From assembly GCA_037447605.1 (NCBI GenBank), contig CM074811.1, forward strand, positions 3,534,001-3,598,000: DNA of 64,000 bases, in the 5' to 3' direction. Numbering within the stretch: the first letter of the stretch is position 1; every line of letters begins with the position of its first letter. The stretch comes from Zygnema circumcarinatum SAG 698-1b (lineage: Eukaryota; Plantae; Zygnematophyceae). The notes below the pieces were generated by a model, which was not told the DNA's origin, made no database searches, and was given only the letters and a program-made list of their open reading frames with translations. The position numbers and the translations under genes are program-made. Positions 1 to 64,000 of the stretch are shown here, one piece after another.

Positions 1-532
1 ATGTGCAGAATTGCCGTTCCAGTTCAGCAATTTCTGTAACAAACAGCCAGCTTGAGAGCGGCCATGGCGACAAATCCGGACTCGTCCACAGCAACATGCT
101 CGCCCCCGCGATCTGAAGTGTTCCAAACATTTCCAAGGGACAGCCACAATTCAGAATGCAGCGGCAGGCGCGGGAGGAGTTTGATTCCTTATCCAAAACA
201 AGCGAAATAAGGAAGAGGGAGCGGAAGCAAGGGAAGGATAACATCCGCAAGACTCACCAAGGGTAGCAAGAGAGGGGTAAGACGCAGTCCTTGCACCTCG
301 AGATCCTCGCCCTTCTTCTGCAGGCAATAGCATCAAACGATAAATACGAAAATCCTTAGATTCACCAGGATCCTCTCCTACAATGGCGCAAGGAGATCTC
401 CCTCACCTCCTCCCGCACCCTCCAGTCGACCAAGGGGCTCCATTCCTGGGAGAGATTGCCGAGAGTGCAGCTCGCCAGGCTGCCCACAGCCGAGGAAGGC
501 AATCCTCTCCCGTTTAGAAGGATCGGCGCCAT
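1..532 (-). CDS. 5' part of an unidentified intron-containing gene running off the window start
   Basis: ATG at 532 (MAPILLNGRGLPSS...), candidate GT donors near 400-420, a short exon CAG|AAGAAGGGC...CCCTTG|GTGAGT (~260-319) and an open frame over ~200-1. No recognisable domain. Confidence 0.3.
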
Positions 533-1418
533 GGCGGCCCCGCAGACAACGTTACGACAGCGAGAGAGAGAGAGGGAGAGAGGGACAGAGGGCGAGGGAG
601 AGGGAGAGGGAGAGCTGGAGGGAGCTCCGCAGCGAGTGGTCGCAACTCTTTGCTGAGCCTGCAAGCTTCCAGCAGTCGCCTATAGGCCGTACAGCTGGTC
701 TCAAACTAGGGCGTACGAATTGATACGTGGAGGCTTATGATTGGCTAATGCTTGCCAGCGTGGCAAATCACCATACCAACCAATCAAATGCTTTTTACGC
801 ATGTGCGAATACGAGACCGCCAGTTTGAATGAGGCAAGGAGAGTTTTGAACCGATATTTTTTTCGGGTCAGGCCTGCCCGACATCGGGAAATCGGACGGT
901 CCAAGGGACGAAGAGAGTTTAATCGACGGCTGTCCGCGCCCGATCGGACGGCCCTCCGACGCTGACCGCTTCTGACCCAACTTCCGGCAACTTCGGTCCG
1001 AACGGAAACTTTTCGGGACATCGCTGTCGGTCGCTGGTCGCGCCGGAGGGGTCCGGGTCAGAGGCGTTCCGTGCTGCAACTCCGTTCACCGTTGAGTTGA
1101 GCACGACTCACACGTGTAGGAAGTCTGTTTGGAGATTTTTTTGCGGCAATCGTCTACTGCCACGTCAGCACAAAATGATGGCTGCCTTGGGTTCCAGAGG
1201 ACCAGGACTGACTTCCAATCGCTGTTGGCCACGTGGCACTCGTCGTCGGCGGCGCTCACTGAAAGTAGTGTGTTGGCGCGCAGTGAGGGAGGTGTCGGAT
1301 TCCAAAAAAAAAAATCAGGCTTGGACCTTAGACGTGAGTATAAAAAACTAAGATTCACCCCCATACACAAAGGGCACTCTTATGGGGAGGGAGTACAAAG
1401 GGAGGAAAGTCCAATTCA

Positions 1419-1490
1419 TCGTGGTTCCCCATGCTGCTTTTGTCCATGTACATTTGATGGCCTCGCCATCGTGAGTTCAATGCCATTTTC
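1419..1490 (+). repeat. Dispersed ~70-100 bp repeat module, copy A
   Basis: Core GTGGTTCCCCATGCTGCTTTTGTCCATGTACATTTGATGGCCTCGCCATCGTGAGTTCAATGCC recurs at 5284-5371 (-), 13320-13407 (+) and 52375-52467 (+). Confidence 0.85.
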
Positions 1491-2026
1491 CTTCCTTGAG
1501 GAAAGCGAATTGCCGATGCTGCTGTTGATGTTTGAGTCGCCGCATTGTTCTATTCATGTTTGGGCGCTGCTTGAAGTGCAAACACATGGCACCAGGGATG
1601 CTCATTGGAGGCTGCCCATAATTTGGAGGACACGTGACAAGCTCCAGGCAATGGCATACGCAACCATATGCAATGGGCATCATCACAGAATTGACCCTTT
1701 GCAAATGAACACTTTTTAAATGTCTATTTTCTATCTCCCCCTCATTATCTGATCTGAAATGTAAGGGGCATACTTCAATGGCTACTTTGTGGCTACAAAA
1801 GAAACAGTAAAACACAAATGGACTTGCTCGAACGCAGTGTTCAGGCCGACGGACACAACTGCAAAATTTTACATTTGATCTTCAAAAGCTGGTATGATCA
1901 AAGCTGGCGGCTGTGAAGCCTGAGCCTCTCCACGAAGCCAAAACAAAAATAGTGAAAAGTACACATACAGGTATTCTCATTTATAAGAAAAAAGGGGAAA
2001 CGAATTGGCATTCCTGAGTCATTTCC

Positions 2027-4601
2027 TTACGGGTTCTTCGGGTGTTGGAGAACCTCGTCAGCATATCCGAGTTTCGTAACTTGCCAACTCTCCTTACTGA
2101 CAACGCTTCGGTGCGTCGGTGCATACGACTGCTCTCCCACGGCTCCCTCCAAGAGAAGGCTGTCAGCCCATAAGGCATCTTTCTACGCTATTTTTGCATT
2201 TCTGCAAATGGGTTTAAAGAGTTGAAGATTAGCAGCGCATACTTACCTGCAGCAAGTCGAGGAGCTCGCTTGGAGTTTGGCCGCACATTACGATGTCACG
2301 TCCATCAGATGTCAAGAAGCCCTCCGCTACCGCGTTATCAAAAAAATCGAGCAGCTTTGTAAAGTAACCGCCCACGTTCAGTACTGCCACCTGCATCACA
2401 AGGGCGTTCCTCTTAGGTGTTTGGGGCTTTTAGACTTTGAAAATAACCAAGGTTTGCCTTCAACAATGGTGTTAGAGTCTAGAGTTAGATGGAAGGAATG
2501 ACGGACCGGCTTGGAGTGGATACCGAGCTGTGACCTGCATAAAGAGAGCACATTTTGGAAAAACACTGAAGGCAGGATTATCAATTTTATCATCCTGCGA
2601 GGACCTCTACTTCAATAAACGAAGCGATAGGGGGGATTCAATGAATTGCAGCCTGTTTCAAGCAATGTGTGATGATTGCGATAGAAAATCACTTTTCCTT
2701 CTTGTAGACTTTCATCATGTCCTTCTCCGCTTTTAAATGGGAAAAGGATAAACGCACCAAGTGATCATTTCGAGCAGTTCCTCGAGGGTCCCAAAACCAC
2801 CTGGCAACCTCAAGCCAATCACGCCTTCACTAGTTTTCCCATTTTTTTTCAAATCTTAAGGTCTATGCAGGAGTATGCAGGAAACAGCTAGGGAATGGAG
2901 AGAGTGCGTGCCCCACCGGGCAGGGCAACAAACGCATCCGCTTCAGCCGCCATTTGCGCTTTTCGCTGCAGAGAAATAGTGGGAGAGAACAGTGAGAGAT
3001 GGACAAGTGTGGGAGGAGGAGGAGGGGGGCGAGGGGAAGTGTACAACTGCAGCAAGCTAGGTGACAAGGTAAAGGATGACGGAGGTAGATAAGGACGACG
3101 AGGTGAGACTTCAGAAACTCCTTAAGTGAGAACTCAATTTCGTACCTCGTGCATATCCTTGACAACACGGATCTCGCCTACGCTCGATCCAGATATCTGC
3201 CCGCCCAGCAGTTTTTTAAAAAGCCCCGTAAAATACAGGCACTGCAAAAGGCACTATAAAATGGTTATCTTTGCAAAATTAGTTTGGTGGCTGAAAGAAT
3301 TCAGATGAACGAACCTCAAAGGATTCCAGGGCGCCAGGGATGATCCTGAGAACCCATAGAGCAACAACTGCTGTTATGAAAATGGCACCGTGGATAAGAG
3401 TGAGTTTTTTTAACTACATGCTGGCTACAGGCTGGCTACAGGGAAATGCCTTAAGCTTTGCAATAGCTTGAGCTGGACTGAACATACAGCTGGCGGGTAA
3501 ACACAAGACTAGATGCAATATGGCATGACCTTTAAGTTGACGGCTTGTTACTCGAATTTAGTTAAAGCATGCAATTTATGAGCTAGTTTTACATCAAAGG
3601 CGAGTCCGAAACAGACTAATTTGGAAAACTAGTGTTGCTTTGTTGGACAGAACAATGGATGACCATGAACGGAATGTTGAAAAATGAAATTCCAGGCAAA
3701 ATCAAGCTTAGGTAGTAGCGATATGAAGGTCCTGCTGTTTCCTAACAAAACTATCACGTTTTTGGCACTACACGAAGAGAAAGAAAAGGGAAGAAAACTA
3801 CCTCTTTCAATACTGAATCTTCTTATAAACGTCGGTAGTTGATTTTTTATAACTGAAAGAGTTATGGGTGACTAACCCGATAACGCTTCCCCCTCCATTG
3901 TACACGGCCTTCGCAACAACGCCCATCAACCCGACGCTGCATGCAACAATGTCAAACATCACATTTTACATATTCAGGTGAATAGTCAATAGCCAATGTT
4001 CGCTCCCTTTCCCTTCCAAACGCCTTCCCATTGCTGCTGCCCTGTGCTCAAACATGCCAAATATTCTTTGGCAAACTACCTAGACCTAACCCTCGTTGCG
4101 ACAACGTCGCTCAGAATTACAACACTAGCAAAGCAGGTTCAGACGAATGGGAACATCTCAACAAGCTGAAAGGCCAAGGTAAAAAAAAATATTTATAGTA
4201 AAAAAGACGTAAACATTGTTCGTAGATTATAGAAATTCTGAAATGAAGGAATATTGACCGAAGCACCTTCCTCCGCCATAAACAAGTCCCAGTCCCCGAG
4301 CAGCCTGCAAGGCCTCCACCCCACTTTTTCAGACGCCTGCGACAGCTTCAACCTAAGGAAAAAGCATTCATGCAGGCGTGTCAATAAACTCTATTCACAC
4401 ATCAAAACTGAGAAGCTTCAACACAGAAGTGCGAGAAATAGGCCGTACAATCTCCTTTCCCAGCTCCGCCGCTGCAAGCGCGTAACTCTCCTGGCGGCCA
4501 AGCTTGGAGCCGCAGTAGACACACACGCGGCGCAGAGGCGCAGAACTGCCATGGCTTCCACCGCCTTCTCCTCCTCCTCCTCCTCCTCCTGCTTCCGCCA
4601 T
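2027..4601 (-). CDS. LOG: LONELY GUY-family cytokinin riboside 5'-monophosphate phosphoribohydrolase, multi-exon
   Basis: Exons join at GT-AG sites into RRVCVYCGSKLG...ELGKEI|AARGLGLVYGGGS|VGLMGVVAKAVYNGGSVIG|IIPGALESFE|ISGSSVGEIRVVKDMHE|RKAQMAAEADAFVALP|GGFGTLEELLEMITW|SQLGIHSKP|VAVLNVGGYFTKLLDFFDNAVAEGF...|SYAPTHRSVVSKESW...KNP*. The PGGxGTxEE motif is intact. ATG 4601, stop 2027-2029. Confidence 0.93.
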
Positions 4602-4604
4602 GGC

Positions 4605-4640
<36 letters not shown>

Positions 4641-5283
4641 TCCCTTCCAAGGGACAGTGCGAGGCCGGCGATGGAGTTCAGTTTGGAAGGATCTTCAGGC
4701 AGGATGAGGAGGACGGCCACGTGGCAGACCACCATTGGGCATGTGGGCGCGCGTACGGACTGGCGCACACTGGCCGTACGATGACCACTTTGGACCAACC
4801 GGGGCTGCCTCTAGAGGCGTCTTGTTGTTGTTGTTGGGCCTACAAGCAAGATTTTGCTCATGGCTTTTACTATCGGTACTAGTTGTGAGCGTGATTCACC
4901 ATGTTGTTGTTGTCCAGCTATCGTGGGATCAGTAGGCCATGTCAGACTTCTTTGCACTGTCTAAGTCAAGTCGTCAGGTCAGGCAATGCGAGCGGCGCAT
5001 GTCTGCCAGCGCCAACTATAACATCGGAGTTCATTATCCACTCAGTCAGGTTGGTTGAGAAGCAATTAACAATAACTACAACGCTATTGTCTTGTGCAGC
5101 TCAGAAAGGTGGCGACAACAGTTTGGTTATTTGGACACATTGTGTGATTTGAATAAGATGTGTAGGAGTCATGTTGGCATTTTTTAATTCAAATTTAGCG
5201 ATAACCGGACATGCCAGGAAACCACAATCTGTCACAACTAACACGTGGCTTGTATGTCGTGCGGAATCAGAAGAAATAGAGGT

Positions 5284-5371
5284 GGCATGGATCTCACGAT
5301 AGCGAGGCCATCAAATGTACATGGACAAAATTAGCATCGGGAACCACAAAGAACTAGTCGCAAAGGACCTA
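5284..5371 (-). repeat. Dispersed repeat module, copy D
   Basis: Reverse complement reads TAGGTCCTTTGCGAC...GTGGTTCCCGATGCTAATTTTGTCCATGTACATTTGATGGCCTCGCTATCGTGAG, matching copies A, B and C. Confidence 0.8.
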
Positions 5372-5507
5372 CGGAATCCCACAAAACTTGCGAATTATCA
5401 GCTCGTGCTCGGGGCCCAAGCAACGGCTTGGTATTCATGACAACTTTATTCACGACACCTTTTAGGAAAGGAAGTATAAATTTTCATGCATTGAGTTGAG
5501 GGGGGGC

Positions 5508-8500
5508 TCAAGCGGAAGCAGGCGCCGGCGGCTTCGTGAGGTGGCGGCTGAGACGAGCAGAGAGGCCCAGCGCCGTCACCTCCTCCGCGCCGACCAACGC
5601 TCTCAGCCGCTCGTCTGCTCGCGCAACACGCCCATTGGCGGGGTCCTGCAAGAGGCACCAACCTCCCTTCAATACGAATTCAGAAAGAGAACGACATATT
5701 ATTGCTTTGCATGTCATACACGACAAAAAAAATTAAAAAAAAATGTGTGCCATACATAACATATTGTGAGTGACATGAACGATATACAAAACATATACAC
5801 GATACCATATTGCCACATGACGAGCACCACAGGAGAGCACCTCTTGCAACTGCAAGCACACCTGACAGACTTTGGCACTTCACACGAAGCACGCGAGACA
5901 GCATGCACGGGTCGTGAATTGCCCGAATGAGCGTCCACCCCAGATTGGTGCTCTAAGAAGGAAGGACTGGAAGAAGAGCAAAGCCCACCTGTAGTTGCTC
6001 CTTCTTCACATACTGCCACACTAACTTCACTGCCTCTGACCTTGTGACGCGCTCAACCTGCCCAAACCCCACAGCTTCAACTCGTCAAGCCACGGCTACC
6101 TCGGGAGTCTCTCTGCTTCCAATGCCAACTTATTCAAAGGAGCAGGACCTCACCCCGCCAAGAAACTTCGAAAGTTCGGAAGATACCACCAGCATCTGCT
6201 GAACCTTTCCTTTACCAACCTGCTCTCCCTCGTCCGGGTCCCTCACAGTGGCGGCGGCTTTTTGCCTAACCACTCTAGTCTTCTTCTCCTTGCCTTTCTC
6301 TCTGCTATCCTCGACCACACTACTTCTACCCCTTCCTCCTTGGCGCTTGCTCATCCTTTCAGCCTTTCTATCCAAAAGAGTAACTGCACTATCTACAGTT
6401 ATATTCGTTGGGTCCTCCTTACTAGGCAAGGACGCCTTTATATCCCCATGACTAATATACCAACCAAAAGGACCCCTAGCTAGCTCAATTTGCCCTCCTA
6501 ATGGATGCTCTCCCACGACTTGATTAGGCGCAAAGAGAGAGAGAGCGGTAGAGAGATTCACATCCTCCGCCTGCACGCCTTTAGGCAACGGCGCTCTTCG
6601 AACTTTGTTCTTCCCTTTTGCTGCCAATTGCACATACGGACCATATGGCCCATATTGTAATGATACCTCACGACCACTTTCATCCGTTCCAAGAACTTGA
6701 ATTTCCTTGTTCTCACTGATGGTTCCCGTTTCCGTTACACCCACGCGATAACTGCCGTGGTAGAAAATTATTCAGCAAAATGTCCATTAGTCCTTGGAAT
6801 TTGCTTGATCAATGCTTCCTCAAACAGGGTTAGTAAAAATTAACGAAACTTCAACAAGAATGCCATTAGTCCTCATTGTCAGATACTGTGTTGGATCACA
6901 CCTGCAAGCTTCTCTTTTGCATCATCAAGTCCCATTATAACTACCACTTCCCCTACTACTACTACTTGGACAAAGTGGGGCAAAGAAGGCTTCTCTCACC
7001 TGCATTCCGGATACCTTGAGCACCCAAGAAAGAGGCCGGAGCCATGGCTGCTGAACTTCACCTCCACCTCTCCAGTTCCGCAGCTGCACATCATCAGAAC
7101 CAATGCCTTGGTCATTTGATGCAAGAAGCAGAAACTAAGTGGCTGCAACAAAATTCAAATTCACAGTCCACTGAATAGCGGCCTCCTCCCCTCCCTTCAA
7201 GGGTAGCAAATAGGTCCTTGACACCACCTTGGACACGTTCTGCTTCCCTTCTCATTTCCCTCCTCCGCAGGAAAAAGCTTTGGCCCAAGAATCTCTTCAA
7301 TTGCTGAAGCTACCTGTCAACAGTCAACAAGAAGAACTTTTAGTCTTTTCTCTCCTTTTTCTGCCCGTCATAACGCCCCTGTTCTTGTAAGCAGACCCTG
7401 GAGGAAGATCAGAGATGAAATTACCATTGAAGGTTCCAACTCCAACGCTTCTTGAACTGCAGGATGGAACCCCTTCCAGAATGAAGCCAACACTTCCTTC
7501 CACTCTGCTTTCCCTGCCGACACTTCATCTAACTGCATCCAAAAGGCCTCCGAACCCCTTTCTCTCCTAGTCAGACTTTTGAACTTCCTCCATTATGCGG
7601 AGCGTCATACAAGCTGGATATTGCCTCCTGCCCTCCTATCCTACGAATGCATACACTAATATCCACTCCCCCTCCTTCCGTAACTGCATGCTCACCTGCT
7701 CTTCCATCTCAGCAGTGAAGGCAGGGTCTACATAGCGCGGAAAGAAGCGCCCAAGAAAGGCTGCCACCTGCAGATACACTATCACATTGCACACTCAGAA
7801 ACAAGCCACCCAACTTGGGAAGGATTGAGTCGACTATGCACGAATAAATGGAAGCAAAAGGTTAATACATGGGTACATGAGTACATAACTATCTGAAATA
7901 TATGAACATACGCATAAATGAGCATTTGAATTACAAGAAAGCACAAAACTTACCATTCGACCACGCATCTCCGGAACCAACCGCCCCTTCTCTGATCGGA
8001 TGTACGTCCTCGTCTGCCCATAAAGAGAGCAGGAAAAACATATAGTATCATCTTTTCATGATTGACATGAAAAAATGATTTTACTTGTCTATGATCCTTT
8101 CCAAATCATGGCTATAGTGAAACAATATAGGAAAATCCTTCCCAACATTATTTTACACGGCGGTCTCAAAAAGCTTTAACATAGCACATCCCTGAAGAGT
8201 GACTGACACAAGTAGTAGTAAAACATTTGGGAACACGTTCATCCTTTCAGAATCTTAAGGCTTGCTCATACAGCTGCTGCAACATACCTGCAAAGTCTTC
8301 ATGGTGGATGCGTAGGTTGAGGGTCTTCCAACGCCTGCCTCCTCCATCTTCTTCACCTGCAGCAACCCCTACTTCTATCTTGTCACCTCTTGGGCAGAGA
8401 AAGAGTACATCCTTAAGAAACGAGCTCTCTCACGCTTTGTCACCGAATCCATTACTCTCGCAGGCCGTCTCCTTAATGTTTACACAATTTCATCCTGCTC

Positions 8501-11500
8501 AATATACAAAAACAGAGAAACCATATTCTCTTCAGAACGCATCAACTCACAAGAGTGCCTTCAGTGAAGCGGGGCGGCGGCTCCGTAAAGTGCTGCCGGG
8601 GGTCCACTGACAGTAGCTCCACTGGTTGTCCCTCCTGGAGAAAAAATGCTACGCATATGAGGGAGGGAGGGAGGGAGGGTGGGGAGGGGGCGGGGGAGGG
8701 GAGAGGGGGGAGGGGGGAGGGGCGAGGAGGGAAATGAGAGAGTGGAGGTGGGAGGAGGGCAATGGGAGGGGGAAGGGGGAAGAAAGGGGGAGGGGAGACG
8801 AACAGGAGGGGGGGAGAAACGGGATGGAGGGGGGAGGAAGGTGGGCGGTGGGAGGAGTGGGGAGGGCGGAGGGGGGAAGGAGGGGGGATGGGGAAATGGG
8901 AAGGGGCGGGAGGGAGGGATCGTCGAACAAGGAAGGCAATCTGTACCTTGAGGTAGCCCAGCTGACTGTATTGGCTGCTCTCCTCCTCCGCACTCATTTC
9001 CGGCTTCGCTGCAAGTGCTGATGCATCCTGGGAGCCCCTCCCCTCCCTTTCGCCAAATAAGTCTCTGCTCCCAGTAAGCCGTTACTGAAACAGCTATGCG
9101 AGCGGGAACAAAAAGAGAATATAACAAAGGCGTACCTGTTGTGGGGCTAAGCACCCCATAAAGGACACCTTGGAACTGCTGCTATGAAGGCGAACCCCCT
9201 CGCCCTTGTCGCCAACATCGACTGCCACCTGTCACCCTCTCCAGTTCAGATCTTTCACCTCCCCAGTGTCTAAACTGAGGCATAACCTGTCAAAGGCACA
9301 AGGCCCTCACAGAACCTGCCTGGAGGATACGAGAGGGTATACACAGCAGTTAACTTCCTACAAGCGTGCAAGTACATTGGCTGTAAAGCAGAATTGTTTT
9401 TCAGGCACATGCTCGACTTCACAGTTCTCCTCCCGCTTCTCGTCTGCTCGCCCTCTCCCTTCCTCAACCCCCACCAACTATCTCCAGCCACTCCTCCTCC
9501 TTCCTCTCAACCTTTCCTTTCCTTGAAAGCTTGCAAACAATTGGATCTTACCAGAGAGATAACTGCATTGCTCATCTGACAGGCAACACTGCGAGCCCAA
9601 ATGAGTCGGTAGAGTCGAAGCTCATCTTCCGCTAACTCCCCCTTCAGCGTGGCTGCCCTTCATCCCTCCAGCCACAAAAAAAAAAAAAAAAACCCAAAAG
9701 CGCCACATAGAACACCGTTAATCCCCACTCTCCAGAGAAGGTCAGGGAGAAAACTTAGGTTTGAAGTGTTGCACATCCTAGAAAAACTCTTCGTACCCTC
9801 AACTCCCAAGGAGAGCCAAGCGGGGGAATCAAACAATCAAACACCCCATGAAAATTTTGAATATTTTTAAAGAAGAGAGAGAGAGAGGCAGAGAGTGAGA
9901 GAGGGAGAGAAGGAAAGAGAGAGAGAGAAAGCGAGAGAGAAGTGAGGGAGAGAGAGTACGGGAGAGGGCTAAACTCAGCACGTACATGGCAGCTTGAAGG
10001 GGTCAGTGGTCCGTATGGCTTCATGGGCTTCTTGCGCGTTTTTTATTTTGCTTTTGTACACACGAGGTACATCCGAAACATAGTCTGCTCCGTAACTGCA
10101 ACCAACTCTCCTCAGAAAGTGAGCAAGTTTGAAAAATAAGTCGATGATGCAAGCATAGTGCAGAATAATCTGCGTTGAAACATGAACAAGGGCTATGTTT
10201 CTGCCACCTACCGTTCAGTGACAAGTTTGCGCAAAGCCTGAACTGCGACTGGTGAGAGCTGCATTGCGATGGTTTCGCTTGTCAGATAGTTCACATGAGT
10301 AGCATGCAAGAGAGGTTCATGGCTCAGTACATACGTAACGAAACGGAAAAGCAAGCTCGCCCTAATGCATTCTGATAAAGTTGTGGGCACCTGCGTACTG
10401 TCCGTACGCATGTATGTGATGAGTCCTCCATGTTTCCCGACTCCTTCATACAATTTTTGGGCAGCCTGCACCACTCCACAATGAAGACTTCACTCCTCTC
10501 TCCTCTCTCTCCGCCTTACATGATCATCTGGACAAACCTACCTCCTAACTTTCCCATGTAAATACTCGTCGTAACCCCTCCCTCTTTCCTGCCCCTTCCC
10601 CTTTCACTCCCACCCTATTGAACAACCAAAAAGAGCCCAAAACTCCCAAGTTTCCTGAGAGTTTCGTTCAGAGTTTGGAAGGATTCACGGCTTCTCACCG
10701 CCATCGTTCGCGACGAGCCGAAACCGAGCTTGCTAGATGCATCCTGCTGCAGTGTAGATGTGGTATATGGAGCTGCAGGACTTCTCTGCCTGCTGCTGTA
10801 CTTCACATTTTCCACCACCAATGTGCAAGATTCGACAGCCTGAACAGCCAACTTGGCTGCCTTCTCACTGCCTATGGCTTTGGGTTCAAGCTTCCTCCCA
10901 TCCATGTTAGTTAGAAGAGCCGAAAAATCGCCTCCAGAAGCTCTCAACTTAGCTTCCACTGACCAGTGTTCCTGCCGCTTAAATGCCTCAATTTCCGCCT
11001 CCCTTTCACAAACAAACCCAAGAGCTACAGATTGAACTCTGCCTGCACTTTTACTCCCAGGAAGTTTTCGCCACAATACAGGGGAGAGGTCAAAGCCCAT
11101 TAGGAAGTCGAGTGCCCGTCTGGCCATATAAGCCTCCACTAAAGGAGTGCTCACTTCCCTGGGCTGCGCCATGGCTTCCTTCACAGCTGAGGAGGTAATT
11201 TCATTGAAGCAGACTCTCTGCACCAACTGCTCACGCTGCAGAATTCCCGACTCTCGCAGAGTTTCCAGAACGTGCCATGCTATAGCCTCCCCCTCCCGGT
11301 CGGGGTCCGTCGCGAGGATGAGGCCTTTGGCTCTGCAACCATTTCTCTGTAACAGTTGTGTCTTAACCAAAGAATTGCAACAGAACAGTGACTTTGCAGA
11401 AAAGTGAGCAGTGGTTTGGAAGACGAGGACTGAAGGCACCACGTTACAAACGTTTCAAAACCAATCAGATAGCAGGCTAATGTGGGCGGAACAACAACTG

Positions 11501-31589: not shown

Positions 31590-34500
31590 CTAATCTGGAG
31601 ACGGGCATGTGATTGGACAAGAGGAGAGGCCGCTTTTAGACTCACCTGTGGTTGGGTTCGTGCCTTCCTTCACCTCGTCCTGCTGTTCAACTGCTGCTCC
31701 TTGAGAGGGTGCGGTCACTACCACTGCCATCGGCTGTTCTTCACCTCCTCCTTGGAGGACTGAAGCGGATTGGTTTTCAGGTGTAGCAGACGGCTGAGGT
31801 GTTCCAATAGAGCTCGGTGTTTCAGTTGACTTGGATGAACGGAAGCGTCCTATTGGCCGACGAAGGGAGTTCAGATCAGGAGCCTTCAATATAGTCGCCT
31901 TCACATTGTACTTGTCGACTTTGATGGTCGACTTGTCCTTTGCTGCTAAGATTGAGAATCTTCTTAGTGTCTCTGACAATGGTCCCGACGAAGACGTGGA
32001 TGACCTTCCTTTTCTCGAAGAACCCACAGACGGCCCTTTGGGATACCTCAGGTTACCTTCCTCGTCCCTTAGAATGAGACCTGAAAACCCTAACTCCCCT
32101 GACCGCCTGTCTGCAACAGCGTTTGCAGCTGAAATATGCAAATACTTCGCTTTTCCATTTTCTTTTACACCTGTCTCCGCGTTCTCCGGGTTCTCTCCAT
32201 TCGCTGTCTGTCCTGTTTTCCCATCTGCCCCTTCTGCATCCTGATATGCCACCTTTATGAGTTCTCCACTGAAAAGACTCCTCAGCATCCCTTTTTCCTT
32301 TCTCTTCACTGTAAGTACTGGTGGTGGGACGTCAGGGTCTCCCACCTGAGTTTTAAGCTGCTCCCATAATGCTAAAGCACGGGCACTGCCGTCTTCTGCA
32401 GTTACAGTTTCAGCGGTTTCCCGAACGGGCCCATCGTTTCCACCTTCTTCCTTGTCCCCCTCTCCCCTTGTATTATCCCCTTCTCCTTTCCCCAAAAAGC
32501 CAGAATGCCCTTTTTCACTGTCCGTCTCTTCATACTCTTCGTAATCTTCAAATGAAACCTCAAAGATAGTATAATTCCTGAGTCCAGGAATAAAGGGTTG
32601 GAGTTCGAGCAGGATCGCGAGAAGTATGAGAAAAACAACCCACCCGATGTAAGCGTAGCGAAGACCTTGCGCTGCTCCTGATATGTGAAGCCCAATAAAT
32701 ATTTGAACCACCGCCATCACGAACAGAAACAAACCTGACCATTGGTGGCCCCTTCTCCATGGCTCACGCCACATGGAGGATTCGTCAGGTCGCCATATTA
32801 CCGCCAACACCTGCATCTCACAATGCAGGTCTCAGAACTCAGAGACCTTCTTCACTTGCTAAATAGTTGAGCCTGCCTTCCTTCACCAAACCAGACAGGG
32901 AACAAGGTAGAGACAAAAGGAGTCCCGAAATGGTTGGGATACGGCAGATTCACCTGAAGGGAGGCAAGCACAAAGAGCGCAAACCCAATTCCCATGTGCA
33001 GAACGTTGGTGCCTTCGTGGACCATTACCAAACCAGTAACGAAACCGGCCTGCCCCAACCAATAGCCAAGCAGCTGCATTGCTCGGTGGACAGGAAACCA
33101 ATAGGGGCTCATACGACGCACATAACGTGCTGCAATGCCGCCAAGTGGCAGCACCACTCCCCATGCCACCACATTGATAATTCCGTGGGTCTGCACAAGG
33201 TAGAACTTTCTCCCATGAGATTCATGTGGGTTTCTAGTTGCAATACCAGAGACTGGTTAAGCATAAAAGAGTCACAGCAGAACCTCAGAAATCTCTAATG
33301 TCTTAGATCTATCAGTATCTCAGAAGCTGCAAAACCTAAGTGACTATCGGTGCGGCAGAGCCCACAACTCAGAAAAGGTTTTTCTGCCTTTACAGTAAAG
33401 CGTGGTAGCAAGATGGACTTCCACTTTCCGAATCAATGACTACAGCAGTAATGGGATTTGCACTACTTATGCTCTCCAGGAAAAAGCCACTTACCCCCCA
33501 ATGCCGCCGATTTTTGTCTCCCGAAGTTGACGTTTCAATAGGCTGGAAACTAATGATAGAGGTAGACAATCCCGTGATTCCATCTTGTGAGAGCTCAGAA
33601 CCGTTCAAAGCAGCCCCCTTTGTCCAAACCAAGTAAGGTGCAGTAAGGTCTGGCGAAAGGTAGAACGTGAATGTCATTGTCAAAATATTGCTCAGAAGCT
33701 CTCCTGCTGTTGTTGTTACACTCAAGTTGCCACCCGGCACTACTTGACTCGCTAAGAGACCCCCCACGTAAAACTGTTTCACCTCTATTTCCCCTTGAGC
33801 ATCCTTATAAGTAGCTAAGAGGCTTGAAGCTTGTTTGTCACCAGTTGGGGAGATCCCCACAGCGGCCCAATTGGCTTCACTATCCAATTGAGTGATGAAT
33901 GCAGCCGAAATCGCAGAACCGTCTAAAGTCCACATGAAGGTATAACCACCAGGTAATGCGACGCATGTCGTAAACCGAAGCTTTTCGCCCTTGAATTCAG
34001 TTACGCAGGACGACTGTTGAGTAAGAGCGGGAGGTGGAGAATTGCTTGAGGAAGAAGGCGGAGGGGGAGCTACATACGGGGCGAGAGGGGGGTGGTATAT
34101 TGGGTTAGTCCCATACAATGGTGTACAGTAGCGTGACGATTGTCCAGGGTCTAAGGAAATGCGAGTGCCTCCTTGGAAATATCCAGAAGACTCGTCGTGG
34201 TTTAAAAGGATCGGATTATCCCTTGTGGAGTCGGGAGCGAGGGGTCCCGCCGCATACACAACGTACCAATTTCCGAATACAGTGGGAGAAGACGTGAGGT
34301 CAACATCATAGATGGAGTCATTGGTCTTAGCCCACTTCGAGTATGTTACAAATGTCACATCGTCAAGCCGGTATGATTGCGTGAGGTTGACATTGTTAAG
34401 ACCCGGAGATTCTCCAAGCACAGAGTCCTGCATGCCATAGAATAGAATGCATAGGCCTTACCGTTCCATGTTCAGGAAAACGCTGCGTACCTAGTTTCAC

Positions 34501-36550
34501 TGAACGTCCAAAGTTCGTTGCATGACCCACGGAGTAAAGAAGAAAAATGAGGATCGCTACGAAGACTTTCGGGTAAGTTCATTTTACGTTTAATTCTTTA
34601 AAGATTGATACACTCCAACAGACAATAGAAGACTCACCAGACACACGCCAGTCATGTTTCCAGGTACACCTCCACACATTTCCTTGGCGAGAAGGTAAAA
34701 GTCAAGAGCGAAGCCCTGCGGGTCTCCCGCTATGACCCCTACCACAGTTACATCTGCAAGCAGACTCTGTGATCTCGCCTGATTCCCCGAAAAGCCAAAA
34801 GCAGCCCAGCTGTTGTCTCCTACACGAGTTTCAACTCCATAGTCCACCAAATACTCTTCTCCAACTTTTGTCGTGGTCCAATAGCTGCAAACCCACATGA
34901 CTTCAACTCCGATCAACACAGGGTTTGGCAAAAAGGCCCTTTTTTGTAATACAAGTACAGTTGCTCAGTTCAATTAGGTCCCTTAGTATTGTCGGTGATC
35001 CCTTCTCCATGTCGGATCAATCCTGATAAAAAACAAACTTAAAAAAAAAAAAAGGGGGCCGGGGTGGGAAGTGTTGACTATTCCTGAAACTGTCTCAATT
35101 TCAGAACTCGATTAATGGATGGGTGATAGAAAGACTAAAACCGCAGACCAGTTCTCAAAGTACCGTCCGGAGGTGGGCCAAAGAAATATGAAACTCCACT
35201 TCAAGAGATTTGTCAACACACTCACATATTCAACCGGTTGGGGATTCCCTGTACGCAATTCTCGAAGTTAGCTCCGGGGCCATTCGCAGAGTAATTTGTC
35301 TGAGGAGGAGGAGGAGAGGGAGAAGGAGGAGGCGGCGGCTTTATCAACTGCTGATTTTTTGCAGCTCCCTCAACAATCGCCTGATATTCCCTCACGATAC
35401 CACCACCATTTGAAATAACCCCTATTCGTATGCTTGCAAGAACTTCACCTCCTCCACCCTTGCAGGCTGCGCAGTAAACGTAAATAACTCCAATGTTGTC
35501 CCATATAAGCCCCCCCGCTTTGATGTAAACAACAACAGTCCTTGCAGCGGCAGAGATATTAAACTCAAAGTCAGGATTGATAGGCCCAGCCCACGAGAAG
35601 TTTCCAGTTGGGTCGGCGTTCGACCAAAACGTTAACAATGGAGCTTTCGGAGAAGTCCTGCAACAAGTTAAGCACAGCAAAAGGAACGAGGGAAAGGGTT
35701 GGAGAGAGACTCTGAGCGGAATTGAAGTGAGGAAGTAGTGAAACAGAAACGACGGGGGGAGAGAGAGGACACCAAACGGAGGGAAGTGCGGCAAATCAAA
35801 CTGCAAACGTCCGTCAAGAGCCCATACGACGACCTAAAAACATTCACAAAAACTTTCAAGTTTCAAAAGGAACTGTAAGTCCAGGTGAGGATATATTTGA
35901 CTGGACAGCTGTAGATGTTTCTGCAGCGTGTGGCTAGAGTGGCTTTTTGAAGCCTTAAAACCGTACGAGCGTTTAAAAAGAAGACTTACTCAGAGTGTTT
36001 CAAGCTCATGCTGTAAAGTGTCTTAACCCTACACTGCATTCCCCCAAGCTGCTCACATCTACTCCATACACTTTTCAAAGGCGTCAGGTTCAGGTTCAAG
36101 TTCATAAAAGCATGACATCAAACGCTTCCGCTGCAGAAGCACAGCTTCGACACAACATGTCGAGCACAGTGCATAAGTTTTTACAATCACATGAAAAAAA
36201 ACAGGACACAAATGTGCATAAAAACTGTTCACTGCTTTATTGCGAGTGAATAAAGAGCCTTACGTGAAATTAACGGCGAAATAGCAGTCGTCAAAAATTA
36301 CGAGTGTTCCGGCAATTGCAATGGATGCGGTGGCAGCCTCCACCAGGTCGCCTGAGAAGCCCACTTTGGTGATATTCCCTGACGCTCCGCAAGGTGAATA
36401 GATGGGGAAAGAGCCGTATCCGTCCGAAAAAACGACTCCCCGAGAAACTGCTCCTGAGGAAGTAGCCGCGAAACCAGCGCCAACACAGCCTAAGACTGCA
36501 ACCAGCAGCAGCCATGGCTGCACCTCCTGATTGCGCTTGCTTTCCGTCAT
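31590..36550 (-). CDS. Secreted/membrane DM13-DOMON-DOMON-cytochrome b561 protein with a long C-terminal tail
   Basis: Signal-like WLLLVAVLGCVGAGFA; DM13-like GTLVIFDDCYFA...WDNIGVIYVYC; DOMON WAAFGFSG...ADVTVV...WYVVYAAGP; second DOMON WAAVGISPTG; b561 histidines THG, VHR, LHM and GHQ. Confidence 0.85.
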
Positions 36551-36996
36551 GGCTCCTCCGCCAGCAATCTTGATACTGCAGTGAGGCCTCACGCACTATC
36601 TGACTTCAACGGCTGTCCTCCCCTTCCTCCCGTTCCTCATCCCTGGCCCGCCCACCTCTCCCTCTCTCCCTCCCTCTAACCCTCCCCCTCTATCTCTCCC
36701 CCTCTCTCTTCCTCCCTTTCCCTCACCCGCCGTCGCCTTCGTCCCCTTGTTCCTTCTCCCTCCCACCCTCACGCTCTCTCCCGACCTCAACCTTTCTCCT
36801 CTCTCTCGCTCTCTCGCCCTCTTTCTCTCTCTTTTTCCAGCTCAAGCTCACTCTCTCTTTCTCCCTCTCAAGCTCCCCCTCCCTCTCTCGTCTCTCTCCC
36901 TCACCAAGCGGTAGGCGACAGCAGCAAGCGCAGCCAGCCGCTGGATACGAACCCGGATTTAAAAGAGACGAGAAAACAACAAACCAACCAACCGGG

Positions 36997-37099
36997 TTGG
37001 CGCCAACCGCATTTTTGGGGCTAGATGACGTCACTGTTGTCATTGCCCTGGCGCGCCGGTCTCGTCAATGACGTCATAATTCCCCAAAATCGGCGCCAA
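36997..37099. promoter_or_regulatory. Imperfect inverted repeat with two TGACGTCA palindromes in a divergent intergenic region
   Basis: Arms TTGGCGCC...ATTTTTGGGG...ATGACGTCA (36997-37033) and ATGACGTCAT...CCCCAAAAT.GGCGCCAA (37068-37099). Regulatory role is not shown. Confidence 0.45.
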
Positions 37100-37794
37100 A
37101 TCCCCTGCCCGAATCCTTAAAACCAATCAGCGCGCAGGGAATACCCTCCAAAAAATACCTTTCCCGATTTCAAATGTCGGTTGTGAGGCGGCTTTTGGCC
37201 CTCCTGCCAGCTGGCGCCCTTCCCCGCCGCTGCCGCTGCGTACGGAATAATGACGTGGCACTCTCTGCCAGACGTTGGACGTACGATTACCGTACGAACC
37301 GTGTACGAACTGCGCGGATCGCGGGCATTCGGCCCTTGCGCGCTTTACGCCGCCAGGCGGCGCCACCCGGGCGGCAGAGAACGGACCGTACGGTACGGGC
37401 ACATGTCGTTTGTGCACGCGCCGCAAAGTCGATGTTCAAAGGTGGGTTTGGGATGGGGAGGCGGTTGTGGAGTTGTGGAGCATGTTGCGAATGAAGGGGT
37501 ACAATGTTGACCTGGTGTGCTTGGTAACATGGCACATGTACAATGTTAGATCTGGGTAGGGTTGGGACGTTGATGGCTCGAGCGCTGGCAGATTATGCTA
37601 TTTTAAGGCGAAGAAAAATAAATGATTGAGAACGTAAAGCTCGAATTGTTCAAGCTTTCTTTGACATTGCAGTTCATCGTCTACCGCCCGCTCCTTGTGC
37701 CGCTGGAAACAATGAGTCCTGCACGTGCAGCATAGCGCCCTGGTCGGCTCCTTGAGCAGTCTTGGTGCTCACAGCTGCTCGCTTGACAAAGTGT

Positions 37795-38031
37795 CACAGG
37801 TCAGACCATGGGATCGGCAACCATTGGGCAACCATTGTGTGTGTCTGCTTCCGCTTCCCTTGCTTTCGCTTCTGCCATATCATTGGTTATTGCTGTTCCC
37901 AGATAGATAGCAACGGTTGCACGTCCAATGGTTGCCAACCATTGGACGCGACCAATGATGAATCCAATGGTTGGCAGACATTGCAATGGTTGGAACCATT
38001 GGCAATGGTTGATCCATAGGTCCGACCTGTG
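37795..38031. mobile_element. MITE-like ~237-bp element with internal CAACCATTG/CAATGGTTG repeats
   Basis: Imperfect ~21-bp terminal inverted repeats CACAGGTCAGACCATGGGATC / GATCCATAGGTCCGACCTGTG and about eight inward-oriented CAACCATTG-type motifs. No TSD identified. Confidence 0.6.
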
Positions 38032-38435
38032 CAGGGTTTCCCATTCGCTGAAGTCATGCCCTACCGCACTGTGCGCTGTGACTGTGGCAGTGGCGTAATT
38101 GTTGAACAACCAACGGAACTAGGAAGCGTGAAGCACAGGAAACGTAATTGTAGAAATATGTCTCGAAGGGGTGTTCACACGACAGCCCCGTTCGCCGCAT
38201 CGAGAACAAGAACCGTTGTTGTCTGAAAACGCTGTTCACATGGGACTGGAGGGATCCGGTTTCTGCTGGAGGGCGCTCTTGGCAACCTCATCAGGCTGCT
38301 CTCCTTTGAGGGGGAGCTTTCTGTGGGAGTGTTAGGGTTGCTGATCGCGACGCTGCATCTGCGGAACAGCAGAAAAAGAGGCTTTTGTTTGTTTATTTAA
38401 GATTTGTTTGTACTTCTGCGGGGTGATTTCTTACA

Positions 38436-39913
38436 ATGGCGGCTGCCGATGCAAAGCAAGGAGGCATCAAACTTCTGCTCGCTGCTGAGCAGGAGGCGCA
38501 GAGGATTGTGGCGGATGCACGCGCTGGTATGTATGGATATGTATCTTTTTTCTGCACGACGGAGATAAGGAGTCACACGGATGTCAAGGGATCAGCATGA
38601 TGGTTTGCGAGAGTGGGAACCTGGATTTCATGGTGCTGCTGCAGAGAGTCCTTTTGTAAGTTTTTTTTGGTTTCTTGTATTTATTTTGGAGATGCTTGGT
38701 AGTCAGAAGGACTGCTCGGAGGAGGAAATTGTGTCAAAATGCCTCGACTCGAGTTGTGAACGGATTCACAACACGCTGCACTTGCTCGCGTATTGTCTGG
38801 CAATGTCTGCCAATATGTTTGTTCTTATCACGAGCATTGTTGTCAAGTGAAATTTTTTCTGATATTAGTGATCAGTCTCGTCGGATTTTAGAGCAAGCCT
38901 ATCCTGTACCTGCTCTCTCATCCATGGGGTGAAATAGTGTGTTTGGAGAGAATTTCTGATTTGTACTCGATCCGCATCATCTGGAGAAACACGCATACTC
39001 TCCTGTGTCTTACGTTGATGTGATGATAATGATGATACACGTGAACTTTTCCCTTCTGTCATTGCAGCCAAGACAAACCGCCTGAGACAGGCCAAAGAAG
39101 AAGCACAACGTGAGGCTGCAGCATATCGTGCGCAGCGGGAGGAGGAATATCAGAAGAAGAAATTGGGAGTAAGAATGTTAAATACACCCCTGTCCTCGTG
39201 TTTTGGATTGTTAAACGTAACCAACAGGGCTTGTCAACCTTTGACATTTCCGAAGTCGTATAATTTGAAATCAGTACATGCATTCCTGCGAAATAAGTAG
39301 GAAACGTGAAATCCGAAAGTACTGTTCTCGTGAAAGATTCCGAATCGCAATGCCAATGCTTGACACGCGCTAATGCTATTTTTCCCAGCTTTCTGTTTGT
39401 TACTTGGAAACTTTTAGCCAACTCGTGAATTGCGTGTTCTGCAAAAGGTCATGTCGTTGATGGAGTCAAGTTCCTTCTTTTTCGCTCAAGGAGCAATTAC
39501 TGGGGGTGCATGAAGATTGACCTAACTGGGTTTTCTGTGTTCAGCAATCTGGTGACTCTGATTCCACTTTGAAGAGGCTTGAAGTCGAGACGGAGGAGAA
39601 GATTGACACTCTTGCGCAAGAAGCAAAGGCCGGGTCACAAGAGGTGATGGACAATCTTTCTCGTGCGTGTTTGTTCTGTATCTTCTCAGCTTGTTGATGT
39701 ATTTAATGATCTTTTTGAGCTAGAGATGGTCGACGATGGTCGGAAATCAAGTGGGAAGTGAACTCGACATCAGATATTTCACTTGACTGCCCTTGGTGAT
39801 CGTCACTTTCGTTGCCTATTGGCATAGAGTGAGTAACTCATGTCGTTGTATCTGCACTTTCCCTGCAGGTTACATCGTTGCTTTTGAAATTTGCCACACA
39901 CGTCAAGCTGTGA
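38436..39913 (+). CDS. VHA-G: V-type H+-ATPase subunit G (4 coding exons)
   Basis: MAAADAKQGGIKLLLAAEQEAQRIVADARA|AKTNRLRQAKEEAQREAAAYRAQREEEYQKKKLG|QSGDSDSTLKRLEVETEEKIDTLAQEAKAGSQE|VTSLLLKFATHVKL*. Confidence 0.93.
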
Positions 39914-40432
39914 GCTCTTCCAGTAGGGGAAGGATGCACACAAGATTTGACTTATTCCTCATCAACGACAGATCCGTTTCTCCAATAGCAAACTGATCAA
40001 GTTTGACCTGAAGCATTGTGCACAACTTTCCTGTAGAATCGCGATGATTGAGAAGGTGTAGGAATCGCATTGTTATATATGATTGCTGGTGCAATATAGT
40101 CCATTCGCGAGTAGCTGGCTCAAGGCTTTGTGTCCGGCAAGATAACCCTTTTGATAAAAACCAGAGGGCAAGAACGTACAAAAGGACGCGAGGCCTTTCA
40201 GCAATGATGTGAGCAACACTCCTTGGCGATTGCTGCTCATTATTTCTAGACAATTTTTCTTAAAAAAAAAAAAACCGAATGATGGTGGCGCTTCATCTGG
40301 GTCACCGCTGTAGTGGACTAAACCGGGAAAGTAGGGTCATGCTAATAGCTAAACGTTGACCCGGAAACATCTGACCTGAGAGAGAGAGAAAGGGAGGGGA
40401 GAGTTAAACTCGTAGTTTCCTTTTCCATGTCC

Positions 40433-43400
40433 TCACTGGCGCCGTTGTCTCTTTATCCGTTCCAAAGCCCCCAGGGGCTCCTCCCGCTCCCTCTCCTTCT
40501 CTTGGAGCTCGTTGGCTTTCCCGGCAAGCGCCCCATACACCGCATCAGGAACCTGCTTCTGGGCCAACTCCATGTCCGGTTCCTCACCACCCTCTGCCTT
40601 TTCCACTCCCTCTCCCTCCTCGTCCTCCTCCAGCTCGATCTCTTCAGGGTTGGCAGCCACCGGAGCCTGTGCCTGTCCTTCCCGCCCTGCGCTCACAAAC
40701 TGTGGCACCCTCTGCTGCGGAGCCGCAGCTGCCACTTGCCTTTCCAAGGCCGCCATGTCATCCTCCGGCATGCCCGGCCTCCCTGCCTCTCCCTCTCCCT
40801 CTCCCTCCCGTGCTCCGGCCCCGGGAGCGGGGCCGGGCTGCGCCGCCTTCTGCATGAGGTACTCCGGCAGGATAAAATGCATCTGCACACGTACACATCG
40901 AATCAGTTAAAGCACCATTGACTGTCGTTTCGTTCAGTTTTCATGAGCAGGTCAGACATTCTGCTCATGGGAACGCAGCCTTGACTAAAGCCAAAACAGA
41001 AGAAGTAACCCTACCTCCTTTTCCATGCCTGCGCTTTTGCACACCATAGGGTAGCAAAAGCAGATGCTGAGGATTGATGCATGCATGCTCCTGCTTGATC
41101 CCTTGACAAGGAGAGAAACAAGGGCCGCAAAGAGGAACTGAGGCGCGCGGGAGAGGAGTGAGTGACCTGGCTGTAGCTGGCGGACACGCTGCGCTTGATT
41201 CGCAGCATTTCACGAAACGTGTCCTCGTTACCGTGAGCGATCTCAAACGCATTCCAAGTCTCCCAGAACACGGCGTCAGAGCGGGGGTCTGCCAGCTGCG
41301 CTGCATAGGTGTAGATTCCGCGAGCGCGGTCGATCTCCCCCAGCTTGCGCTCCAACGCTGCGTACTTGAGGCACATGTTCTTCACGTCACCATCTGGAAG
41401 CCCGGATTCAATGGCTCTCTGAACCCCCTCCCCCAACACCCCACAATGATCAAGTCAGACACTTATCCCACCCTGCCAAACAATAGCTCTATCCCGTAGC
41501 GTACAACAATGTGGGAAAGTTCGCATTGAGCTATCCCGGAATATACTGAGTGATCAGAAGACAACCACCATTTCACCAGAAGAAGGAGAAGCCGCAGATA
41601 GTCTAAAATGCTGTTCGTTTGCCACTTCACTTCTTATTGATGTGAAACGGCATGAATTCGCCCATTCACACCATGCGCAGGCAGGAGGCAAAATGCAATG
41701 AATAGCCACTTCTGTGGTGGATGCTCCTGATCTATACAGCTCTAAACGGAAGAACTAAATCCCGACAACCTCAACAAATGCTGAAGCTTGAATGCAAAAG
41801 GGGCAATCCTCACATCATAAATCTCACGAGTCCTTGAAATGCCAAAGAACTCCGCTGCACGGGCAATGTAGATCTCAAACACGCTGAGCTTCTCGGCGTT
41901 TGGAACAGCCTTGGTCGCACGATCGTAGACAGCCATAGCATGCTTTGCTAAACCGTACTCCTCCTCCAGCTTCGCATATTGCAGGTACAATACCTTGCAC
42001 TCGTCGGCTGGGGCCTAACATATTCCGACACAACCAAAAACAAAGAATTAACCAATCGAAGGCTTCCACAACGTCCAATATACAGGTAAAGAAGGAAGGG
42101 GCCTTGCACAGTTACCGTATGCTCCCCAAGTGATACTGAGCTTGCACACTGAGCTTGCATTGCGTGCCCTTGCAGATGCTGAAGGAAGGGAGGAACACAA
42201 TGCACAGAAAGAGATGCGGTGTATCTAAACCGAGGGATATAGGGATCATCAGTACCTGTTCCAAAGCCTGTTCAAACAGGTCTCTAGCTCGTTCCATCTT
42301 TCGTCCACCATATCTCTGAACAAATTTCGTGAGATAGGCTGTCCAAATATCCTTGACATGGGGGTACTTGAAAATATGAACACCTCTCTCATAAGCTTTG
42401 AATGCATCCTCGAAGTAAGAACTTTCCTGCTCCCATGAACAACCCAATTGTTCAAATTAGCAAACACTTTACAAAATCAATGGAACTCTGTGAGTCTAGA
42501 ACGAGATGCCCCAAAACTTAGGCGGTACCTCTTCAGTTTACAAAGACTATGCAATGGAAAGCATTGCAGCAGCATATGTAACCGCTTGTATACGTGAAGG
42601 CAAGTGGCCAGATGCGTGACTGGAACTCTAGAACATTCAAATAGATCAGCAGACTAATGTGGAGGCGATAGATTAATTTGAGATGATCAGCTCGTTCAAC
42701 CAAACGCTTCTATTCACCTATTTCATTATTCTGGCAGACAATTGGAAGTGACTTGGGATAAATTACCTCCAGAAGAAGGGCGTAATTGATGATAATCTGA
42801 GGAGTGGCAATCTTGAGGTCCAAAATCCGCTCATAGAGGACTCTAGTCGTCTCAAGCGTCCCCAGACTTTCCTCCAAGTCCACATAGAAAGACCAAAGCT
42901 TTAAGCTACGGTGCACACGCAGTTGCACTCTCTCGTCACCCTCCGACGCAGCTGCACAAATCAAGCTATTTCACGTGAAATGCTGTTCAATTCACCAGGT
43001 GTGCTTTCAATAGGGTTGTCACAGAGCCAACGGCCTTTTGTCAACCGCGAAACGTCCTAATTCCGCAATCCCCATGATGGCTGCCGATGCATCCCTGTTT
43101 TTGGTTCCACATCTTGACAGAAGAGGTTGTCCACAAAAAATGCCTGAGGAGGTTTCTTGTTTGAGGTCAAACTCCCTCACATGCTCAAGAACAATCGGGG
43201 ATGAGGCAACTAGCTACCGCATTTAATGTGCGAAAAAAAAACCCGATGAATGCCCCTGGCACCTACACGTGAGCAGCACCAAGTGTACTTTTCTAGCAGC
43301 CTAGTTTACAGACAGATAAGTTGCAGTTCTCACCTTTTCTCCGAACAGCTGCTGAAGGTTCTGCTGTGGCACGTTTCATGAGCTCCCGAGCACCTGCAAA

Positions 43401-44843
43401 ATTTTTCCCACGCAATTCCATTTCTGCCCACTCACACCAAATAGCTGCTAGGTCATCGGCTGCCTTATATTCGGCTTGAACTGCCTTCTCCATGATCAAG
43501 CGCGCATTTGGAAGGTCTCCATGTTCCTCGTAGAGCCGTGCAAACTTCACCCAAAGTGTATGCACCTTTCCAACTGCCTTATGCGGGTCAACTGTCTTCA
43601 CCGCTTCAGTGTAAGTCAAAATCTGCTTTGCAGGATGAGAGGTGAAAAGCTTGGCACGTTTGTGCCACTCATGAACATTATGCGGATTTTGCCGAAGTAG
43701 AACACTACTTACAAGTTCTGGTCGACGCTCTAAAAGCAAGTCAAGCCGTGCAATGCGCAGGTCCAAGTCATCTGAGTCATGCAGCCAGTCATGGCTGTCA
43801 TCCTCATCCTCTTCCACAGACTTGTGACCGTTCAGCCCCTTGCTACTCAATGCGAGTTTTCGTCTCTCTTCTCTCCTCCGTTCTTCCTCCTCCAACATCT
43901 CTATTTTTGCTGCTAACATGCTCTCTTCAAATTGAGTGTAGGCGTCAAAAATCATGCTAAAGTCCCGCACAGTGATGACGCTCATCATTCCCTCCTCGTA
44001 AACATCGCGAGCGTTCTCAAAGAGACCTCGACGGATATAAAAATCTGCTAAGGACGTCCAAAGGCGTCCGACCTCGTCACTAAACTTCCTAAGGCCTCCT
44101 CTAATGATAGCATCCACTTTCAAACCCTTCACTTCCGTTGCATGTTTGGTCAGCAAGTCGCAAAGCTCTAACCACAGCTGGTGCTTGCTCTTCCCTTTGA
44201 AGGATGTAAACTCCTCGTCATTCAAAACCTGAGCTAGACGTTCAGCTGCCTCTTGCCACATCTCTGACTTTATAAGAAAGTCGATGTACTCTTCTACTTG
44301 CGTTGGTTCCAACTTCAAATACCTCCTATACACACGCAAAGCAGTCTCCACCGGGACCTCCTCCTGCCTCACAAATTGCAAATAAAGCTCCCATATTCGA
44401 TCGTGCTGCGTTGCTGGCAATGAACAAAGAGCACGATCAAAGCTTCGCCGCGTTCGAACTATCAACTTCTGGTCCATGAGAATTTGAAGATAGAGAAGCC
44501 ATATCCGAGGCATTTTGTGCATAGTCACCAGTGCACGTTCAAATGTATTGCTGAGAGCTGCCCAAGCAGAATGCGTGATGCACAGGCCCCTCACTGCAGC
44601 CATTCGTTCTAGCAGGTATGCATGCCATAGCTTGTAACTTCCTGGAAGAGCGTGCAGACCACGCTCATATATGAGATAACGCTTCTTTACAGGAGAGTCC
44701 CGCCGGGCGTGCAGGTAACGCCACCACAGCTTCAACGAGAAGGGGTTGCGGAGAATCTCTTCCTCGTAAAGGAGGTCTTCTTCCGAAGGCAGAAGCGATT
44801 CAGGAAGCGGAGCTGCTGGCGTGGTTGCTTCCGAGATGCCCAT
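40433..44843 (-). CDS. SYF1: Pre-mRNA splicing factor SYF1/XAB2 (HAT-repeat protein)
   Basis: EEDLLYEEEILRNPFSLKLWWRY, YKLWHAYL, FERALVTMHKMPRIW, LLRQNPHNVHEW, RSLKLWSFYVDLEES, YERGVHIFKYPHV, ERARDLFEQA, HGNEDTFREMLRIKRSV, NPEEIEL. First in-frame ATG is 44843; the ORF track begins at a TTG. Confidence 0.96.
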
Positions 44844-45248
44844 AATTGGAAGAGAGAGGAGAGCCAAGACGGAGAGGAGAGCGAGAGAGAAAAAGAGAGA
44901 GAGGCACCACAGCAGGCCGCGAAGAGGGAGAGAGAGAGATAGGCGGAAAGAGGGAGAGGAAATACCGTGAGCATAGCCTGAAACTATTTACATTTCAAGC
45001 CTTTCAGCTCCATGTGCTTCCAAACGTTCGTGCGCAGTTGTGGTTCTGTTTGACGCTAAACTTCTGAATGATCGACATAGAGCGAAAGTGCATATGTGCT
45101 TACGCACTGGAACTGGATGCAGCGAACGAAAAGGGCCTCGCCTGGTCCTTTGGCGGTTCTTGCTTCCTACGAGAGGGACGTGAGGGAGGGCAGGAGAAGG
45201 GCAGGGGCTGCAGGAAGGGGGGGGCTCGCCTCGCCTCGCCTCGCCGCA

Positions 45249-47430
45249 ATGGCGCTCGCAGGGAGAGGGGCGAGGCATGGCGCGCCTGCGCTCGCACACG
45301 CCGCACAGCTGCTCTCAGCTTTTCGCTCATCCTATGTAGGGGCTCGTCACTTGGCGAGTGCTGGCGGTCCAAGTGGGAGAACGGCATTTGGTGAGTACTG
45401 TTCCATCACTTTCCAGGGTCGTGACAAGCCATTCTAGCCTAAGAGAATTCTATTTTTAGGGTTTTAAATTGTGTAATTGGCAGCTTGTGTAGTGCTCGAT
45501 GGTAGCAAGTCAATGATTGTGGAGGTTTCTGCTTATTTCATCGAAGGCGTGCTTTTGTTTACATCTCAGTGTGTTCCATTTGCTGAATTATTCAAACATC
45601 ATTACTTCCAAAGGTCTGAAGCCGACTCTTAAGTGCACACTATTGGGATTTGAACGAGTTGATCGAGTTTTCGTCCTTTCCACTTCAACTGAGATGCTTG
45701 TTTCGTTCATTTCTCTAAAGAAAGAGACGATGGAAAATTTCTTGCTTAATATGGAGCAAAAGGTCCAACTATTATAGCAAATAGTATTCGGAATATTTCC
45801 TTTAAGATAGAGGTCATCTATCACTTGTGATAGATTTAGCTAGACTTTTGCAATATCTGCAAAAAATGGAATTTGCAGTTGTCAAGTTCGTTCTCGGAAC
45901 AGACTTGTTGCCATATTATAATTTTGTTTCGATTTCTTGTCCGCGCACATATTCAAGTCCACTTTACTCCTCTTGAATTCTGCTGTATAATGTAATGCAT
46001 GACATGGGGCACAGATCAAAAGGTTCCACCTCCCTTTTTTGGCCATCTGTTCCAGGACAGCAACGTAGAAGATGCAGATATACGCCAGCCCAAGGAGCAT
46101 CTACTGGAAAGGGTAGGCCTCAAAACAGAGAACCGAATAGCTTGTGTTGCTAACGTTCATGTACGAATTTCAAGCGACTTTTTCTGTCACTCCTAGAACT
46201 TTTACAAGATATGTTCCAATGTGTGCGTAACCCTAAGTGACTTTTTTTTTTTTGACAAAGAAATAGTTAGGTTAGTTAGTATGATCCATAATGGTGGCAT
46301 CCAGGATGATGGGATAAGGGACAAGTGGGACCAAGGAGTACGGACTTGCAATTCAAACTAGAATAATTATCCGGAAGAGAAGAAAAAACGTATTGATTAC
46401 TCCTCTCACTATTTATCCATTTGCTTTGCAGTACAATGCTCCTGACGTCTTATCAACCATGGATCGCCATAAATTGCGTCTACACCAAACTCGTGACTCG
46501 TTTGGTCTCCACGAAGCTGATTGTGGCTCCTCCCAAGTGCAGGGTAAGTTCCTTTGCTGCCTTACAGACTTTTGTGTCCTGTTCGCCTTGTAGTGAACTG
46601 TGGTCATTGTGACGCGGAGAACTTGCAAAACAGACCATAGTTTCTTGGCCAAGTTCGTTGCCTGCTTGTGTAACAGTAACGCAAGAGTGAAAATCAGGTT
46701 TTTGGAGGTCAGGATCTTAAACTCGAGTTAGTCGAGAGAATTCATAGTGTTGATCGCCAGACTCCTTTATTCAATGCATCGTGTCATTAAGGACGTGCGT
46801 TTCGAGCAGCGCTCATTCTCTGCAGCAGCAAACAACATCTCTTCCTAACACGGCAGTCCGTTTCCATTCTGGGGGTTCATGAGTGCAGTGGCAATCTTGA
46901 CGGAAAGGATAAAATATATGGGCCAGCATATGCAAGTGCACAAAAAGGTAAGGCGACTTTTAGAATAGTAATCGTCCTTTTGCTTTTGAAGTCTGAAATG
47001 TTCAGCAGGGACTGCTGATGAAATTGTTGCATGTTTGCCTTCATAGGTCTGCTTAATTTAAGAGGCTTCAACCTCTCTATAAACAGGGCTTGCTTCTTCT
47101 TAACATATGAGTCCTTTCCGGGAGATGTCATCCGATGTTTGCAGTTTGTTTGTTTGTTTGTCTCCCGTTTATGAGCTCTTGGAAACTACGTGGGCACAGA
47201 GCTGGCCAAATAAATTTTATGCTTTTGATTTTGATCTTTCATACGCCGTACATAAACCTGAGCCACTTGCGAGTGTGTGTGGGCAGGACTACCATTCTCG
47301 CAAGGGCCTTGAAGCCATGCTTGCAAAGCGCCGAAAGCTGCTCAAGTATCTCCGGCGGACTGACTGGGAGGGCTACTGCCACCTGATTGCTCGCCTCGGC
47401 CTTCGCGACAGAGTTGACAGCAGGGACTGA
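45249..47430 (+). CDS. RPS15: Organellar (probably mitochondrial) ribosomal protein uS15
   Basis: Targeting-like leader [28 protein letters not shown]; [14 protein letters not shown]|[20 protein letters not shown]|[40 protein letters not shown]. Confidence 0.92.
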
Positions 47431-47753
47431 TTCTGATGAAGCAGTTTGCTTGTGAGGCGCATGTCTCGGGCGTTTGCTATATCACATCTGTAACCATGAT
47501 TTTTCCTGGCCATCCTTTTCCACTTAAATGAATATATTTTAGTTTATCAATGGAAGTGGATGAAAGTAGTGACTTTGAAGATGGTTCACTTATTTGGTGT
47601 TGGGTGGATTCCGCTCCCACACAGAAAACGATTACCATGACCACAGCAAATCAACCCAAGCCCAGCCAGACCAGGCCCCTTTTCACGCTGTAAATTTTCA
47701 AAATCTCAGTATAACTCGAGCTCTTTGAATCCAAGCCAATGGAACACGAAGAT

Positions 47754-49944
47754 CTACCGCCTGCCGCCTCCCCCTCCAACCTTGGCCCCTCCCTTGGGCA
47801 CTGCTCGGACTCCTGCGCCCTTGCCAGCAGCCTTTGTGGCCTTTGCTGCAACCTCCGCCTTCTTCGCCTTCTTCTCGTCCTTGGTCTTCTTTATCCGCTC
47901 CTTGATCTCTCTGCAAAGCAATTCCATTGCACAGGAGGTTCATCAACTGCTGTATGACTTCTCTAGGCCAAGCTCTTCATATACACAAAATACAAACCAT
48001 AACTCATGTCTCCATATCGGATAAGGGCGGCCCCCATGGCCACTCAACAGTAGACACTCCAACTTGCCTGGACACACCTGCCTGTCTCGGTTGCCTGCTG
48101 AAGAACAGTTGAGAGTCGTTACTATGAAAAACCCACTACAGCCGCAGATGGGCAAGCCTGCTAGATTCATAAGTTAGCTATGTTGGCTACCTAATTAACA
48201 AAAAGTTTCACAACCGTTATTCTTCTCATCTAGTCACGGCTCTCGATAATGTAAACTGTTACCATAAAGCACGTCGCGGTGAGACAACTGTGTCCGTCGT
48301 GGCTCCAATAGCTCTAAAAATTCAGTTATGCTAGGTCTATGTTGGAAAATCTGAGGACGCACTTTAACTGGAGGCGCCGAGCAAGCAAACCCTAATCCTA
48401 ACCCTAACCTTAGATAACAAAATAACACCTGACTCTTCCGCTGACCTAGCTCAGGTCAACATAAGGCTGTAGCATTGAAAGAGGATGTCAAGCCGCATAC
48501 CGCAGAGCAGCTTCCCGAGCAGCAGCACGAACCTCCACCTTCTCAGTACGCTTCTTGTTGATCACTTCCAACGAGACACCAACAATCGAGCGGCTGTACG
48601 GTTTCGATGTCGTACGCCTCTTTTTCTTCACTCCCTCTGATTGCAGATCCTGCAGTCCATCCGCAATAGACCACATCCTCAGTCCACTGCAGCTAAAGCC
48701 TGTCTGCTCAAAGAACACTCCAACGCGCAATGCCTTGGCATTTTTTTACTAGTGACTAACTGACATACCCTGTAGGCATACATGTGCAAATGACTCAGAG
48801 GGATCGAGATATTGTGGGGTCAGTGAAGTAATCAGCCAATTAAAGGCATGCAATTTCCTATTTTATTATAATGTCATGTAAGCAAAATCTTTCAACGCCT
48901 CTTCATGCGAAGTATGATAATTTGTTGTAAGCACTATCTTTCTGTTAATACTGCCACAATGCAACGGAGAATTAGCTCCGTAAGCAAGCCTAGGATGCCT
49001 TTCCGCAGCCCAATTGCAACCAAGAACTTAAACACACTATAGGCGATAGAAATTCCGATATGCATCCCAAAGCCCGCATTTTATACAGTAAAGCCGAGCC
49101 CAGCATTTATCCAAATCTCAAGAAACTACGAAGGATACTATATTCACGATGAAGGTTTGCAAGCTGCTATCCGTGAAATGATGCTTGTCATGTAGAAAAA
49201 AAACCGGCACAAGTGGAAAGGTTCATTTCGAAAGTCCAGGGAACCCTTACTAACCTTCTTGTGCTGCTTGCGGAAAAGCGCAGTCCATCGCAGCTTTGAA
49301 GGCTTCAACCGGTTATGAAAATACCTCTTGCATTTAGAATTCACAAAGAGGAAAACCTGCGAATCATACAACGACCAGGCAAACCGAGCTCATTTTCCTA
49401 AACATTCAGCAGAAGGAAAACGTATGCCGGCAGTTTTAAACGATGCCTGCCAAAAAGTAAGCAATGGAAGCGCAATGATAAAGGAATCATAGGTGGCTTC
49501 TGCCTGAATACTGACCTGTGAATCCGACCGAATAAAGCGGATGCCGCGCCCCGGGTAAATTTTCGCACCGCTAAACCGGCAGAGCTCAGTCCTGCAAACC
49601 TCCACAGCTCCCACTCAACACGCAATAGAGCGAGCACTCTGCAACCACTGTCGACCACTTTTAGGTCATGCAAAAGACAGAAGCAAAGACAGAAGCAACA
49701 TGACGAGTATCTAACTTCATTCTCACGAGAACAAACTGCAAGGCCCATATGTGCCGAACCACTGCCCCCTACAAATTGGTCAGGATCTCCTTTCATTCAT
49801 CCCTTAAATCCCTTCCAGGCTTTTCAATCCCGCGTTTTTCCCAGCCGTGAATTCCCGATAGACTATGTTTATCCCCCTCCCTGTCTTCAAGAAAGAGATG
49901 CACGTCTGCCATAGAGACGCCATGGAGCCTTACTTGAGAACCAT
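47754..49944 (-). CDS. RPL24: 60S ribosomal protein eL24
   Basis: MVLK|[25 protein letters not shown]|[34 protein letters not shown]|...[17 protein letters not shown]...REAALR|[20 protein letters not shown]...GGGGRR*. Confidence 0.97.
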
Positions 49945-50273
49945 GGCGGCTTGCAGAGCCGAGTCGGAGAGAACGCCTCAGGGGGAGGCGCGCTCCATAA
50001 TAGGAGAGATTGGAGAAAAAAGACGGTTGAGATCTGCTCAATTTTAGATCGAACGGCTCTAATTCACCAATTGTTTGAAGATACTGATTTTCTATAGTTT
50101 GATATTTCGATTTTTTAAAATGAGTACGTCGCGTTTGTTGGTCCGTTAGGGCAAGCGCGGATGACTCTGCCTGGCTCATCATCCGACAGAAAGTTGAATC
50201 CGTGGGCATCTCTTTCTCCCTCACTCATTTCTCTCTCTCCCTGCAGTTGCACTGACCTTATATTGTAGACAAT

Positions 50274-51458
50274 ATGTCGTTCGCAGTGAGGGGAATCTCC
50301 CAGGGCCTGAAGCAGAAGGTGCTTGGCGCTGCTCCTGCACAGGTGGTGGGGAGGCGCTTCATGTCAGGAGGCTCTGACAAGTCTCACGACATAGGTGATT
50401 TATTTTCCTATGAATACACGGGCTGGAAAAATGTGTTTTATCTTCTATTGTGCAGCGATCGCTTCTTTGGTGTTACTGGGTGCTTCTCCTTCTTTTGTTA
50501 GTCGTCTATTTGGCTTGGTCGACGCGTTGAGAGGAACTTAGAGTTCTGTCTACCTTATCTGAGTCTTGCATGACTTTTGGTTCTCAGAGGAAACGATTAA
50601 ATGGAGGAACATTACGGCTGTTGCATACGTCGGCTGCATTGCCATGGGAATCTACACCTTTGTCGGTGGGAGCGAGCATGGGCACGGACATCATGAGAAA
50701 CCTGTACGTTATCTAACTAAAAACTGAATGATGCAATTTTTCCAATACGTGAAACCAGCAGGTTGCCTTTGAACATTCAATGTGTTGCAAGTCAGTTCAG
50801 TCAAACTAGTCGGCTTTTCTCATTACATTTCAACCTGTAGAGTTTCATTTTGCCCTTCGCGCAATGAGCAAGGGACTGGCCATCAAGAATGTTAACGATT
50901 ATTCAATCGTTTTTGAGTCCTGCAGTTGCCTGGCATATTGCATTTTCAGTCTTGCTTTTCTTCTTGCTGCATGTGATGCAGTTATAGTTCAAGCGGTTAG
51001 AACGGCCTTCTCTAAAAGCGAGGCGCTATTTTAGCAAGTTGTGCACGCTAATTGAGGAACGCTCGCTTATCTGCGTTTTTGGTTTTGCCGTCTATTTTGC
51101 ATTGGATGAGCAGTGCATGACCTAACTTAAGTGTGATGTGTTTCAGCCATATCCTTATCTGCACATCCGGAACAAGGAGTTTCCCTGGGGTAAGGTCTAT
51201 CGTCCTCCTTCCATTCCTGATGCTGATTCTTTTTGAGCTTTGCTGTCAAGGCCATGAAATCGCAACTTTTTTTTAAACAGCAGTCTAGGTAGCTGCAAAT
51301 GTTGTACTTTATACCAACTTCCTTCCTCAACAGGCCAATGACATTTTTTTCGGTACAGCAGTCTAGTCCAAGGTCATGTGTCTCACAGGCGTGTAGAGGT
51401 GGTGCTTGATGCAGGACCATGTGGCCTCTTTGAGTGGGATTGCAAGGCTCACGAGTAA
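50274..51458 (+). CDS. COX6A: Cytochrome c oxidase subunit 6a
   Basis: MSFAVRGISQ...SHDI|EETIKWRNITAVAYVGC...HGHGHHEKP|PYPYLHIRNKEFPW|GPCGLFEWDCKAHE*. Confidence 0.92.
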
Positions 51459-52199
51459 ATCTCTATGGCCGAGAGCAAAGATATATTGTTTCGTACCGAG
51501 GGATTGGCTGGTGCGGCCAAACTGCAGCAGCTGGACTACCACGCATATGTAAAGTCTTTTTCTTCTTTGTTAATGTTCAGGCTCCCCTAAGAGAGAACGC
51601 GTTTCTTACTCCGCCATTGCTACGCTCATGCTGCCAGCTTGAACTTCAACATTCTGCCTCTGCATGTCTCCGCAGCATAGATTGGTTTTATGACAGAAAC
51701 ATCTGCATGCGGTGGCGTGTTTCCATTTGAAGTTTCTTTCTGAAATTGACGTGTGGAAAGGAACTTGAGTCACCAATGCTAACAGTTCAAGTGTATAATC
51801 TAATGTTTGACGCTAAAAAGGTGTCTAGCCAAGCTGTGTGAAGCCTGTGTTAAAGTTGTCTTGCTGACTCATGAAGTGAACCTCCGCATGAGTGATACGC
51901 AATCTTTCCTTCTTCCCTTTGTCGTTCTGTGAATACCTTGCTCCTTTTTTCGGCCCCTCGCCCTCACTTATAAAGCCAAACACAATGCGGAAATTCCCAT
52001 TCCCCTGTTCCAGTGCTGAACAATGGTGCAACTTTGGAATGTGCAACCAACCATACAGCAAGGACGCGTTAAAAAAAACAGATGTCGATTTGTTTCTTTT
52101 CTCCCTTTTTCGTATTTCATGTCGATCTGAGGATGAAACGCGACTCATTTGAAAAGTAACAGCAGATGCAGAATTATCTCCTACAATGACGAATCCATA

Positions 52200-52541
52200 G
52201 GGGGATTCAGACTTTGACCATCGCCAAATCGATGAAGCAGGCCTGTCGGGCGAGCATTAGCTAGGTACGCATTTCGGTACGGTTGGGTACGGCAGAGCCC
52301 CGGATCCCCACCCGGAATTCGTACACGAAAGCAGTGACTTTTAGTATAAGTTTCCCGATCTTAGCTTCTTTCGATTGTGCTTAGGTCCTTTGCGACCCGT
52401 CCCTCGTGATTCCACATTATGCTTTTGTCCATGTATATTTGATGGCCTTGCCATGGTGAGTTCAATGAAATTTTCCCCTTATACTAAAATAATTAAGGAA
52501 TTAGGGAATTTAGTACGCGATGGTCAATGTCTGACTCCCCC
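52200..52541. mobile_element. 342-bp MITE with 25-bp TIRs and a TA target site; contains repeat module copy C (52375-52467)
   Basis: Left GGGGGATTCAGACTTTGACCATCGC (52200-52224) versus the reverse complement of 52517-52541, GGGGGAGTCAGACATTGACCATCGC (2 mismatches). TA lies on both flanks. Confidence 0.88.
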
Positions 52542-52565
52542 TATTTATCCCCAAGAAAAAGGCAC

Positions 52566-52572
52566 AAAAAAA
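52566..52572 (-). terminator. Pol III oligo-T terminator of tRNA-Thr
   Basis: T7 on the minus strand, 14 nt past the discriminator base. Confidence 0.8.
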
Positions 52573-52586
52573 CCAAATGCATACTT

Positions 52587-52658
52587 AGCTCCTGCGGAGG
52601 ATTGAACTCCGGACCTTTCGCTTACGAAGCGAACGCACTACCACTGTGCTACAGAAGC
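52587..52658 (-). tRNA. trnT-CGU: tRNA-Thr (anticodon CGU), intronless
   Basis: GCTTCTG TA GCAC AGTGGTA GTGC G TTCGC TTCGTAA GCGAA AGGTC CGGAG TTCAATC CTCCG CAGGAGC T; all four stems pair. Confidence 0.97.
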
Positions 52659-52768
52659 TGCCGGCTCTTGCGGAAAATTCCTTTTTTCTCATAACCTACG
52701 TCACTCTCCCCTTCTCTTTGCCTCCCTCCCCCGGCCAAGGGCGTGCAGACGGGCCTCCCTCCGGTATC

Positions 52769-54930
52769 ATGCCGCCCTCGCTCGTGGGGCGAGCGCCCCA
52801 TGGCGACTATGGCGACAACCCTTTCGCCTTCATGATGCATTGCGACGCCTTCTCAGCCGCCTGGCTGCCGCAACCAGGTATTGGACTGGACTGACTCATC
52901 TGCGCTTTTTGTCTGGTGTTTGTTTAGAACTGGCGGCGTAATCATTCTACAGTTGTTTGTTTTTAGTTTTTGCATACCGGCTTCGATAGTCCTCTTCTGT
53001 AATCGAGCTGCATGTCCATTTTTTTCTCCTTTTTTGTTTGCTGAGAACGTAATGGGTGCTATCTGCGCTTAGGTCTTCTAGGAGTGTTGGTTCTGCAGCG
53101 GTGGAACCCTTTTGTTCGCTCTGATTCTATAACAGTGGCTACCGTAAAGCTCGAGCATCTATCATGTATGCATACTGAGCCTTGTTGACGAGGAGTTAGT
53201 ACGACCAGGTGCTTGTGTCATATTGCGTCATTCTGTACCTGGAAACTGAAGGACAGCAAGAACCTTACACTTCTATGACTCTGAAACATCTTGGCTTCGA
53301 AGAAATCATTTTGCATGCATACAAGCTGTATTCTAACTCTCTTTGAGTTACGAATGTGCATAACGATGAATGTGGAAGTTTACTGAAGGCCATATATGCA
53401 TTGGCGCAGACCCGCAGGAAGTGCAGTTCATGGCCCAGCGAGTTGTGGAGTCGCAAGTCGTTCCTCCTGACCGCGCAGAAAGCGTCGCGGCGGCTCTTGT
53501 ACAGGGGATTGGCGCGGTGTTAGCACTAGCAAGGAGAGTGCAGAGGAATGGATAAGGATGGCTCCTCACTTCAGGGGCTCGCTAATCTTGGACAGAATCT
53601 CTGGAGGCCTCAAACGCACTTTTGGTGTTCATCCAAGATTTGCAGCCAAGATCTGGGAGTCGTTTGAGAATGGAGACCTCCGTGCAAACTGCAATTCATG
53701 AGCAGTTGGATCAACAGTGTAATTTTCTGGTGCGCGTGTAAATACCAACCTTGTAGCACATTGATGCCTTAGTTCACTGTATTCCTGCAATTTATACTGT
53801 ATGCGTGTTAGGAGTACGACATTTCTTTCTTGCTGGCGTAGCAGCAGTTTGGGACCCTATTTCCTATATATCAAACGAGTACGTTACTTTGTAGCGAAGG
53901 GGAGGCAACTGCAGTTAAGCTTAGTTTTCCTGGAAACGAATTGGTGAGCTCTCTTCGAAATTGGAGATGATTGTGCCTTCACTGTTCAACCCAGATGGAC
54001 TGTGGGATAGAACAACCACATTCTTGACATCTACCCGTATGGGTGTTTCAACACCATGCCATGCGATTGTGCAATGATCTGCAATGATCTGATCCCTTTG
54101 ATTTGCAAACCGAAAACCAAGGTCTTGTCCATGTTGTAAGTTTATCCAGAGCTCAACTCAGTTTTTGCAAGAACCGACGATTTTGTGCTTCTTTTCAAAG
54201 GAAAAGGACATGGCTGGCGCCCTTCTGTACTTCTCCACCAAAAGGCTTCACATGAATTGGATATAAGCATCCGAATGCTCCAACTCTCCTCCAAAGGCAT
54301 CGCAGAAAGGCGTCAGAACAAGAGTGGGCGGAAAAGTAGAACTAAGTACAAGCAAGTCATCTTTCCCGATAGACTATGTACGGGCGGCTGAAGGAGCGTA
54401 GCATCAAGGAGCAGGAGAATCAGGAGGCAACCCCTGCAGTGGAAGCCCATATGTACAAAGGGAGAGCTAAAACGCTATAATGCTTGGAAGTTCACTGCTT
54501 TACAAAACCATTCTATTGCCCTTCCTCCTCTATGCCTGTACATGTCTCCAGTCCGAGTGTACCGGATAGGCTTTCAAGGTGAAAGCGGAGTGCCCACCAG
54601 CAGGTGCAGCTGCAGCGACACGCAAACGGCCCCGAGGACGGCAAACAGCCCCACGTAGCGGCCCATGGCGGCCTGCAGCCAGAAGCGCCTGCTCTGCGCC
54701 CCCTGGCATGCCACAGCTCCGAGAGTGAGCCCACTCCCGCTGACGGCTCAGAAATGTCCATGTCCATAGGGTGGCATGGGCCCCTTGCGGTACAGGACTC
54801 ACTCACTGGATACATGGCTCGTAATGCAGTTTCTTGGTCCTCCCGCCTGAGATTAGGTCATGTACTCCAGAACATTACGGTGCATATATTTTCAAGAGGA
54901 GATAAACGGCGGACGACGATAAGGCAGTAA
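52769..54930 (+). CDS. Probable multi-exon protein-coding gene, product not recognised; exon chain and end uncertain
   Basis: ATG 52769 with a CAG|GTATTG donor. Splice-bounded open segments EVQFMAQRVVESQVVPP..., ESLEASNALLVFIQDL...QCNFL|, GVRHFFLAGVAAVWDPISY|, EGEATAVKLSFPGNEL|. I could not assemble one phase-consistent chain. Confidence 0.4.
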
Positions 54931-55259
54931 ATGGCACTCAATAGTCGTAAAGGTTAAAGGCATGAATAACAAGATGCTAGACCCTTCAGTATAAAGCTAG
55001 GTGTGGGAGATGCAACGACAGCACAAAATTGCGCTTGAATCAAATGTAATGACTACCCGTACTTCAGTATGAGGAACCTAGCTTCACTACATTTAGCCTT
55101 ACAATGAGCTTGCTGGTTGCAGCACACACTTGAACTCTGTGGCACTGCATTCAGCAGGTCATCCGGTACACACACAGCTCTTCACACGGTCTGCAGCAAG
55201 ATAATGGGGTTGGAGGACCTTTCGGCTCTTTCTCTCCACCTCATTACTATCAAGCAGGT

Positions 55260-58200
55260 TTAGCTTTGCTCCCCCAGCCATCCCTTCAGACCATGTTTTG
55301 GGCGACTAACCTCCACCCTCCTGCGATATTCTGCTATGGCGCTTGGCCCCACCCAAACACGACCCTTGTTGGACTCCAACTGGGCGTAATGCATCCTGTC
55401 CATGGGTCACATAATTGATGTGAGACCTATGGATGAAGCTACGTCTGAAATCAATAAGTCAAATCAAATCAGTTTCAACAAGCATCAGGCAAGCAGATGA
55501 TTTCAAAACAAAGCAACTTTGACTGCAGTTCATCCTCCATTTGCTTGAATATATTTGTCACGTACCCTAGTTGGGATAGCTGCTCCAAAATGGATGCTTG
55601 CACCACAGAGATACGGTTGTGACTCCCCCTGCAACGTGAAGGGAGAGTGTGCGAGCAACCGATCATACAAAGAAATCCAAACAGAGGTCGGGCTTCATAA
55701 GAACATTAACCGAAGGTAATCTGCCACTGAAGAGGTATCTCCCCAAGCAGGGCAGGTTCTACAGCAATGGGCAGACACTGAAGGTGCAAAGGGCGTGACA
55801 TGTGCAGTTTTCATTGATAGGGAGGAAATATTAAATTTCCGATGCATTAAGCCCGCGTTAAGAGAGCCTGAAGTCATCTGCTACATGCCATGCTCTTCAA
55901 GTTTGAAAATAGGGCCTGACTCTTCAGGTACATTGGCCAGGGAGGGCAAGGAAAACTGTACTCACCTGCCTACACCTGTGATAATAACAAGCCCCTCAGT
56001 CTCATCTGCATCATCGTGATCCACCAAACCCAACCTCTTGCTGTGAACTGGTCTATGTTTGCCAAAATCTCGCGAAAAAAGGTGCTCCTCCTTTGCTTTC
56101 AATGATCTCAGCTGAATGGATAATCATTCTAGGGACTACGAACGTGTTCTCTCTGTCAAAGTTTCACATGATAGTTGCCAGCCAGACGTCTACAATCCTA
56201 AATCCAGCTTTCTTCGTCCTGGATGAAATTCTTGCTTTTTGTGATCGCAAAAAGTACCTCTTGGTTCCGTGGAGGAGAGAAGCAACTGCTCCAAAGACTG
56301 GGAGAGAAGAATCCTGCACAGCCATTCAACCACACCCACAACATTGTCACCTGTATCCGCAGCCAAACAGATAAGCACGCACCTCAAATCCAAGAAATTA
56401 TACCTACCACCCGCGCAGGATGTATTGCTTGCTCTTCTCGACTGAATTCGCAGCGACTTTTCTGTCAGTTTGGCAAATGCCTACCTGCTCTCCACAGCCG
56501 AGTAGCCATGCAGGTCCAGCATGCGATACAAGCCGCAAGCGAGAGAGCCGGCTGCCTCTGTCACGCGTAACCTCACTTCCCTATCTCCTCGTTTAGAGAG
56601 TTGTCTGAACTTTGGAGTGTTTGCTGCCCTCCAAGACTTAGCATGCAGGGTGGTCACGCTGTCACACGAGGGGGGCTCCTTCAGGCTGCCCGGGCTGTGT
56701 TTTTCCTCTTTAATTCCGGAAGACGTGAAGGTCTCTGACGGTGAAGTAAAGTGTGCAGTTCTCTTATCGCCATTCTCCCTGTCTGTACAGCGCTTCCTAT
56801 CTCTATCTTCATAAAGCATGTCTTGTGAAGTCATGCGTTCTACATTCGATATCAGTCCACTGGCAGCATCCTTTCCCTCTTCTCTACTATGACTCAGTCC
56901 CATTTCCTCCCTTGACCGCCTTTCTGCAGGGCTTCCCTTGGTTGACGGGCTGCTTTGCTGCTGCAACAGTGAATGCTTAGTGGCGGATGATGTAGCGATG
57001 CAGCTTTCAAGTTCATGCCAGAGATCTGCAGGCAGTGTTGGCAAGTGTCGGAAGGCAGTCATAAGGGTACTCCGCGTTACCTGACCTTCCAGGGTAAAAT
57101 TCAGTAAATGATGTCAATAAAAAAAAAACATGCTTTTAAAGCATGTAATGTCGACATAAGCCCGAAACCGGACCATTACTCCATACCATCCCCAAAGCCC
57201 GTAATCTGGAGCTGGTCAAGAGATTACCTTATCAGGAGCCATCCCTGCTGCTTTCATAGACTCCCACAAGGCCAGTGCTGCATCAGTATCTCCTTTACGA
57301 GCATATGCGTCTAGAATTGTGTTGTACGTTATGAGGTCGGGTTTTATTCCGTGAATCTTCATATCTTGCAGTAGTCGAAAAGCGCCATCAGGCTCTGCTG
57401 CTTTCGCAAAGGCCGCAACTAAAGTGTTGTACGTTGTCTGCAGGAAGGAGAATCAGAAACAGCAGTCAGAGCTCCAGAATTTCTGATCAAAAGAGACAAA
57501 AATATTTCTGTCCCAATGCTGATACACGCCAATCGAAATTCTCTAGAGAGCGCCATAAACATTATTCTTGGGTACATTATTTCTAAGCTTATTGGGTTTA
57601 AATTAAAAAAAATAGTGTGGCCCCCACATTGCTGGAAATGCTAGATAGCCAAACAAACAGTTTCATTTCGATACAAGATGCAAAAGTTGTGTGGTTATAT
57701 GTAATGTCATTTCTTTGTTAAATTCATTTAAAGAAAGTGAAAAGAAATCATGCATAAATTGGGGTTGCATAAATTTGTACGGGCTCCGACATGTTTATCG
57801 AAGGTTACATAAACCAGTGTGGCCCACAGTCTTGAGCACACACTCACTGCACGCATACTAAATGTGATGGCCAGTGTATATGACTCACTGATCCGGGAAA
57901 AGCTCGCAGCACGAGTGCATGCAATTGGGCGGAATGAGCTCACCAAGTTTGGCGGCACATTGCTTTCCTTCATCTTTTCGAGCACTCCCAAGGCCTTACC
58001 AACGTGGCCCTGCCTCGCCCAGGCGTGCATGAGTGCATTCATGGTCACGACGCTCGGTTGCATGCCCTGTGAAGCCATAGACGAAACAACGCCCGCAGCT
58101 TCTTGCGGATAACCTCCTTTTCCAAGCACTGAAATCATGGCGGAGAACACGTGCTGATTAGGGTGAAGGCCACAGACTTCCAGCTCTTTGAACAGCCTGC

Positions 58201-58693
58201 GAGCACGCAATACTTGGTCCTCCGTGACATTGGATGAGCCACACAGCGCAATGCGGGCAGTAAACATCCAGAGCATCGGCCGCCCTCCCGCAGCATTATA
58301 GCGCTTCACAAGAGACTCCGTTCGACGTTGCTGGCGACGCGCGACAGCCTCTTTAATCGCTGCCAGCAGCTGAGGAAAGGAGAGGCTTTCTTCAAATTTT
58401 CGTCCCGAATCCCACTCCTCTCTCTTGCTGCTCTCGTCCTCTCGAACATCATTCGAAATTCTTGCAGAGGAAGCGAAGAACTTCCAGGGAGGACACGACG
58501 CGTTCCACGAGTTCAAGCCATGGCTCCTTTCCTGCAACAAAGAATGTAGGGCAGCGGGGATTCCGAGGTCAGCAAGCCCTGGCGGGACGACGCGCGCGTG
58601 CGGGGGCGCCATGGCGGCGAGCAGGGCGCGCCTTGCCCTTGCGGCGGCCATGGCGGGAGCTCGCATGGACTGTCCATGGCGGAACATGGCCAT
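55260..58693 (-). CDS. PPR-SMR protein (P-type PPR repeats plus C-terminal Smr domain)
   Basis: PPR units VFSAMISVLGKGG..., TMNALMHAWARQG..., TYNTLVAAFAKA..., TYNTILDAYARKG...; Smr LDLHG (~56500), LVIITGVG (~55980), ...NKGRVWV...LKGWLGEQS*. The start may lie further upstream (~58880). Confidence 0.88.

Positions 58694-64000: not shown

Follow-up and report, generated by a model that had tools for sequence, protein, structure and literature searches.

An expressed streptophyte-algal gene couples an alphaproteobacterial-type topoisomerase IA to a C-terminal SWIB domain

The 64,000-nucleotide stretch of the Zygnema circumcarinatum SAG 698-1b contig CM074811.1 analysed here (the window) carries a eukaryotic gene with introns whose product is a topoisomerase IA of bacterial type with an in-frame SWIB domain. 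Such a gene had been proposed from the letters of the DNA, and the proposal is now borne out by the domain content of the individual exons, by transcript-like contigs and by an open reading frame. The reading that we favor, to which we assign a probability of roughly 0.8, is that the alga, a streptophyte, has here a functional nuclear gene for an organellar TOP1 of alphaproteobacterial type with a C-terminal SWIB domain, that the fusion was likely born within the streptophytes, and that the SWIB domain has a docking role, which is proposed below. The gene is a real, expressed, eukaryotic version of a fusion type that was already known, probably with an independent origin.

Results

The coding region lies on the minus strand (5508..11989) and, as defined by translation and contig-supported introns, comprises 18 exons, 2904 nt and 967 codons, from the ATG at 11989 to the TGA at 5510-5508. 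All 18 exons are free of stop codons in translation, and their summed coding length is divisible by three. Sixteen of the 17 introns are GT..AG introns that are spliced out in RNA-type contigs, the removal of the one at 9653-9985 being read from contig pieces rather than from a listed joint; the exception is intron 1 (11345-11606), whose putative donor at 11606 was placed by inference. The RNA label of the sequencing runs is itself a guess; that they are RNA is read from the splicing-out of these 16 introns.

The domain order of the protein is Toprim, Topoisom_bac, one zinc ribbon, two Toprim_C_rpt repeats, a basic linker and SWIB. Exon 1 (11607..11989) encodes a Ser/Ala/Lys-rich extension of ~58 residues, a presumed organelle presequence, followed by the start of Toprim (Pfam profile 2-55) with its conserved Glu in the motif VVESPAKA. 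Exon 2 (10699..11344) completes Toprim (2.2e-9), including the acidic motif DPDREGE, and contains the first 150 residues of Topoisom_bac (PF01131, 6e-37), while exon 3 (10391..10465), with RNA-supported introns on both sides, carries the active-site tyrosine motif ITYMRTDS. The hallmarks of a type IA TopA, namely the Toprim Glu and DxD acidic motif, the Topoisom_bac core and the active-site Tyr, are all present, and the catalytic acidic residues and tyrosine are intact. A single C4 zinc ribbon (CP.C ... C....EC), recognized by tblastn and by its motif in the translation rather than by a Pfam scan, is encoded by exons 14 and 15 together with their intron (7000..7313). It is divided between 7228-7313 and 7000-7083 by a phase-2 intron, and alphaproteobacterial TopAs align over 7535-6987 in tblastn. 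The main part of exon 16 (6202..6751) contributes the two Toprim_C_rpt repeats (PF13368, E 3.6e-24) and then a Lys/Arg-rich linker of ~55 residues.

The SWIB domain is distributed over the last three exons. Its start (S.EL..FLGG) is encoded by the last 16 codons of exon 16 (6154..6201), which align with the sequence SPQLASFLGG at the start of a fused SWIB from Mesotaenium endlicherianum, and with plant SWIBs. In Pfam scans made exon by exon rather than on the joined domain, exon 17 (5989..6057) matched the SWIB profile (PF02201) at positions 16-37 (E 6.4e-6, 26.3 bits, with a cut-off of 25 bits), and the coding part of exon 18 (5508..5645), which closes with a short Pro/Ala tail before its stop codon, matched it at positions 38-74 (E 4.6e-4, 20.3 bits). 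That the profile coordinates of the two exons adjoin is not expected by chance. In an alignment of 22 rows (A5), the window pieces keep 13 of 13 nearly invariant SWIB columns, and the conserved core residues L, G, R, W, Y, LQDP, R, D, L and H are retained. The complete SWIB/MDM2-type domain of the original prediction is recovered, with its start in exon 16 and its remainder in exons 17 and 18. A PDB sequence search with exon 18 alone returned chance matches only. Modeling was carried out on the Mesotaenium fused SWIB rather than on the window's own domain, and predicts a SWIB fold (pLDDT 86) that superimposes on 1v31 with a TM-score of 0.83 and an rmsd of 1.4 Å, on 1uhr with 0.81 and on MDM2 with 0.75-0.81.

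The TopA-SWIB fusion is the main form of the transcript. Intron 16 (6058..6153; 96 nt, GT..AG) and intron 17 (5646..5988; 343 nt, GT..AG) are both removed in transcript-like contigs from four runs belonging to three studies, and both joints are as deep as the neighboring exons (132-343). The repeat exon is bridged to both SWIB exons within single contigs: X1 record 1, X3 record 12 and X6 record 19 each consist of 5390/5350-5644, exon 17 and 6152-6755. The 3' untranslated region extends at least over 5390..5507, with some contigs reaching further downstream. As had been proposed, the three exons join in phase 0 at canonical sites, with exon 16 ending at 6154, exon 17 spanning 6057-5989 and exon 18 spanning 5645-5508. 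The junctions given as 6152/6057 and 5989/5645 are both found in the transcript-like contigs, with a correction to one base: position 6152 is the T of the donor GT (6153-6152), and the exon ends at 6154. The in-frame stop expected at 6130 in the unspliced reading is also present, at 6132-6130 inside intron 16, but rather than ending there the contigs splice on to the SWIB exons. No retention of intron 16 was seen among the contigs listed, and the last intron is retained in one listed contig (5619-6017, depth 4.2, run X2). The mRNA is spliced into a single product of 967 residues.

By identity and C-terminal architecture, the enzyme part is of alphaproteobacterial type, as is the organellar TOP1 known from green plants, rather than chlamydial. 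Exon 2 shares 54-59% identity with TopA of Alphaproteobacteria, as against 40-42% with chlamydial TopA-SWIB, and in the core tree the enzyme of the window falls in a clade with Alphaproteobacteria and green-lineage TopAs (SH-aLRT 94). Full-length TopAs are colinear with 9-11 window exons in tblastn, and the summed scores are 664-734 bits over 9-11 exons for Alphaproteobacteria versus 333-408 for Chlamydiota. The C-terminal layout of one zinc ribbon followed by Toprim_C_rpt is that of chlorophyte TopAs and of the alphaproteobacterial P0032, which has one ribbon, three repeats and a Lys tail; the Chlamydiota TopA loci have three zinc ribbons, no Toprim_C_rpt and a SWIB. In an AU test on 217 columns from one exon, the grouping of exon 2 with Chlamydiota was not rejected (p 0.13). 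According to published work (PMC4166229), the type IA TOP1 of green plants goes back to alpha-proteobacteria and AtTOP1 has dual targeting; this origin and targeting fit the core of the window protein. As far as the enzyme is concerned, the suggested trace of chlamydial ancestry is not supported by exon 2 identity, by C-terminal architecture or by the published origin. The TOP1 proteins of green plants (Arabidopsis At4g31210, Klebsormidium kfl00696_0070), compared via the literature rather than by sequence, are likewise nuclear-encoded and alphaproteobacterial-type with an N-terminal extension, and no SWIB was reported on an angiosperm TOP1 in the literature examined.

A second streptophyte alga has the same arrangement. 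A partial gene model from Mesotaenium endlicherianum (P0006; jgi Mesen1 ME000132S00452) contains two Toprim_C_rpt repeats and a SWIB (6e-21), and this SWIB is the nearest to that of the window, with 38 of 71 residues identical compared to at most 30 of 65 for any other. Identity to P0006 is 57% in exon 17 and 51% in exon 18, and the window SWIB exons form a clade with the Mesotaenium SWIB (98/85). On the evidence of the gene models, the fusion is common to the window and Mesotaenium.

When 1.84 billion protein representatives were searched with exon 16, the nearest relatives were alphaproteobacterial fragments and P0006, the latter being the one SWIB-bearing match among the 150 listed; no close orthologue of the window protein was among the matches listed. 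In a word-index search, a profile built from P0051, P0006 and the long window exons recovered TopAs of chlorophytes and Alphaproteobacteria, and its 120 best matches included neither a SWIB nor a land plant. In two further word-index searches, matches to P0006 residues 120-461 were dominated by low-complexity linker words and the P0006 SWIB alone matched only itself; since targets were 0.55-1.75 times the query length, exon-sized queries miss full-length fusions, and these blanks say little on bryophytes or land plants. A search for ESM Atlas look-alikes of P0006 gave no usable match, and a metagenome scan with the Mesotaenium SWIB gave a single, uninformative contig (L081) with a SWIB that has no topoisomerase nearby. 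The alignment with all exons as rows (A4) was left unused because MAFFT smeared the short exons. No publication describing a streptophyte topoisomerase-SWIB fusion was found in the literature.

The TopAs of Chlamydia trachomatis (CT643 / CTL0011) and of the other Chlamydiota examined (L022, L043, L058, L052) likewise combine a canonical type IA Toprim and Topoisom_bac core with a C-terminal SWIB after a flexible region. Theirs, however, is a different TopA lineage, with three Zn_ribbon_Top1 fingers in place of one ribbon and two repeats; the genes are bacterial, without introns or presequence, and their SWIB groups with chlamydial stand-alone SWIBs. The C. trachomatis enzyme relaxes DNA, and an allele with SWIB deleted still complements E. 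coli (PMC12445093). Two Burkholderiales-labelled loci (L070, L023) also encode Toprim, Topoisom_bac, C-terminal repeats and a terminal SWIB, but the topoisomerase belongs to a remote branch of type IA (25% identical to exon 2), its repeats are PF13342 rather than PF13368, and its SWIB falls within a group of stand-alone SWIBs from proteobacteria and Bdellovibrionota. Chlamydiae are a home of TopA-SWIB but not the sole one, given these two genomes and the Mesotaenium gene model. In Chlorella sorokiniana (P0186) and Micractinium (P0166, P0169), the enzyme is of the same type as in the window, with one zinc ribbon and two Toprim_C_rpt repeats, yet two HMG boxes stand at the position of the SWIB. 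The HMG box is a eukaryotic chromatin module. In land plants, SWIB-2, -3, -4 and -6 also place a SWIB beside a basic DNA-binding stretch and act on organelle nucleoids, according to PMC4758235 and PMC4154389, which cite Melonek et al. 2012; as described there, they are small stand-alone proteins, whereas the SWIB of the window is fused.

Discussion

Three explanations other than a fusion born within the streptophytes have to be weighed. The gene might be no true fusion at all, with a TopA gene and a small neighboring SWIB gene joined by occasional read-through or by an assembly error. Without splicing, the frame does run into a stop after 22 nt of intron 16, and one low-depth contig does keep the last intron, but the depth of the joints equals that of the flanking exons in all four runs, the 96-nt intron is too short to house a promoter, exon 17 has no ATG while the domain begins inside exon 16, and the Mesotaenium model has the same arrangement. 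An artifact of this kind is thus hardly credible. A more serious possibility, although still very unlikely in our estimation, is that the SWIB or the whole arrangement was transferred from a chlamydial TopA-SWIB, the core having later been replaced or having diverged. This would agree with the trees in that the bacterial SWIBs closest to the eukaryotic ones are those of Chlamydiota, and AU tests on 75 columns did not reject trees in which the Mesotaenium SWIB joins the fused SWIBs of Chlamydiota (p 0.46 and 0.68); nor, as noted above, was the grouping of exon 2 with Chlamydiota rejected. In one AU run the chlamydially constrained tree was even better than the quick free tree, and by these tests the quick tree does not settle a plant origin of the SWIB. 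Conversely, besides the identity of the core and its ribbons and repeats, in the best trees a split (95/91) sets the fused SWIBs of the streptophytes, together with plant SWIBs, apart from all 42 bacterial rows, the plant SWIBs in these trees being a single protein, P0270. A second SWIB tree, which includes the window exons, puts the streptophyte pair in the same plant-side neighborhood. The window pieces are 33-36% identical to chlamydial fused SWIBs versus 38-46% to plant and other bacterial SWIBs, and they lack a one-residue insertion after VFG that is found in four of four aligned chlamydial TopA-fused or Chlamydiaceae SWIBs. For the SWIB itself, the evidence on a chlamydial trace is divided, with trees that favor the plant side and AU tests that leave the chlamydial grouping unrejected.

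It could alternatively be supposed that the SWIB came not from a host nuclear SWIB but from a bacterial stand-alone gene, for example an alphaproteobacterial one, possibly via the mitochondrial ancestor. Bacteria commonly have stand-alone SWIBs, Sphingomonadales, Caulobacterales and Acetobacteraceae among them, and the scores of the window pieces are slightly better with several of these SWIBs (141-153, with 26-30 identities) than with plant P0270 (123-138, with 23-26 identities). Such a source nevertheless seems improbable in view of the same plant-side placement in the careful trees and of the eukaryotic HMG boxes at the same position in the chlorophyte relatives. Bacterial fused SWIBs each group with stand-alone SWIBs of their own lineage. 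The fusion most likely arose within streptophytes, separately from the topoisomerase-SWIB fusions of Chlamydiota and Betaproteobacteria.

For this streptophyte-born enzyme, the following mode of action can be proposed. The N-terminal extension would route the protein to plastids, mitochondria or both, and its task there would be the relaxation of negative supercoils. The basic linker may add DNA affinity. The SWIB may tether the enzyme to a partner in the nucleoid or in transcription, and so do what the last repeat and the lysine tail did in the bacterial ancestor. SWIB is a peptide-binding fold. The suggestion that the gene provides a Rosetta-stone link between nucleoid SWIB proteins and supercoil relaxation is a reasonable inference.

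A 2025 study of C. trachomatis TopA states that SWIB-containing TopAs are absent beyond Chlamydia, and reviews of plant nucleoids call the bacterial SWIB a chlamydial peculiarity. The pairing thus held to be unique to Chlamydia now turns up in an expressed eukaryotic gene whose TopA part is of another lineage, in one more streptophyte alga and also in genomes labelled as Burkholderiales. This offers a comparative handle both on what SWIB does for topoisomerases and on what SWIB proteins do in organelle nucleoids, in an algal system that may be easier to handle than an obligate intracellular pathogen. Repeated independent fusion is a classic sign of two modules working together. A bolder and, in our view, unlikely reading is that SWIB works directly, and recurrently, with type IA topoisomerases, with at least three independent fusions (in Chlamydiota, in Burkholderiales-type bacteria and in streptophyte algae, with HMG boxes at the same position in chlorophytes), and that the streptophyte fusion is ancestral, the stand-alone organellar SWIBs of land plants having arisen from it by gene fission. 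Were this the case, nucleoid compaction proteins would be mechanistically tied to supercoil relaxation. Finally, the HMG boxes of the variant found in Chlorella-type algae suggest that a swap of the bacterial C-terminal tail for chromatin modules of the host is general among organellar TopAs.

The gene model and its terminal SWIB domain

Exon-by-exon translation resolves the minus strand from 11989 to 5508 into a single gene of 18 exons (2904 nt, 967 codons), which runs from an ATG at 11989 to a TGA at 5510-5508 with consistent phases and no internal stops. Intron borders were taken from spliced contigs and then adjusted to GT..AG; intron 1 (11345-11606), outside the stretch compared with sequencing runs, was placed from sequence and homology. 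Domains were assigned with Pfam, each exon being handled singly. On the minus strand, exon 1 (11607-11989) carries the first half of Toprim, exon 2 (10699-11344) the end of Toprim (2.2e-9) together with Topoisom_bac (6e-37), and exon 16 (6154-6751) two Toprim_C_rpt repeats (3.6e-24). The translations contain, for Toprim, the Glu and DxD motifs; exon 3 has the active-site tyrosine motif ITYMRTDS, and only one C4 zinc ribbon is present, divided between exons 14 and 15. Upstream of Toprim lie approximately 58 residues that are rich in Ser, Ala and Lys and nearly lack acidic residues, and this segment appears to resemble an organelle presequence.

Also on the minus strand, exon 17 (5989-6057) matches positions 16-37 of the Pfam SWIB profile (6.4e-6; 26.3 bits, with a cut-off of 25), and exon 18 (5511-5645) matches positions 38-74 (4.6e-4). 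Because these adjoining profile halves are matched in the correct order and in phase 0, there is strong evidence that the two exons encode parts of a single SWIB domain. The domain starts with S.EL..FLGG, encoded by the final 16 codons of exon 16 and aligned to the equivalent motif of Mesotaenium endlicherianum and plant SWIBs. Of the columns that hardly vary in a 22-row SWIB alignment, the window keeps 13 of 13. The original prediction that three exons form a complete, in-frame SWIB domain on the topoisomerase is thus borne out.

Splicing and expression

A run search returned six runs from one organism and three studies, each of which matches 39-56% of the words sampled from the 6.8-kb gene, a fraction close to its exon share. 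Four of these (X1, X2, X3 and X6) were compared with 5350-11300. Their library records do not state RNA; the contigs are taken as cDNA because 16 canonical introns are missing from them. The 15 listed joints occur in all four runs, all bordered by CT..AC in plus-strand reading (GT..AG on the gene strand). After the shifts stated for them, joints 5644|5988 and 6055|6152 correspond to introns 5646-5988 and 6058-6153, so that both proposed SWIB junctions are used in four of four runs. Joint depths (132-343) equal those of the adjacent exons, single contigs from X1, X3 and X6 span the 3' UTR, exon 18, exon 17 and the complete exon 16, and the last intron is retained in one listed contig only (X2, depth 4.2). 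The gene is therefore real and expressed, with the fused product as its main form. The in-frame stop at 6132-6130, at which transcripts might instead have ended, lies within an intron.

Two other introns drew attention. In intron 8357-8550, one contig per run, in all four runs, matches just the 52 bases at 8474-8525 and continues into unrelated sequence at both ends; these bases are probably a short stretch common to another transcribed locus. Intron 8635-8946 (312 nt) consists almost wholly of C and T when read on the gene strand (8650-8930); it gives long proline-rich pseudo-ORFs, and contigs seem to be cut there, repeats having been skipped.

A related fusion in Mesotaenium

Among the 150 listed matches to exon 16, only one, P0006, has a match to the SWIB exons as well (52-54% identity). 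This partial Mesotaenium endlicherianum gene model (jgi Mesen1 ME000132S00452) is laid out as two Toprim_C_rpt repeats, a long linker with many charged residues, and a SWIB domain (6e-21). Its SWIB is the nearest to that of the window, with 38 of 71 aligned residues identical, followed by the best other SWIBs at approximately 45% (30 of 65-67) and the chlamydial fused SWIBs at 33-36%. Entered as separate tree rows, exons 17 and 18 both group with Mesotaenium (98/85), and the TopA-SWIB fusion is therefore common to two streptophyte algae. The fold was modeled on the Mesotaenium fused SWIB: the model, from a 22-row alignment, has a pLDDT of 86 and matches the SWIB of Arabidopsis At5g14170 (TM 0.83, rmsd 1.4 Å), as well as BAF60 SWIBs and MDM2. 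No description of a eukaryotic TopA-SWIB fusion was found in the accessible text of literature naming both SWIB and topoisomerase; the fusion is already visible in the public Mesotaenium gene model.

Origin of the enzyme and of the fused domain

A trace of chlamydial ancestry had been suggested as one possibility for the fusion. For the enzyme part this is unsupported. Exon 2 is 54-59% identical to named alphaproteobacterial TopAs, 43-54% to eukaryote-like TopAs, including those of Chlorella and Micractinium, 40-42% to Chlamydiota TopA-SWIB proteins, and 25% to the Burkholderiales-labelled topoisomerase-SWIB proteins. In a tree of the exon 2 region, the window falls inside a clade of Alphaproteobacteria and chlorophyte TopAs (SH-aLRT 94), while Chlamydiota form a separate clade (99); forcing the window to join them costs 19.7 log-likelihood units, though the AU test on 217 columns of this one exon does not reject that grouping (p 0.13). 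When tblastn scores against the window are summed, alphaproteobacterial proteins reach 664-734 bits over 9-11 exons, among them those of the zinc ribbon and the repeats, versus 333-408 bits for chlamydial proteins, in the core only. The alphaproteobacterial C-terminal layout, one zinc ribbon followed by Toprim_C_rpt, is that of the window, whereas Chlamydiota have three zinc ribbons and lack the repeats. For exon 16, no close orthologue was found among 1.84 billion representatives searched; the best matches reach 35-42% identity, all named ones being alphaproteobacterial fragments. As far as sequence comparison can tell, these data agree with the published derivation of green-plant type IA TOP1, present in all plants and algae examined and dual-targeted in Arabidopsis, from alpha-proteobacteria (PMC4166229); At4g31210 has also been classed as proteobacterial (PMC3493653).

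For the SWIB part, chlamydial ancestry is unproven. In a careful tree, Mesotaenium and three SWIB domains of a single plant protein (P0270) split from 42 bacterial rows (95/91); the chlamydial fused SWIBs have the chlamydial stand-alone SWIBs as their sister group (98/90 and 97/89), and the Burkholderiales fused SWIBs lie among proteobacterial and Bdellovibrionota stand-alone SWIBs. A second tree, with the window exon rows, gave similar placements. Every fused SWIB is thus nearest to SWIBs of its own organism type, the pattern predicted by independent fusions. The Mesotaenium branch, however, is very long, and joining it to the chlamydial fused clade is not rejected by AU tests (p 0.46 in the careful set; p 0.68 in a large set, in which the constrained tree even outscored the quick free tree). 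The enzyme part and the architecture are the main reasons why an independent origin of the streptophyte fusion is nonetheless likely; the fused SWIB itself may have come from the host, from Chlamydiae or from other bacteria.

SWIB domains and fusions in bacteria

More than 582 SWIB-coding stretches turned up in a pattern scan that took one genome for each prokaryotic species; the groups represented include Bdellovibrionota, Patescibacteria, Sphingomonadales, Caulobacterales, Elusimicrobiota and Chlamydiota. This spread far exceeds the "Chlamydia only" picture of plant nucleoid reviews. In most cases the domain is a small stand-alone gene, mostly of 85-190 residues; it ends long ORFs in seven cases, namely five Chlamydiota-type TopAs and two Burkholderiales-labelled MAGs. 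Four of the five Chlamydiota-type proteins scanned as Toprim, Topoisom_bac, three zinc ribbons and SWIB. The Burkholderiales-labelled loci, L070:1118-4207 and L023:1262-4222, encode Toprim, Topoisom_bac and two Toprim_Crpt (PF13342), and end in SWIB (E 1e-27 and 3e-26). SWIB-containing TopAs have been stated to be absent from prokaryotes beyond Chlamydia (PMC12445093), a statement with which these two loci conflict if other type IA enzymes count. In an Elusimicrobia ORF, L015:3278-4207, a PRiA4_ORF3 domain (6e-56) is followed by a C-terminal SWIB (2e-28).

Apparent exchange of the C-terminal end and possible function

TopAs of Chlorella sorokiniana and Micractinium (P0186, P0166, P0169, P0170) share the window's layout up to the repeats, with one zinc ribbon and two Toprim_C_rpt, but end in two HMG boxes where the window has SWIB. 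A further eukaryote-like relative, P0051, breaks off at the apparent start of an HMG box, and in P0032, which is alphaproteobacterial, three repeats and a lysine-rich tail stand where the green TopAs have HMG boxes or SWIB. The bacterial C-terminal end thus seems to have been exchanged for host chromatin modules in organellar TopAs of the green lineage, apparently for SWIB in streptophyte algae and for HMG boxes in trebouxiophytes.

As translated, one expressed protein combines an intact type IA catalytic core and DNA-binding C-terminal elements with a basic linker and, beyond it, a complete SWIB domain. TopA relaxes negative supercoils and contacts DNA and partner proteins through its C-terminal regions; SWIB/MDM2 domains have short helical peptides as ligands. 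TopA of C. trachomatis relaxes DNA, and its SWIB-deleted allele complements E. coli yet slows chlamydial growth under stress (PMC12445093). Organellar SWIB proteins of land plants are located in nucleoids (PMC4758235, PMC4154389). The algal protein would be imported into plastids and/or mitochondria, where SWIB, probably dispensable for catalysis, may dock the topoisomerase on a nucleoid or transcription partner. Since the fusion recurs in three lineages, the suggested Rosetta-stone link between SWIB and topoisomerase appears strengthened.

Other features of the window

Copia-type retroelement ORFs lie on opposite strands at 19618-20478 (plus; RVT_2 reverse transcriptase, 1e-68) and 21526-23601 (minus; gag-pre-integrase, integrase and SH3-like polyprotein). 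On the minus strand, a SYF1-type pre-mRNA splicing factor, represented by one long exon (43293-44867; HAT repeats, 2e-85), and a PPR-repeat ORF (57728-58876) are ordinary plant-lineage nuclear genes. The stretch 60001-62000 (62% G+C, GC skew +0.59), with long ORFs overlapping on both strands (59863-61374), is probably a G-rich simple repeat.
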